A stretch of 63,230 nucleotides of DNA, filler included, from Chlamydiia bacterium (GCA_903848235.1; 10 parts of 10 records of this genome joined end to end with filler, not necessarily neighbours in it), one strand, 5' to 3'. Counted from the first letter of the whole stretch, positions 1 to 63,230 are shown. Notes: generated by a model not told the origin, from the letters alone. Numbers and translations: made by a program.

Positions 1-2
1 AG

Positions 3-110
3 TTATGGGCCCGACAGGCGGCAAAGCAATTTCGATGGTGGTGCAACATCGACGAAGAGAAGGCGTTTGATTTTCTCAAAGAGGAGTTGTCATGCCGGTT
101 GCAGTGGTAA
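3..110 (+). CDS. aroE: C-terminal end of shikimate dehydrogenase (AroE or bifunctional AroDE), 5' part outside window
   Basis: Frame 3 reads LWARQAAKQFRWW...LQW*, matching the AroE C-terminal xxQAxxQFxxW motif; it overlaps the aroA start. Confidence 0.6.
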   Translation, partial: LWARQAAKQFRWWCNIDEEKAFDFLKEELSCRLQW

Positions 111-1375
111 GGCCTTCGTGCCTTCGTGGTAGCCTCGCTCTGCCTCCGTCAAAATCTCATACCATGCGCTCTTTGGCTCTTGCGGCGATGGCACATGGAA
201 CGTCGACGATCTACGAGCCTTTACTCTCGCCGGACACAGAAGCTATGATTCGCGTTATTACGGCTCTTGGAGCCTGCGTAGAGCATGCTCCTGCGTCGCT
301 GTGTGTGAAGGGTATTGGCGGAGCCTTTGGCTCTTTATTTCAGCCTTCTGTTGATGTTGGGAATTCAGGTCTCGCCCTTCGCTTTGGAACAGCGCTCTGC
401 TCGCTCTGCCGCGATCCTATTGTCATTACAGGTGATAGTTCCATACGTACTTCTCGCCCCTTAGGGGCCTTGGTGCATGCCCTCCAGCAGCTGGGGCTAG
501 AGGCGTCATATCTTGGCACACCAGGTTTTGCCCCACTTCGCATGCAAGGGCCTATCCATTCAGGAAGCTGTGTCGTTGATGGACACGACTCTCAGCCTGT
601 CTCAGCGCTCCTCCTCACCCTTCCTTTTATCAGGGGGAGTTCTCTGATACGAGTTGAGGAGATGGGTGAGCGCCCGTGGCTTGCAATGACGCTATCTGCC
701 CTTCGCTCCTTAGGAGTCTCCATAGAACAGCGCCAGGATTCGGTATTTTCTATTCCTGGCAACCAGCGTATTTCAGGTTTTTCCCGTTGTATCCCCAAAG
801 ATGCGAGTTCTTTGGCATTTCCTCTTGTTGCAGGTCTGATGACGGACTCAGAAGTGCAGATTCATGGAGTGCCTTTTAATGATGTCCAACATGACATTGT
901 GATTATCGATTATGTGAGGAGAATGGGCGGCGTTGTAGACTGTGCCGGGGATTGCCTGACGGTCAGGGGTCCTCAGGATCTGCATGGGATAGACATTGAC
1001 ATCAACGAAGCTGTTGACGCTCTTCCTATTCTGGCGGTCCTTGCTACAAAAGCCCGTGGGAAGACGCGACTGTTCAACGGTGCCGTCTGCCGGCAGAAAG
1101 AGTCAGATCGCATCCACGTGATGGCGGAGACATTACAGCAGATGGGAGCTTCTATCACCGAGCATGCTGATGGCTTGACAATCTATGAAAGCCCTCTTCG
1201 AGGGGCTTCTGTGTCATGCTGTGCTGACCATCGCATTGCCATGGCGCTATCTGTTGCAGCCCTTTCGGCAGATGGGATGACAGTAGTGCACGGCGTAGAG
1301 TGTGTAGCAAAAAGCTTCTCACAGTTTTTTTCCACGCTAAGAGCACTTGGAGGAGATGTGGAGGTGGCGTCATGA
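92..1375 (+). CDS. aroA: 3-phosphoshikimate 1-carboxyvinyltransferase (EPSP synthase)
   Basis: PPSKS, GNSG, RQKESDR and DHRIAM motifs; lies in aro cluster. Confidence 0.97.
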   Translation: MPVAVVRPSCLRGSLALPPSKSHTMRSLALAAMAHGTSTIYEPLLSPDTEAMIRVITALGACVEHAPASLCVKGIGGAFGSLFQPSVDVGNSGLALRFGTALCSLCRDPIVITGDSSIRTSRPLGALVHALQQLGLEASYLGTPGFAPLRMQGPIHSGSCVVDGHDSQPVSALLLTLPFIRGSSLIRVEEMGERPWLAMTLSALRSLGVSIEQRQDSVFSIPGNQRISGFSRCIPKDASSLAFPLVAGLMTDSEVQIHGVPFNDVQHDIVIIDYVRRMGGVVDCAGDCLTVRGPQDLHGIDIDINEAVDALPILAVLATKARGKTRLFNGAVCRQKESDRIHVMAETLQQMGASITEHADGLTIYESPLRGASVSCCADHRIAMALSVAALSADGMTVVHGVECVAKSFSQFFSTLRALGGDVEVAS

Positions 1376-1878
1376 AGATCTGCCTCATAGGCTTTCAGGG
1401 TTCTGGGAAGACAACTCTTGGACGATGGGTGTCATCCTGCCTTGGTGTTCAGTTTTTTGACTTAGATGAGGTCTTGCTTGCGCGTTATGGATTCTCCTCT
1501 ATCAAAGAGGCATATACGACGTTTGGCGAAAAGCGGTTCCGCAAAGAAGAATCTGTGTGTATATCGCCAATAGCGGGTCTCCCTTCATATGTGGTGGCTC
1601 TTGGCGGCGGGTCGCTAGAGGCTCTGCAACAGATTCCTGATGATGTTCATGTGGTGTATCTGTTCCGACCCTTAGAACAGTTGGAGTCAGAGAATGTGTC
1701 GCCCTATCCTCTGTGGGTTAATGCAAAGGAACCGCAGTCCTCACTTCGACAGCGATGGGAAGAGAGACATCCTGTCTATGTTCAACGTGCTACATCTGTA
1801 GTACTTGTTGAGAAACAATCTGTTGATGATGATGGGCATAGGGTTCTTCAGTGCATACGAGGATTACATGGCAAGTAA
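1372..1878 (+). CDS. aroK: shikimate kinase
   Basis: GFQGSGKT P-loop, DLD, GEKRFR, LGGG; ATG at 1372 overlaps aroA stop (ATGA). Confidence 0.9.
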   Translation: MKICLIGFQGSGKTTLGRWVSSCLGVQFFDLDEVLLARYGFSSIKEAYTTFGEKRFRKEESVCISPIAGLPSYVVALGGGSLEALQQIPDDVHVVYLFRPLEQLESENVSPYPLWVNAKEPQSSLRQRWEERHPVYVQRATSVVLVEKQSVDDDGHRVLQCIRGLHGK

Positions 1879-2902
1879 TAGTTTTGGGACTCTCTTCCGT
1901 GTCACAACATTTGGCGAGTCACATGGCGAGGGTGTTGGATGTGTTGTTGACGGCTGTCCCGCCGGCCTTTCCTTGTCGGCAGCTGATATCCAGCCGGAAC
2001 TTGACAGGCGCTCTCCAGGAAAAGCCGTAGGAACGTCGAAGCGCACTGAGCCTGATGAAGTGCAGATCCTCTCTGGTGTCTTTGAAGGCAAGACAACGGG
2101 CGCTCCTATCGCTATGTGGATTGCAAATACAGATGTAGACTCTTCATCCTATGATAGCTCTGTGATACGTCCTGGGCATGCAGACCTGACTTATTGGCAC
2201 AAATACGGCCATGTTGACCATCGTGGGGGCGGTAGGGCGTCAGCTCGGGAGACGGCAGCGCGTGTGGCTGCAGGAAGTGTTGCCAAAAAGCTATTGCACA
2301 GCGCGAAGATTGGGGTGAGTGCATGGCTGTCGCAGATAGGGAATATCATTCTTCCGAGCGTCTGTTCGCAAAAAGATCAAGAACAGGTGGACGCGCTGTT
2401 AGAGAGTATTGGGCATCAAGGGGATTCTGTTGGTGGAATTGTATCCTGTCGCATCGAACACCTTCCTCCTGGTCTTGGTGATCCGATGTATGAGAAGCTT
2501 CCCGCGAAGCTTGCCTTTGCCATGCTCAGCATCCCTGCCAGCAGAGGCTTTGAGATTGGCGAGGGGTTTGCAGCAGCTGGAATGAGCGGCTCAGAGCATA
2601 ACGATCCTTTGGTCATTTGCGAAGAGTCGATAGTGGCTGCTACAAATCATGCTGGTGGAGTGCTTGGAGGCATTTCAACGGGCATGCCGCTATTTTTTCG
2701 GGTTGCTTTCAAGCCAACATCGAGTATCCGCACACCAATTGCGACGGTGACAAAGGAAAAGCAGATCACCTCTTATTCAACGCCTCCCTCCGCCCGTCAT
2801 GACCCGTGTGTAGCAGTGCGCGGCTCTTGCGTCGTTGAGGCCATGGCAGCTCTTGTCATCGCTGATTGCTGGTTGATGCAGAAGCTGTCTAGTGTCGCAT
2901 GA
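1868..2902 (+). CDS. aroC: chorismate synthase
   Basis: TTFGESHG, RPGHAD, GGGRASARET, FKPTSSI and RHDPC motifs. Confidence 0.97.
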   Translation: MASNSFGTLFRVTTFGESHGEGVGCVVDGCPAGLSLSAADIQPELDRRSPGKAVGTSKRTEPDEVQILSGVFEGKTTGAPIAMWIANTDVDSSSYDSSVIRPGHADLTYWHKYGHVDHRGGGRASARETAARVAAGSVAKKLLHSAKIGVSAWLSQIGNIILPSVCSQKDQEQVDALLESIGHQGDSVGGIVSCRIEHLPPGLGDPMYEKLPAKLAFAMLSIPASRGFEIGEGFAAAGMSGSEHNDPLVICEESIVAATNHAGGVLGGISTGMPLFFRVAFKPTSSIRTPIATVTKEKQITSYSTPPSARHDPCVAVRGSCVVEAMAALVIADCWLMQKLSSVA

Positions 2903-3108
2903 TCTTCAGTGCGTTTCAAAAATCCAAAATGGACGGGGCGTACGATTTTTTTTAGCGGAAGTAAAAAGATCCCTTGATTGAAATTCCAGTCTCGTCATAG
3001 GGTTCAGGGAGCTAAATGCTATCTTTTGTTCCATTGTGTCACCTGTATGTATGGGATATAAGAGGTCATAAGGTTAGCTGTGATAACGTTTATAGAGGAG
3101 AATTGGCG

Positions 3109-3447
3109 ATGAGATGGATAGGCAGTGGGTTGATGATGGTGATGGCAAGTTGTGGCTTGATGGCAAATGGAGAAGAAGCTTCGCCAAAAGCTGAGCAACA
3201 GACGACAGTGCACGACCTAGACAGACAGATTCTGTTTTTGAAGGATAACATCGAAAAATACAATGCGATGGCGAAGTCGTTTGATCGAAAAGTTGGTGAC
3301 CTGCAGTCGAAAGACTATAATGGATCGCGAGACTTTGCTGTACTCAGAGATGAATGTCGAGGCATTGCCAAGGATTTAGAATCACATCTCGTCACTCTTG
3401 AACAGAAAAGAGCGCAGATGCAAGAGCAACAAAACGCAAAGAAATAA
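3109..3447 (+). CDS. small secreted helical protein, paralog 1 of 3
   Basis: GAGGAG RBS, N-terminal hydrophobic signal, shared DLDxQI...D(Y/F)xG(S/Y)R...LExxRA pattern. Confidence 0.75.
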   Translation: MRWIGSGLMMVMASCGLMANGEEASPKAEQQTTVHDLDRQILFLKDNIEKYNAMAKSFDRKVGDLQSKDYNGSRDFAVLRDECRGIAKDLESHLVTLEQKRAQMQEQQNAKK

Positions 3448-3493
3448 CCCTTTGTGAAAGAAATAGGGGAGGGGGGTGTCACTTCCTCCCGTT

Positions 3494-3517
3494 ACCTCGA
3501 CTTTGTAAAGTCGAGGT
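3494..3517. repeat. minimal, internally deleted copy of palindromic repeat family B
   Basis: ACCTCGACTTT-GT-AAAGTCGAGGT equals the two termini of the ~160-bp elements at 12462 and 35995 joined together. Confidence 0.75.
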
Positions 3518-3572
3518 TACTGCTTTTTCTAAGCGTGAAATCCAATTCTTGAACAAGAAGAGGTATAGTATC

Positions 3573-3923
3573 ATGAGTTTTTTACGCACTCTTGCGGTCA
3601 TAGCAGCAACGTGTCTGAGCAGCATTGCCGTGGCACAGGACGAGAACGCTGAACCTATCACTCCTCCACCAGTATCCCTTGAGGATTTGGATTATCAAAT
3701 CAAGCTGTGCAAGCAATATATCGAAGAATATAAAAATCAAGCCTTTCTGTTCGATGAGAAGGCTCAGAGCTTGCTGTCTCATGACTTCATGGGATATCGG
3801 AATGCTGAGTCGATGAGTCAACAGAGTCAGTCTATTGCTGATGATTTAACAGGGCATCTTCAGAATCTTGAAAAACAACGAGCAGAGATGATGCAGCGTC
3901 AATCTCAGTCGCAAAAAAAATAG
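3573..3923 (+). CDS. small secreted helical protein, paralog 2 of 3
   Basis: Signal peptide ending AVA; LEDLDYQI...SHDFMGYR...LEKQRA. Confidence 0.8.
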   Translation: MSFLRTLAVIAATCLSSIAVAQDENAEPITPPPVSLEDLDYQIKLCKQYIEEYKNQAFLFDEKAQSLLSHDFMGYRNAESMSQQSQSIADDLTGHLQNLEKQRAEMMQRQSQSQKK

Positions 3924-3950
3924 ATTTTTGACGTATAAGAGGCTTTTTCT

Positions 3951-4283
3951 ATGAGACATCTGCTCATAGCTCTTTTCCTAGCCATGGTGTCATGCGGAAG
4001 TATTGCGGTATGTGATACCAAGGCTCCTCCCGTGAGCCAGATGTCGCTTGCCGAGATTGACGCACATATCAAAGAAGTGAAGGTAGACATTCGGATCTAT
4101 CAAAGTAGAGCTGTTTATGCTGACCGTCAAGCGCAGCAGCTGTCAACGCATGATTTCTTTGGCTATCGTCAAAGCCTTGAGGAGAGAGATCAAAATCTCG
4201 ATGCTGTGAAGGCCTTGCAGAAAGAGCTTGCTATCCTCGAACAACAACGGGCTACAATAGTGGAAGGTCATAGCGGTCAGTGA
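3951..4283 (+). CDS. small secreted helical protein, paralog 3 of 3
   Basis: Signal peptide; LAEIDAHI...THDFFGYR...LEQQRA. Confidence 0.8.
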   Translation: MRHLLIALFLAMVSCGSIAVCDTKAPPVSQMSLAEIDAHIKEVKVDIRIYQSRAVYADRQAQQLSTHDFFGYRQSLEERDQNLDAVKALQKELAILEQQRATIVEGHSGQ

Positions 4284-4726
4284 GGGTAGAGATGTTTGAG
4301 GCATGCCGGCAGAAGCAAGAAGAGGTCAAGAAGCTTTTCGCTGCAGCAGCAACGCCAGAAGAGAAGTATCAGCTGTTGATGGACTTAGGGAGGCGGCAAG
4401 TGTCGCTTTCTCCGGAAGAGAAGACAGAACAGAGCCGTGTTCGTGGGTGCCAGAGTATTACCTATCTGAAGGCAACGCTTGAAAATGGAAAGTCGTACTT
4501 TCACATAGAGTCAGATGCGTTGATATCGGCAGGGTTGGGGCAAATTCTGACAATGGTCTATAGCGGGCAGGCGCCGGAAGTCGTCCTCAAATGCCCTCCT
4601 ACCTACTTAGAAGAGCTTGGCTTGTATGCCAGCTTAAGCCCTGGCAGAGCGAATGGCTTAGCCAGTATGTTCACAAAGATGAAGCAAGAAGCTCTCAAGC
4701 ATATCATGGCGATGACACAGGGCTGA
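4280..4726 (+). CDS. sufE: SufE-family Fe-S sulfur acceptor
   Basis: VRGCQS with catalytic Cys, SDALI, LSPGRANGL. Confidence 0.92.
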   Translation: MRVEMFEACRQKQEEVKKLFAAAATPEEKYQLLMDLGRRQVSLSPEEKTEQSRVRGCQSITYLKATLENGKSYFHIESDALISAGLGQILTMVYSGQAPEVVLKCPPTYLEELGLYASLSPGRANGLASMFTKMKQEALKHIMAMTQG

Positions 4727-4747
4727 TTCTTACGTAAAGGATGCTTT

Positions 4748-5650
4748 ATGAGAGCGCTCGGTCAGGAAATAAGAACCAGAGAAAACCTCTCTCTTTATGC
4801 AGAGACTTTTGGCAAAAAAAAGAATGATGTATGTCTTCTGATCGCTGGAGCAGGGGCGTCTTGCCGTTTTTGGACCGATTCTTTTTGCCAGTCTTTTGTC
4901 AAAAAGAATTTTTTCGTTATTCGCTATGATCAACGGGATGTAGGACTCTCCTCCGTTGTTGATTTTGCAAAAAAGCCCTACGACCTCGAAGATCTTGCTG
5001 CCGATGTTATTGATATTTTGGATTACTATGGAGTCGAGCAAGCCAATCTCATTAGTTGTTCGATGGGTGGCCATGTCGCCCAGTGGCTGGCCTCTACCTC
5101 TCCAGAGCGTGTGAAGAAGTTGGTAGCTATATCAACAGGACCTATTGGAGAGGTGGCTGATTATAATTTTCAGCTCTCACCTCATCAAAAGGCTCTTTCA
5201 GAAGGGGTTTGGAAAGCGCTTCGCGATAATCATCCAACGTCAAATTTTGAAGAGAGTATCGAAGGTTTCCTGAAGGTCTGGCGCCTGCAGAACGGTGAAT
5301 TTCCCCTGGACGTGAAGATGGCGACGGAATACACCCGCGATCTGTATTTCCGTGGCAACATCACTGCAAGGTTTCACCCATCCTATGTCGCGGTCATCGA
5401 AAAAACAATATCCAGTCTTAAGGAGAGGAGCTCTCTTTTAGCTAAAATTAAAGCTCCCACCCTTGTCATTCATGGAAAAGCAGATTCTCTTCTATTACCT
5501 CAAGTTGCTGGAATACCTCTGGCTTTGGCGATACCAGAGGCTGAATTGCAGCTGATTCCTAAAATGGGACATATAATGTTCAATAGGGCACTGGAAGAGA
5601 ACATTGCTTCGAGGATTTTAATTTTTTTAAATTCGCGAAGCGAAATTTGA
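4748..5650 (+). CDS. alpha/beta fold hydrolase
   Basis: RYDQRDVGLS, nucleophile elbow SCSMGG, TLVIHGKAD, MGH. Confidence 0.9.
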   Translation: MRALGQEIRTRENLSLYAETFGKKKNDVCLLIAGAGASCRFWTDSFCQSFVKKNFFVIRYDQRDVGLSSVVDFAKKPYDLEDLAADVIDILDYYGVEQANLISCSMGGHVAQWLASTSPERVKKLVAISTGPIGEVADYNFQLSPHQKALSEGVWKALRDNHPTSNFEESIEGFLKVWRLQNGEFPLDVKMATEYTRDLYFRGNITARFHPSYVAVIEKTISSLKERSSLLAKIKAPTLVIHGKADSLLLPQVAGIPLALAIPEAELQLIPKMGHIMFNRALEENIASRILIFLNSRSEI

Positions 5651-6012
5651 TTTGAGGGCGGATCCTTCGGGAAGCTCCGAACAATTCTCTATTCTTCCCA
5701 AAACTTTGCATTTGGTTTCTCAGTATGGTGGCGATATGGTCAGTGTTGTAAGCGCTTGGGCTCAGGTGGAGCAGGGCTTGTATTTTGACAGCAATCTCTT
5801 ATCTACGGACAGGTCGAAGAAGGAAAGGTAAGATGTTGTTTTCGAACAGTCTATTGCCAAGCTCCAACAGCAAACGCAGGTCCCGTGCTCACTACAAGAT
5901 GTCATACGTGCGGCTGAGCATGTAAATAGCCGTTTTCTAGGAGCCTTCAATAAATATCATTAAATTGTCAGGGTCTTTTTTATATCTCATGAACTCTCCG
6001 TTGTACGAGTGT

Positions 6013-6153
6013 AGGGTTAGTAACTGCTCGATAAAATATGGACATATCTGGATAAACCTACCCTTTTTGTCCAGATTTTGACTAGCAAAAAAAACATACT
6101 GCACATCTCCAGATCAAGGCATCTTTGTTTTTTCGTGCTATAGTTTAAACAAA
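6013..6153. repeat. dispersed repeat family A (MITE-like), truncated by contig end
   Basis: Near-identical reverse complement of 6255-6395; terminus AGGGTTAGTAACTGCTCGATAAAATATGGACATATCT also at 29844-29880. Confidence 0.85.
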
Positions 6154-6253
6154 NNNNNNNNNNNNNNNNNNNNNNNNNNNNNNNNNNNNNNNNNNNNTTA
6201 ATTAATTAANNNNNNNNNNNNNNNNNNNNNNNNNNNNNNNNNNNNNNNNNNNN
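6154..6253. other. artificial contig linker (first of nine)
   Basis: N44-TTAATTAATTAA-N44 six-frame stop linker; same at 11570-11669, 24988-25087, 29603-29702, 35131-35230, 49219-49318, 53596-53695, 58006-58105 and 60643-60742. Confidence 0.99.
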
Positions 6254-6254
6254 C

Positions 6255-6395
6255 TTTGTTTGAGCTATAGCACGAAAAAACAAAGATGCCTTGATCTGGA
6301 GCTGTGCAGTATGGTTTTTTTGCCAGTCAAAACCTGGACAAAATGGGTAGATTTATCCAGATATGTCCATATTTTATCGAGCAGTTACTAACCCT
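6255..6395. repeat. dispersed repeat family A, inverted copy at contig start
   Basis: Reverse complement of 6013-6153 with scattered substitutions. Confidence 0.85.
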
Positions 6396-7194
6396 TGGTA
6401 AAAACAGTAATGGTCCCGTCACCGGTATTGGCGATATAGATTTTTCTCCCATCAGGGGTGATGGCTATCCCCACAGGAGCTTCTCCCGTTGAGAAGAGTG
6501 TTCCAAGGAAAGACTGAGAGGGAAGATCAATGTATCCGACAGAGTTTTCATGAAAGAACGTGGGGTACAGTGTCATTTCGTCCGGGGAGACCGCAACAGC
6601 ATCACTAAACTCATGGCCGGGACACCCAATGCTTGTAGATATATCATGCGCAAGATCGATGGTATTAATGAATGTGGTGCCAGGTTCATCGTCTCCAGAA
6701 TTTACTATATAGGCTGTTCTGCCATCAGGGGTGATGGCGATCCCATACGGCGTTCCCCTTTTTTCCAAGGGGATGGCGCTTATGAGGCTATGATCAGAAA
6801 GGTCGATGCGCCAACTGAAGGGATCAAACGAAGGGTATAGTCCTTTTCCGGTGACATAAGCAGACCAGCTTCCCTGATACGTATACCGGTCAGTAGAAGT
6901 TATGTCAGAAGTAACCGATCCTACACTCGCTAAAATATGAATAGTACCTGGCACTGACTCTGGAGCCTTCACGGTAATTTCTGTGTCAGAGCTGGTGACA
7001 ATGGTAGCCGGTGTTTGGCCAAACAGCACCTCAGTCACCTCTGTAAATCCGGTTCCGGAAATCGTAACCATATCACCGCCTGCTGACGCGCCATGGTTCG
7101 GACTGACGTGAGTGATCTCACATATCCCAAAGAGCGCTGTGGCAGAAAAAACAAAAAAAATAATGGTTGGTATGAGAGATTGTCGAAGTTCCAT
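6388..7194 (-). CDS. secreted IPT/TIG + YncE/YVTN-type beta-propeller protein, probably truncated by repeat A
   Basis: Signal peptide; ITHVSPNHG...GGDMVTISGTGF (IPT/TIG); GIAITPDG and AVAVSPDE propeller repeats; last codons and stop lie in repeat A. Confidence 0.8.
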   Translation of the reverse strand: MELRQSLIPTIIFFVFSATALFGICEITHVSPNHGASAGGDMVTISGTGFTEVTEVLFGQTPATIVTSSDTEITVKAPESVPGTIHILASVGSVTSDITSTDRYTYQGSWSAYVTGKGLYPSFDPFSWRIDLSDHSLISAIPLEKRGTPYGIAITPDGRTAYIVNSGDDEPGTTFINTIDLAHDISTSIGCPGHEFSDAVAVSPDEMTLYPTFFHENSVGYIDLPSQSFLGTLFSTGEAPVGIAITPDGRKIYIANTGDGTITVFTKG

Positions 7195-7337
7195 AGACGT
7201 TGCCCTACATGCACATGCGGTTATTCCTTTTGTAGGGTGACTTCAAAATTGTTGTCTATGTTTTGTCATGAAAACAAAGGATGCCAGGTCAAAATATATT
7301 TAAAAAATTTTGGCCTGGCAACTCAAGTAGCGAAGGG

Positions 7338-9131
7338 CTATTTAGGCTTCGTTTTCTTCCTCATCCTGATAACAGCCGGTGTGACTTCGACAAGCTCATC
7401 ATCTTGGATGTAGTCGATTGCCTGTTCGAGGGTAAAGCGATGCGGGGGAGTGAGGATGATATTTTCGTCACTGCCAGCAGCACGAACGTTGGTGAGCTGC
7501 TTTTCCTTGGTAATATTGACAGAAAGATCATTTTCTCGAGAGTTCTCGCCAACGATCATCCCTTCATACACATCGTCGTTAGGGGCAACGAATAAGCTTC
7601 CTCGATCTTGAAGTTGAAAGGAAGCGTATGGCGTTGTCCTGCCAGCGCAATTGGCGACAAGGACGCCTTGTCGACGGCCGACGATAGCGCCTTTGTGGGG
7701 CTCATAGTGATCAAAAATCGAGGTCAAGATCCCAAGGCCTCGTGTAATAGTCAGGAAGGAATTGCGATATCCCATAAGACCACGCGTTGGGATGAGGAAT
7801 TCCATGATGGTAAGACCTTCAGCGGTCGTGTCGAGGCGTTGTAACTCCCCTTTGCGTTTGGCGAGTTCTTCAATAACACATCCTGCGAAGTTCTCTGGAA
7901 CTTCGATGAGCGCTCGCTCTATAGGCTCTTCTGTGGTGCCGTCTACCTCTTTGAGGATGACGCGAGGCTTGGCAATGCTCATTTCAAACCCTTCTCGGCG
8001 CATCGTCTCAATGAGTACCGATAGGTGCAGCTCACCACGGCCAGCGACTGTGATCACTTCTTGGTCTGAAGACGAAAGGTCGATTTTCAGGGATATATTC
8101 ATCTTCTGTTCGCGTTCGAGGCGTTCGCGCAACTTATGCATGGTGACATATTTGCCAGAGCGGCCTACGAATGGGCTGGTATTGACACGAATGTCGATCG
8201 ACACGACAGGCTCTGTGATATGGATCGGAGGCAGACGAACGATATTCTGAGGATCGCAGAAGGTGTCTCCTATCATCGCTTCTGGAATTCCAGAGAGGAT
8301 GACAATGTCTCCTGTTGAAGCTTCTTTGAGTTCAACACGCTCCAGCCCTAAGTGGCCCTCAATTTTTGTGATTTGCGCTCGCTTCTCTCGTCCCTGACTA
8401 TCGACATGAGTGATCGTAGCGCCTTTTGCTACTGAACCATTGAGGATTCGTCCGCAGGATTGGCGGCCTAGGTATTCGTCGTAAAAGAGCATGGCAGGTT
8501 GAAATAAAAACGGAGCATGCTCATCGCCGTCTGGTGCTGGAACCGACTCAACGATCATATCAAAGAGTGGGGCGATGTCGACACGAGGATCGTCGATATT
8601 ACGGACAGCGAATCCAGAGAGCCCTGAGGCATAGCAATGGGCAAAGTCGAGCTGTTCATCGGTTGCCCCAAGTTCAATGAAAAGGTCAAAAGTCGCTTCT
8701 AAGGCTTTATCAGCGTCGGCATGGGGGCGGTCGATCTTATTAACAACGACGATAGGCTTCAGGCCAGCTTTGAGAGCCTGAGAGAGGACAAACCGTGTCT
8801 GCGGCATAGGCCCGTCTTGAGCATCGACGAGAAGCAGTACAGAGTTAACCATTCCAAGCACACGTTCTACTTCAGCTGAGAAGTCTGTATGGCCTGGGGT
8901 ATCGATGATATTGATTTTATAGTCTTTGTAGGCGACCGATGTGTGTTTTGCGAAGATTGTGATACCACGTTCACGCTCTTGGTCAAAAGAATCCATCATC
9001 CGTTCGGCGACAGCTTGATTAGAACGAAAGAGGTGGGATTGTTTGAGAAGGGAATCGAGGAGTGTCGTCTTCCCATGGTCAATATGAGCGACGATGGCGA
9101 TATTTCTAATTTTTTCTCGAGGGAACTTCAT
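7338..9131 (-). CDS. typA: translational GTPase TypA/BipA
   Basis: AHIDHGKTT, ERERGITI, DTPGH, NKID, GRGELHL, KQLTNVRA. Confidence 0.97.
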   Translation of the reverse strand: MKFPREKIRNIAIVAHIDHGKTTLLDSLLKQSHLFRSNQAVAERMMDSFDQERERGITIFAKHTSVAYKDYKINIIDTPGHTDFSAEVERVLGMVNSVLLLVDAQDGPMPQTRFVLSQALKAGLKPIVVVNKIDRPHADADKALEATFDLFIELGATDEQLDFAHCYASGLSGFAVRNIDDPRVDIAPLFDMIVESVPAPDGDEHAPFLFQPAMLFYDEYLGRQSCGRILNGSVAKGATITHVDSQGREKRAQITKIEGHLGLERVELKEASTGDIVILSGIPEAMIGDTFCDPQNIVRLPPIHITEPVVSIDIRVNTSPFVGRSGKYVTMHKLRERLEREQKMNISLKIDLSSSDQEVITVAGRGELHLSVLIETMRREGFEMSIAKPRVILKEVDGTTEEPIERALIEVPENFAGCVIEELAKRKGELQRLDTTAEGLTIMEFLIPTRGLMGYRNSFLTITRGLGILTSIFDHYEPHKGAIVGRRQGVLVANCAGRTTPYASFQLQDRGSLFVAPNDDVYEGMIVGENSRENDLSVNITKEKQLTNVRAAGSDENIILTPPHRFTLEQAIDYIQDDELVEVTPAVIRMRKKTKPK

Positions 9132-9368
9132 CAGAATGGTGTCCAGGCTACAGCCGTTGATGCCATGATATGCGATCAACAAAGAATGATTTGAGAAACA
9201 GTTCAAAACATTCTGGCTTCAGTGTATAAACAAACAAAACATGTAAATAAAAAAAGAATGAAAAAGAAGCGAGCGCCGAGCTTGTTCAAACTAATTTTAC
9301 GTAATTATACAGGATGCCGTCTTTTAAATCTAGATAGTGTCAGACACTGTTTTTAGAATATGTACTTC

Positions 9369-10520
9369 TTAGCTTGACCGTACCTTTGCTAGGATGGGGA
9401 GAGCAATGAGCTGAGCGATGACTGAAAAGGCAATCATACTCCCAAGCGACACATCATAGAGCAGTCCCATCAAGGCGCTTCCTATGAACCAGGATATACC
9501 AAAAGCAATGTAAAACATGCCATAGGCAGAGCCGCGTTTGTCAACAGGAACAAGGTCTGCAATCAAGGACTTGCCAATCGAATTTTGCGTGGCAAGGCTT
9601 AGCCCCCAGAAGAAGCTTCCTATGAAGGCCATGAGGGTGTCTCCGAGGAAGACAAGGGGGGTGGCTAGGACTCCAAGGCCTAGTGCAGCAATGAGTGTGG
9701 GGAGCCCTAAAAGGTCATACATTCGCCCTACACAGAGGGCAGAGAGGCCATTGACCGCCATAGCACCAGCGAATAGTAGAGGAATCGTCGTCATAGAAAA
9801 GGATGCTGATTTTTGGAGATGGAATCCCATCAGTGAGAAGTCAACAGTACCAGCACCTATGAAGGAAAGGCCGATAATCGTCAGCCAGAATTTACGTGAA
9901 AACCCTTTTACAGAAGGTGTCAACAGAGGAATGGCGAACTCTTTTGGTTCAGGGGCAAAATGACGAGCTCGTGTGAGGACATATAATGAAAGCGCAGCGG
10001 GCACGGAAAGTAGGGCAAAGACGACGTGATAGCCCTGTGCATGAAGGAGGACTAAAGAGATGAGGAGAGGTCCGATGACGGCCCCAAAGCGGTCCATGGC
10101 TTCATGGATTCCAAACCCTGTCCCTCGCCCTGTCTGATCCGTTGCATACGAGAGCATGGCATCACGAGGGGGGGTGCGAATAGCTTTCCCAAATCGCTCG
10201 AGGATGAGAAGCACTGCTGCTGAAGGCCATGATGAGGTGAGAGCAAGAAGGGGAATGGCGATGAGGTTCATCGAGTAACCAAGGTATGTGAAGAACCACT
10301 GCCTCCCCGTTTTGTCACTCATATATCCTGAGAAGAGGCGGAATCCATATCCTACACATTCTCCAAAGCCAGCAATGATGCCGACAGCAGCACCGCTTGC
10401 ACCAAGGACAGCCAAATATTGCCCTTGGACGCTTCGCGCTCCCTCATAGGTGACATCGGCGAGCAAGCTAACGAACCCAAGGAGAATGATGAATCCCCAT
10501 GCTTTTTTTTCAGGAGTCAT
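9369..10520 (-). CDS. MFS transporter
   Basis: About 12 hydrophobic segments; GYMSDKTGR and GRMYDLLG motif A; ERFGKAIRTPPRDA. Confidence 0.9.
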   Translation of the reverse strand: MTPEKKAWGFIILLGFVSLLADVTYEGARSVQGQYLAVLGASGAAVGIIAGFGECVGYGFRLFSGYMSDKTGRQWFFTYLGYSMNLIAIPLLALTSSWPSAAVLLILERFGKAIRTPPRDAMLSYATDQTGRGTGFGIHEAMDRFGAVIGPLLISLVLLHAQGYHVVFALLSVPAALSLYVLTRARHFAPEPKEFAIPLLTPSVKGFSRKFWLTIIGLSFIGAGTVDFSLMGFHLQKSASFSMTTIPLLFAGAMAVNGLSALCVGRMYDLLGLPTLIAALGLGVLATPLVFLGDTLMAFIGSFFWGLSLATQNSIGKSLIADLVPVDKRGSAYGMFYIAFGISWFIGSALMGLLYDVSLGSMIAFSVIAQLIALPILAKVRSS

Positions 10521-10634
10521 AGAGGCGCCTTTCTTTGAAACCATTTTGAGACCCAAAGACATACTCGCATTTTCCCCTTTTGCGGAATGAAAAAATGGCT
10601 AATACTGGATGTTTCTGTAATTTCGAGGGGAAGC

Positions 10635-11357
10635 ATGGGGATAGAATCGAAGGTTGCGCCGCTTTCAAACGGTCAGATGGGCCGGCGGTTAGAGCAGATC
10701 GTTGCACATCCGATTGGTGGACCGACCATCTTGACAGTGGCTAATGTCACAACACTCATCAGGATCTTCATCAGTCCCATTTTTCTCGTTATCTATCTCG
10801 AACATACCGCTCTAGGAATCTCAGAGATCGCTCTTCCCTACGTTCTTCTTGTCTTACTGGCGGCTCTTGAGACATCAGACGCCCTTGATGGGTATCTTGC
10901 TCGGAAGTTTGATCAGGTGACAGACTTAGGGAAGGTGCTTGACCCGATGGCGGACAGCATCTCAAGGATTTCTATTTTTCTTGCTTTTACGCAGCCTCCT
11001 GTCTCTTTGCCTCTTCTCATTGTCTTTTTATTCATCTATCGAGATTCGGTGATTAGTACCTTGCGAACTGTCTGCGCTCTTCGGGGTTTTGCTCTCGCTG
11101 CTCGAGCATCAGGAAAAGTAAAAGCGGTGATTCAGGCGATGGGAGCGATTACTGTGACCCTTCTTCTTATTCCTCATTCTCTAGGGCTTATCTCAACGGC
11201 TACGTTGAGAATGACGAGTATGTGGATCGTCCTTACTGCCGCTCTTTATGCTCTCTATTCAGGGGGTGAATATCTATATGCAAACTTCCACTTCGTGCGC
11301 CGTGCCATCCTCAGAAAGAGAAAATGGGCGCGACGTCCGTGGCGCCCTGGCGCGTAA
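10635..11357 (+). CDS. pgsA: CDP-diacylglycerol--glycerol-3-phosphate 3-phosphatidyltransferase
   Basis: ANVTTLIR and DALDGYLARKFDQVTDLGKVLDPMAD signature; start codon uncertain. Confidence 0.88.
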   Translation: MGIESKVAPLSNGQMGRRLEQIVAHPIGGPTILTVANVTTLIRIFISPIFLVIYLEHTALGISEIALPYVLLVLLAALETSDALDGYLARKFDQVTDLGKVLDPMADSISRISIFLAFTQPPVSLPLLIVFLFIYRDSVISTLRTVCALRGFALAARASGKVKAVIQAMGAITVTLLLIPHSLGLISTATLRMTSMWIVLTAALYALYSGGEYLYANFHFVRRAILRKRKWARRPWRPGA

Positions 11358-11669
11358 TGATCGTCAACAAACCAAATTGGTCGCAGCCAGCCGAATCGTT
11401 TGAGTTATTTCTTTCCAGTCCCTAAGGCTCTCCCTGATTTAACCGCTTCTAAAAATCTATACAAATGTGGACATATAGCCCTTTCAGGCCATTGTGAACG
11501 GTTGTCTAGATACGACAGCCTAGCAGCTCTGCTGTCGATTCGCGTGGAGGCATCTCACCTACAAGATTCNNNNNNNNNNNNNNNNNNNNNNNNNNNNNNN
11601 NNNNNNNNNNNNNTTAATTAATTAANNNNNNNNNNNNNNNNNNNNNNNNNNNNNNNNNNNNNNNNNNNN

Positions 11670-12239
11670 GCGCAATTGGTCGCAGAATTTTTTATCAAAT
11701 TCGACAAGGTGAAGCACATCGGTAGGATTCATCCGCTTGATGATCTTATCGGTAAACGCCCCTGTCCCAGGCCCAATTTCTAAAATCCTCCGCCTCGGCG
11801 CTTGAAGATTCTTTGGAATCTCCCGGACCATCTCTTTTGCTAGATATTTCGAGCTGGGGAAAAGAGAGCCCACGGTCTGAGAATCATGGACATACTCATT
11901 AAGAAATCCAAAGGTTTTCTTACAAGAAGCCCATAGCGACGTTTTTGGAATAACCATGTTCAGTTCATGTCGAACCACTTTTCTTTCAAGCCTCTTCCCA
12001 GAGAAAAAAGAGCTCACGTGCTGCTGTGGGTGAGCGGCTGCATATGCGCACAGCAGTTTCTCATTAATCCAAATCCCAGTTCGAAGAAAGTGAGTTGCGC
12101 GCTGGACCCTTACCTTCAAGGCTTCCTTAGCGTTACCCTTATGCTCTGAGAAAAACAAGAATATTTGGTCATCACAATCGAGCTCAAAATGACGATTAAA
12201 CTGACTATGCGCACTTATGCTGGCTTCGATAGCTACCAT
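11670..12239 (-). CDS. SAM-dependent methyltransferase (PmtA phospholipid N-methyltransferase-like) with N-terminal extension; truncated at contig edge
   Basis: VGSLFPSSKYLAKEM and ILEIGPGTG motifs. Confidence 0.75.
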
Positions 12240-12461
12240 ATAATCACCAATAGTATAAAAATTTATCCCGGTTTTAAATCGCCTCTTTCTAGAGATCTTC
12301 GAGAAATTCAGCACGGGGCCTTATCAAGATACAACTAACCGCCCATCGAGGACAAGCCCAGTTTTAATCTTCATTGGGATTGGAATTCTATGTGTCGCAG
12401 GATACTCAGCGTACTCCTACAGAGCTTTCCGAGTACCACCCGCTACCGATGATTAGACCTA

Positions 12462-12622
12462 TACCTCGACTTTACAATTTTTTGGATCTATCTTCAAAGA
12501 GAAGCTTCCCACAGCTAAATGAATTTCTCAGGAAGGGTGAAAATACCCATTCCTTCGAGATTCATTACGCTGTGGTTTGCTTCTCTCCGAAGATAGGTCC
12601 AAAAATTTGCAAAGTCGAGCTA
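12462..12622. repeat. palindromic repeat family B, full copy (~160 bp)
   Basis: CTCGACTTT...AAAGTCGAG termini with nested inverted repeats; copies at 35231-35340 and 35995-36160. Confidence 0.9.
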
Positions 12623-12708
12623 TACCTCTTCCACAATTATTTGACACTTTCTCTCTACCCTTGTACACTTCAAGTAGAACGAAATTTTTTAGAAACGGGG
12701 CTAAAATC

Positions 12709-15534
12709 GTGTCTACACTTATTCCTCAGGGTAACCCCTATGAGCTCTTTGTCCATTTAGGGCATCAGCTCGGCCGTCTTGAAGATAGGTCGTCTCAATC
12801 GAAGATTTGGCAGCTTTTTCACTCCATTACGCAAGGGGACGGTATACCCGAGGAGCATTCCTCAGGGGGAAGTTTCCATGCATTTGATCTAACAGATTCT
12901 AGAATCACAAGCACAGCAGAGACCTTGAATACAATCGTTACCCACCTTCTTCATGCCCAAGAACTACCACCGCATCATTTACTAGAATCGATCACCTTCA
13001 ATGCCAACTGTCTTGCGATTGTTCGCAATTTGCAAGAGCAACTGAAAGCAATAGAACTCATGCCTGACGCGGCGATAGGAGAATTAGAGACCAACCTAAC
13101 GGCTCTATCAGAAAAATGGCTCCATATTCTCATTGAAGAACCCGGACAATTTTATACAGTTGTATGCAACCCAGTAACATCTGCGCTATCGCTCTCCTTT
13201 CTGCAGCAGAAATGGCAAGGCCTGTCGGAGTTTCTAGAATCGTGGATGTCGCCAGTAGCACTCACCCCCTGGCCCCCTTCGGAGAGCGCCGAACAGTGTT
13301 ATTCCATGTTTCTAGCCGCTCGAGAAGCAGCTCTTAGCAAGAGCCAAGTCATGTCAGAGCGCCTTGACAGGCTTCAAGACCTCTTCGAATGGTCGGCAGA
13401 GGAGGGAAAAATTTCTCCAGAACAACTGCTGCAAATCAGAGAAAGACTCCCTCAATGTAAGGCCATTCTTTCCGATCCGATGCGCATGACCAAAGAAGGG
13501 TTTGAATTTTTAACCTCAACGTTTCTCGATCTCAACGCAGGAGTAGACCTCCTCGTTCGCCAGATCGCAGCAGACGTCAGAGAATCGTTGACATTTCTCA
13601 GTCAAAAGGCTCAAGAGGGCAAAAACATCGATCAGGTTCGCTTGCAGCAGATCAATGCGTTCTTTGCCTCAGTACCACCGATCCCTCAAGAGGGATGGAT
13701 AGCGAGTTCTGCGGCCACTGATTTTAGAGAATGGAGGGCATACGCCCAAGCCTTAAAAGAGCTCAGAGCCCAATATGTGCTGCAAGAGCAGGCTGCCGAA
13801 GATGAACAACGGGCTGCCCCTCTTCGACAAGCACACGGTGTAGTACTGTCACGCCTTCGTCAACTCGCAGCTGCCATTCCTCCAGAAATGGGCCAGGAGT
13901 ATAAAGAGCTCTGCGCCTTAGGTCAAACAGTCGAACCTCAACTGCCAACAGATCGACAGCTCTACGATTCTTTTTTGGCAAATTTTCAACAACAAATCAG
14001 GGAGCTTGAGCAGCGCGTCTCTACATTCGAAGTCAAGCTGATACAGAATTTCTCCGATGATCTTGGCGTCGCTCCAGATGTCGGAGCAATAATTTTTAGG
14101 GGTGCTCAAAATAATTGGGACGGTTTTTTCCTGGAGATGCCAGACGGCAATCTCAAGCAAACACATGACATTCCACACTTAAAAATTTATAAGCTCCCCG
14201 GCACCAACAGAATCGTTGCCGATTATGGACTAGACGTCATCGGTGGTGGTTCGTATAAGCGAATTAAAGAAGTCCATCGGGTCGGAGGACCTGCTGTTGT
14301 CCGCTTGACAAGCCGTTTTAAAAAGCGTGAAGCCGAGCTTCAGCGGTTGCTTGGAGTTGAGTGGGATCCTGAAAAGCGTGCCCCGATGATACAGGAATTG
14401 GAGAGGCTACAGAAACGCTTTCTTATTGACATTACCACAGAAGAAGAAGCTCGCACCGCCCTTGAGGGCATACCAAACATAGCCGAAATGACAAAGGTTC
14501 ACTACTGGAGCAAAACCAAACCTGGTAAGGAAAGCCGCCTTAAAACACGATATATAATGACCAAATACGAAGGCGATTTACGATCGCTGACACTTGGCCC
14601 AGATACCTCAAAAAGCAGGATACAAATCCTGAAGTGCTTCGGAGACGTTTTACGATGTATTTCTGAAATGCATAAACGAAAGTTAATTCATGTAGACTTG
14701 AGAGACGCCAACGTGCTTTTTTCTGGCGACAGGGGGTTTGTCAGCGACTTCGGATTTCTTTCCAAGCAGGGGGCAAAATTGGATTTTATCGGAGCTCTCA
14801 TCTACATGGCCCCAGAAACCGTTTTTCATCGAGAAGATCAAGGGATCACCACGGAAATGGACCTTTTTTCACTTGGAATCATGCTGCTTGAATTTGTAGA
14901 CAACCCGACGTACCTCACCTGGCAGAGGACCATAGCTCAGTTAGAAGAAAAATCTGCACTCGACTCATCATTTCTCTCCAAATATGAAGAAGCCCTTTAT
15001 AGCGGACGCTGCTCTCTCTCGGATAGAGAAGTAATGGATCAAAAAAACCGCCTTGCAGCACAAAAGAGCGAAATTACATCTCAGTATGCCAAACTTACAA
15101 TAGAGCTTGAATCTCTTGCAAAACTTGAAGAAAATATTGCCAATGGGCTCCACTGCCTCTCTAGAGATGATGTCGATCGTCAATTGGCGCGTTCTTCCAA
15201 AAGAAAAACGGAAATTTTGGATATGCAATACGACCTCAAAAATAAGGTTGAATACATAAGCCAGTTCGAGAAGGCTCTTGACAGAGGAGCCTACAGCCTG
15301 TCACCCGATGATGTGTCCAGGCAAAAACTCCTTCTTCTCGAAAAAAAAGCCGCTCTTCACGAGCAATTTGAAAAAGACTATTACAAAGTTCATGGAGAGT
15401 TACAGGCATATCTGCGAAGCGTTCCGAACCCATTGAACCCCTTGATCAGCAGACTCATCAGCGTTAATCCAGGAGACAGGACTACCTGCTCCGATGCCGA
15501 AAGTGAGTTTGCAAGGATATTTTCCAGCCCGTAG
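12709..15534 (+). CDS. large helical protein with C-terminal Hanks-type Ser/Thr kinase-like domain (candidate effector)
   Basis: GGGSYKRI, HVDLRDAN, DFG, YMAPE, DLFSLG; GTG at 12709 preferred over the TTG inside repeat B. Confidence 0.85.
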   Translation: MSTLIPQGNPYELFVHLGHQLGRLEDRSSQSKIWQLFHSITQGDGIPEEHSSGGSFHAFDLTDSRITSTAETLNTIVTHLLHAQELPPHHLLESITFNANCLAIVRNLQEQLKAIELMPDAAIGELETNLTALSEKWLHILIEEPGQFYTVVCNPVTSALSLSFLQQKWQGLSEFLESWMSPVALTPWPPSESAEQCYSMFLAAREAALSKSQVMSERLDRLQDLFEWSAEEGKISPEQLLQIRERLPQCKAILSDPMRMTKEGFEFLTSTFLDLNAGVDLLVRQIAADVRESLTFLSQKAQEGKNIDQVRLQQINAFFASVPPIPQEGWIASSAATDFREWRAYAQALKELRAQYVLQEQAAEDEQRAAPLRQAHGVVLSRLRQLAAAIPPEMGQEYKELCALGQTVEPQLPTDRQLYDSFLANFQQQIRELEQRVSTFEVKLIQNFSDDLGVAPDVGAIIFRGAQNNWDGFFLEMPDGNLKQTHDIPHLKIYKLPGTNRIVADYGLDVIGGGSYKRIKEVHRVGGPAVVRLTSRFKKREAELQRLLGVEWDPEKRAPMIQELERLQKRFLIDITTEEEARTALEGIPNIAEMTKVHYWSKTKPGKESRLKTRYIMTKYEGDLRSLTLGPDTSKSRIQILKCFGDVLRCISEMHKRKLIHVDLRDANVLFSGDRGFVSDFGFLSKQGAKLDFIGALIYMAPETVFHREDQGITTEMDLFSLGIMLLEFVDNPTYLTWQRTIAQLEEKSALDSSFLSKYEEALYSGRCSLSDREVMDQKNRLAAQKSEITSQYAKLTIELESLAKLEENIANGLHCLSRDDVDRQLARSSKRKTEILDMQYDLKNKVEYISQFEKALDRGAYSLSPDDVSRQKLLLLEKKAALHEQFEKDYYKVHGELQAYLRSVPNPLNPLISRLISVNPGDRTTCSDAESEFARIFSSP

Positions 15535-15673
15535 AGGCTTTTTCAATCTTGTATACCCAAAAAAAACCGATGCCAAAATTGGCAGGAATCCGGTAGAGTC
15601 TGATCCCCTTTCATCAGCATTTCAACTTTTTCCTTCATGAATTGAGGAATTTTCATTTATGGATATCTGGATC

Positions 15674-15702
15674 TTGACATCCAGATTGAAATGTTGTAGT
15701 GT
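15674..15702 (+). promoter_or_regulatory. putative sigma70/sigma66 promoter of nrdD
   Basis: TTGACA-N17-TAGTGT; inverted repeat ATCTGGAT-N6-ATCCAGAT overlaps the -35 box. Confidence 0.6.
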
Positions 15703-15713
15703 GTGGTCTAAAC

Positions 15714-15729
15714 ACACAAAATATGGTGT
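15714..15729. promoter_or_regulatory. NrdR box
   Basis: ACACAAAATATGGTGT versus consensus acaCwAtATaTwGtgt, just downstream of the promoter of an RNR gene. Confidence 0.7.
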
Positions 15730-15906
15730 GAAGAAATATGAGAAACGGTAGTCTTCAGAATTGGTGTCAATTTACCCTCAGAACATATTTTGAAGGCTTT
15801 TGTCCCTGTGTCTTGTTCGGCATCAGGATGGAAAAATCCATGCTGCTGCCATCGATATATGTTGATGAGAAGCTTGATATAAAAAATTAAGGCGAGGAGT
15901 GCAAGG

Positions 15907-18024
15907 ATGTTTACAAAAATCAAAAAAAGAGATGGCAAGGTAGTTCCCTTTGCTATTCAAAAAATCGCGGTCGCTATCGGGAAGGCTGGTGCAGCAACCG
16001 GTGAATTTGATGAAAACGTAGCCAAGACCCTTGCAGAAGAGGTCTTAACGACGGCTCAGGAGAAGATTTCCTCAAAAATCCCAACTGTCGAAGAGATTCA
16101 AGACATCGTCGAAGAGGTTCTTATCGGCTCTCCATATAAAAAGACAGCCAAAGACTACATCATCTATCGCGACCAACATGCCAAAGTTCGCGAAATTGTC
16201 TCACAAGCAGGCATCGACCTCATCGACGGCTATATCAAACAGCTCGACTGGAAGGTCTATGAAAATAGTAATATGGCCTACTCTCTGCAAGGCCTTCATA
16301 ACTACATTGCCTCAGAAACATCAAAAATTTACTGGCTTAACAAGATCTACTCCCCTCGCGTCCGACAATCGCATATCGACGGAGATATCCACATCCATGA
16401 CCTTGGAATTCTCTCTGTCTACTGTGTAGGGTGGGATCTGTTAGACCTCATCACCACAGGGTTTTGCGGAGTGTTCGGCAAAGTCCAAAGCAAGCCCCCC
16501 AAACACCTCCGGACAGCTCTTGGCCAGGTGGTAAATTTCTTCTATACCCTTCAGGGCGAAGCTGCCGGTGCACAAGCATTTTCAAACTTCGACACCCTGC
16601 TCGCACCCTTTATCCGCTCCGACAAACTCACCTATGCCCAAGTCAAACAGACGATGCAGGAGTTCGTCTTCAACATCAACGTCCCAACACGCGTCGGCTT
16701 CCAGACACCGTTCACCAACGTCACGATGGACCTCCAGGCTCCCAATCACTTCGCCGACATGCCGGTGATCATCGGCGGAGTACCTCAAAAAGAGACGTAT
16801 AAAGATTTTCAAGAAGAAATGGACATGTTCAACCGTGCATTCTTCGAAGTGATGACAGAAGGCGATGGCGTAGGACGGGTCTTTACATTCCCTATTCCGA
16901 CCTACAACATCACCAAAACCTTCAACTGGGATAACCCCAACCTCAAAGGGCTGTGGGAGATGACGGCAAAATTCGGAATCCCCTACTTTTCCAACTTCAT
17001 CAACTCTGACATGAAGCCTGAAGACGCCCGCTCGATGTGCTGCCGCCTACGTCTCGACAACAGAAAACTCGAGAAACGAGGTGGCGGTCTTTTTGGCGCA
17101 AACCCGATGACAGGATCGATCGGCGTTGTCACCATTAACTTACCTCGCCTTGGCTACTTTTCGAAGTCAAAAGAGCATTTCATCGAAAACCTCACGAAGG
17201 TCATGGATACGGCAAAAGAGAGCCTCGAAGTAAAACGCAAATTTCTCGAAGAGGTCTCAAATCAGAATCTCTATCCATACACCAAATTCTACCTCCGCAA
17301 GATGAAAGAGCGGTTTGGCAGACATTGGGACAACCACTTTTCAACCATTGGCATCTTAGGGATGAATGAAGCCTGCTTAAATCTCTTAGGAGAGTCCGTC
17401 GCAACGCCCAAAGGACGGCAATTTGCGGAAGAGGTACTCGACTTTATGAGAGATCGCATCTCTGAATACCAAGAAGAGACCAAAAATCTCTATAACCTCG
17501 AAGCAACACCTGGAGAAGGAACCACCTATCGCTTTGCCCTCGCTGATAAAAAGAAATATCCCGATATCATCGTGGCAAATCAGGAAGAATGGGAAAGAGG
17601 AGCTCATCCCTTTTACACCAATTCCTCTCACCTGCCTGTCAACTACACCCATGACCTGTTTGAGGCATTAGACCTGCAAGACAGCCTGCAAACAAAGTAT
17701 ACAGGAGGAACGGTAGTTCACAACTTCTTAGGAGAACGCATGCAGGATGCAGAAACCACAAAGCAGTTGGTACGGAAGATCTGCGAAAACTACCACCTTC
17801 CCTACTTCACTCTCACCCCAACATTCTCTGTGTGCACCTCTCACGGCTACATCGCTGGAGAACATTCCACCTGTCCTCACTGTGGAGAACAAAGTGAAGT
17901 GTACTCTCGCGTAGTCGGATATCTGCGCCCAGTGCAACAGTGGAACCTTGGGAAACAAGCAGAATTCGCTCAACGGAAAAACTATACTGTTTCCGCAGAA
18001 AAAGAATGTGCTTGCTGTATGTAA
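15907..18024 (+). CDS. nrdD: class III (glycyl-radical, anaerobic) ribonucleoside-triphosphate reductase with ATP cone
   Basis: KIKKRDG/VEEIQDIVE ATP cone, IHIHDL, YCVGW, SMCCRL, C-terminal Zn site and YSRVVGYLRP glycyl-radical loop. Confidence 0.95.
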   Translation: MFTKIKKRDGKVVPFAIQKIAVAIGKAGAATGEFDENVAKTLAEEVLTTAQEKISSKIPTVEEIQDIVEEVLIGSPYKKTAKDYIIYRDQHAKVREIVSQAGIDLIDGYIKQLDWKVYENSNMAYSLQGLHNYIASETSKIYWLNKIYSPRVRQSHIDGDIHIHDLGILSVYCVGWDLLDLITTGFCGVFGKVQSKPPKHLRTALGQVVNFFYTLQGEAAGAQAFSNFDTLLAPFIRSDKLTYAQVKQTMQEFVFNINVPTRVGFQTPFTNVTMDLQAPNHFADMPVIIGGVPQKETYKDFQEEMDMFNRAFFEVMTEGDGVGRVFTFPIPTYNITKTFNWDNPNLKGLWEMTAKFGIPYFSNFINSDMKPEDARSMCCRLRLDNRKLEKRGGGLFGANPMTGSIGVVTINLPRLGYFSKSKEHFIENLTKVMDTAKESLEVKRKFLEEVSNQNLYPYTKFYLRKMKERFGRHWDNHFSTIGILGMNEACLNLLGESVATPKGRQFAEEVLDFMRDRISEYQEETKNLYNLEATPGEGTTYRFALADKKKYPDIIVANQEEWERGAHPFYTNSSHLPVNYTHDLFEALDLQDSLQTKYTGGTVVHNFLGERMQDAETTKQLVRKICENYHLPYFTLTPTFSVCTSHGYIAGEHSTCPHCGEQSEVYSRVVGYLRPVQQWNLGKQAEFAQRKNYTVSAEKECACCM

Positions 18025-18065
18025 GAAAAGAGGCTTTTGCAAAAACCTCAAAAGTACAAATTGCG

Positions 18066-18093
18066 CACGAGCACTCCTTCGAGAGTGCTCGTG
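18066..18093. terminator. stem-loop between convergent nrdD and tspO
   Basis: CACGAGCACTC-CTTCGA-GAGTGCTCGTG, perfect 11-bp stem; no clear U-tract. Confidence 0.5.
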
Positions 18094-18174
18094 TTGCCAT
18101 GGCATGAGGCAGGTACGGCTGCCTTCCCATTTCATCAGCTCCCCTTCCCAATGCCTGTGTCGCAAAATCGCTGA

Positions 18175-18666
18175 TTAATTCAGCAACCAGATCGCGACAT
18201 TAAGGCTCAGCGCAAATGCCGTCCACAGCAGATACGGAATCAGAATGATCCCCGCAACACGTTGAATGCGAAAGAAAGATACCACCATGGCGGCGATCAG
18301 GGCCAAAAGAACAACAAGGTCAAGCAGCGCGGCAGCTGGAGAGTGGCAGCCAAAAAAAAGATATGACCACATGCCATTTGCCAGTAGCTGGGCAAAAAAC
18401 AAAACATAGCCCCTTCTTTTTTCCGTCCCAGGAGCATCCGATCGATAGACACACCATACGGCCAACGCCATCGAAAAATAGAGCACTGTCCACACCGGAC
18501 CAAAGATCCAGTCTGGGGGATTCCATGCAGGTTGACGCAGCATCGGATACCACGTCATCACCGCATCAACAGTGACAAACATCGAAAGCCACTGCACAAC
18601 CAACACCGGTACATACCAGAATATCAGCTGTAGAAAACCCGTCATACGGGGTGATAAGACAGCCAT
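18175..18666 (-). CDS. tspO: TspO/MBR tryptophan-rich sensory protein
   Basis: WY..L..PAWNPPDWIFGPVWTVLY, QLLANGMWS.LFF, PYLLW. Confidence 0.93.
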   Translation of the reverse strand: MAVLSPRMTGFLQLIFWYVPVLVVQWLSMFVTVDAVMTWYPMLRQPAWNPPDWIFGPVWTVLYFSMALAVWCVYRSDAPGTEKRRGYVLFFAQLLANGMWSYLFFGCHSPAAALLDLVVLLALIAAMVVSFFRIQRVAGIILIPYLLWTAFALSLNVAIWLLN

Positions 18667-18830
18667 GCTTTTCCTCCAACCAAAAAATTTTTTACAGTTT
18701 CTATCCCTGCTTGAGAAATGCGAAATTTCATACTACGACAGATCGCAAAAAACAGGAAAAGAGAACCTCGCACCAGCACACAGAAGCAGTGACTAGTGAG
18801 CACGACACAGCTGACGGCTAGGGACAGTCC

Positions 18831-19223
18831 TTAACTTGGGAGAAGATCTTTGATCAAGATTTTGCTACATTCCTTACGAATGTAAGCATTCATTTGAGAT
18901 AACCGTTGATGAAGAGGGCGGAGAACATTGCCATAGGACTGAATGTCAAGAGGATAAGATTCATTGGAGGTAGGAGGATCGATCGCCTCCACAACCATAA
19001 GGACAGAAAGCATCTCCGGCGACGTTTTCAGAGAAAAGCCGCCCGCCTTCCCAGGTTTTGACGTCACAAGATCTGCGCGGACAAGGGCCTGCATTACCTT
19101 GGACAAGTATTCAGGTGACACCTTCGTTATCTCTGCTAACTGCCCTGTTGTCAATGAGGCTTGCGGACGTAATGCCAGACAGACAACAGCCCGAAGAGCA
19201 TATTGTGCTGTTTGAGAAATCAT
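18831..19223 (-). CDS. Rrf2-family transcriptional regulator lacking C-terminal Cys ligands
   Basis: ISQTAQYALRA, YLSKVMQAL, SKPGKAGGFSL. Confidence 0.9.
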   Translation of the reverse strand: MISQTAQYALRAVVCLALRPQASLTTGQLAEITKVSPEYLSKVMQALVRADLVTSKPGKAGGFSLKTSPEMLSVLMVVEAIDPPTSNESYPLDIQSYGNVLRPLHQRLSQMNAYIRKECSKILIKDLLPS

Positions 19224-19419
19224 AGAGAACTCCTCAATTCAGAAAAATCGACGATGTTGAATCCCAGGACACGCCCCTTATTACTTTTTTATGATATTTA
19301 TAATTCAAAATCAGCATTCCATCATAGAACAATTGTCTCGATTTTGAAAAAAAATTCACCTGAGCAGCCTTGATTATTTTCCGATGATTCTATTACTGGA
19401 CTTTAGCCCGAGTTTAGAC

Positions 19420-20277
19420 CTACCAATAGCGTGCATCGATTGCAATCCATTCTTCAGGGCATACATCCTGTGTCGGAAGCCCTGAAAACAGCTTGGCAGG
19501 GCGAACGACAATTTTTTCTGGATTTTGATTGAGCCAGGCACTCCACCAGCCGAAGCTTGAATTTGTAATGATGTTATGCTTGCAATAGCTGAGCACATAC
19601 ATATCAATATAGTTTGGCTCGTTTTCAAGAAAAACGACATTTTTGGCCCACGACGGAATGCTATTTTTCGCAAAATCTACATTATTGCTGCTTACCACGA
19701 ATAACGAGGTATCCGGGAATTTGGCCATGGCGGCTTCTAAATATTCCGTCCCGTACTGGGGATATAAATCCCCTGTTGGAAACTCCCATTTGTAATATCG
19801 AATCTGCACGCCGACGGCCTGAGGATGGTTCAACACAGTTGAATACTTCTTCTGAATATATTTCAAGTCATCGGAGCGGGGAGCAAATAATTCAAGCAGT
19901 TGCTTCCGATATTGAGAAAAGTACTTTTCCGATTGGAAATACCCATCAATAGTCATATTAGGGTAATACGGGATAGGATCGTACGAATACCTCGGCTCCT
20001 TCCAACTAATCGCGATATTTGTGGAGGGCAGTTGATTGCTACATCTGAAAAACACGTGTTGAAAGATGGGCGAATTCGAGTCTAAATCGGGGAAACAGGG
20101 CTCCGCATGATGTTCCCAAGCAAGAGCGCTTGCTGTAGCCACCTGAAAAAGGTTATTCCCCAGCTGGCCATAGATTCGAGCTATTACACATGGCTTCTGC
20201 TGATCCAACTCGGCAAAAACGCTGAGCGACAGCATGCTCAACAGCACGAATACTACAACTTCAAAGGCTCTTCTCAT
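19420..20277 (-). CDS. GT11 alpha-1,2-fucosyltransferase-like protein, copy 1
   Basis: GQLGNNLFQ, DGYFQSEKYF, CKHNIITNSSFGWWSAWL. Confidence 0.9.
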   Translation of the reverse strand: MRRAFEVVVFVLLSMLSLSVFAELDQQKPCVIARIYGQLGNNLFQVATASALAWEHHAEPCFPDLDSNSPIFQHVFFRCSNQLPSTNIAISWKEPRYSYDPIPYYPNMTIDGYFQSEKYFSQYRKQLLELFAPRSDDLKYIQKKYSTVLNHPQAVGVQIRYYKWEFPTGDLYPQYGTEYLEAAMAKFPDTSLFVVSSNNVDFAKNSIPSWAKNVVFLENEPNYIDMYVLSYCKHNIITNSSFGWWSAWLNQNPEKIVVRPAKLFSGLPTQDVCPEEWIAIDARYW

Positions 20278-20314
20278 ATTTCTCCATTACTACTACTTAA
20301 AGCATAGTGGTAAG

Positions 20315-21172
20315 CTACTCATGATGAGCATCGATTGCGATCCATTCTTCAGGGCATACATCCTGTGTCGGAAGCCCTGGAAACGGCTTGGCAGGGCGAA
20401 CGACAATTTTTTCTGGATTTTGATTGAGCCAGGCACTCCACCAGCCGAAACTCGAATTTGTAATGATGTTATGTTTGCAGTAGCTGAGCACATACATATC
20501 AATATAGTTTGGCTCATTTTCAAGAAAAACGACATTTTTGGCCCACAACGGCATGCTTTTTTTTGCAAAATCTACATTATTGCTGCTTACCACAAATAGC
20601 GAGGTATCTGGAAATTTGGCCATGGCTGCTTCTAAATATTCTTTTCCGTACTGAGGATATAAACCACCTGCTGGAAACTCCCATTTGTAATACCGAATCT
20701 GCACACCGACGGTCTGAGGATGCTTCAACAACCGAGAATACTTTTTCCGAATATATGCCAAGTCATCGGAGCGGGGAGCAAATAATTCAAGCAGTTGCTT
20801 CCGATATCGAGAAAAATACTTTTCCGATTGGAAATACCCATCAATTTGCATATCTGGGTGATACGGGATGGGATTGTACGAATAGGACGGCTCCCTCCAC
20901 CCAAACGCGATGTTTTTAGAAGGCCGGCGGTTGCTACATCTGAAAAAGACGTGACAATAGACGGGTGAATTGGAGTTAAAATCGGGAAAACAAGGTTCAG
21001 CATGATGTTCCCAAGCAAGAGCGCTTGCAGCAGCCACCTGAAAAAGGTTATTCCCCAGCTGGCCATAGACATGGGCTATTACAAATGGCTTTTGCTGATC
21101 CGGCTCGGCAAAAGCGCTGAGCGACAGCATGCTCAACAGCACAAATACTACAACTTCAAGAACTCTTCTCAT
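20315..21172 (-). CDS. GT11 alpha-1,2-fucosyltransferase-like protein, copy 2
   Basis: Same motifs and same length (285 aa) as copy 1; GGAGG RBS before ATG at 21172. Confidence 0.9.
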   Translation of the reverse strand: MRRVLEVVVFVLLSMLSLSAFAEPDQQKPFVIAHVYGQLGNNLFQVAAASALAWEHHAEPCFPDFNSNSPVYCHVFFRCSNRRPSKNIAFGWREPSYSYNPIPYHPDMQIDGYFQSEKYFSRYRKQLLELFAPRSDDLAYIRKKYSRLLKHPQTVGVQIRYYKWEFPAGGLYPQYGKEYLEAAMAKFPDTSLFVVSSNNVDFAKKSMPLWAKNVVFLENEPNYIDMYVLSYCKHNIITNSSFGWWSAWLNQNPEKIVVRPAKPFPGLPTQDVCPEEWIAIDAHHE

Positions 21173-21249
21173 ATCCCCTCCATTGATACCACTTGCTGCA
21201 GATTCACAGATTTTCAAGATCTTTAGGGTTGGGGCAGTTGACGAACATC

Positions 21250-21816
21250 TCACTTTTGGTTGGTCTGAGAATCCTTTTCCTGCGAGAGTTTTCCTGGCCG
21301 AATATATTTGATAAATTCTTCAGTAAAGGCAAGGTTGGCCATATCCGTCATCCGCTGCAGATACAGTTTCCCATCGAGATGATCGCACTCATGTTGCACC
21401 ACTCGAGCGTGAAACCCATGAGCTTCTATCTTAATGGCCTCCCCTTTCGGAGTCAGATAGGAATAGCGAATGTTGACATATCGAGGAACGCGACCGATCA
21501 ACCCAGGAACTGACAAACAGCCTTCCCAATCCTCTGCCATCTCGTCATCAAGAGGTTCCCATCGGGGGTTGATCATCACCGTCAGAGGAATCTCCCCCCC
21601 CTTCTCTTTAGGAACCGTAAACAGCACAATCCGATATGGAATTTTGACCTGCGGTGCCGCAAGCCCTGCTAGACTTCCAAAATCAATAGCCGTTGCCAAC
21701 ATGTCATCGATGATCCTGTGAGTCTCAGGAGCTGTCGGATCCTGCACCTCATGTGCAATTCCAGCAAGTACAGGGTCTCCCATTCGCGTTATCTTCAATA
21801 TTCGAGGAACTCTCAT
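21250..21816 (-). CDS. def: peptide deformylase
   Basis: GLAAPQV, EGCLS, QHECDHLDG. Confidence 0.95.
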   Translation of the reverse strand: MRVPRILKITRMGDPVLAGIAHEVQDPTAPETHRIIDDMLATAIDFGSLAGLAAPQVKIPYRIVLFTVPKEKGGEIPLTVMINPRWEPLDDEMAEDWEGCLSVPGLIGRVPRYVNIRYSYLTPKGEAIKIEAHGFHARVVQHECDHLDGKLYLQRMTDMANLAFTEEFIKYIRPGKLSQEKDSQTNQK

Positions 21817-21879
21817 TTCTATTTCTCCACATATCGCTCCGCCATGGGACACCATCAACACACACCAAGATCAGACATC

Positions 21880-24800
21880 TTATTTTGAAATGGCTATGAC
21901 CGAGGGCTCTCCATTCAAATCCCATTCTGTACCACCAACAGCGGGACCAAAAACAATCGATGTAGCAAGTGTCTCTTCTTGAATATATGGCAAGAATGGC
22001 TCTAGCGCCGCCCGTGCACGATCTGAGGTTTGAATGTATACAACAATCCTATCCGTGACGGCAAGATCGTGGTCTCGACGCATGGTATTGAGCTTGTTGA
22101 CCACTTCACGAGCTAGCCCTTCTGCTAACAGGGCTTCGTCCAGCGCCACCTCTAGGGCCACTGTCATCCCACTTTCATGCATGGCAACGACACTGTCTCG
22201 CACAAGGCGCACGACCTCCACCTCCTCTTTCGACACTTCGACACGGTCTCCATCCTCAAGATGAAGTACTATGGTGCCTCGTTCGAGAAGCTCGAGGAGC
22301 TTTGAATAATGAAGGTGCTCGAGGGCATGGTGGACAGCCGGCATGCGACTTCCTAGACGTTTCCCCAAGACTCGAAAATTCGGCTTTGCCTTCAGCGTCA
22401 CAAAAGGATGTTCATCATCACTGAAGTCGACCTCTTTGACGTTGATCTCATCGGCAATAATCCCTTTGACAGAGGACAAAAGATTCCGCGTAGTGGCATC
22501 CGCCGTTACGATAAATGCCTTCGAAAGCGGCTGACGCACTTTGAGTTTTAAGCTCTTACGCAAGGCATGGGCAAGCTTTACCACAAGCTGTGCTGCAGCG
22601 TGAGCTGCCTCAAGCGATTCATCGCGCGGGAAGAAATCGGTTGCAGGATATCGGGTTAGGTGCACAGATTCTGGATCTGCAGGCAGACGCAGTGTTTGCC
22701 ATATGAGCTCCATGGTAAACGGAAGAAACGGAGCTGCAACCTTCGTTACCGCTCTCAACACTTGGTATAATGTCTCAAATGCCTCTTTGCGGTCTTGAGA
22801 ATCTTCATCACTCCAAAAACGGCGACGTGAGCGGCGGATATACCAGTTCGTCAGGTGATCGACGAATGGCTGCAAGCGAAGCGAGGCTCCGCTTAAATCA
22901 TATCGGTCTAAGTCCGCCTCTACATCAGCAATGAGCTTCACTGTGACAGACTGCAACCAGCGATCTAGTTCCGCTGTCGGCTGCGCAAAAGTCGAGGGCG
23001 GCGTCCAGTGGTAGATCTGCGCATAGGTAACAAAGAAGCTAACAGCATTCCACAATGGCAAAAGCACTTGGCGTAAGACCAGCTCCACGCCAGCTTCTGA
23101 AAAACAGAGGTCATCGGCATGGACAACAGGGCTTCCGAGCATATACAGCCGCACAGCATCAGCACCATACTTGCCAACAACTTCCAGAGGATCTGGATAG
23201 TTGCGAAGCCTCTTTGACATCTTCTGTCCATCTTCAGCAAGGACAATGCCATTGACAACGACGTTCTTAAAGGCCGGTGAGTCAAAAAGTGCAGCTCCCA
23301 AGACTGTCAGCGTGTAAAACCATCCTCTCGTTTGGTCTAAAGCCTCGGCAATAAACTCCGCTGGGAATAACTTTTCAAAGCGATCTTGATTTTCAAAGGG
23401 ATAATGAAGCTGAGCATATGGCATTGATCCGGATTCAAACCAGCAGTCAAACACCTCAGGAATACGCCGAAATACCTTTCCATCTTTCGTAAATGTCAGG
23501 GTATCGATGAAATGCCTATGAAGGTCATCGGGAGATGCCCCTGTCAGCTCACGAAGCTGCTCTCGGCTTTCTACGACAATACACTCTCCATCATCGGCCC
23601 GCCACAAAGGGATTGGCGTTCCCCAATATCTATTTCGGCTGATAGCCCAGTCACGGGCATTTTCAAGCCATCGTCCAAAGCGTCCATATTTAATATGCTC
23701 TGGCACCCAGTTAATGGCGCTATTCGCCTTCAACAACCGGTCTTTGATCTTTTCGACAGCAACAAACCAGGTAGATACAGCTTTATAGATCAGTGGGGTG
23801 TCAGATCTCCAACAGAATGGATATCGGTGACGGATCGTCTCATGAATGAGGATTCGCCCTTGTGTTTTCAACTCGCGGATGATCTCCTTATCGCAGTCTT
23901 TGACAAACCGCCCTTGATACGGCATGACTTCGTCAGTAAACCGACCATTTTGATCAACAGGGCATGCTACAGGGATTCCTACCTTCTGGCATGCGAAGAA
24001 GTCCACCTCTCCGAATCCCGGCGCCGAGTGCACAAGTCCTGTCCCTTCGTCTAGCTGGACGAAGTCGCTCATGATCACACGAAATGCCCCATGCTCTTTG
24101 AGCTGCAGGAAGAAAGGGAATAGCGGACGATATTTCTTCCCTTCTAGCTCTTGACCCTTCATCCGGCCCACTTCTTGGTATTTCTCATACTCCTTGAGGA
24201 TCGCCGCAGCACGCTGTTCGGCAATGATATATCGCTTCTTTGTCTCTTTGTGTTCTACAACGAGATACTCGACTTCAGGATGGACCATGACCGCTAGGTT
24301 TGAGGGCAGCGTCCATGGCGTTGTCGTCCATATGAGAAGCGATGTGTTATCTTCATCTTCAAGATCTAAGGAGACAACGATTGACGGGTCATCGACCTCT
24401 TTATAGTTTTCTCCTGCCTCAAAATTAGACAGCGGAGTGCCAAGCTTTGCCGAATAGGGCATTACCTTATACCCTTCGTAGATAAGCCCACGACGCCATA
24501 GCTCTGCGAAGACCCACCATACGCTTTCCATGAATGTAGAGTCCATAGTGCGGTAGGTATCAGAAAAGTCTACCCACCGTCCAAATCTGAGGACCGTGCT
24601 CTCCCACTCACTGGTATAGCGAAGGACGATGCTCCGACATTCCTCATTGAACTTGTCGATACCAAAGGCCTCGATACTGGCAGCGCCGCTTAACCCTTTG
24701 GCCTTTTCAATCTCGTTTTCTACTGGCAATCCGTGGCAGTCCCAGCCGAAGCGCCGTGATACTGCAAACCCCTGCATTGCTTTGTAGCGAAGAACGACAT

Positions 24801-24987
24801 CTTTGATCGTGCCGACAAGAAGATGGCCATAATGGGGAAGCCCGGTGGCAAACGGAGGACCGTCGTAAAAGGAGAAAGGAGGGAGCTTTTCACCCTCAAG
24901 AATACTCTTTTCAAGAATCCTTTCTTTCTTCCAAAAATCGATGATCTTTTCTTCTTGTTTTGCCAGAGGTGTCTTTGTATCGACAGA
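21880..24987 (-). CDS. ileS: isoleucine--tRNA ligase (type 2, eukaryote-like); frame open to contig edge, start missing
   Basis: DGPPFATGLPHYGH, GWDCHGLP, WTTTPWT, DQTRGWF, KMSKR. Confidence 0.97.
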   Translation of the reverse strand, partial: SVDTKTPLAKQEEKIIDFWKKERILEKSILEGEKLPPFSFYDGPPFATGLPHYGHLLVGTIKDVVLRYKAMQGFAVSRRFGWDCHGLPVENEIEKAKGLSGAASIEAFGIDKFNEECRSIVLRYTSEWESTVLRFGRWVDFSDTYRTMDSTFMESVWWVFAELWRRGLIYEGYKVMPYSAKLGTPLSNFEAGENYKEVDDPSIVVSLDLEDEDNTSLLIWTTTPWTLPSNLAVMVHPEVEYLVVEHKETKKRYIIAEQRAAAILKEYEKYQEVGRMKGQELEGKKYRPLFPFFLQLKEHGAFRVIMSDFVQLDEGTGLVHSAPGFGEVDFFACQKVGIPVACPVDQNGRFTDEVMPYQGRFVKDCDKEIIRELKTQGRILIHETIRHRYPFCWRSDTPLIYKAVSTWFVAVEKIKDRLLKANSAINWVPEHIKYGRFGRWLENARDWAISRNRYWGTPIPLWRADDGECIVVESREQLRELTGASPDDLHRHFIDTLTFTKDGKVFRRIPEVFDCWFESGSMPYAQLHYPFENQDRFEKLFPAEFIAEALDQTRGWFYTLTVLGAALFDSPAFKNVVVNGIVLAEDGQKMSKRLRNYPDPLEVVGKYGADAVRLYMLGSPVVHADDLCFSEAGVELVLRQVLLPLWNAVSFFVTYAQIYHWTPPSTFAQPTAELDRWLQSVTVKLIADVEADLDRYDLSGASLRLQPFVDHLTNWYIRRSRRRFWSDEDSQDRKEAFETLYQVLRAVTKVAAPFLPFTMELIWQTLRLPADPESVHLTRYPATDFFPRDESLEAAHAAAQLVVKLAHALRKSLKLKVRQPLSKAFIVTADATTRNLLSSVKGIIADEINVKEVDFSDDEHPFVTLKAKPNFRVLGKRLGSRMPAVHHALEHLHYSKLLELLERGTIVLHLEDGDRVEVSKEEVEVVRLVRDSVVAMHESGMTVALEVALDEALLAEGLAREVVNKLNTMRRDHDLAVTDRIVVYIQTSDRARAALEPFLPYIQEETLATSIVFGPAVGGTEWDLNGEPSVIAISK

Positions 24988-25353
24988 NNNNNNNNNNNNN
25001 NNNNNNNNNNNNNNNNNNNNNNNNNNNNNNNTTAATTAATTAANNNNNNNNNNNNNNNNNNNNNNNNNNNNNNNNNNNNNNNNNNNNAGTCCCTTATAAA
25101 GTGGGTTGAAACCAAGAAAAGTTCTTATTTAAATGAAGGGCTGGCCCATTTTAATGAAGCTACCAATAAATTTGACAGCTCTAGTAAGTGGCTTGTAAAA
25201 AGTGAGTAAGGTGATCAATTCCGCTACTGCTGGGGCAGTATATCTAGTGTAAGTATTTTTTATGATTAGTCGAAGGTTTTTCTGGGGTTGGCCCAGAAGA
25301 GATTATTAGGATTTCATCGATATAAAAAATCAAGCGCGCCGCATCTTGTTTCA

Positions 25354-25438
25354 GGGGGAGTGTCGGAATTGGCAGACGAGCATGACTTAGGATCATGTGC
25401 CGAAAGGCTTGGGGGTTCGAGTCCCCCCTTCCCCACCA
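25354..25438 (+). tRNA. tRNA-Leu(TAG) with encoded CCA
   Basis: Acceptor GGGGGAG/CTTCCCC-A-CCA; anticodon arm CATGA-CTTAGGA-TCATG; long variable arm; GGTTCGAGTCC. Confidence 0.96.
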
Positions 25439-26991
25439 AGGGTTCCAATAGGCAGAACTCCTGCTTGTTCGGATGATTTACCATCAGGCGGCATCGGCAG
25501 TGTGTAGTGAACTGTTACCTGCTCTTTGTCTATCTCAACTCTCGTCACGAAAGAACGCAAGAAAGCCTTCCTCTCAGTAATATCGGCTTCTTCTAATACT
25601 CCGCGCAGTTCCTCGGCATATGCCTTGACCAACGCCTCGTCTACCGGTTGCACCCCCTGGACAGCCATCTCAGCCTCCATGAGCACTCTGTTCCTACTGA
25701 GCTCGTCCTGGCGAGCCTTCAATTCTTTGATGCGGGGAGACAGGTCGTTGAGGTCGAGCTTGCCTGTCTCCAGCGCTTCATAGAGTTTTGCTAATCTAGC
25801 TTTCACGTCGTGCAACTCGGCATCAATAATGTCCAAATGGTTCTTCAACCCGGAAGACGCGGTCTGCTGTTCTTCATTCACCATCTTCACGAGCAGTTCC
25901 AGATTCTCCTGGGTGAGGACTCTGGCCCGGAGTTGTTTGACAACCAAACACTCCAGTTTCTCTTTGGGCAACATTCTGGCACTACAAGCCTCTTTGCCTT
26001 GTTTGGAGCTTCTGGAGCAAATGTAATAGAAGTGTGTACCTGACTTGGCGCTGCAGCCAGTCATGGCGCGGCCGCAAGAGCAGAAGACGAGGCCGCTGAG
26101 AAGGAAGACGCTGGATATCCGTCGTGGGTGGATAATCTTGGGGCTCCTGCCTGCCATTTTCTGTTGTATGATCTTAAAGACTTCCCTGTCGATAATAGCC
26201 GGCCAGGCGTTCTCCACTCGCACCGGTGTTTCGCCGCTGTGGATCGCGGGATGACCTTTTCTGCCGCCCCATACCAGTGTGCCGCAATAAGCTTCGTTGG
26301 TAAGGACTTTGTGGGCAGTCACCTTGCCCCAGAGCTCTCCTGTGGAGGTGCGCAGCCCGTCATTGTTGAGTATCTTGGCAATTTCCTTGCAGCCTACATC
26401 CTTGGCCGATAGTTCGAAAATCCTTTTCACGGTTTGCACCGCTGTGGAATCCTCCCCATCCGGCTCTAACTTACGCCTCATCCTGCCTCCGTCACACACA
26501 TCTATCTTGTGGTAGCCATAGGGAGGTCTGCTCCCGTTGAAGAAGCCCCGAGAGGCATTTTCCCTCATGCCCCGCTTGATATCCTGCCCCAAGTTTTCTG
26601 AGTAAAACTCATCGATGGACTCAATGACGCCTTCTAGTAGGCGTCCGGTGGGGCTATCGTCCATGGGCTCATTGATAGAAATAACCTCTATCCCCTTATT
26701 TCTGAGGAGGGTCTTATAGGTTACGGAGTCTGCTCGGCTGCGGGAGAACCTATTGAGTTTCCAGACCAGTATAGCCTGAAATGGAGGTTGCTTGAGCTTG
26801 GCCAGGGCAATCATCTCCCTGAAGGCCGGCCTCTTCGCCGTGCGACCGCTTTCCGCCTCATCCACAAACTCTCGAACGATTTCGTAATCGTGCTTTGCAG
26901 CATAATCTCTCAACGCCCTGAGCTGGGCCGAGATTGAAAGTTCCACGTCTTGGCTATCAGATGATACTCTTGCATAGTTTGCTGCTTTCAT
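25393..26991 (-). CDS. large serine recombinase (integrase)
   Basis: YARVSS catalytic Ser, ESG, NRFSR, recombinase domain, CSCG and YYICS Zn ribbon, coiled coil; 3' end overlaps the tRNA. Confidence 0.95.
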   Translation of the reverse strand: MKAANYARVSSDSQDVELSISAQLRALRDYAAKHDYEIVREFVDEAESGRTAKRPAFREMIALAKLKQPPFQAILVWKLNRFSRSRADSVTYKTLLRNKGIEVISINEPMDDSPTGRLLEGVIESIDEFYSENLGQDIKRGMRENASRGFFNGSRPPYGYHKIDVCDGGRMRRKLEPDGEDSTAVQTVKRIFELSAKDVGCKEIAKILNNDGLRTSTGELWGKVTAHKVLTNEAYCGTLVWGGRKGHPAIHSGETPVRVENAWPAIIDREVFKIIQQKMAGRSPKIIHPRRISSVFLLSGLVFCSCGRAMTGCSAKSGTHFYYICSRSSKQGKEACSARMLPKEKLECLVVKQLRARVLTQENLELLVKMVNEEQQTASSGLKNHLDIIDAELHDVKARLAKLYEALETGKLDLNDLSPRIKELKARQDELSRNRVLMEAEMAVQGVQPVDEALVKAYAEELRGVLEEADITERKAFLRSFVTRVEIDKEQVTVHYTLPMPPDGKSSEQAGVLPIGTLGGEGGTRTPKPFGT

Positions 26992-27028
26992 ATGGTTGTT
27001 ACTCCTTTGAATGTACTTTACTTCTGAG

Positions 27029-28000
27029 TCACAGTAAGCGAGTCGATTGATTGAGACACAATGGACACTGGCCTTGAGGCCTGCCCATCAAAATGAGGCG
27101 GTCAACATAATCCTCCACCTCTTCAACACGCTTCATCAGGGAATGGTAGATATCTTTTACTGGGTATATCCTTTCCTCATGAGATAGTTGCAAAAGCACC
27201 TTCTCGTAGGTCTTGCTGGTGGCCTCTACCTCCTGCATTGATCCTGTATAGACGGTCATTTCTCCACGTTTATTATAGCGAGTCAATTGGACAAGCTTGT
27301 CTCGGGTGCGTTTATCTCGGGTTTGTTCATCATCTCTATCGGAAGCATTTACACGGGAAGAGCATGGCTCCTCGCCAAGGATCTTGTTCCGCAACACTTC
27401 ATCAACAATTATTATACTAATGCCTTCAGCCACAGCATCATCTACCTTGGCATTTTTGAACAGGTTCTTGGCGACTTCCATTAGCTCCAAGCGCGTCTTT
27501 TGGAACTTGGTCCAGTCGCTCTCCCATGCTTCGGTAGCGGTTTTAAGAAGCGGTTCATGTTCCATCAGAGCATCAAGTAACCTGCGACCCAGCCTATCTG
27601 CTTCATGTACTTCGATTTCACCTTCGTAGGTAAGTTCCAAGCCCCTCTCTACCAGAACCTTAGCAGTCTTTTGCATTGCAGATCGTATGCCCATATCAAA
27701 GAAAACAGGAATAGCTAGTTCAGGATTCGTAACTATTGGATCTGAATGTGCTACATCCAGAACGGCTGCTGCTATTTTCAGCAGCATTCGGTAGTGTTCA
27801 TCGAGGTACTTCGCGTCTATCTGTTGGGACACTGCTTCCCAGTGTTCCTTTTCTTTCTCTTCACCCGCTCTCTGTATCCACGACTTCACTGTGCGGTAAT
27901 TGACCCCAAACTCCCGTCCTATGCTTCGGTATGATTCACCTTTTTTGTGCAGGTGTATCCACTGCGCGGCCATCTGGTCATCGATCTTTTTTCTCGCCAT
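27029..28000 (-). CDS. N-terminal HTH protein with C-terminal CxxC
   Basis: GESYRSIGREFGVNYRTVKSWI helix-turn-helix; GQCPLC near the C-terminus. Confidence 0.75.
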   Translation of the reverse strand: MARKKIDDQMAAQWIHLHKKGESYRSIGREFGVNYRTVKSWIQRAGEEKEKEHWEAVSQQIDAKYLDEHYRMLLKIAAAVLDVAHSDPIVTNPELAIPVFFDMGIRSAMQKTAKVLVERGLELTYEGEIEVHEADRLGRRLLDALMEHEPLLKTATEAWESDWTKFQKTRLELMEVAKNLFKNAKVDDAVAEGISIIIVDEVLRNKILGEEPCSSRVNASDRDDEQTRDKRTRDKLVQLTRYNKRGEMTVYTGSMQEVEATSKTYEKVLLQLSHEERIYPVKDIYHSLMKRVEEVEDYVDRLILMGRPQGQCPLCLNQSTRLL

Positions 28001-28155
28001 AACATTCCTTCTTATAAACTGCTGTTTGCATTGTACCACAATAATCGTAAATATGCAATACAATTGTATGTTTACTGTAGTTTTGACCAACTTTTTACCC
28101 TAGTTTACAATGGTCACGCAATTTCAGAAGGTCGAGCTAAATCTCGGGTTATTAG

Positions 28156-28323
28156 ATGGTAAAAGAAATGAAGGAAACAAACGTAGGGCCTAACGAGGAA
28201 GGACTTCGGATACTTGCTCGAATTATAGCTCGCATCCATGCCCGCGATACCCAGAACAAAACTGCGATGGAAGCTGAGGAACAATTACAGAAGGAACAAG
28301 GAAACAGCGGGAAGGCCGCATAA
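28156..28323 (+). CDS. small protein (55 aa), not in ORF track
   Basis: MVKEMKETNVGPNEEGLRILARIIARIHAR...AA*; first gene of the divergent operon, immediately followed by the next RBS. Confidence 0.6.
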   Translation: MVKEMKETNVGPNEEGLRILARIIARIHARDTQNKTAMEAEEQLQKEQGNSGKAA

Positions 28324-28341
28324 TAAATGGAGGTAATGGAT

Positions 28342-28734
28342 ATGTCAAAAGGAAAAAAGCAGAAGAGGACCCCTTCGAAAATAGAATACGATGAGCAACA
28401 TCCTATTGTGAGTTTTCGCATTGATAAAGAGTTGTACGACCAACTCAGGGCAGTCAAAGAGAAAGAGGGTAAAAGCACTGTTGATGTGTTGAAAATCGGA
28501 CTCGGTATTTTAACAGTGAAAGTCAAAGAGGAAGGCGTGATCCAGAAAGCGGCTTATGCGAAAGGCTTTAGCGCTGGTTATAAAAAGGCTGAAGATTTGT
28601 TTAAGATTACGTTTCAATGTCATGTCTGCAAAGAGACAATAGACGTGACCGATGAATCGCCGAAAAAAGACATCAAGCGTTATTTGAAAGAAGCAGGATG
28701 GTGTCATACGAACTGTGCTGATCGGGGACGATAA
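28342..28734 (+). CDS. ribbon-helix-helix-like DNA-binding protein with C-terminal Zn finger
   Basis: PIVSFRIDKELYDQL; CHVC...HTNC; GGAGG RBS. Confidence 0.7.
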   Translation: MSKGKKQKRTPSKIEYDEQHPIVSFRIDKELYDQLRAVKEKEGKSTVDVLKIGLGILTVKVKEEGVIQKAAYAKGFSAGYKKAEDLFKITFQCHVCKETIDVTDESPKKDIKRYLKEAGWCHTNCADRGR

Positions 28735-28769
28735 TTGAATTGAAACTCGGTAATCACGGATGTGGATCA

Positions 28770-29468
28770 ATGACCAAAGCGTATTTAGAGTCTAAAGAAA
28801 TCGAGCAACTGGAGGGAGCAGCAACCAACACTCGCGATAAGTTATTGGTGAGATTGCTCTTCTATCTCGGCTGCCGTGTCTCGGAGGCCATTGCGCTGAC
28901 TCCAGATGACATAAACCTCGAACACGGCACAGTCACGATTAAGCATCTCAAATCCCGCATGAAGATCTCCTGCCCGCAATGCAACACCAGGCTGGGCAAG
29001 GCTCATACCTTCTGCCCTAAGTGCGGTATCAAGGTGGAGGAGACAGTAGCTAAGGAGCAGGAGCATCGCCGCGTGCGCACCTTGCCTCTGGATGACGACA
29101 CTCTGTTACTTCTGAAGGATTACATCAAGCGCGGTGGCCCGGTGACCAAGAACGGCAAACAAATGATCTTCGGCATCAACCGACACCGCGCCTGGCAGAT
29201 AGTGAAGGATTGCGCTACAAGAGCCGGGCTCGGCGACCTGGTGAACCCGGTCACCGGTAGAAAATGTGGTATTAGTCCACACCGGCTGAGAGACGCCTTT
29301 GCCGTGAATGCTATGAAGCATGACGACTCCGGCGACGGCCTCAGAATGCTCCAGGAGCACCTTGGCCACTCCAACTTCAATACCACGGCCAGATACAGAA
29401 AAATCGCAGGCGAGGAGCACCGCGAGTGGTACCAGAAGATCTGGGAGAAGGGCAAAGAAAGTGGCTGA
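28770..29468 (+). CDS. catalytic-domain-only tyrosine recombinase with double zinc-ribbon insertion
   Basis: GCRVSE, HRLR, LGH, Tyr in TARY; CPQC and CPKC insert. Confidence 0.92.
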   Translation: MTKAYLESKEIEQLEGAATNTRDKLLVRLLFYLGCRVSEAIALTPDDINLEHGTVTIKHLKSRMKISCPQCNTRLGKAHTFCPKCGIKVEETVAKEQEHRRVRTLPLDDDTLLLLKDYIKRGGPVTKNGKQMIFGINRHRAWQIVKDCATRAGLGDLVNPVTGRKCGISPHRLRDAFAVNAMKHDDSGDGLRMLQEHLGHSNFNTTARYRKIAGEEHREWYQKIWEKGKESG

Positions 29469-29602
29469 GGCACTACGGCCGAAGAAAGGCGGTTTCCTAC
29501 GCCCCTTCGGCTGCGGTTGGTTCATCAGGGAATTCCTCATAGGTAACGGCCCCTTCGATGCTCCTAGGATCGATCCCGCTATCGGTGCACCACAGTCCGA
29601 GA
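29461..29602 (+). CDS. hypothetical protein coupled to the tyrosine recombinase, truncated
   Basis: GTG overlaps the recombinase 3' end; MAEALRPKKGGFLRPFGCGWFIREFL... Confidence 0.65.
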
Positions 29603-29843
29603 NNNNNNNNNNNNNNNNNNNNNNNNNNNNNNNNNNNNNNNNNNNNTTAATTAATTAANNNNNNNNNNNNNNNNNNNNNNNNNNNNNNNNNNNNNNNNNN
29701 NNAAGATACGTCTCTCGTAGATTGTGTGGCTGATTTTCCGACTTCGTCGCTTAGATTTGGCACCCAGCTTTAGGGAACTTCTCCTGTAGAAGCATTCCTT
29801 GCTTCTTGGTCAAGGCTGCTCAAATTTACAGCGGGAATTGCTG

Positions 29844-29880
29844 AGATATGTCCATATTTTATCGAGCAGTTACTAGCCCT
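29844..29880. repeat. terminal fragment of repeat family A
   Basis: AGATATGTCCATATTTTATCGAGCAGTTACTAGCCCT, one mismatch to 6359-6395. Confidence 0.85.
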
Positions 29881-29914
29881 AAAAGATGCACACGACTGCG
29901 ACAAAATGGGATCT

Positions 29915-30175
29915 CTACTTCTTGTAGACATTTTTTCTGTCGCCAATATCCAGAACGGATATGAGCTTTTTCCTATCGTCGACGCTGTAAATGACCCTGT
30001 AGTCTCCAACAGAGATTCTGAAGCCGGATCGGCTCTTTAGCTTCTCTGTCCACCTGGGGCGCGGGTCTTCTGCAAGAGAATCGATCTTGTCGACAATGCG
30101 TTTAGCCTCCTTTTTCTGAATGGCAGCCAGACTATCTTTTGCTGAAGGCATGACTTCGATGGCGTATTTTGTCAC
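29915..30175 (-). CDS. RelE/ParE-family toxin
   Basis: LAEDPRP...KL...FRISVGDYRVIY...IGDRKNVY. Confidence 0.9.
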   Translation of the reverse strand: MTKYAIEVMPSAKDSLAAIQKKEAKRIVDKIDSLAEDPRPRWTEKLKSRSGFRISVGDYRVIYSVDDRKKLISVLDIGDRKNVYKK

Positions 30176-30420
30176 AGTCCAAGTTCCCTGCGAACTGATT
30201 CAAGAGACTCTCCTTTGCCTTCGGCCACCTCTTTCATTCCCTTGTCATATGCCAACGCGTCTCGCCCTTCTTCTCTTGCGTCAAGCTTTTCTTCGATAGC
30301 TTTAGTGACGAACGCGTGCATGGAAATCCCGTCTTCAGCGCACCCAATCTTGAGATGGCGATGCATGTCTGGAAGCATGTCGAGTGTAAATCTGATGGTT
30401 TTTTGTTGATGAATGGACAC
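30172..30420 (-). CDS. RHH-type antitoxin (RelB-like)
   Basis: RFTLDM..DMHRHLK...GISM; SLESVRRELGL tail; GTGA overlap with the toxin; start uncertain. Confidence 0.8.
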   Translation of the reverse strand: MSIHQQKTIRFTLDMLPDMHRHLKIGCAEDGISMHAFVTKAIEEKLDAREEGRDALAYDKGMKEVAEGKGESLESVRRELGL

Positions 30421-30571
30421 GGCTTTCTCCTGTATATTGCTCGTCTCACTATACCTGATTGCAGCATTTAAGTAAAAAAAGTTGGCACCCATTGACTAGA
30501 ACCGGGAATCTCTAAGTAGCTGCTACAGCGCAACATTTTCTCGGATCATTAGAACAACCGGAAGAACAACC

Positions 30572-30677
30572 ATGTGGTAGAGGAGCCGATTGCTCGGCCC
30601 CCCTGCCGGGTAGAAAGCCGCGCACGCAGCTCCTTCTACCCGGCGGGGAGCTTGAGTAATCGGCTCCTCTACCACAT
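30572..30677. repeat. REPIN-like hairpin (inverted pair of GTAG-type REPs)
   Basis: ATGTGGTAGAGGAGCCGATTGCTC...GAGTAATCGGCTCCTCTACCACAT; each arm is GTAG plus its own small palindrome. Confidence 0.8.
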
Positions 30678-30852
30678 ACCTACAACAAACCCGATATCAG
30701 TGTTAGGGCAATTTAGAAATTTCTAACCTGCTCAATCAGGAAATTTCTACTTTGCTCCACAAGATTCGCTGGATTTCTTCTATTGTAATCAACAAATGTG
30801 TATAGTTTTCAACTATTGTTGTTGGTTTGTTGAATTATTTTGGCGGTAATAA

Positions 30853-33800
30853 ATGTTCGTTGATTGTGGTTTTGTTGTTGGTGATCTTCCATGCTCTTGC
30901 CCTCCGGCTCTAACTTCAATAGTGACGACCGAAAGGAAAGGAATTCGGGAGACGTATGAGGAAAATAGAAAAAAAATTGGAGATTTCACATATTCACGCG
31001 TCTCAACCGATGATGCCTTCAAGGTGGCTCTTCTTGTGCCCATCGTCGCGGAGCGTCTTCTTCGGCCAGATGGAGAGATAGATGCCGGTGTGTTAGAAGA
31101 GGTTCGCCATGAACTTATTCCGGGAGATAGGATTGAAGAGTCTATCGAGCGGATGTTAGAGAAGATTGCGATCTGTCAACCATTTCTGGCGAAGATGAGA
31201 GAGGTTCGTGCCTCTGGGAGCGTCACGGAGAAGGCGATTGTCAATATCACATTGCGAAGAGATGCCGCACATCCGATTTCCGATACTGATGTTCGCTGTG
31301 CTCTTTTGGCTCACTGTCTAGCACCTGCCGTTGGGACGAATCTTGTTGATCTGGCATGGGAGGAGAAAACTCTTTGTATAGAGCACACCCTTGATGATCT
31401 CCAATCACTTTTGAATCATGGTTGTATAGAACGGACTGTTTTGGGGCAGAAATACCGTTTTTTCGGAAAAAAATCGAAGTCGTTTCTAGACGAGATTCGC
31501 GATGGTCCCACATCGATGAACTCTCCTGGATGCGATTCATGTTCTGTCATCTATCCTCCGTTGGTTGACCAGTGGAAAAACGCTGTCCTGAGTATGGAGT
31601 GCTTGCCGAGCTCTCTTATGGTAAATAGACCTGAATGGAGAACGCTCTTCTACCAAGGACTATCAAAGGCTCTGTGTGATGCCGCCCTTGCACTTCATAG
31701 AGACGATGTTGCGCAACAGTATCAAGACGCTTATGTTCTTCTGACAGCTCATCTATACATAACCAATTCCGCCGATGTCATTATTAAAAGACAGGAGCTG
31801 GAGTGCCTAAGCCGCTTTCGCGTGTGCTGCGGCGAGGCTCAAAACCCCATGCTGTGCGTTCAAGAGGGTGACGATATTGTAGAATGTGATTCGGCGGACT
31901 TATTTGTTAAATGTGCGAAAAAAGTTTTGCTCGATATGTGTGGCTCCGTTAATCAAAGTGATTGGAGTCGTATATCGTCCGATGGATCAACAACGATTGA
32001 AGATTGCTTAATCACAGCACTACGAGCCCTCTACAGCAGCTGTCCTGCCGCTGATCCATGGGGGATGCCAGTGATTATTTTTCCAATGGCTCTTGGGGCG
32101 ATGACAGAAGGGGTTCTTCGCGTTGGTTTGGTGCCAGGAACGTTTCACCACGTGGCTCTGTGTGCTCAATGGCTTCGGGGACACTATCCCTATTCATTTA
32201 TCCCATCAGGATCGAAAGCATTATTACTACGAGAGCCTTCTCTCGTGAGCGCGAGTGAACACTACGCCGATTTGGTAAAAAAAACCGATGAGTTATTGAA
32301 CGCGAATGATCAAAAAATTCAACTCGCTGTGCTCACCCGTTTTTATCAGGTGCTTGTATCTCTTGTGGTCGCTCGCCAGGGGATAAAACTGATAACGTTG
32401 GATATGTGTAAAGCAACTTTGATGGTGTTGGTTAAATCATCGATGCACCCACTGCAGAAAACGCTTCGTGAAATGGTCCAAAAAGCTGAAGAAATAACAA
32501 GAATTCTATTGACTGAAGCGGAGGTGCAACGACTGGACGAAGTTGTGTTGAATTCTCTTTATGAACTTCAGAAAGATGCGGTAGAACAGACTCTTGTCAA
32601 GTTCGCACAGAGGAACAACAATGGATTGTATTTTTGGCTAGGTCCTATTGGGGGCGAATGTCAAGTAGAATATTGTCGGTCATCTTTCGCTTTTTCTGTA
32701 TTAAAAAAAACGTCGATTTCATGGTCTTTTGCTGGAGACATGCAACAGTCGCCAGAATTGAGAGAAGCCAGTGCTATTCAACAGATATTACTCGATAAAG
32801 GGCTTGAAGGGTGTTCCCTTGACTGCGCCTCGACAGGTACAGCTCCGCTTGGTCCAGATATCCCGAAAGGCGAGCATCTCATTTCCGCACTCCAACCAGT
32901 GCCGGTCGGCATTACCTGTAGTATTACGGAGGCTCGTCGGAAATTTCTGTCTGATATGGACGGTCCTGAGGAGGTGCTCGTAGATGCTGTTGCCAAACAA
33001 TTACAGGCAAGGAAAGAGGCTTGGCCGCTAGGGTGCCGAATGGTAGAGGAGGCCGGTATTCCTCTCTCTCTTATACGAATGTATCGGTTTCCATATCTTA
33101 TCGCCGATGCGCTCGTGCTTCCTGATGGTGAGTATAACTGGGGTTTGATCGATGACGTTATTCGTGAGCTTACTTCACAAACGAGGGTGCGTGACGATGC
33201 AGACGGTGAAATCATCAGCATGCTCTATCGCTTTCAGAGTGATTTGAGGCTGAAAACCGCTTTGGAGTCAATACCAGTGCCGACAAGAGACGACTCTTGC
33301 ACTCTTATTCGACGATCATTGCACATGGAAGAATCAAGTCAGGTGAGTCTTCGTGATGTCCGTCACGTCTGCCTTGCCGTTTGTTTGACATGTGTTAGGC
33401 AATGTTTTGCGCCTGATTGCTATCTCTTCTCAAAAGTAAGCTCGATCAAAGATTGTCATCCTGAAGTTATGCTTAGTCATTTCAAAGATTTAATGATGAC
33501 TGGAGGTATCCGTGGATATGACCAGAGTGTTGCCACTGGGGGCCTCTCGGAGTCGCGTCAGCATGTGACGGACGATCAAGAGGTGCTGTTTCGTTCATTT
33601 CCTTCGTCGAGTTCCGTCACGGTCAAAAATGTGCGGCGTTATATTGCGAAGCCTTGTGTGCAAAAACAGCTCCAGTCGGACGGCATAGCGCCCGAGCTGT
33701 TTCTAGAGAAGGCGCTGACACTGATTCGAGAAAAAGGCGTGATTTCAATGCAGGAACTACTTGCCATGGCGGGTGTTTCGAAAGAGCTCTATCGGCAATT

Positions 33801-35079
33801 TGTCAGTGCGACTGAATGTCCTCTGTTCGAAATGTGGGAACTTGCTCTTGGAGGGGTTTTGTTCCCTCCTGCGACTGTCAACATTGATCCTATTGAGAAG
33901 CTTCGCAAGGAGTGGACAGAGAAATTGTTGGTTTGCTGCTATTCAGAGGCAAAACGCCTTCGCCTCACACTATTAGCATCGCGCCTGTATGGCATGTTGC
34001 GGACGGTCGAAGGGAATCAAGAGGGGATGGACCCACTGTTCTGCTGTTTGAACAGCATTCGGCATGGGTTGCGATTTGATACAGAGGGACTGTACTGGGT
34101 TCCATATACTATGCGCGCGAACAATCCCAGCCTGATTCTACCAGACGATAGGAACGCGTTTGAAGGACTGTTCTTAGATCTGTGCGAATCTGTGTACAAA
34201 GATGGATCAGAGCTTACTCTTGCTAGAGAACAGATGCAACGGCCGACATACCAAGAGTGTTTCGAAGAAGCTGTTCATTATCAGGTGACGCCGGCAGGCG
34301 TCACGTTCGGGGAGTGTCGGACATTGCATTCGTCGATGTTTCAGAAAGCGTTAGCTCACTGGATTCCATCAGGGCCCGTGAATGTACATATTCAACAGGT
34401 AGCTCTGTGGCTTGAAGAAGGGGATAAAACAGCGAGGGTCTTCGTGGAGATTGTATCGCATTCTGCTTCGCAGAGTATGTGGAGAGGGATTACTGCTGTT
34501 ATGGGAAACTCAGGACATGCTTTCCGGGTTTTACCGAACCATCCTCGGTGTACTGACAGAGGGCTTGACCTGGCGAAGCAGTTGCAGGTCAGTATGTGGG
34601 AGAGGTTGTGGAAGCCAGAGTCGCACTTGGCTTCTATAGTATCTCAGAAGATTCAAGCTATGGTAGAGCTGCGTTTTCCGAAGGAGAAGGATCTTTTAGC
34701 GGCTGTTTCGATAGAGATCAATAAGGAGCCTTCTTCTGGAGTGAGAAGAAGAAATCGTGAAGTGCTACTCGACGTTATGACTCGAGTTAGAGAAGTTGTG
34801 AAACGTCGATTCAATGACCGGGAGTTGCGATGCATAGAACTCGCGGCTTTTCGAGGTATATCGACTGATTATCCGCAAGAGTCTGTTTTCACGTTTATTC
34901 CGTTTGCTGACACGAACTGGATGAAGAGAAAGGGTTCTGAGGTCGAAAAAATAGTGTATGGTTTTTACTTTAGTCCATTGTCAGGATCCTGGAGGATAGC
35001 GACGGCCTCCAGATTAGAGATCGAGGATACCTTTGAACAAATTCCCGCCAAACTTTTGCAGATAGAAACCCCTGTGTAA
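30853..35079 (+). CDS. 1408-aa protein with two tandem homologous domains; the second has papain-like Cys/His/Asp motifs
   Basis: Internal duplication (LLRPDGE/LVLPDGE; SDTDVRCALLA/SLRDVRHVCLA; PLVDQW/PLFEMW); RQCFAPDC, SGHAF, FADTNW. Confidence 0.85.
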   Translation: MFVDCGFVVGDLPCSCPPALTSIVTTERKGIRETYEENRKKIGDFTYSRVSTDDAFKVALLVPIVAERLLRPDGEIDAGVLEEVRHELIPGDRIEESIERMLEKIAICQPFLAKMREVRASGSVTEKAIVNITLRRDAAHPISDTDVRCALLAHCLAPAVGTNLVDLAWEEKTLCIEHTLDDLQSLLNHGCIERTVLGQKYRFFGKKSKSFLDEIRDGPTSMNSPGCDSCSVIYPPLVDQWKNAVLSMECLPSSLMVNRPEWRTLFYQGLSKALCDAALALHRDDVAQQYQDAYVLLTAHLYITNSADVIIKRQELECLSRFRVCCGEAQNPMLCVQEGDDIVECDSADLFVKCAKKVLLDMCGSVNQSDWSRISSDGSTTIEDCLITALRALYSSCPAADPWGMPVIIFPMALGAMTEGVLRVGLVPGTFHHVALCAQWLRGHYPYSFIPSGSKALLLREPSLVSASEHYADLVKKTDELLNANDQKIQLAVLTRFYQVLVSLVVARQGIKLITLDMCKATLMVLVKSSMHPLQKTLREMVQKAEEITRILLTEAEVQRLDEVVLNSLYELQKDAVEQTLVKFAQRNNNGLYFWLGPIGGECQVEYCRSSFAFSVLKKTSISWSFAGDMQQSPELREASAIQQILLDKGLEGCSLDCASTGTAPLGPDIPKGEHLISALQPVPVGITCSITEARRKFLSDMDGPEEVLVDAVAKQLQARKEAWPLGCRMVEEAGIPLSLIRMYRFPYLIADALVLPDGEYNWGLIDDVIRELTSQTRVRDDADGEIISMLYRFQSDLRLKTALESIPVPTRDDSCTLIRRSLHMEESSQVSLRDVRHVCLAVCLTCVRQCFAPDCYLFSKVSSIKDCHPEVMLSHFKDLMMTGGIRGYDQSVATGGLSESRQHVTDDQEVLFRSFPSSSSVTVKNVRRYIAKPCVQKQLQSDGIAPELFLEKALTLIREKGVISMQELLAMAGVSKELYRQFVSATECPLFEMWELALGGVLFPPATVNIDPIEKLRKEWTEKLLVCCYSEAKRLRLTLLASRLYGMLRTVEGNQEGMDPLFCCLNSIRHGLRFDTEGLYWVPYTMRANNPSLILPDDRNAFEGLFLDLCESVYKDGSELTLAREQMQRPTYQECFEEAVHYQVTPAGVTFGECRTLHSSMFQKALAHWIPSGPVNVHIQQVALWLEEGDKTARVFVEIVSHSASQSMWRGITAVMGNSGHAFRVLPNHPRCTDRGLDLAKQLQVSMWERLWKPESHLASIVSQKIQAMVELRFPKEKDLLAAVSIEINKEPSSGVRRRNREVLLDVMTRVREVVKRRFNDRELRCIELAAFRGISTDYPQESVFTFIPFADTNWMKRKGSEVEKIVYGFYFSPLSGSWRIATASRLEIEDTFEQIPAKLLQIETPV

Positions 35080-35083
35080 ACGG

Positions 35084-35130
35084 TAGAGGCTTTTTCAAAA
35101 CTAGCGGGCACGCTCTGCTCGCGTCGGCTA
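35084..35130. repeat. left end of repeat family C at contig break
   Basis: TAGAGGCTTTTTCAAAA followed by CGCTCTGC, as at 36687. Confidence 0.6.
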
Positions 35131-35230
35131 NNNNNNNNNNNNNNNNNNNNNNNNNNNNNNNNNNNNNNNNNNNNTTAATTAATTAANNNNNNNNNNNNNN
35201 NNNNNNNNNNNNNNNNNNNNNNNNNNNNNN

Positions 35231-35340
35231 AGCTAAATGAATTTCTCAGGAAGGGTGAAAATACCCATTCCTTCGAAATTCAGTACGCTGTGGTTTGCTT
35301 CTCCCGCGAAGAGAGGGTCCAAAAATTTGCAAAGTCGAGT
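35231..35340. repeat. palindromic repeat family B, partial copy at contig start
   Basis: Near identical to the 3' part of 35995-36160. Confidence 0.9.
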
Positions 35341-35522
35341 TTAAGACAGCCCCTAAGACAGAGACCGCATTTCTAGAAAGTGAGAATGGTGAATCTTTTT
35401 TTGCCATGGACAGAAAGCAATTCTTACGCTTACCTTTTGGCATTCACTAAATTTCTTACGTCTGTTAACACCTTGCGCAGCTGGACTTTTTAACAAACAT
35501 TTCAAACCATGGAATAAAAAAA

Positions 35523-35948
35523 ATGAGCGCCTTTGTACAATCAATGCAAGTAACTGGTGGTTTTCAAATCGGAAACCTTTCCGATTCATTTCAACCAACC
35601 TGTGAAGCGATATTGCAGACCGACGTCCCCGGTTTTCCTAATAGACTCTATACGGATACTTGCTCTGAAATAACATCCCACATAGCCTCAGCGTCCGTCG
35701 CAGACCTGGTGACGCGCAGCATGTTCCTAGGCGTTGGAACGTACTGTATGACAAAAGGCGTCTCTACCATTAGCAAAGCTAGCTCCGCACATACATGGAG
35801 CAAAACTCTAGGGCAAGCAGCTCGTGGATCGATGACGTTGGCATGTGGGGTTGCGATGACTGCTTACGCCGTCCTCTTACCCTTCGACCCAGTTCCATAT
35901 GATACCGGCGCTGCACATGACGATTTGTTGGCAGCCCTACCTCACTGA
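35523..35948 (+). CDS. hypothetical protein with two hydrophobic segments
   Basis: 141-aa ORF after an AT-rich leader, followed by a hairpin. Confidence 0.6.
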   Translation: MSAFVQSMQVTGGFQIGNLSDSFQPTCEAILQTDVPGFPNRLYTDTCSEITSHIASASVADLVTRSMFLGVGTYCMTKGVSTISKASSAHTWSKTLGQAARGSMTLACGVAMTAYAVLLPFDPVPYDTGAAHDDLLAALPH

Positions 35949-35964
35949 GCGCACACTCCTGGCC

Positions 35965-35997
35965 GTAAGAGCCTAAATCTTTCTTTTAGGCTCTTAC
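35965..35997. terminator. stem-loop after 35523-35948
   Basis: GTAAGAGCCTAAA-TCTTTCT-TTTAGGCTCTTAC, 13-bp perfect stem. Confidence 0.55.
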
Positions 35998-36160
35998 CTC
36001 GACTTTGCAAATTTTGGACCCTCTCTTCGAGGAAGAAGCTTCCCACAGCTAAATGAATTTCTCAGAAAGGGTGAAAATACCCATTCCTTCGAAATTTCAG
36101 TACGCTGTGGTTTGCTTCTCCCGCGAAGAGAGGGTCCAAAAATTTGCAAAGTCGAGCTTA
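35995..36160. repeat. palindromic repeat family B, full copy
   Basis: CTCGACTTTGCAAATTTTGGACCCTCTCTTCG...CGAAGAGAGGGTCCAAAAATTTGCAAAGTCGAG. Confidence 0.92.
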
Positions 36161-36164
36161 CCTG

Positions 36165-36524
36165 TTACTTTCCGAAGATCATATTAAGAGAAATCAGCAG
36201 TAAGCAGACCCCAAAGAGCTTCTGCAGCAATGGCTCAGAGAAATGCTGAATATAATTGGCGCCGACCCACCCGCCAAAGAAAAACCCACAGCAGATAAAA
36301 GCGGCAGCCGGAATATTTACACTCCCTGCCTGCCAGTATCGAATAGCAGCAAGAAGCCCTATCGGAGGGACCATGGCTGCTAACGTCGTCCCTTGCGCCT
36401 GATGCTGTGTGAAGCTGAATAGATACACCATGACGGGGATGAGAATGGTGCCTCCCCCAATACCAAACATCCCGCTGAGCGCTCCAGCGATGAATCCAAA
36501 AAATATTAAGAACCAATGCTGCAT
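36165..36524 (-). CDS. TauE/SafE (TSUP) family half-size transporter
   Basis: AGALSGMFGIGGG, QHQAQGTTLA. Confidence 0.88.
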   Translation of the reverse strand: MQHWFLIFFGFIAGALSGMFGIGGGTILIPVMVYLFSFTQHQAQGTTLAAMVPPIGLLAAIRYWQAGSVNIPAAAFICCGFFFGGWVGANYIQHFSEPLLQKLFGVCLLLISLNMIFGK

Positions 36525-36686
36525 GATTGCTGTCCCTGTTCTTGTGTGTAACCGCTCAGGAATTGCGTGAAAGCTCGTTGTAATGATTGCCAGAAATTCT
36601 TTCAACGCCTTTACTGCAAAAGTCGTCCTTACATTCACTCCCTTTTCTTTTGCTCTGAGCAAAAAAGATATGATATCCTTAGATTT

Positions 36687-36760
36687 TAGAGGCTTTTGCA
36701 AAGCGAGCAACGCGCTCTGCGAACTCGATGCCCAAAAAATGCTAGAGTCCAGCTAAAACC
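36687..36760. repeat. repeat family C, degenerate copy
   Basis: TAGAGGCTTTTGCAAA and CGCTCTGCGAACTCGATGCCCAAAAAATGCTAGAGTCCAG, matching 45780 and 45944. Confidence 0.8.
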
Positions 36761-36779
36761 AAGAACATAGGATCCGCGT

Positions 36780-37508
36780 GTGCAGTATTCCGTGATCATC
36801 CCTGCTCATAATGAAGCAGAAAACCTCCCCCCTCTCCTTCACGAACTCGACGAAGTGATGGCATCCCTCTGCGACAGCTGGGAAGTGATCGTAGTCGATG
36901 ATGCCTCTACCGATGAAACATGGAACACCCTGAAGGCTCTCCTGCATACGTCTCTTCAGCTCAAGGGAATACAACTCAAACAACAGTCTGGCCAGACAGC
37001 AGCGCTCCTTGCCGGGATCCGAGAAGCACAAGGGGAGATTCTGATTACCCTCGACGGCGATGGTCAAAACGACCCTCACGACATCCCCCTTCTTCTCACC
37101 GCTCTTCAGGATGCGGATTGTGTCAGCGGACGCAGGATAAACCGTCAAGATAGCTGGGATAAAAAACTCACCTCTTCCTTGGCAAATGGCATGCGGCGCT
37201 ATCTCCTCGGTGATACAATTCACGATACCGGCTGCTCGTTGAAAGCCTTCCGCACTTCCTGCTTTGAAAAAATCAAACTATTCCGCGGCATGCATCGCTT
37301 TCTGCCTTCCTTACTGATGATTGAAGGGTATCAAGTACTGGAAATCCCTGTCTCCCATCGATTGCGAAAGGCGGGGAAAAGTAACTATTCACTCCTCAAC
37401 AGAGGATTTTCAACGATCAGCGATCTGTTAGCTGTATGGTGGATGAAACGGCGTCATATACAGCCTGAAATAGCCCAACGGCTCCACTCAGTGGAAGGCA
37501 GCGTATGA
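36780..37508 (+). CDS. GT2 polyprenol-phosphate glycosyltransferase (ArnC/DPM synthase-like)
   Basis: SVIIPAHNE, VVDDASTD, LDGDGQNDP, DTGCSLK, MHRFLP. Confidence 0.92.
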   Translation: MQYSVIIPAHNEAENLPPLLHELDEVMASLCDSWEVIVVDDASTDETWNTLKALLHTSLQLKGIQLKQQSGQTAALLAGIREAQGEILITLDGDGQNDPHDIPLLLTALQDADCVSGRRINRQDSWDKKLTSSLANGMRRYLLGDTIHDTGCSLKAFRTSCFEKIKLFRGMHRFLPSLLMIEGYQVLEIPVSHRLRKAGKSNYSLLNRGFSTISDLLAVWWMKRRHIQPEIAQRLHSVEGSV

Positions 37509-39301
37509 CACCAGAACAGATTGACAACCTCCGCTCATGGCTGTATCCGTTCGGCTTTTTGTCATCACTAGCCTTTAGTCTTCGCTTTCTTGTGCAATGG
37601 TGGAAAAGTGAACGCGCAGGACGGTCAGTCGTCCCACAATCTTTCTGGGTTCTCTCGTGCATCGGCAATGCCGCAGTCGCTGTCCACTCCCTCATCCAAC
37701 TCCACTTTCCTATCTATCTCATTCAATCTCAACAGCTTGTACTGTCATGGCGCAACCTCAACCTCATGGGGAAAAAGCCATGGCCGTTGAAAAAATTCGT
37801 CTTCCTCCTCGTTTCGTCAGCACTTTTCGCTACTCTGCTCTTTGCCACCCAAAGCGCACTGCTCCCTACAGCATCGTTCGGCTGGATCCGAGCTCCTCGC
37901 GTCAATTCCTCATCGCAAGAGGTTGGCTTTTGGATCCATTGCATGGGAACTCTTGGCATCGCAGCATTTTCATTTCGCTTTTGGCTTCAGTGGTGGGAAG
38001 CAGAGCAACAGGGCAAAAGCGTTCTGTCAGAACCTTTCTGGTGGATTAGCATCATTGGCACCGCAATTGCAGGCGTCTATTTCTTCCTGCTCTCTGACTG
38101 GGTTAATCTGATAGGCCCTCTGTGCTCTATCATCCCCTACTCCCGAAACCTCGTCCTTCTGCGCCGTGAAAAAACAGAACACTGTGACATTGTGATCCTC
38201 GCTGGTGAGACAAGCGGAGACATCTTAGGAGAAACAATCGCTCGCGAGCTGCTCCTCCGCAACCCATCGCTCACAATCTGCGGTGTTGCTGGCCCTGCAA
38301 TGCGGAAGGCGGGTGTGACACCCTGGTTTCGGACAGAGGCGTTTCATGTCATGGGAATCATCGACGTGGTAAAAAAAGCGCCGTTCTTATTTTACTCTCT
38401 TCACTCTCTGCTCCATCATATCCTCAGAACCCACCCTTCAGCGGTGATCTGCATCGATCAGCCATCGCTTAGCATAGCACTTGCAAAACGGCTGCAAAGC
38501 AGAGGCTATACAGGGAAGCTCATCCAAGTTGTAGCGCCAACCGTCTGGGCATATGCCCCAGAGCGAGTAGAGAAGTTCGCTCGATACTTCGACCTCATCT
38601 TGCCGCTTTATCGCTTCGAGCTCGACTATTTTCGTAATAAGATCGACGCAGTATGGGTCGGCCATCCAGCAGCAGAGCTTGCCATCCAGCAGCCATCGCG
38701 ACAGGAGAAGAAAACAACGCTCTCTTTGTTTCCAGGAAGCAGGCCTGGCGAGATACGCAGGAACCTCCCTCTGCAGCTGCAGGCAGCAGCGCTCATCACC
38801 AAGCTTCATCCTGAAATCACTGTTGCCATCTCTGTCTGTAGCTCTATGAAAAATACGATTGTACGCTCCGCACGGAAGACGCTCGGCGAGGGGTGTCAGT
38901 TTGTGGACTTCGCTGACCGCTTCCTCCTCATGGGGCGCTCAGCAGCAGCTATCGCCAAATCCGGAACTGTCACTCTTGAGCTAGCGCTCTTCAATGTCCC
39001 CACAGTATGCTGCTATCAGACAGGAGCTATCACCCGCTGGTGGGCAAGCACTATTCTTAAACTATCACCGCGGCACTTCGCGCTCCCCAATATCCTCATC
39101 GGCCGCGAAGTTGTTCCTGAATGTATCATCCCCCCCGTCACCCCTCACGATGTATTTCAGGCCATCAATCCATATATCACGGGTGAGAAAGTCCTCCCCA
39201 ATGATATGACTGAGAAATTACGCTTTCAGATTGATGCGGGCGCAAAGATCGGCGTCTTGGTAGCACAGGCGGTAGAAACTACACTCCAAAGGCATCGATG
39301 A
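37505..39301 (+). CDS. lpxB: lipid-A-disaccharide synthase with two N-terminal LAB_N-type membrane domains
   Basis: RFLVQWWKSE and RFWLQWWEAE repeats; AGETSGD, PTVWA, VGHP, FPGSR, KSGTVTLE. Confidence 0.93.
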   Translation: MTPEQIDNLRSWLYPFGFLSSLAFSLRFLVQWWKSERAGRSVVPQSFWVLSCIGNAAVAVHSLIQLHFPIYLIQSQQLVLSWRNLNLMGKKPWPLKKFVFLLVSSALFATLLFATQSALLPTASFGWIRAPRVNSSSQEVGFWIHCMGTLGIAAFSFRFWLQWWEAEQQGKSVLSEPFWWISIIGTAIAGVYFFLLSDWVNLIGPLCSIIPYSRNLVLLRREKTEHCDIVILAGETSGDILGETIARELLLRNPSLTICGVAGPAMRKAGVTPWFRTEAFHVMGIIDVVKKAPFLFYSLHSLLHHILRTHPSAVICIDQPSLSIALAKRLQSRGYTGKLIQVVAPTVWAYAPERVEKFARYFDLILPLYRFELDYFRNKIDAVWVGHPAAELAIQQPSRQEKKTTLSLFPGSRPGEIRRNLPLQLQAAALITKLHPEITVAISVCSSMKNTIVRSARKTLGEGCQFVDFADRFLLMGRSAAAIAKSGTVTLELALFNVPTVCCYQTGAITRWWASTILKLSPRHFALPNILIGREVVPECIIPPVTPHDVFQAINPYITGEKVLPNDMTEKLRFQIDAGAKIGVLVAQAVETTLQRHR

Positions 39302-39954
39302 GACAGAGGAAGCTGCGGCACTACATCCTAGCATGGATGCTCAAGAAATTGTTATGGGCCTATCTGAAGACACTTCGCGTACAGATTCTTGGAAAAGAAC
39401 GCACGGAACAGAAGCTTGCCTCTTTATCCACAGGGTGTGTCTTTCTGTGCTGGCATGACTCCATCCTCTTATCACCGCTGTGCGAATGGGCAGCAGCCTT
39501 TCGCCCTATAGCCCTTCTGATCAGCAACAGCCGTGATGGTGATATCGCATCAGAAATTGCCCTGCAGCACCATCATATCAATGTCATCCGTGTCAAACAT
39601 AACGCCCGGGCAGAAGCGCTGGCAGAAAGCTGCAAGCTATTAGAAGAGGGGCAATCTCTTTTCATCACTCCTGACGGCCCTCGAGGCCCACGTCATCAGA
39701 TAAAGGCGGGAGCTCTGTTTGCCTGCCAGAAATCCGGTGCTCCGATTATCCCTATCGTCTACGCCGCCTCTTCCCAGAAGACATTGTCATCATGGGATAG
39801 GTTTAAGATTCCTCTTCCTTTCTCCCGTGTTCTCTTATCGTTTCTCGAGCCTATCTACTGCCCTCGCGAAGGAGCGCTCGACAGTGTGAAAACAGAGATT
39901 GAGCGAAGGATGGAAGAAGAAGAGGAACGCCTCGAAGGAACACTGCCTAGATAG
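39298..39954 (+). CDS. DUF374 / lysophospholipid acyltransferase family protein
   Basis: WH, ISNSRDGD, ITPDGPRGP, SWDRFKIPLPFS. Confidence 0.88.
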   Translation: MRQRKLRHYILAWMLKKLLWAYLKTLRVQILGKERTEQKLASLSTGCVFLCWHDSILLSPLCEWAAAFRPIALLISNSRDGDIASEIALQHHHINVIRVKHNARAEALAESCKLLEEGQSLFITPDGPRGPRHQIKAGALFACQKSGAPIIPIVYAASSQKTLSSWDRFKIPLPFSRVLLSFLEPIYCPREGALDSVKTEIERRMEEEEERLEGTLPR

Positions 39955-39961
39955 GGATAAA
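39833..39961 (+). repeat. 129-bp direct repeat, left boundary of rloAB islet
   Basis: Identical to 42108-42236 except for two substitutions. Confidence 0.95.
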
Positions 39962-40002
39962 ATTATCCGTGGATTGGGTTAACACTTTCAATACCCATCT
40001 CT

Positions 40003-40602
40003 TTATCCATGATTTATAATCTTCTCTACCAATTTATATACGCTCGTGCTCCATATTTGCGGCAAATCATAGGACCGACTGGTATCCCGTTGCTTCGCTC
40101 TCGCAACGGCTTTGGCGATGAGCTCCAACGTGATTTTTTTGCTGTCGATGTCTTTTTTATAATTGAGCAAGTGCCTCTTTAGGCGAGTCAGGCATTCTTG
40201 AGAGTTTGCAATCCCTTTTCCATCTTCAAAATGGAGCAAAAGCCAATATTCAAAGTTGGGATTGCTAAGAGCAAAACCGTGGTTTTCGCTTTTCTTTGCC
40301 CACTGTAAGAGCTCTCTAAGCTGATCCTCTGTCCAATCATCTTTGTCTACAACGATCCACGCCTCATCCGTCTTTCTTAAAGACTCCTTCCGCAAATAAC
40401 TCTGCATTTTCTTGAGCACCTGAATCGGAGAGCTTTTCGTTGATGGTCTCTTGAGGCATTTTACTAAGACGATCGATTGCGGCTGGTTAAAAAGGGAAAA
40501 ATATTGCGGCTCAGTTCTGGCCCCCTCCACTTAGACCACAAATAACTTTTTGTATCGACGCTCTCCTAGAGGTCTTTGAAAAGTGCGCGGCTTTTTCGGC
40601 AT
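40003..40602 (-). pseudogene. rloB: RloB-like protein with an in-frame nonsense codon
   Basis: [37 protein letters not shown] at 40531-40533; WIVVDKD and SNPNFEYWLLLHF. Confidence 0.8.
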
Positions 40603-41924
40603 TAGTCGCTCCCTTCAACGGGAGATTGTAGAAGAATGCGAGGAATACCTCCTAGACGTCCTTGTAGATAGCTTTTTCGAATGTCTTTGTCATATCGCAC
40701 GTCTTTGTACTCGCTGAAAGACAACAAACTAGAAACCCCCTCCGCATTTCGTTCTGCAATCCACATCTCATCTCGTCTAAGCAGCTCCTGATCCATCAAT
40801 AACACATTGTGAGTGGTAAACAGTAACTGGGATCTACTATTATGAGAACATTTTGCCAGATAGCCTTCTAGAAGACGCCTGATCAGCAGTGTATGTAAAC
40901 TCCTATCCACTTCATCGATTACATAGACTTTTTTGGATTGAGCCACAGATAGCTCTAAAAAAGCAGGAAGAAGGTCAATGACACGCTGAGAGCCATCCGA
41001 TTCTTGTCTCATATCGAACTTCGTTGCTGAACCATCAGAATTTAAATGATAGGTGACCAGCTTTTTTGAGATTAGCTCCCCATTCTTTCGAGTGACGACA
41101 AAACGTTCATTTCCAGGTTCGGACAATAATCTGATAGTCGCATCCTCTGCTAACTCTTCCCTTAACTTCATCTTTATCGGTTCGGGCAAGGGTAGATTTT
41201 CAAAGGGGATCTCTTCTCCGCCAAGGTAAGATATTCCAGTGTCTAATTGGGACAACATCTTATTCATCGTCGCATATAAAGGATGTCCTTCATCTAAAAA
41301 TTGCTCAAAAAGTTCAAATCTTGAATCAGGTGCAATCAGCTCTAAAGTATTTTTAAACCAGTCGTACACTGGCTTGAAGACATCTATTTTTTGAGAAACT
41401 GAATTAGTGAGGAAGAGCTGATTATCGCGAGTACCTTTGAAAGCGAACTGGAGCGATTGATCACCCTTTAAAGAGGAATCGAAATTAGGTTTCCCTGATA
41501 ATCGATGGTAGAGTGTTTTTTCACTCTTACCAGAAATACGAACTAATTTTTCCTCTATTATGGTTTTGCGGTTAACAGAGAAACTAAATGCATAAACTGT
41601 CTCGTCGATTAGCAATTCAAACTCAAAATGCGCCGGTTGTTCGACCTTTTGTTCGTTTTCTAGCCTAAAGCTATCTACAGCAATTAGGCTATAGGGTTGG
41701 GTTCCCTTAACGATCAGTCCTTTTGCAAAAAACAAAGCCTTAAAAAGATTGGTTTTCCCAGATGCGTTTCCGCCATATACAGCTGCAACAGGCAGAACTC
41801 CCAGTTTGAGCCTACCTATTTTAGGGATGCGCTCTCCATGTTGACGCTCACGGCTTGCTATCAAAGAGAAAGTGGTTTTGACCTGGAAGGACATCCAATT
41901 TTCAATTGAAAATCGAATCAGCAT
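40602..41924 (-). CDS. rloA: RloA-like ABC/AAA_21 ATPase
   Basis: [41 protein letters not shown] coupling to rloB. Confidence 0.88.
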
Positions 41925-42107
41925 GAGAAGCTCCTTTTGAGATAATTTCTCTCAACATGCCTTATTCTAGCTGATTTCTAGCAAAACAGCAATAGTTAAA
42001 GAGAAAAGATCTCATAAAAAGGGGTTCGCGAGGGAGACAAGGTGAGACAACGCACCGTCGCGCATCTCGGGAAATTCGATCTACGCTTTCTCCAGATGCA
42101 GAAAAAA

Positions 42108-42236
42108 TCTTATCGTTTCTCGAGCCTATCTACTGTCCTCGCGAAGGAGCGCTCGACAGTGTGAAAACAGAGATTGAGCGAAGGATGGAAGAAGAAGAGG
42201 AACGCCTCGAAGGAACACTGCTTAGATAGGGATAAA
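42108..42236 (+). repeat. 129-bp direct repeat, right boundary of rloAB islet
   Basis: Copy of the DUF374 gene 3' end; contains the plsX stop. Confidence 0.95.
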
Positions 42237-43163
42237 TGCCTGGCTTAAGACAAAGGCCTTTTCTACATTGTACGCCACCTTTTCAGTTACCGCCGTCATC
42301 GCTTGCGAAATCGCCGTAATAAGGGCCGCCTTCGAGCTCGAGCCATGACATTTGATGACAACACCCTTGACACCCGCCAGCAGAGCACCGCTTGGCTTGT
42401 AGGAGATAGAAGAAGAGCGGGTCAGCTGCACCATCGCTTCTGCCGTCTTAAGGAAGATATTGCCGGCAAAACCAGAGGTGACAAGAACATCAACATGGCC
42501 AGCAAAGACATCAGCAGGCTCTACATTCCCGACATACTCCCAGTCCACGGAAGCAGCAAGCGACAGATAGCGATCTGCCTGCCGCAGCTCGCTCGTCCCT
42601 CTTCCTGCTTCACGCCCAATATTTAAAAGCCCCACCCTTGGCCGTGCGTTGCCATAGCATGTCGTTACATAGGCGCTTCCCAAATTAGCATAGGAGAAAA
42701 GATCGCGCCCAGTGGCACTCACAAAAGCTCCCATATCAAGAGCGATCACCTTGCCATATGGAAGCGGCAGCTCAGCAATCAGCGCAGGATGGTGGAGACC
42801 AGAAAACCGTTTGAGATAGACAACAGCCGCTGCTGTCACAGCGCCGGTGTTGGCACAGGTGACAAGAGCAGAGATAACCCCCGCCTTCAGATCCATCATC
42901 GCCCGTACGAGAGAAGAGTCCTTCTTCTTACGAATGGCGGTGAGTGCTTCATCTTTCATTGAGATGACATCTGGACAGAAGAGGCATTCTATAGCTTGGG
43001 ATGCTATCTGCATGGGAGAGGATAGATAGCAGCGAAGAGCAATAGAAGCCTCCCCTCCTGCTGCCTCTTGACAGGCATCAAACAAAGAGAGCTGATCTAC
43101 ATCTGCCCCTGCCAGGTCAACGCCTATCACCAGTTTCTTTGAGCCCACAGATGGGTGTTCCAT
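42222..43163 (-). CDS. plsX: phosphate acyltransferase PlsX
   Basis: GVDLAGAD, NTGA, VGLLNIG.E, GNVE, GFAGNIFLK, IKCHG; next to rpmF. Confidence 0.92.
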   Translation of the reverse strand: MEHPSVGSKKLVIGVDLAGADVDQLSLFDACQEAAGGEASIALRCYLSSPMQIASQAIECLFCPDVISMKDEALTAIRKKKDSSLVRAMMDLKAGVISALVTCANTGAVTAAAVVYLKRFSGLHHPALIAELPLPYGKVIALDMGAFVSATGRDLFSYANLGSAYVTTCYGNARPRVGLLNIGREAGRGTSELRQADRYLSLAASVDWEYVGNVEPADVFAGHVDVLVTSGFAGNIFLKTAEAMVQLTRSSSISYKPSGALLAGVKGVVIKCHGSSSKAALITAISQAMTAVTEKVAYNVEKAFVLSQAFIPI

Positions 43164-43208
43164 CACAAGCAAAAACCTTCGGGTTTATACAAAATATGAA
43201 ACAGCGCC

Positions 43209-43388
43209 TTAGGTAGCCACTGGCGTTATCTGTCTTCCTGCGTATTTTCCACAGGCAGGGCATGCCGTATGGGGCATTTTGAGTTTTCCACACTCAGAGC
43301 ATGCGCTCAAACACTTTGGCTTTTTCGCATGATGTGAACGCTTGGAGTTTTTTCGTGCGTTTGAATGACGATTACGTGGTACTGCCAT
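43209..43388 (-). CDS. rpmF: 50S ribosomal protein L32, not in ORF track
   Basis: MAVPRNRHSNARKNSKRSHHAKKP...CSEC...HTACPACGKY; yceD-rpmF-plsX order. Confidence 0.95.
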   Translation of the reverse strand: MAVPRNRHSNARKNSKRSHHAKKPKCLSACSECGKLKMPHTACPACGKYAGRQITPVAT

Positions 43389-43412
43389 GACATTTCCTTC
43401 TAAATTTTTCTC

Positions 43413-43889
43413 TTATAACAAAGAGAGGAACGGTTGATTTCGGTCTTCGCCATCTTCTGCTGGCACATCTGTCGTAAGATACTGGCTGATCTCATTAGCG
43501 TTATGACACGTCTGCCCACCACACTTCTTGAAAAACGGCACTTCTATGAGGATAGCTTCTCGTAACGCTTCGCTGATGTCAACCATCCCATCTTTCACAG
43601 AACTTGCAGGAATACTCTGCTTCCACGGCATCAGGTCAATCGTAAACTCGCACATCTCATTACAGACTGCGCAAGGAAGACGCATTGACACCGTCACCCG
43701 CCCTTCGATCATAACCCACTCTGACGCACGGTATGCCCTACCAGACATGACAATATCGGAGGCCGCTGACAGCTCATCGTCGGGACGCAGATCAAGGAAC
43801 GTTGGCGAGAGACGCTCTTCAAACAAGACATCATCGCTTTGGGAAGACCCGTCAATCCGCAGGCGCAATCCAGAGGTCAAGGCATTCAT
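43413..43889 (-). CDS. yceD: YceD/DUF177 family protein
   Basis: PCAVC, VDISEALREAILIEVP, PF tail; upstream of rpmF. Confidence 0.85.
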   Translation of the reverse strand: MNALTSGLRLRIDGSSQSDDVLFEERLSPTFLDLRPDDELSAASDIVMSGRAYRASEWVMIEGRVTVSMRLPCAVCNEMCEFTIDLMPWKQSIPASSVKDGMVDISEALREAILIEVPFFKKCGGQTCHNANEISQYLTTDVPAEDGEDRNQPFLSLL

Positions 43890-44049
43890 CAAACACACAT
43901 AAAGTTCAAGGCACGGAGCCTAAGTTACGATCATATAGCCTGCTATTGTAGCAAGGCTCTCTATTTTCGGACCAGCAAGGGTTAGTAGCCGCGGTGTAAA
44001 AAAACAATATGTCAGCTAAGATCTTCCGCCTGGCTTGCCGTTAAAACGC

Positions 44050-45480
44050 CTAGCTTTTTGCACCCATGATCCTATCCACCTCTTCGACAACCTGCGCAGC
44101 GGTAGGCCGCGATGCTGGCTCGACACTCAGCAATCGGGCGATCAATTGATCGACCAAAGAGGCTGGATCGAGCTTCTGAACAATCCGATCGCGCAGGATA
44201 GTCCAATGAGCCCTGATGGCAGAAAACATATCGGGGACACGAAAATGACTTTCTTCAAATACTCGGGCCGCAGAGTCTAAATAGAGGTTTGCCTCAGTCC
44301 CATGCATCAGCTCGAGCAGTATCAACCCGACATTCCACATATCCATGGATGGACTGACAAATTTGTTTTGGCTCAGTTGTTCTGGCGCCATGTATAGCCT
44401 TGTGGAAACCGGAATCCTTAATTGTGTACCCATAGGACAGGCACGCCCAAAATCGCAGACACAAGCAGTCAGCCCGTGTTCGCCGGTCTGAAGCAATACG
44501 TTCCCAGGCTTCAGATCTATATGACAAAATTTGCTTTCGTGAAGACATTTCATCCCCGAGGCCACATCCCTGATGATCTGCAGTCGCTCATGACGATTTG
44601 CTTCCTCAAACGGTTTTTTCACGTATGCGTCAAGGTCTCCTCTATCGCACCACGGCATCCAGCCCCCTTTGAGTATCCCAGGATGACATCGTTTCATGAC
44701 CCCCTGCATCACGATAAGAGACGCGTCAGGACGAAACAATTTTCCTATGGCAACTTCTCGGAGCAACTCCTTACGATGCAATTCCTGATGAGGGTCGCTG
44801 ATCGGCTTAGCATACGCAAACACCTTTCCTCTGTGAGGTCCAGAAAGAAAAATCTGTTGGTCGATATGTTTAACTCCACCATTTGCGACAAAGCGACGGA
44901 CATAGATTTCATATTCTTTTGAACCAACCATTGAATCGCATCGTATGCAACAGGTTCCCAGAACAGGGTCTTTGATAGTAACTTTTCTTCCAGCGGAGCC
45001 TAGGGCAACCAACTGGATGAGACGGGGAAGTTGCTGCCTCACGAAGAGCTCCATCGCCGGTGCCATATGTGGTGAAACAGAAGCCTTCAGGAAGTCAAAA
45101 GGAATGTGATCGATGATCTGCCGAACACTTTCTATCCCTGCCTCTACAGAAACTCGGGGCTCTTTTTTCAAAAACAACCCCGTTAAATTCTTTTTGTAAT
45201 GTGCGGCCTGGGCCACAGCAACACCAGATCTCCTTCTGCGCATGGGAGGAAGAACAGCGCTGGGAATGCTAGGAGGAGTGCGTAAAGACTCAAGAGCCTT
45301 TTCAGATAAAACGACAAGTGATGCTAGAGGGCCAGATACAGGAAATTCCGCTGGAGGATCGAAATTGGCGAGCTCTTTTTCTAAAGTTTTGATTGGCGCT
45401 TGAGCTACCGGCATATGAAGCGGAGAAAATTGTCCGGCAGCCAAAAACGGAGGTAAGGTATTTTTTACAGGAATAGACAT
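44050..45480 (-). CDS. Hanks-type Ser/Thr protein kinase with Pro-rich N-terminus (candidate effector)
   Basis: NGGVK, FAYAK, HIDLKPGN, DFG, YMAPE, DMWNVG. Confidence 0.9.
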   Translation of the reverse strand: MSIPVKNTLPPFLAAGQFSPLHMPVAQAPIKTLEKELANFDPPAEFPVSGPLASLVVLSEKALESLRTPPSIPSAVLPPMRRRRSGVAVAQAAHYKKNLTGLFLKKEPRVSVEAGIESVRQIIDHIPFDFLKASVSPHMAPAMELFVRQQLPRLIQLVALGSAGRKVTIKDPVLGTCCIRCDSMVGSKEYEIYVRRFVANGGVKHIDQQIFLSGPHRGKVFAYAKPISDPHQELHRKELLREVAIGKLFRPDASLIVMQGVMKRCHPGILKGGWMPWCDRGDLDAYVKKPFEEANRHERLQIIRDVASGMKCLHESKFCHIDLKPGNVLLQTGEHGLTACVCDFGRACPMGTQLRIPVSTRLYMAPEQLSQNKFVSPSMDMWNVGLILLELMHGTEANLYLDSAARVFEESHFRVPDMFSAIRAHWTILRDRIVQKLDPASLVDQLIARLLSVEPASRPTAAQVVEEVDRIMGAKS

Positions 45481-45668
45481 AAAGCCCTATTTTAGAAATA
45501 AATAGAAAGAAAATCGATATTAAACAAGTCAGTTATAATCAATCCAGAGATTTATAGAGCTTGAGATAGGGCGGCCCAAATGTCACGGCATGAAAACGCG
45601 GTGGTTGAAAAATCCCCACCTGCGGTACTCTGTTTGTCTACGCCCTCTCTTTGATTGAGAGTACAAAT

Positions 45669-45751
45669 GCCGGTGTGGCGGAATGGTAGACGCGGTAGAC
45701 TCAAAATCTACTCTGGGTAACCAGGTGCTGGTTCGAGTCCGGTCATCGGCA
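45669..45751 (+). tRNA. tRNA-Leu(CAA), no encoded CCA
   Basis: GCCGGTG/CATCGGC-A; anticodon arm GTAGA-CTCAAAA-TCTAC; GGTTCGAGTCC. Confidence 0.96.
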
Positions 45752-45779
45752 TTGCTTTTTTTAAAAAAGCTCTCTCTTG

Positions 45780-46010
45780 CGCTCTGCGAACTCAGTGCCC
45801 AAAAAATGCTAAAGTCCAGTTGAACTAGACTTTTGCATTTTTTAGGCCCGATTTCGCATTCGTTCTCTCTCAGACTTCTTCCATTTATCATAGATGGCCT
45901 AACCAGGACGATCTATGATAAATGCAAGAAGTCTGAGGGAGAACGCTCTGCGAACTCAGTGCCCAAAAAATGCTAAAGTCCAGTTGAACTAGACTTTTGC
46001 AAAAGCCTCT
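45780..46010. repeat. composite repeat: two 58-bp family C direct repeats flanking an 85-bp hairpin
   Basis: 45780-45837 equals 45944-46001; inverted arms 45861-45895 and 45911-45945; ends in TTTTGCAAAAGCCTCT. Confidence 0.9.
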
Positions 46011-46106
46011 TTCTGTAAAAAAAATGCGCGATCGTAGACATGCTCTTCCAGGGAAACATGTTGGAGGTGTACGATTTATGTTCATGTGCCAACTGTTGGA
46101 GACTGC

Positions 46107-47639
46107 ATGCAAGAGATTCTACTGAATATCGAATCCAAAGAGACCCGATTTGCCAATTTGAAAAATGGCAAACTCCACGATCTTGTCATCGAGCGTAAAC
46201 GCGAACGGCAAACAACTGGTAATATCTATAAAGGCCGAGTTACCAATATATTACACAATATCCAATCCGCCTTTATCGATATCAACGAGGGGGAAAATGG
46301 ATTTATCCATTTAAGCGACATCCTCGAAAATACACGCAAGCTCGAAGAAGCGTTTGACATGGATTTTGGATCCGAGTCGACACAGGACGAAGAGTCCCAA
46401 AACGTCAAGATCGACCAGCTCCTCAAACCAGATCAGTTTGTCATTGTCCAGGTGGTTAAGGAGCCTATAGGCACAAAGGGCGCCCGCCTGACGTCGAAGA
46501 TCTCCCTGCCAGGCCGCTATCTGGTCCTCCTGCCAAACTCCCCCCATCGAGGTGTCTCACGAAAGATCGAAGATCGATCAGCACGAGAACGGCTGAAGAG
46601 AACATTACGAGCTTTTGAAATCCCTGTTGAGATGGGTATCATCTGCAGGACAGCAAGCCAGCATGCAAGCCAAGAGATGCTGCTCTTAGAAGCCAATGAG
46701 CTTCTGGCTACGTGGCAAGGGATTGTTGAGAAATACAAATCGTCCTCCAGCACCGGTCTTCTGTACGAAGAATCTGACATTATAAAACGCGCTGTCATCA
46801 CAGCAGTTGACAAACGTGCAGAGCGTCTTCTCGTTGATGATTACACAACCTACCAACTCTGTAGGCGGCTCTTCTCTCCTTATAGCGAAGAACACCCTCT
46901 TCGCATTGAGTTTTATCGAGATAAGTTTCCAATGTTTGAGCGATTTGGCGTCGAAAAAGAGATTGAACGAAGCCTGAAGCGCAAGATCTGGCTCCACAGC
47001 GGGGGATACCTCTACTTCGATCAGACAGAAGCTATGCACACCATCGACGTCAACTCCGGCCGCAGCACAAATGTAGAGACAGGAGACGTCGAGGAAACAC
47101 TCGTACGAATTAACCTCGAGGCGACAGAAGAGATCTCCCGTCAGCTTAAAATTCGTAATGTTGGCGGCCTTATCATCTGTGACTTCATTGACATGAGATC
47201 GCGCAAAAACCAGCGCCGCGTTCTTGATCACTTCAAAGAATGCATGAAAGAAGATACTGCAAAATGCACGATCCTAGGGATGAGTGAGTTTGGCCTCGTA
47301 GAGATGACACGTCAGAGAAGCCGAGGATCCCTCCTCCAGACCCTCTACACAGCATGCCCCTACTGCTCTGGAACAGGCACTATCAAGACCAACGATAGTG
47401 TTGCTATCGAACTCGAACGCGATTTAAAACGTGTCATCCAGTGCCAGCAGCAATATGCCGTAAAGATCGTCGTTCACCCAGAAATGCAACGCCACCTCCA
47501 ACGGATGGACAGAGATTTCCTAAACCAGTTGGCAGAGTCGCTGAATGCCAAAGTGTCGTGGGAGACAGACGACTCCCTCCACCTCAACGACTACAAATTT
47601 GTCTCCTTGATTACGAACCAACTCATTGAAATGTCTTGA
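46107..47639 (+). CDS. rng: ribonuclease G/E
   Basis: GNIYKGRV, AFIDI, VQVVKEP.GTKGARLT, IDVNSG, DFIDM, GLVEMTRQR, CPYC. Confidence 0.95.
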   Translation: MQEILLNIESKETRFANLKNGKLHDLVIERKRERQTTGNIYKGRVTNILHNIQSAFIDINEGENGFIHLSDILENTRKLEEAFDMDFGSESTQDEESQNVKIDQLLKPDQFVIVQVVKEPIGTKGARLTSKISLPGRYLVLLPNSPHRGVSRKIEDRSARERLKRTLRAFEIPVEMGIICRTASQHASQEMLLLEANELLATWQGIVEKYKSSSSTGLLYEESDIIKRAVITAVDKRAERLLVDDYTTYQLCRRLFSPYSEEHPLRIEFYRDKFPMFERFGVEKEIERSLKRKIWLHSGGYLYFDQTEAMHTIDVNSGRSTNVETGDVEETLVRINLEATEEISRQLKIRNVGGLIICDFIDMRSRKNQRRVLDHFKECMKEDTAKCTILGMSEFGLVEMTRQRSRGSLLQTLYTACPYCSGTGTIKTNDSVAIELERDLKRVIQCQQQYAVKIVVHPEMQRHLQRMDRDFLNQLAESLNAKVSWETDDSLHLNDYKFVSLITNQLIEMS

Positions 47640-47649
47640 GGATACCCTT

Positions 47650-48639
47650 ATGGACATACACCGCCTACACACGGCTCTTCAGGAAGCAAAGCTCGATGAC
47701 ACGATGAATCGAATGGTCATAGAGTTTTTCGACAGCTACCAGCAGGCGCTCTCCTCTGCAGGCCTCACAGCAACCGATGCTACACCACTCTTTGAAGAGT
47801 ATATCAGGTTCATCACAGACGAAGTGATTCACTCGACCACCTTCAACCACTTCCACGCAGCAGAACGATTTCCATTTGATTTTTACGAATTTGGTCGTTC
47901 TATCGTCCGTCCTCTTATCGATACAAAGCGCTCGTTGATCACCGGCCAGAACCACCTCCACTCCATTATCGAAGAAATAGACAGAGGCGACAATGTCATC
48001 CTCCTGGCGAACCATCAGACAGAAATCGACCCACAGATCCTCAGCCTCCTCATCACCCCCATCTCAGACCGCCTGGCGACATCGATGATCTTCATCGCCG
48101 GCCATCGCGTCACTACCGACCCCCTTGCCATTCCATTCTCTCGAGGTGTGAACCTCCTCTCCATCTATTCCAAAAAGTACATCGACTTCCCGCCAGAGAA
48201 GAAATCCGAAAAGCTCGTTCATAATGCCAAGACGCTCTCCAAACTCGAAGATCTTCTCAACGAAGGCGGAAAGTGCATCTATGTTGCCCCCAGCGGAGGC
48301 CGCGATCGCTTTGATGAGTCTTCGAATGTCAATATTGCTCCCTTTGACCCCCAAAGTGTCGAGATGTTTTCGCTGCTCTCCCAGAAGGCCACGCAGCCAA
48401 CCCACCTGCACCTCCTCGCCCTCTCTACCATCAACCTCCTGCCCCCGCCAGCAACCACACAAATCGAACTTGGGGAATCACGAAAAGTAGCCTTCGCCCC
48501 TGCACGCCTTGCCTTTGGCCCCGCTCTGAATATGGAAGAGATCGGCCAAAATCCAGACAGAAAGCAGCGCCGTATCGAACGAGCGGAAATCCTCACCTCA
48601 AATATTGTGCAGATGCACAACGACCTTGTACAAGCGTAG
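47650..48639 (+). CDS. plsB: plastid-type glycerol-3-phosphate 1-O-acyltransferase
   Basis: ANHQTEIDP, AGHRVTTDPLAIPFS.G, SKKY, VAPSGGRDR. Confidence 0.9.
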   Translation: MDIHRLHTALQEAKLDDTMNRMVIEFFDSYQQALSSAGLTATDATPLFEEYIRFITDEVIHSTTFNHFHAAERFPFDFYEFGRSIVRPLIDTKRSLITGQNHLHSIIEEIDRGDNVILLANHQTEIDPQILSLLITPISDRLATSMIFIAGHRVTTDPLAIPFSRGVNLLSIYSKKYIDFPPEKKSEKLVHNAKTLSKLEDLLNEGGKCIYVAPSGGRDRFDESSNVNIAPFDPQSVEMFSLLSQKATQPTHLHLLALSTINLLPPPATTQIELGESRKVAFAPARLAFGPALNMEEIGQNPDRKQRRIERAEILTSNIVQMHNDLVQA

Positions 48640-48783
48640 CCATCCCGGCGGGATAACATCAAAATATGTTGAAAAACTAGCGTGATGGAGCTGTGGAGTC
48701 GAAAAGAGGCGCCGTATATCCAGCCACTGAATATACGGTGTTATGAGGCTGCTTCAAGAAGACCGGAGAACTGCCTATGCGGT

Positions 48784-49218
48784 CTATGATTCCAGAGGTT
48801 TTCCGATCTCTTCTGTGCTCTGAAACAGATCCTCTCTACCAAAACGCACGCGATCTGGAGTAAAGACGACAGATAAGGACTCATCGGCTCCTTCGACGAC
48901 ATTAAATCGAACTCCGACCAGGTGGCATTCGTCTGCTCGATCGAGTATGTCTTGTTCCTCCTCTGGACATGAGGAGGGCTCGCCTTCACACAAAACCATG
49001 CCTCCAACGACATATGTCTTTAATGTGGCGGGGTCACAGCCTTTTCGTAGTAAGTCCCTCGAGAGGATGTGGTACACTTTGCATAGTGGTTGAAGTGATG
49101 CATGTGCCATTGCGAGGAGTGTCTGCCCGCTGGTTATCTTACGTCCCTGGCAGCAGACTGCAAAGCAGGAATGAACACCACTTGTACAAAGTATGCCCTT
49201 TGTTGTTATGGCATAACT
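48784..49218 (-). CDS. partial protein with CheD/CNF1-like Cys-His motifs; 5' end missing
   Basis: Frame open to the contig edge: ILCTSGVHSCFAVC...LLAMAH...YVVGG. Confidence 0.6.
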   Translation of the reverse strand, partial: SYAITTKGILCTSGVHSCFAVCCQGRKITSGQTLLAMAHASLQPLCKVYHILSRDLLRKGCDPATLKTYVVGGMVLCEGEPSSCPEEEQDILDRADECHLVGVRFNVVEGADESLSVVFTPDRVRFGREDLFQSTEEIGKPLES

Positions 49219-49399
49219 NNNNNNNNNNNNNNNNNNNNNNNNNNNNNNNNNNNNNNNNNNNNTTAATTAATTAANNNNNNNNNNNNNNNNNNNNNNNNNN
49301 NNNNNNNNNNNNNNNNNNGGCGCGCCGCTGGCGCTCTGCGCCTCATCCTCGCGGGTGATTCCGAGACGTTAGACATTTAATTTACCAAAGGTTGTGAGC

Positions 49400-49681
49400 A
49401 TGAACATTTCCTTCCAGTGGGATGACAACACGATCCCCCAAGAACGAAAAGAGAAAATAGAGAAAGACCTACGCATTGAAATCCCCAATTTCCTTGAACG
49501 ATTCCCGAACCCACCAACCGAGATTCTGGTGCATCTTTTCCCAGACAGGCCGCGGCTCTCATTGGAAGGCACGGCAACAAACACCGATGGCGTCACGCTC
49601 ATCAAGTTCACCTACGCTGTGCACCATCCGTGTACGAGGAGCTACTACTATCTTGGGGTATCTCACTCAGACGAACGGTGA
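49400..49681 (+). CDS. hypothetical cassette protein
   Basis: ORF begins about 25 bp after GTTAGAC; no recognised motif. Confidence 0.45.
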   Translation: MNISFQWDDNTIPQERKEKIEKDLRIEIPNFLERFPNPPTEILVHLFPDRPRLSLEGTATNTDGVTLIKFTYAVHHPCTRSYYYLGVSHSDER

Positions 49682-50016
49682 TTTTGCTTATGTCGTGCAG
49701 ATCGCGGTCTGTGCCGTCAACCATCAGACGCCCCCCGCTAATGGAAAATGAAAAGAAGTCCATCGCTGTCATTTGGTCTGGCTTGGACTTGAGAAAAAAA
49801 GACATACTGCCTGTTGCTGTCATCTGCCCAGCAGATGCTGCTCAGCCATACGCGGCCTAATAAGCCGATGGACGAAATTGGACTTGGATACGACCTACGG
49901 GATAAAGGCGCGGATTTTTGAGCGTGCTTTTTTTAGGCGGGGGATGGTATCCTCTTCCTGAACTCAATGAAAATGGCACCACCTCACCGGCTTTTAATTT
50001 TTAGGAGGGCGACTGG

Positions 50017-51801
50017 ATGAAATTTACAGTAAAATTAGCTTGTGCCATAATTATTATCCTCATCTCAACTGGTTGTGCGACCACCCAACTCGTACCTGTT
50101 CCCACGCTGGATAGAGATCCAAACTCTGCCATCATAATCTTAAAAAGACTGAGCATATCTCAAGGCGTGCCAATCAGAGTAGAAATCTATGATAACGACA
50201 AGCTAATTGGCTCGCTTGCTAGGGAGGACGAGCTTAAATGGAGTCGGGAAGAAGGAAGCGTGAGATTAGAAGTAAAATGTCTTACGATATGGGGAACGCC
50301 ACATCCTGAGATAAGAGCTAACGCTGAGTTTGAAGCGAAGAAGAATAATGTATATGTACTGAACTTTAGTTCGAGAGTAATTGGGGGGAAATTTGTATCA
50401 ACGTTAAAGCTTGAGAATAATGAACATAGTAAAGCAATATTTACCTCCTCACCTTCTGGCGCTACAATTTTCGCCGGGCCTTCACAAGATTCATTAAAAT
50501 CTCTGAATTGCAAAACTCCATGTACAGCGACATTACCTGCGGGAAAGAGTCATTGGGCAGCAGAATATTATAAGATGACTCTTGCTGGATATGAAGATTC
50601 AGCAGTAGTTTATAAAAATGATACATATAGTGATCGAGAGGTTTATTTTAACTTAAAACCGCTTCAACCAGCACAAGCGAATTCTTCTCCTATGCCGGTC
50701 GTAGAACCTTCAACTACGTCAGCATCATCACCGGAAATAAAAACAGATAAACCTATTTCTATTTCAATTACATCCCCTGAAATTGATAGAGGCTTGAAAG
50801 TAATCTTAAAATATTCAACCCTCACAGTAACAGGTGTAGCAACCGGCGGTAGTGGTGTGTCAGAAATTCTCGTGAATGGCCAACAGGCGGCTCTTGATGA
50901 TCAAGGACATTTTTCGGCTGAAGTTTGGCTGAAGCCTGGAGAAAATCAAATTACTGTTTCTGCCACGGACACCCAGCGTAAATCACATACAAGGACTTTT
51001 TCAATAACCCGTGAGATCGTAAAAGTTGTACAAAAGCCAGAAATAGAAATCAAGAAACCTGTAGCAACGGTAACAATTAACACAGGCAAATACCATGCAC
51101 TCATAATTGCCGTGCAGGACTATTCCAGTAAAGAAATAAATAAATTGGACCACCCGATTGCGGATGCTATTGCAATCAAAAATATTCTGACCAGACGCTA
51201 CACCTTTGACGATAAAAATATTGTTTTCTTAAAAAACCCGGATAGAAAAACCATTGGAACAACATTCAATGATCTGCGTAAAAAACTTTCAGAGAACGAC
51301 AACCTTTTAATATTTTATGCAGGGCATGGCGTCTGGATGGATGATATGAGAGAGGGATACTGGTTGCCGAGAGATGCAAGTGGAATAAATAATCCAACTG
51401 ACTGGATACCTAACAGCACAATTCGCAATTATATCCGCGCACTTAAGGCTAAACACGTACTTCTTGTTGCCGACGCATGTTTCGCAGGTGGAATATTCAA
51501 GGTAAGGGAAGCTTTTACCAGCCCAAATGCCTCCATTGAAAAAATTTACGAGATGCAGAGTCGCAAGGCGATCACAAGCGGTTCGCTCAAGACCGTGCCA
51601 GATCGAAGTGTCTTTGTAGAGTATTTTGTAAAAAGGTTAAATGAAAACATAGAACAGTACTTGGACGCCCAACAACTCTTCGTCAGCTTCAGAGAGGCCG
51701 TGATCAATAACTCACCGAATAACCAGACGCCGTTGTACGGGGCAATCAGCGAAGCAGGTGATGAGGGGGGAGACTTTGTGTTCGTGCGTAGGCAGCAATA
51801 G
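50017..51801 (+). CDS. lipoprotein with PEGA/Ig-like domains and C-terminal caspase-family (C14) peptidase
   Basis: Lipobox STGC; FYAGHG His and DACFAG Cys dyad; AGGAGG RBS. Confidence 0.9.
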   Translation: MKFTVKLACAIIIILISTGCATTQLVPVPTLDRDPNSAIIILKRLSISQGVPIRVEIYDNDKLIGSLAREDELKWSREEGSVRLEVKCLTIWGTPHPEIRANAEFEAKKNNVYVLNFSSRVIGGKFVSTLKLENNEHSKAIFTSSPSGATIFAGPSQDSLKSLNCKTPCTATLPAGKSHWAAEYYKMTLAGYEDSAVVYKNDTYSDREVYFNLKPLQPAQANSSPMPVVEPSTTSASSPEIKTDKPISISITSPEIDRGLKVILKYSTLTVTGVATGGSGVSEILVNGQQAALDDQGHFSAEVWLKPGENQITVSATDTQRKSHTRTFSITREIVKVVQKPEIEIKKPVATVTINTGKYHALIIAVQDYSSKEINKLDHPIADAIAIKNILTRRYTFDDKNIVFLKNPDRKTIGTTFNDLRKKLSENDNLLIFYAGHGVWMDDMREGYWLPRDASGINNPTDWIPNSTIRNYIRALKAKHVLLVADACFAGGIFKVREAFTSPNASIEKIYEMQSRKAITSGSLKTVPDRSVFVEYFVKRLNENIEQYLDAQQLFVSFREAVINNSPNNQTPLYGAISEAGDEGGDFVFVRRQQ

Positions 51802-51865
51802 TGCGCAGGCTGTAAAACGTATATTAGGACGGTTCTTGGAAATAGGGGGACATCCCATATTAATT

Positions 51866-51956
51866 GCCTAACAAATCAATCAACCCGACCGGGGAATTCC
51901 GGTATGTGGTTTTTCCGCCAGTGTTCAGGCCCCGGTGGGCTGTCTTTGCATTAGGT
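51866..51956 (+). other. attC site
   Basis: GCCTAAC ... ATTAGGT with internal ACCGGGG/CCCCGGT palindrome. Confidence 0.75.
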
Positions 51957-51962
51957 GAAATC

Positions 51963-52445
51963 ATGGTCGAAATCCACGCAGATCTCAGTCAGTATTATTC
52001 CATGAAGGCTGTCTTTGAACAAATCTTAGGCAAGGCGAGTTTCATGAAGGTAAAGGATTACGGCTCACTTGCAGTCTGGAAAGTTGAGACTGTCCGCCTT
52101 CTCAAAACAATCGAGTATTCCATTGACACAACCGTCGAAGTTGCTGATGAAGACTGGAGGGCAGAGATTCACACAGAGATTCAGCATGGTATCATGTGTG
52201 TTCAGTCGGCGTCTGAAATCGACGAATTGTTCTCTAACCTTTCTGCAACACTGGCAAAGGTCGTTTTTCTGCAAATCGGCTTCTTGCCACTTGGACATAG
52301 CAATTTGAGGTTCACACCCCCTCTTATCCCTCAGAACTGGAAGCTCAATCCTGTTCGTAGTGTTCAATACGTGCAGAGCGAACAGCAGCGGCTAGCACAA
52401 AAGCGAATTCAAGAAGCCAGGTGTGACTCAAGAAAAAACACCTAA
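51963..52445 (+). CDS. hypothetical cassette protein
   Basis: Starts 7 bp after an attC; stop TAA lies inside the next inverse core site ACCTAAC. Confidence 0.75.
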   Translation: MVEIHADLSQYYSMKAVFEQILGKASFMKVKDYGSLAVWKVETVRLLKTIEYSIDTTVEVADEDWRAEIHTEIQHGIMCVQSASEIDELFSNLSATLAKVVFLQIGFLPLGHSNLRFTPPLIPQNWKLNPVRSVQYVQSEQQRLAQKRIQEARCDSRKNT

Positions 52446-52566
52446 CATGGCAGTCCAGAGGCCAGCCAGGGCTGGGCCGATTTTGGAATGTGTCGGTGTA
52501 TTGAAAATAAATCGTTATTATTGGAGTCAGAGGAAGCCTTGGCTGCCCCTGACCTCATCGTTTGCT
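52440..52566 (+). other. attC site
   Basis: ACCTAAC ... GTTTGCT with CAGCCAGGGCT/AGCCTTGGCTG arms. Confidence 0.8.
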
Positions 52567-52589
52567 GTAAAAGATGGGGAGGGGTTTCC

Positions 52590-53009
52590 ATGAGGATCAA
52601 GTCCGTTATCCTGTTGACCATGTTGTTTGTCTGCTTTGGCTTTAGTCAATTATGGGCGGGAGCAGAGACGGAAAAGAACGCAGTTTCTGCTGCTTGGACC
52701 TGGTTATCAATGATAGATGATGGTAACTACTCAGGCAGTTGGAATGAGGCCTCTGCCTATTTCCGAGGAGCTGTCACTGAACAGAATTGGGCAGCCTCAT
52801 TGGAGGGAGTACGTAAACCACTCAGCAAGCTGATCAGCCACAAGATAGTAAAGGCACAAGAATCACACGCTCTTCCCGGAGCACCAGACGGGAAGTATGT
52901 CGTCATGTCTTTTAGGACGGCATTTGCTCAGAAGAAATTCGCCGTTGAGACAGTGACATTCATGCTCGACAATGAAAAATGGGGGGTTGCGGGGTACTTT
53001 ATAAAGTAG
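52590..53009 (+). CDS. secreted DUF4019-like protein
   Basis: Signal peptide; WL..IDDG.Y..SW, RKPL, LPGAPDG.YV, ETVT, W.VAGYFI. Confidence 0.85.
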   Translation: MRIKSVILLTMLFVCFGFSQLWAGAETEKNAVSAAWTWLSMIDDGNYSGSWNEASAYFRGAVTEQNWAASLEGVRKPLSKLISHKIVKAQESHALPGAPDGKYVVMSFRTAFAQKKFAVETVTFMLDNEKWGVAGYFIK

Positions 53010-53012
53010 GCC

Positions 53013-53068
53013 AGCGAACAAGGTGTTCCACCGGGTCGCTTACGCTCCCCGTGAACTCGTCGTTAGCC
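53013..53068 (+). other. attC site (short)
   Basis: AGCGAAC ... GTTAGCC with GTTCCACCGGG/CCCCGTGAAC arms. Confidence 0.8.
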
Positions 53069-53116
53069 TAAAAAATTTATTGACTCTATGTATAACGAAG
53101 GCATAACAATTATACC

Positions 53117-53380
53117 ATGGAATTTGAATTTGATCCGATAAAAAGTAACAGCAATAAGGAAAAACATGGGATTGACTTTTGTGAAGCCCAAACCCTGTGG
53201 AATGATCCTGATCTGATTGAGATTCCGGTTATAACCAGCGATGAACCAAGATTTCTGGTAATCGGCAATATTTTAGGGAAGTACTGGTCAGGCGTTATTA
53301 CTTATCGGTCTGGAAAGATAAGGATTATTTCGGTGCGACGATCCAGAAAAGAGGAGGTTGATATATATGAAGGCTCGTGA
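53117..53380 (+). CDS. brnT: BrnT-family toxin
   Basis: FEFD..K..SN.EKHGIDF, EPRF, IRIISVRR. Confidence 0.9.
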   Translation: MEFEFDPIKSNSNKEKHGIDFCEAQTLWNDPDLIEIPVITSDEPRFLVIGNILGKYWSGVITYRSGKIRIISVRRSRKEEVDIYEGS

Positions 53381-53591
53381 GTTTGACAAAAAATTTGATG
53401 AGGGCGGGGATATTTCCCAGCATCTTGATATGTCAAAGGCAAGACGGCCGGAGCAGGAACAGAAAAGGGTGAATGTAGATTTTCCCGTGTGGATGATTCA
53501 ATTACTGGATAAAGAAGCAAGGCGTTTGGGTGTACCCAGACAATCTATTATCAAAGTTTGGGTAGCAGAGCGTCTTGAAAAGGCGTCTTGA
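53367..53591 (+). CDS. brnA: BrnA/CopG-like antitoxin
   Basis: AREFDKKFDEG, KRVNVDFPVWM, LGVPRQSIIK; overlaps the toxin. Confidence 0.88.
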   Translation: MKAREFDKKFDEGGDISQHLDMSKARRPEQEQKRVNVDFPVWMIQLLDKEARRLGVPRQSIIKVWVAERLEKAS

Positions 53592-53765
53592 ATAANNNNN
53601 NNNNNNNNNNNNNNNNNNNNNNNNNNNNNNNNNNNNNNNTTAATTAATTAANNNNNNNNNNNNNNNNNNNNNNNNNNNNNNNNNNNNNNNNNNNNGGTAT
53701 ACTTTTATACCGCCCAGGCCCTTGTGGCATAAGAGACTGGAACAGCAACCCGGCTTCAATACCGG

Positions 53766-53996
53766 CTATAGAATTTTCTTCAGCGCCTCGACTGAAGGAA
53801 CTTTCCCAGAAACTTTTACCACTCCATCGACCGATACAGCGGGCGTTAGGGCAATTCCCGTTTCAATTATCTTATCGATGTCAGTAATTTTTTCTATCGT
53901 GTATTTAATGCCAAGCTCTACAGCCGCCCTCTCAATATGCTCATACAGTTGGGCGCACTTCGGACAATTCATGCCATACACTTTTATCGTTTTCAT
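53766..53996 (-). CDS. small thioredoxin-like redox-active disulfide protein
   Basis: GMNCPKC, TPAVSVDG.VK.SGKVP. Confidence 0.88.
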   Translation of the reverse strand: MKTIKVYGMNCPKCAQLYEHIERAAVELGIKYTIEKITDIDKIIETGIALTPAVSVDGVVKVSGKVPSVEALKKIL

Positions 53997-54017
53997 TGAA
54001 CCCCCAACAGGTTGTTT

Positions 54018-55316
54018 TTAGAAAAAGGCACCATAGAATTTACCAGTAATCGTAGACATCAGGATGACAAGCCCAACGTACGCCACCGTTTTTTTTGTTC
54101 CCATAATACTTTTCAACACAAGCATGCTTGGAAGGGACAGAGAAGGCCCTGCAAGGAGCAGGGCAAGTGCCGGCCCCTTGTCCATACCATTGTCCATAAG
54201 TCCCTGCAAAATTGGAATTTCAGTCAGCGTGGCAAAATACATGAAAGCAGCAACAACAGATGAGAACATGTTGGCGGCAAGAGAATTACTGCCAACACAC
54301 CTTGATATCCATGCCGAAGGAATGACCCCCTCTTTTCCCGGGCTGCCAAGCAAGAACCCAGAGAAAAGAACACCAGCTATCAAGAGAGGGAAAATCTGCT
54401 TTGACAAAGACCAGGTGGCTTCAAGCCAATCGTTGAGCTCCCCCTCCTCACCGCTTAATGACCACGACAAGCCAATAAAACCGACACAAAATGAAATGGA
54501 TGGCATGCCAGGGAACAGAAGCGCCGCCACAACGGTTGCCGAGGAGGCAAGTGTTATTTTTAGAACTTTTGCACGAAACCACACAACAAGAGACATAGCA
54601 AAAACGACCGCAAAAAAGGACGTCAGCACCCACTTAACCGAATAGATCGAATAAAAAAAGCCTGAGGTTTCGCCGCCTTTATTCCAATTCGAAAAAACCA
54701 ATATCGCGCACAGAGAAGCGAACAGCACCCCTCGTTGCCATGGCGTTGTGTCGTTCTCAGAAAACAACAGCCCGGCTTGGTCTTTTGATTTTTGCATCTC
54801 CTCTTGTAAAAAGAGCAAATGCATTGCCAATCCAATGACCACGCTGAACACAATAGCTCCTATGGCCCGCGCTACACCCATTTCAAAGCCAAGAACGCGA
54901 GCAGTAAGCACGATAGCGAGAATGTTGATGGCCGGGCCGGAATACAGAAAGGCAATGGCGGGGCCAAGGCCTGCGCCCCGTTTGTAAATCCCGGCAAAAA
55001 GAGGAAGTATCGTACAGGAACAGACGGCAAGAATAGTGCCAGAAACCGAAGCCACGGCATATGCAAGCACCTTGTTAGCCTGTGCTCCGAAATACTTCAT
55101 GACAGAAGTTTGACTCACAAAAGCCGATACTGCGCCGGCTATGAAGAGGGCCGGAATCAGGCACAAGAGCACATGTTCACGCATGTACCATTTTGCTAGC
55201 ATAAGAGATTCAAGAATAGCGTTATCAAAACGCGGAATCCCAATAGGCAAGAAATAGAGTACTAAAAACACTACTGAAAGACCAACAACCCACTTCCACT
55301 CATCCTTCCAACGCAT
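54018..55316 (-). CDS. ArsP/DUF318 permease
   Basis: REHVLLCL, AVCSCTILP, YSGPAIN, MYFATLTE, AGPSLSLP. Confidence 0.9.
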   Translation of the reverse strand: MRWKDEWKWVVGLSVVFLVLYFLPIGIPRFDNAILESLMLAKWYMREHVLLCLIPALFIAGAVSAFVSQTSVMKYFGAQANKVLAYAVASVSGTILAVCSCTILPLFAGIYKRGAGLGPAIAFLYSGPAINILAIVLTARVLGFEMGVARAIGAIVFSVVIGLAMHLLFLQEEMQKSKDQAGLLFSENDTTPWQRGVLFASLCAILVFSNWNKGGETSGFFYSIYSVKWVLTSFFAVVFAMSLVVWFRAKVLKITLASSATVVAALLFPGMPSISFCVGFIGLSWSLSGEEGELNDWLEATWSLSKQIFPLLIAGVLFSGFLLGSPGKEGVIPSAWISRCVGSNSLAANMFSSVVAAFMYFATLTEIPILQGLMDNGMDKGPALALLLAGPSLSLPSMLVLKSIMGTKKTVAYVGLVILMSTITGKFYGAFF

Positions 55317-55351
55317 ATGTACCCACCTGGTCAAAAAGTGAAAAGAGAAAC

Positions 55352-56233
55352 TTATATATTCCTTCTAACAACTACCGAAGGCCCGAAGGCTAACCAGAAT
55401 CCAGAAAGAAACGACGATGCCGCTCCAGGCAGCGAAGCGAGTATCGGCCATGATGCAGCAGAACGGAATGCCAGAGCTGCTCCCTCCTGAAGCAACACGA
55501 TACCACTTAAGGCAACAACAAGCTTCAGCACACGTTTTGGATACGTGCCAACAGCAGCTTCATATGGCGCTGCAATATATCCCACACTCACACCAAAGCC
55601 GAAGAGAACGACTTCTATTAGCTTCTCATTGAGGCAGAGAAACGTCCCAAAAAGAGTAGCGATCACGCTCAGATACAACAGTGTCATTTTTGGTTGGCCC
55701 AGAAAGACGCTTTCGAAGAATGGCACAACAGCACAATAGATCCCGAGCACCGCAGCTCCTATCGCCCATCCTCCAATGATATCAGATGGGAAGTGAATGC
55801 CGAGGTAGACACGCGATAAGCTTATCAACAAAACACCAATAATGCTCAGAATCCACAGCCATCGCTTTTGGACAGCAAGAGCGACAAAGCCAAAGAGAGC
55901 CACGGTGGTCTGTGCAGCACCGCTAGGAAAGCCGAAATCTGGAACCCTCTCCAGACCAACATCAGGAGCGAGTACAAACGGCCTTGGCAAGGCAAAGAAC
56001 TCCTTGGCATCGGAATTCACCAGAAGGCTGATCACCAGCAGATATGCCAGATTCAGACCACACTTTTGGCTGTATAGATACCAGACAGCGGCAACGAAGA
56101 GCAGGTAAAAGGGAAGGGTGTCAAGAAAACTCAAGAAAATCATCACGCTATCGAGAAGAGGGTTTCTGAAGAGCTGGAGGGACTTGATCAGTCCGATCTC
56201 AGTGCGATGTACAGCGTCGACATTGATAAACAC
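55352..56233 (-). CDS. PAP2-family membrane phosphatase
   Basis: K...F.LPRP, FPSGA (usual His replaced by Ala), SRVYLGIHFPSD. Confidence 0.85.
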   Translation of the reverse strand: MFINVDAVHRTEIGLIKSLQLFRNPLLDSVMIFLSFLDTLPFYLLFVAAVWYLYSQKCGLNLAYLLVISLLVNSDAKEFFALPRPFVLAPDVGLERVPDFGFPSGAAQTTVALFGFVALAVQKRWLWILSIIGVLLISLSRVYLGIHFPSDIIGGWAIGAAVLGIYCAVVPFFESVFLGQPKMTLLYLSVIATLFGTFLCLNEKLIEVVLFGFGVSVGYIAAPYEAAVGTYPKRVLKLVVALSGIVLLQEGAALAFRSAASWPILASLPGAASSFLSGFWLAFGPSVVVRRNI

Positions 56234-56283
56234 GCCAGCTCCCCTTTTTTGTTCGAAGGCAGATTTTTTTTACAAGACCAGGT

Positions 56284-56568
56284 CTATATAAGCCTGTCAG
56301 GATTCAACCGTCTCTGTTGACGATCGATCTCCTCTTGGCGGATACGGCGGGTATCGTAATCACTTTGTGTCTGATCTAATTGCTGTTGATGATGTTCCGC
56401 GTCTTCTCGGCGAATCTCTCTTTGCTGTTCATCATGCCGTTCATCTTCTCGCCGCTCGTCATCACGACGATCGTCGTCTGCATCAGCAGATACAACGCTT
56501 GGCAACAGCAGCAAACTCCCCAACAGAACAGCAAAGAAGCCATGAAAACTCATGAACCGTAATTTCAT
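56284..56568 (-). CDS. small secreted D/E/R/Q-rich low-complexity protein
   Basis: Signal peptide ending VSA, then DADDDRRDDERREDERHDE. Confidence 0.7.
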   Translation of the reverse strand: MKLRFMSFHGFFAVLLGSLLLLPSVVSADADDDRRDDERREDERHDEQQREIRREDAEHHQQQLDQTQSDYDTRRIRQEEIDRQQRRLNPDRLI

Positions 56569-56847
56569 ACACCCCCCAACGTTATACCCAATAAAAAGAC
56601 TCTGGTTATATAACTCTGTATATGGTGAGCGCGCCTCCGAAAGCAAGAATTTTTTGTCAACTTAAGGTACGCACGTTTTGTCTTAGTCTTTCTTGCTAAA
56701 CTCCCAAGAAGATCCTTGTGATTGTCTCGAAGCAAATATCAATGGAGACGAGGTATTCTTCTCACTCAAAGAATTGCCTTGCGCAATTTAATGGAAAAAT
56801 TTTATCTACTAGAGTTATCGTCAACTTTTATACATGGAGTTTTTTTT

Positions 56848-57222
56848 ATGGTACGAACGATTGCCGTCATCTTTGGCATTCTCTTTCTGATCGCTGGAAT
56901 AATGGGGTTTTTCCCGGAGTATTCCCCCAACAACATGCTCATGGGCTGCTTCCATATCAACCCTCTCCATAATCTCATCCACAGTATCACAGGCATCATT
57001 GCCCTGTGGGTTGGATTCACAAGCCACCGTGCATCAAAGATCTTTTTCAAGATCTTTGGAGCGATCTATATCCTCATCGCCCTTCTTGGCTTGTATTACG
57101 GCGAACAGGCCATATTCGGCCTTATCGCCAACAATATGGCAGACATAGGGCTCCACTTTGTTGTCGGTATCATCGCCCTTATGCTTGGCTTTGGCTGCTG
57201 CTGCTGCAAATCGTGCTCATAA
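56848..57222 (+). CDS. DUF4383-like membrane protein with Cys-rich tail
   Basis: GIMGF.P, F.INPLHNLIH..TG, N.AD..LH; ends GCCCCKSCS. Confidence 0.8.
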   Translation: MVRTIAVIFGILFLIAGIMGFFPEYSPNNMLMGCFHINPLHNLIHSITGIIALWVGFTSHRASKIFFKIFGAIYILIALLGLYYGEQAIFGLIANNMADIGLHFVVGIIALMLGFGCCCCKSCS

Positions 57223-57531
57223 GATTCTTACGTACAAGGGGCGCCTTTGGCCGCCCCTTGCTTCTCTTGCCACTCTTTGATCGACCTTGGCCCGAGTTTA
57301 AAATTATGCACGGGCCCCTAACTCGAACAAAAATTTGGCTTTTTTTCCAATAGCCACTCACAATAGATACCAGTGACAGTTGAAAATTGAGAGGTTTTTT
57401 GTCGAGGAAAAGGGTTGAGATTTGACCATCAAAAAACACCCCATAGTGTACTATTGGATGTTTTTTGATAGCTCAAATATCGAGGCTTTAACTGTGAACC
57501 AGAAGATATACCCAAATTAAGGTTGTTGATC

Positions 57532-57990
57532 GTGAACGATTGTGATGAAAATGCAGATGCTCTGCCGTGGTATAAAGATGGACTTCGATTCAAGTGCACA
57601 GGATGCGGCAAGTGCTGTACCGGATGTCCGGGCTATGTCTGGGTTACCCTCGATGAAATTGTATCAATAGCGGAGCTCTTAGGAATTTCTCCTGACGAGT
57701 GTAAAAGGAGATACCTTCGCCAACGGGACAGTCGCTACGCCCTTGTTGAAATGAGGCTTCGAAATTACGACTGCGTCTTTCTCAAAGACAAACGCTGTAT
57801 GATCTATGAAGCTCGACCTCGACAATGTCGAACCTTCCCTTGGTGGAAAGAAAATCTCCATACACCGGCAAGCTGGGAGATCGCCTCCAGAAGCTGCGAG
57901 GGAATCAATGATAAAGCCCCTCTTGTGCCGTATAGCACGATTCAAAAGGCGCTACAGGACGGCCCTGAAGAAAGCAAAAAATCGTCCTAA
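57532..57990 (+). CDS. YkgJ-family CxxCxxCC cysteine-cluster protein
   Basis: WYKDGLRFKCTGCGKCC, CVFL, C.IYEARP.QCRTFPWW. Confidence 0.9.
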   Translation: MNDCDENADALPWYKDGLRFKCTGCGKCCTGCPGYVWVTLDEIVSIAELLGISPDECKRRYLRQRDSRYALVEMRLRNYDCVFLKDKRCMIYEARPRQCRTFPWWKENLHTPASWEIASRSCEGINDKAPLVPYSTIQKALQDGPEESKKSS

Positions 57991-58105
57991 AGAGTCAAGT
58001 TTAAANNNNNNNNNNNNNNNNNNNNNNNNNNNNNNNNNNNNNNNNNNNNTTAATTAATTAANNNNNNNNNNNNNNNNNNNNNNNNNNNNNNNNNNNNNNN
58101 NNNNN

Positions 58106-58294
58106 ATATAGAATTTCCACACTCTTTGTATATGGTCTTATCTATCGCCAAAGACGTTTCAGGTCATAGGACACCCAAATCCGCCAGATAATCGGAAATT
58201 AAAATCAGCCACCACCAGGTTGATCTTCTCGGGCTTGATGCGATCGCACCGTAATGATCTCGGGCCGGGTGCCTGGGATTATGGCAATGGTCAT
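58106..58294 (-). pseudogene. wecB: 5' remnant of UDP-GlcNAc 2-epimerase
   Basis: MTIAIIPGTRPEII; DNA similar to 59847-59920. Confidence 0.55.
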
Positions 58295-58329
58295 TTCTGA
58301 ATGAGCCTCGAATGAAAATTGATAATTAT

Positions 58330-58608
58330 AACCAGGGGTTTACGAGAATAAAACCGCAGAGTCGCAGAGCGCACAAAGGACGAACGACGGAGACGACTAT
58401 CACCAGAAGCAAATATGCAGTTCCTTTTCAAGTGCTGATAATGAGGTAAATTTCACGTCTCTGTGAGCTCTGTGCCTCTGGGGTTAGTAATCGTAGCTGC
58501 ATAATTAAAATTCAGGCTTGCGAATCGGCTAAATCGTCTTTGTGAGCTTTGTGTGCTTTGTGATGAAAGTCGTAGGCCGCAGGGTTTAATCCACATGATC
58601 AAGATTTC
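58330..58608. repeat. CACAGAG/CTCTGTG-type MITE/REP-like element
   Basis: TAACCAGGGGTTTACGA start with internal inverted (C/G)CAGAG motifs; homologous to 60241-60480. Confidence 0.75.
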
Positions 58609-58610
58609 GA

Positions 58611-59117
58611 CTACTTGAATATCAAGTGTGAATCCTTTATCAGAGTATTATCTTTATCTTCGAGTTCCTTAATTATCGCTTTGACCTCATCCTTTGTCTT
58701 CATGCCCGATTTCCAGAAGGCTCGGAGTATAGAATGCAAATCTAGAATCTCAACACGCAAGGATAGTGCTAATCTCAAAGCTGCTGAATCCATTGAAGAG
58801 AAAACGAATCCTCTGCTTTTGCAGATACTTATTGCCTCAAGCTCGCCTTTGCCAAGAGACTTGTTGCCAAGGAGCATCTCTTGGTAGGTCTCATTTTCTT
58901 CCTCAGTAGGATAAAGGACATCAATGCTATTAAAAATCGCTAAGGGAAATGTGTATCCAAAATCTAGAGGCACTGAGAGCTCTTCGAAAATTCTTGGTGT
59001 TATAAAGAAGAGATGGTGGGAAAAGATGACTAAAAGAAGATCAAGACGCTCAATTTTTGAAAAAGAGCTTGCTATGTCAGTGTCTATTATGATGGCCTTA
59101 TCCAAGAAGAAAGTCAA
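58611..59117 (-). CDS. PIN-domain (VapC/DUF3368-like) toxin
   Basis: IIIDTD, IFEEL, LGKGELEAI, SMD. Confidence 0.85.
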   Translation of the reverse strand: MTFFLDKAIIIDTDIASSFSKIERLDLLLVIFSHHLFFITPRIFEELSVPLDFGYTFPLAIFNSIDVLYPTEEENETYQEMLLGNKSLGKGELEAISICKSRGFVFSSMDSAALRLALSLRVEILDLHSILRAFWKSGMKTKDEVKAIIKELEDKDNTLIKDSHLIFK

Positions 59118-59406
59118 CTCCCTTTAGCAATCTTTCTTCAGGTGGAGCAGAGACTAATCTTCTTATCCCTTTTGACTCTAGAAAGTTCTTGAATCCTTCA
59201 ATAGATGTCCCTGCAATCTCTGCCGCTCTACTCATTGACACCTTTTCGGATTTATATAACTCCACTGCCATCTCCAATCGGATAGAGGGCTTTACCTCGA
59301 TCATTGTTCTGAATGCCTCTTCCAGCAAAGCTTCTCGATTCCTATAATAGCCAGCTCGAATCAGGCCATCAATTCCTTCTTTCAGAACGTCTATATCGGC
59401 AGCCAT
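59098..59406 (-). CDS. UPF0175-family antitoxin
   Basis: LIRAGYY, AVELYK.EKVSMSRAAEIAG; overlaps the PIN gene. Confidence 0.85.
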   Translation of the reverse strand: MAADIDVLKEGIDGLIRAGYYRNREALLEEAFRTMIEVKPSIRLEMAVELYKSEKVSMSRAAEIAGTSIEGFKNFLESKGIRRLVSAPPEERLLKGVDFLLG

Positions 59407-59427
59407 ATTAAATTGTTACCTTGATTA

Positions 59428-59920
59428 CTATAATAAATTTTCCTTAGAATCTATGATGCAATCCACTATCATCTTTCCAGCCTGGCCAGCTCCGAACGGA
59501 TTCCTCCACTCGTTCTCCTGCGTCATCATCTTTCTTGCCCCGTCCAGAATGTTCCCCGCCCGCAGGCCCGCGAGAGTGTTGGATCCTACGGCTACAGTCT
59601 CCGGCCTCTCCGTGTTCCCTTGCAGCGTCACGCCAAAGCTCCCGGAAGGCACGTCTCTCCCCGGGCCCCGGCCCGAGTCCGTCAGCGCTAGCCTGGCATT
59701 TGCCTCCAATTGCAGAAACTCCAGGAATCCTAGCGGCTCAATGGCCCTGATGCCGTCAAACTCAAACCCAAATTCGGCAGCCGTCTTCCTCTTGCGTGGA
59801 TGCACATGGAACACCATAGATAATCGGAAATGTGATCCGCCACCGCCTGGTTGATCTCCTCGGGCATGCTGCGATCGCACTTTGATGATCTCGGGCCGGG
59901 TGCCCTGGATTATGGCATTG
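59428..59920 (-). pseudogene. wecB: internally deleted, frameshifted UDP-GlcNAc 2-epimerase
   Basis: GTRPEIIK N-terminus out of frame with LTDSG, TERPE and NPFG.G.AG C-terminal motifs; far shorter than the intact enzyme. Confidence 0.8.
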
Positions 59921-59941
59921 TGAATTTGAGCGTGCTTATTG

Positions 59942-60480
59942 TAACCAGGGGTTTACGAACGCCCACCACAGCAGACACGAGAAGCGCGCGGAGAACGCAC
60001 AGAGAAAAAAAATGAAAATTAAAAGTTGGGCTAGCACATATGCTCTTTTTAGGGTGGAATTATAGATATGACGATCATAACCACAGGTTTACGGACAGCC
60101 ACCACCGCAGACACGAGCGCACAAAGGAAATCTAGGATAAATTTTAAGTCTAAAAATTTTATTATTATTTTTTTAGTCTCTGTGCGTTCTCTGTGGTGAA
60201 AGTCGTAAGCCGTAGGGATTAATCCACATGATCGATGATTTAACCAAGGGTTTTACGAGAATAAAACCGCAGAGTCGCAGAGCGCACAGAGGACGAACGA
60301 CGGAGACGACTATTACTCAGAAGCAAATATGCCGTTACGTTTCAAGTGCTGATAATAAGGAAAATGGCACGTCTCTGCGAACTCTGCGGTTAATAATAGT
60401 AGCATAATAATTAAGACTCAGTAATCGTATCTGTGCATTCTCTGTGAGCTTTGTGTGCTCTGTGGTGAAAGCTGTAAACC
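59942..60480. repeat. three tandem CACAGAG-type elements
   Basis: TAACCA(G/C/A)..G(T)TTTACG starts at 59942, 60078 and 60241. Confidence 0.75.
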
Positions 60481-60527
60481 CATAGTATTCTGCAAAGGCG
60501 GAAGGAAACAGAGCCATGCAATTTCTA

Positions 60528-60641
60528 TCAGATTATTCCTTTTTCTCTCAGAGCGGCTTTTACCTCGGCCATATCGTTCTTCAATTCGACGATATCATTT
60601 TCCAGTACCCTGTCGAACTTCCCGTTTATATCCCTGACCTC
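60528..60641 (-). CDS. C-terminal coiled-coil tail of a truncated gene (resembles Methanosarcinales extended acylphosphatases)
   Basis: EVRDINGKFDRVLENDIVELKNDMAEVKAALREKGII*; family call from memory only. Confidence 0.4.
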   Translation of the reverse strand, partial: EVRDINGKFDRVLENDIVELKNDMAEVKAALREKGII

Positions 60642-60743
60642 ANNNNNNNNNNNNNNNNNNNNNNNNNNNNNNNNNNNNNNNNNNNNTTAATTAATTAANN
60701 NNNNNNNNNNNNNNNNNNNNNNNNNNNNNNNNNNNNNNNNNNC

Positions 60744-63230
60744 AAAAAAGTCACTTCTCTCCTCACTCGATACGGGCTCAATACTCAACGGCTAGATAGT
60801 CTCCTTCGAGATAGTCTCGGTGTCATCTCCTATGATGACTACCTTATGGAACTCAAAGAACTAGGATTTAAGGTAAACAAAGACAAAAACACTCTCGAAG
60901 AAGTATCAGCGCAGGTGAGAAGCTCTTTTGCCATAAAACTTCACAAGGCATCTCTCCCCATTTCCACACAAAGGGACGCTGCTGATCGCCTCGAAGAGAA
61001 CCTAGCAACATACGAGAAATATCGTACCGACGTCATTGAGGTCAAAACCCGTTTTCGAGATATTGAACAACGGGCCATAGCTCTTCATCCAGAAGTAGTC
61101 TCTATCATGCGAGGCCCCCCTACACAACAAAAATGGGAGCAGCTGATCTCATGGTGCAATACGCACAGAATGACGCCCCTGCCAGTAGCTATTTCTGCCG
61201 AAAATCGAGTTGAGCTCCTCGAGCAAGTCGTAGCAACTCTTGATGCTGTTCACAGATCAACGCCGGCTGTTCACGAGGGCCATGAACCACTTTTTGATGC
61301 AGCCGCGTTACTTCGTACCATTGGGGCTGGGTGGGAATCAGAGAAGATCGAGATAATGCTTGTACCCCTCCAAAATCTCCAGAACGACTCTCTCCTACAA
61401 GCATTAACAGTTCTGTACACCATGCCACCTGAAAAAGTACGGCCATTTCATCCCCTTCTCACAGATCTCATCACTAACCTCGCCACAGGAAGTGTCAGGA
61501 CCCAGGCTGAAGTAGAGCGCATAGTAGGAGAGCTCATCTTCCTTATCGATTCCAACGTTGACGTTCACGATATTCCACAAGAGCTTTCAGCAGCATATGC
61601 ATGGGTCGAACGACAAGCGCGTCTTCAGATTCGTTCACGGCAGGAATCCCTTGAATCTGAAATCTCAGATCCTCGCATGCATCGCCTCTGTACTGAAGAA
61701 ATGCTTCGAGAGACTCGCCTTCCTCAACTACTTGCAGATCTGTTAATCACGAATGACGGCTATTGCAACACAGGACTATCCACCCTGGTCCGTGAAATAT
61801 TTCTCCCTAAAAAGGACGAGAGAACAGCTGCTCAGGAGCACCTGGCTTCTCACTTAAGCCTCCTCCGTTCGTCACCGGCTCTCAGAGCTAAGCTCTCTTC
61901 TGTTACAGCACCACCCCTCGCCTCACCGGGCTGCTCTCTTGTACGAATTTCTCTCGGACAGTCCCTCGAACACCGAGTAACGGCTGCCGATGCTCGTAAG
62001 GTGTGCCTTGGCGCTCTTTTTGCTTGGCATCGACAAGGCGCTCTTGGCGATTGCTTTGTCTCTTCCCAATATGAGTTTGCCGCCGACGAGGCCTCCTTGT
62101 GGATACTCGACGACTTCCGAGAACTTATCGAGCAAGGGTCTCTTACAAGGACTTTTGGGGGCAAGACATATACCATTGACGGCCTCCCATGGCAGGCTCT
62201 TTTTATCTCCATATCTACAATTCGACAAAAATCCAAAGAGCAGCTTCGTTTCCTGTATGAAGTGCCTCTCTTTCAACAAGCTCTGTCTGAACTAGGAACT
62301 GTGACGCAAAGCGCATGGGAGACACTTGTAGATCATCAGACGCCTCCTTTCGACGTACGTTCGATGTTCCTTCAGATTAACCCTGACATAGACGCCGTTC
62401 AAAGGGCGCTTTTATGCATTGAATCGCAAGGGCACAATCCTCTTCAGAGAATGTGGCAAAATGCCGCTGCCTCCATGCAGTATGTTGACACCCCAGGAAG
62501 AGAACTACCTAAAGCCCGAGGACTATTTGCAGCTGTACAAAACGCTTGTATCGAAATCGCACATGGAAGCACGCCTCAATCTCACGATATTCAAGAAAAA
62601 ACTCTCTCTGAATTGTGTGCCAAGCTGCGATATTGTGTCGTCTCTCAAAATCCAAGGAACCTCTCAGTGGTAACACATGAGGAGCTATCACTAATTCCTC
62701 TCTATCAAAAGTCAGAAAGTCAGTGGGTACGCCTGGGTAAAGAAGATCTAAAACATCTCTTGGGGCAGACCTTTGCTGCTATCTATCCAGACATTGCTAT
62801 GGATCATGAGAAAGAAGAGCTTCTGTTTCAGAAATACCTCGAACACCTCAAGACACAGGGTGTAATCGACGGAGTCTCTTCTGCGGATGTTGTTGGAGGA
62901 GTCCTTCTCCTCCAATTCAATGGGGGCAAAGCTTCGCAAGATATTTTTGAACGGCAACTGATTCCATGCTCATATACGCGCCTATCATCTTTCGACGTTC
63001 GGCCCTTGCTCGCATGGACACAGAAGCTTATGGAATCGAAGCCGCTTCCTTCACAGACCAGCTTCATAGTAAACGCATCGAGTCATCTCTTTCGATTGCT
63101 TCCCCTTCACAAAAGCCTTGTCGCCTGTGCCACGGATCCACAGGAAGCAATAGACCGACAGATTGACTTCGCTAACCATTTTCGAGATCAAACTCGACCA
63201 TTCAGTGACTGGATGCAGATATTGAAGCAA
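60744..63230 (+). CDS. fragment (829 codons, open at both ends) of a large protein paralogous to 30853-35079, with a calpain-like motif; not in ORF track
   Basis: Manual translation found no stop; HRQGALGDCF at 62028-62057, NPLQRMWQNA, SSHLFRLLP (His codon at 63084). Confidence 0.88.

Follow-up and report, generated by a model that had tools for sequence, protein, structure and literature searches.

Introduction

What kind of protein is encoded by a chlamydial reading frame that runs through an entire contig without a stop and that carries, letter for letter, the heptapeptide of the calpain active-site cysteine? The frame lies at the end of a window of 63,230 nucleotides, by which is meant the whole stretch of DNA analysed here, in which 10 contigs from a single assembly are strung together with N/TTAATTAATTAA spacers between them. 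That assembly, a metagenome assembly of a member of the Chlamydiota, amounts to 2.35 Mb in 284 contigs (93% complete, 4.85% contamination).

The answer bears on more than this locus. The encoded protein belongs to the family of CT590, a signature protein that is common to pathogenic and environmental chlamydiae and that has no assigned function; a search of open-access PMC and bioRxiv for a thiol-enzyme assignment of CT590 or its relatives found no such paper. In the catalytic hypothesis put forward here, a Cys would serve as nucleophile, a His as base, an Asp/Asn as the partner and a Gln as oxyanion residue; these predicted catalytic residues hardly vary among more than 100 diverged members. 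Such a hypothesis would turn a conserved protein of unassigned function into an enzyme that can be tested as such. The multi-copy expansion of the family in an environmental chlamydia moreover provides natural variants for finding the determinants of substrate choice.

Results and Discussion

An open frame cut by both ends of its contig

The last piece of the window is a whole contig of 2488 bases, C263 (window positions 60743-63230). Translated in frame 1 from position 60744, it yields 829 codons without a stop on the + strand (60744..63230), and both contig ends cut this frame, the product of which is hereafter called P0001. The stop-free translation agrees with the original prediction, which had described a single uninterrupted + strand frame of 829 codons. 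The prediction also supposed that the ORF track had missed the frame for want of a stop, and this fits with the ORF listing that allows open ends, where the frame appears as a 3'-open ORF at 60846..63230, 795 aa long from its first ATG. By hand arithmetic, the probability that 829 consecutive sense codons occur by chance is about (61/64)^829, roughly 5e-18. The G+C content of the frame is 0.44, for a range of 0.417-0.518 in the window.

That the frame belongs to a real gene follows from its relatives, namely a 50%-identical protein, P0002, seven further family ORFs in the same genome and more than 1000 family members. P0002, a metagenome protein of 960 aa, is the closest relative of P0001 and runs about 340 residues beyond the end of C263, which itself stops 48 residues after His781, one of the residues discussed below. 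When the assembly was searched with P0002, no counterpart of a P0002-like tail was found in the rest of it. Since P0002 extends further and this search was empty, the P0001 gene is truncated on both sides, with an unassembled tail. One candidate for this tail, a 223-aa C-terminal remnant on contig C154, was rejected, as it is 49-53% identical to the paralogs encoded by contig C159 and does not match P0002. As assembled, the P0001 copy is devoid of the third family motif, ADxNW, the position of which falls past the contig end.

P0001 is a paralog within an old chlamydial family

Residues 197-800 of P0001 (61332..63143, + strand) match the family profile (A4) in hmmsearch with an E value of 1.4e-107 over HMM positions 67-727, a value to be read with the fact that the profile itself includes the P0001 sequence; independent support comes from matches to paralogs of the same genome, with E values of 1e-33 to 1e-22. 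The N-terminal ~196 residues (60744..61331, + strand) lie outside the family profile, the match to which starts at residue 197. They are predicted to be helical with lower confidence (pLDDT 41-85 over residues 1-210, and below 50 for residues 174-195), and they are probably lineage-specific.

The family is large. A HMMER search of 1.84 billion cluster representatives with an 11-member profile retrieved 1158 proteins at E<=1e-3; tightening the threshold to 1e-10 left 918, and to 1e-30, 490. The median length of 151 family proteins, the listed matches among them, is 973 aa. No Pfam or NCBIfam model matches the CT590-like family, and cluster look-up of names for 10 members returned nothing beyond 'hypothetical protein'. 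When the ~980-aa forms of 11 genomes were aligned (alignment A2), three invariant blocks emerged, LRQSLGSCFATAPAI, SPTHAF and FADTNW. The original prediction had noted a resemblance to a conserved chlamydial hypothetical family of ~950 aa with the signature RQxxGSCF...FADTNW. This link was right: the core consensus reads LRQSLGSCFATAPAI ... SPTHAF ... FADTNW, and P0001 is a paralog of the proteins that bear it.

A scan with the A2 pattern, using one genome per species, gave 108 confirmed loci, 80 of which were retained. Nearly all of these carry Chlamydiota names (Parachlamydiaceae, Protochlamydia, Waddlia, Simkania, Rhabdochlamydiaceae), the others being a few MAGs labelled Verrucomicrobia or Bacteroidetes. 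When 150 Chlamydiota genomes at least 90% complete were scored, 125 turned out to contain the core ortholog; it is found in all 26 members of a family with genomes of 1.0-1.4 Mb, and in only 1 of the 19 genomes of another family. The CT590-like family is old within Chlamydiota.

The genome under study carries eight family ORFs: one core ortholog of ~980 aa and seven divergent paralogs, three of which are in tandem. Besides P0001, these are the core ortholog itself on C94 (980 aa), an ORF of 1130 aa on C156, the three tandem ORFs on C159 (two of 1159 and 1160 aa, and a third cut short at 666 aa), an ORF of 1185 aa on C89, and an ORF of 1408 aa on C258, which lies in the window at 30853-35076. 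Compared by phmmer with the seven other ORFs, P0001 gives E values ranging from 3.5e-38 to 2e-4. Matches to P0001 are present in 29 of 41 related genomes. A word-index homolog search with P0001 returned just two matches, and a scan of metagenome contigs for close relatives found none.

In trees built on the 112-row alignment, P0001 groups with P0002 (support 98-99) and with a third protein, P0029, inside an expanded clade that also holds the C156, C159 and C89 paralogs. A core clade of 53 rows, which contains the C94 protein and the proteins encoded at the CT590 position in other genomes, is separate from it. P0001 is thus an internal fragment of a CT590-like family gene and a paralog of CT590. 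It resembles the CT590 orthologs, which are ~954-990 aa long, in that it matches the family profile and shares the RQ..C and HxF motifs with them, ADxNW being likewise a family motif. It differs from them in being a divergent member of the expanded clade rather than an ortholog (about 17-20% identity to the core orthologs), in having a Gln-Cys spacing that is one residue longer, and in its N-terminal region.

A Gln, a Cys, a His and an Asp are nearly invariant

The cysteine motif of P0001, RQGALGDC, comprises Arg430, Gln431 and Cys437 and is encoded at 62031..62054 on the + strand; the calpain-like heptapeptide QGALGDC spans residues 431-437 (QGALGDCF, 431-438), and the TGC codon of Cys437 occupies 62052-62054. 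The second motif, SSHLFRLLP (residues 779-787), is encoded at 63078..63104, + strand, with His781 at 63084-63086. The original prediction had pointed to HRQGALGDCF, with its Cys codon at 62052-62054, and to SSHLFRLLP some 340 residues later; the coordinates are exact and the distance from Cys437 to His781 is 344 residues.

Conservation was counted over 112 aligned diverse members, whose mean column identity is 15%. The alignment of the family, which had been proposed along with the prediction as a check on Gln, Cys, His and Asp, finds all four near-invariant. No residue of the family but the His of HxFxLxP, the very one that had been picked out in SSHLFRLLP, is invariant (112/112); the Phe that follows this His is kept in 100/112. 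Gln and Cys are each present in 111/112, the sole exception being a fragment that starts later, and the Arg preceding Gln in 110/112. The third motif, [FI]-A-D-[ST]-N-W, follows the His at a distance of about 115-210 residues. The Asp of this motif is found in 111/112, the truncated P0001 being the sole exception, its Asn in 108/112 and its Trp in 99/112. Two further near-invariant residues of P0001, Asp457 (62112-62114) and Arg469 (62148-62150), are encoded within 62112..62150 on the + strand; their columns are conserved in 107/112 and 105/112 members, respectively, and both positions are invariant in an 11-sequence alignment (A1).

The residues in between are a different matter. On the Cys side, the Gly at -2 is present in 92/112 members, and the positions that correspond to A, L and D in P0001 vary: the residue at -1 is Asp in only 7/112 and Ser in 84/112. 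The distance between Cys and His, about 330-515 residues, varies as well.

Predicted structures place these residues at the start of a helix and on strands

AlphaFold2 models of P0002 and P0001 were made with the 112-member alignment (mean pLDDT 81.2 and pTM 0.83 for P0002; 83.5 and 0.77 for P0001). In the P0002 model, a helix (232-244) begins with Cys232 and His569 immediately precedes a strand (570-574); after this strand come about 100 helical residues, then strand 682-690, which contains Asp686 and Asn688, and then four strands. The P0001 model is alike as far as it goes: helix 437-449 begins with Cys437, strand 782-785 starts right after His781, and Asp457 and Arg469 are located just past the Cys helix, in helix 451-464 and strand 466-471, respectively. 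In the papain fold, as laid out in the available portion of PMC10318531, a helix carrying the Cys is followed by a His and a third polar residue situated on strands of a sheet.

Taken with the conservation, these models suggest that P0001 is, on balance, probably a fragment of a predicted Cys-His-Asp thiol hydrolase or transferase that has a papain-like active-site layout with Gln431 as the oxyanion residue. In the mechanism that I propose, Cys437 would act as the nucleophile and His781 as the general base, and Gln431, six residues before the Cys, would form the oxyanion hole. The Asp (or the Asn) of ADxNW, missing in P0001, would orient the His. The long helical segments that separate the catalytic elements may be insertions that shape the choice of substrate. 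Alternatively, the conserved Cys, His and Asp could be metal ligands or structural residues.

CT590 and the place of action of the family

The core member of the family can be identified with CT590. In a Chlamydia-sized genome of 1.22 Mb, the gene order is uvrB-eno-(635 aa)-(607 aa)-(963-aa ortholog)-sdhB-sdhA-sdhC-tatD-dsbD, and the 963-aa ortholog keeps all the family motifs, in the form of LRQDVGSCFATAFAI, SPTHVFSII and LLFGDSNWA. The C. trachomatis order, according to the available part of PMC6686042, is ct586 uvrB ... ct590 ... ct592 sdhA, ct593 sdhC, ct594 tatD, and ct590/ctl0853 (CT590/CTL0853) is entered there as a 'hypothetical' of 954/955 aa. The accessible excerpt of PMC1403754 has CT590 (954 aa) among the signature proteins specific to Chlamydiales and gives 989 aa for its counterpart in Protochlamydia; as far as the flattened table of that source is readable, the expression of CT590 is mid-cycle. 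Because gene order and length match the table of PMC6686042, and given the Protochlamydia counterpart of PMC1403754, the 963-aa ortholog is taken to occupy the CT590 position. The setting differs in environmental chlamydiae, where the neighbours of the divergently placed core gene are thrS, a gene for a ParA-type ATPase and a UPF0137 (pGP6-D-like) gene.

The gene matters to the bacterium. Two independent transposon insertions in ct590 have been recovered, and for ct590::Tn the available part of PMC6686042 gives a drop in progeny of almost 2 log, that is, almost 100-fold, at 24 hpi, and smaller inclusions at 42 hpi. As for secretion, CT590 was a type III candidate in 2014, when the reporter was not expressed and the heterologous test was inconclusive (PMC3931295, in the part available), and in 2026 it was scored 'Not secreted' by both the BlaM and the GSK assays (PMC13251465, in the part available). 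Since the C. trachomatis member scored as not secreted and its disruption lowers progeny, the ancestral role is taken to be intrabacterial: the core protein most likely acts inside the bacterium, where it might process or turn over a bacterial protein or an envelope component. This makes the host-directed enzyme of the original prediction doubtful as far as the core member is concerned. The expanded paralogs, P0001 included, would then be diversified versions of the core enzyme, whether exported or not.

I would tentatively extend this view to the whole family, which might be a chlamydia-specific, as yet unclassified branch of the papain fold. It would consist of giant Cys-His-Asp enzymes in which the pieces of the catalytic site are scattered over ~700 residues; the core copy would work within the bacterium and be needed for normal progeny, and environmental species would hold arsenals of up to eight copies, two of which are in the window.

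Host-directed action is a separate matter for the paralogs. P0001, unlike the CT590-type core, could be a secreted effector acting on the host as a protease, a deubiquitinase or an acyltransferase. Environmental chlamydiae tend to expand effector families, and the occurrence of seven divergent paralogs, three of them in tandem, in a single 2.35-Mb genome is a lineage-specific expansion; the separation of the P0001 clade from the core clade and the extra, poorly conserved N-terminal regions of the paralogs also speak for this idea. On the other hand, the N-terminus of P0001, where any type III signal would be located, is absent from the window, Pfam scans of P0001 and of 10 other members detected no host-like domain, and the only member tested for secretion is CT590, with the outcomes given above. 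The secreted effector is held to be a minority reading, with about one chance in four.

How close is the family to the papain fold?

The likeness to papain-fold enzymes (clan CA/CL0125) is one of local context and order. As in these enzymes, a Gln precedes the Cys by 5-6 residues, a Gly occupies position -2 and an aromatic residue position +1, the Cys begins a helix, the His stands where a strand starts, and an Asp/Asn followed by a Trp is found on a later strand (this third residue being seen in the relatives of P0001). The family departs from the papain fold in several respects. The Cys-His and His-Asp spacings (about 330-515 and about 115-210 residues) are far longer than in known families, and the Asp of the third motif is more conserved than the Asn. 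Moreover, no sequence profile matches, and Foldseek against the PDB gave no structural match.

The searches behind the last statement were as follows. The Pfam scan of P0001 returned DUF7495 alone, with an E value of 0.074 that is below the cut-off, the NCBIfam scan gave no match, and the best hit of a PDB sequence search was sub-threshold (E 0.64). The same three kinds of search with relatives (10 members, the 11 core orthologs of A2 at E<=10, and a 112-sequence profile) yielded nothing over threshold, the best sub-threshold rows being unrelated helical proteins. When the 960-residue P0002 model was compared by Foldseek with 350,542 PDB chains, no match was found at E<=0.001. The best match was a designed cage (E 0.1), and of the top 50 matches a single one, USP28, has a papain fold; it ranked 19th (E 0.74, probability 0.06). 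The rows of a wide VIA-align search cover residues 893-960, 815-891 and 1-134 of the model, which are its helical ends only, and the best ESM Atlas score, 0.84, is below the meaningful level. For the clan CA papain fold of the original prediction, the models speak in favour, with a Cys that begins a helix and a His that begins a strand, and neither Foldseek nor any profile provides a match. Because the assignment rests on motifs and secondary structure, a papain-like fold of the CT590 family is proposed as plausible from the models and not as a demonstrated structural match.

These results lend some weight to the idea that the family consists of thiol-dependent enzymes or metal-binding proteins of another fold, in which the likeness in Gln, Cys, His and Asp would have arisen by convergence or chance. 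Foldseek found no papain-like match, no profile ties the family to clan CA, and the 'calpain' heptapeptide has three letters out of seven that are variable in the family. Against this, the papain arrangement is reproduced in the right order, from the Gln to the Cys at the helix start, the aromatic residue, the His strand and the Asp/Asn-Trp strand, and Foldseek is a weak instrument for cores that are split by insertions of 100-300 residues, the wide VIA-align rows being confined to helical ends. A non-papain fold is therefore regarded as unlikely, though deserving of attention, and the papain-like layout is retained.

Among other thiol enzymes, the transglutaminase-like/BTLCP proteins presumably come near to the family, with a Cys-His-Asp triad in which the Asp belongs to a strand and the Cys precedes an aromatic residue and an Ala. 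With its conserved Gln ahead of the Cys and its N-W following the Asp, the family looks more papain-like than transglutaminase-like, and PF01841 and its relatives gave no Pfam match at E<=10 for P0001, 10 other members and 11 core orthologs.

If the conserved residues served folding or partner binding, these proteins would be non-catalytic scaffolds or structural proteins, as might be imagined from their size (~1000 residues), from the mostly helical character of the models and from there being no member with a known activity. With a mean column identity of 15%, single polar residues that are kept in 111-112 of 112 sequences are what one expects of an active site rather than of a scaffold, which makes this a quite improbable explanation.

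The calpain heptapeptide

There remains the motif that first drew attention to the frame. Papain and calpain have characteristic active-site motifs, that of the calpain cysteine being Q-G-x-L-G-D-C-[WF], and QGALGDCF of P0001 satisfies it. The chance of finding one given heptapeptide within 829 residues is about 6e-7 by hand arithmetic. The claim of a verbatim calpain motif stands as regards the letters, QGALGDC being present at residues 431-437, and fails as regards the family: a six-frame search with PF00648 (Peptidase_C2) had no match in any of the 151 chlamydial genomes searched, the present genome among them, and did match in Bacteroides thetaiotaomicron, used as a control. As this search was empty and the letters of the motif vary within the family, assignment to the calpains (MEROPS C2) was rejected. 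A true calpain acquired from a eukaryotic host, for which the verbatim heptapeptide would speak, is very improbable in view of the PF00648 result, of the age of the family within Chlamydiota, and of the HxFxLxP and ADxNW contexts and the 344-residue Cys-His spacing, which are the family's own. Since only the Gln, the Gly at -2 and the Cys are conserved in the family, the letter-for-letter match is partly a coincidence: the family consensus is RQ-x3/4-GSCF, and the letters of P0001 are one RQ-x4/5-C variant.

Possible duplication and decay among the paralogs

Three family paralogs lie in tandem on contig C159 of the source genome (locus L026), all on the minus strand (5682-9164, 2110-5589 and 106-2106), and the third of these stops at 666 aa, short of the His motif. 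A separate C-terminal remnant of 223 aa, which shares 49-53% identity with the C159 paralogs, is carried by contig C154. The tandem arrangement, the shortened third copy and the remnant suggest that recent duplication and decay have taken place inside the paralog expansion.

The window contains a second family member, a 1408-aa ORF on the plus strand of contig C258 (30853-35076). On the N-terminal side of this ORF, the Cys region occurs one additional time as a degenerate half-copy (aa 31-203) that lacks the RQ..C motif. A complete copy is found downstream, with the RQ pair at 849-850, Cys856, His1222 and ADTNW at 1352. The architecture of the ORF looks like an internal partial duplication.

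Neighbourhood and distribution of the core ortholog

Neighbours of the core ortholog, the ~980-aa form of the family, were inspected in 12 environmental chlamydial loci. An opposite-strand ORF of ~640-670 aa stands immediately upstream in ten of them (L053, L057, L058, L068, L072, L076, L083, L085, L098 and L099, with the core ortholog at about 4800-7800), followed in most of these ten by two ORFs of ~235-270 aa. Pfam scans identified the larger ORF as threonyl-tRNA synthetase in all three loci scanned (L058, L085 and L099), and the smaller pair of L058 as a ParA-type ATPase and a UPF0137 (pGP6-D-like) protein. Unlike in the environmental loci, the core ortholog adjoins the sdh operon in the Chlamydia-sized genome.

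The genome search tally found no core ortholog in 18 of the 19 near-complete genomes of chlamydial family f4, nor in families f26 (0/2) and f10 (0/1); outside these three families it is near-universal. This gap could reflect either lineage-specific loss or divergence past detection.

Beyond the phylum, a table of a 2006 BLAST screen (PMC1403754) gives a 645-aa Porphyromonas gingivalis protein as the top non-chlamydial match to CT590 (E 0.003), which might point to a distant relative.
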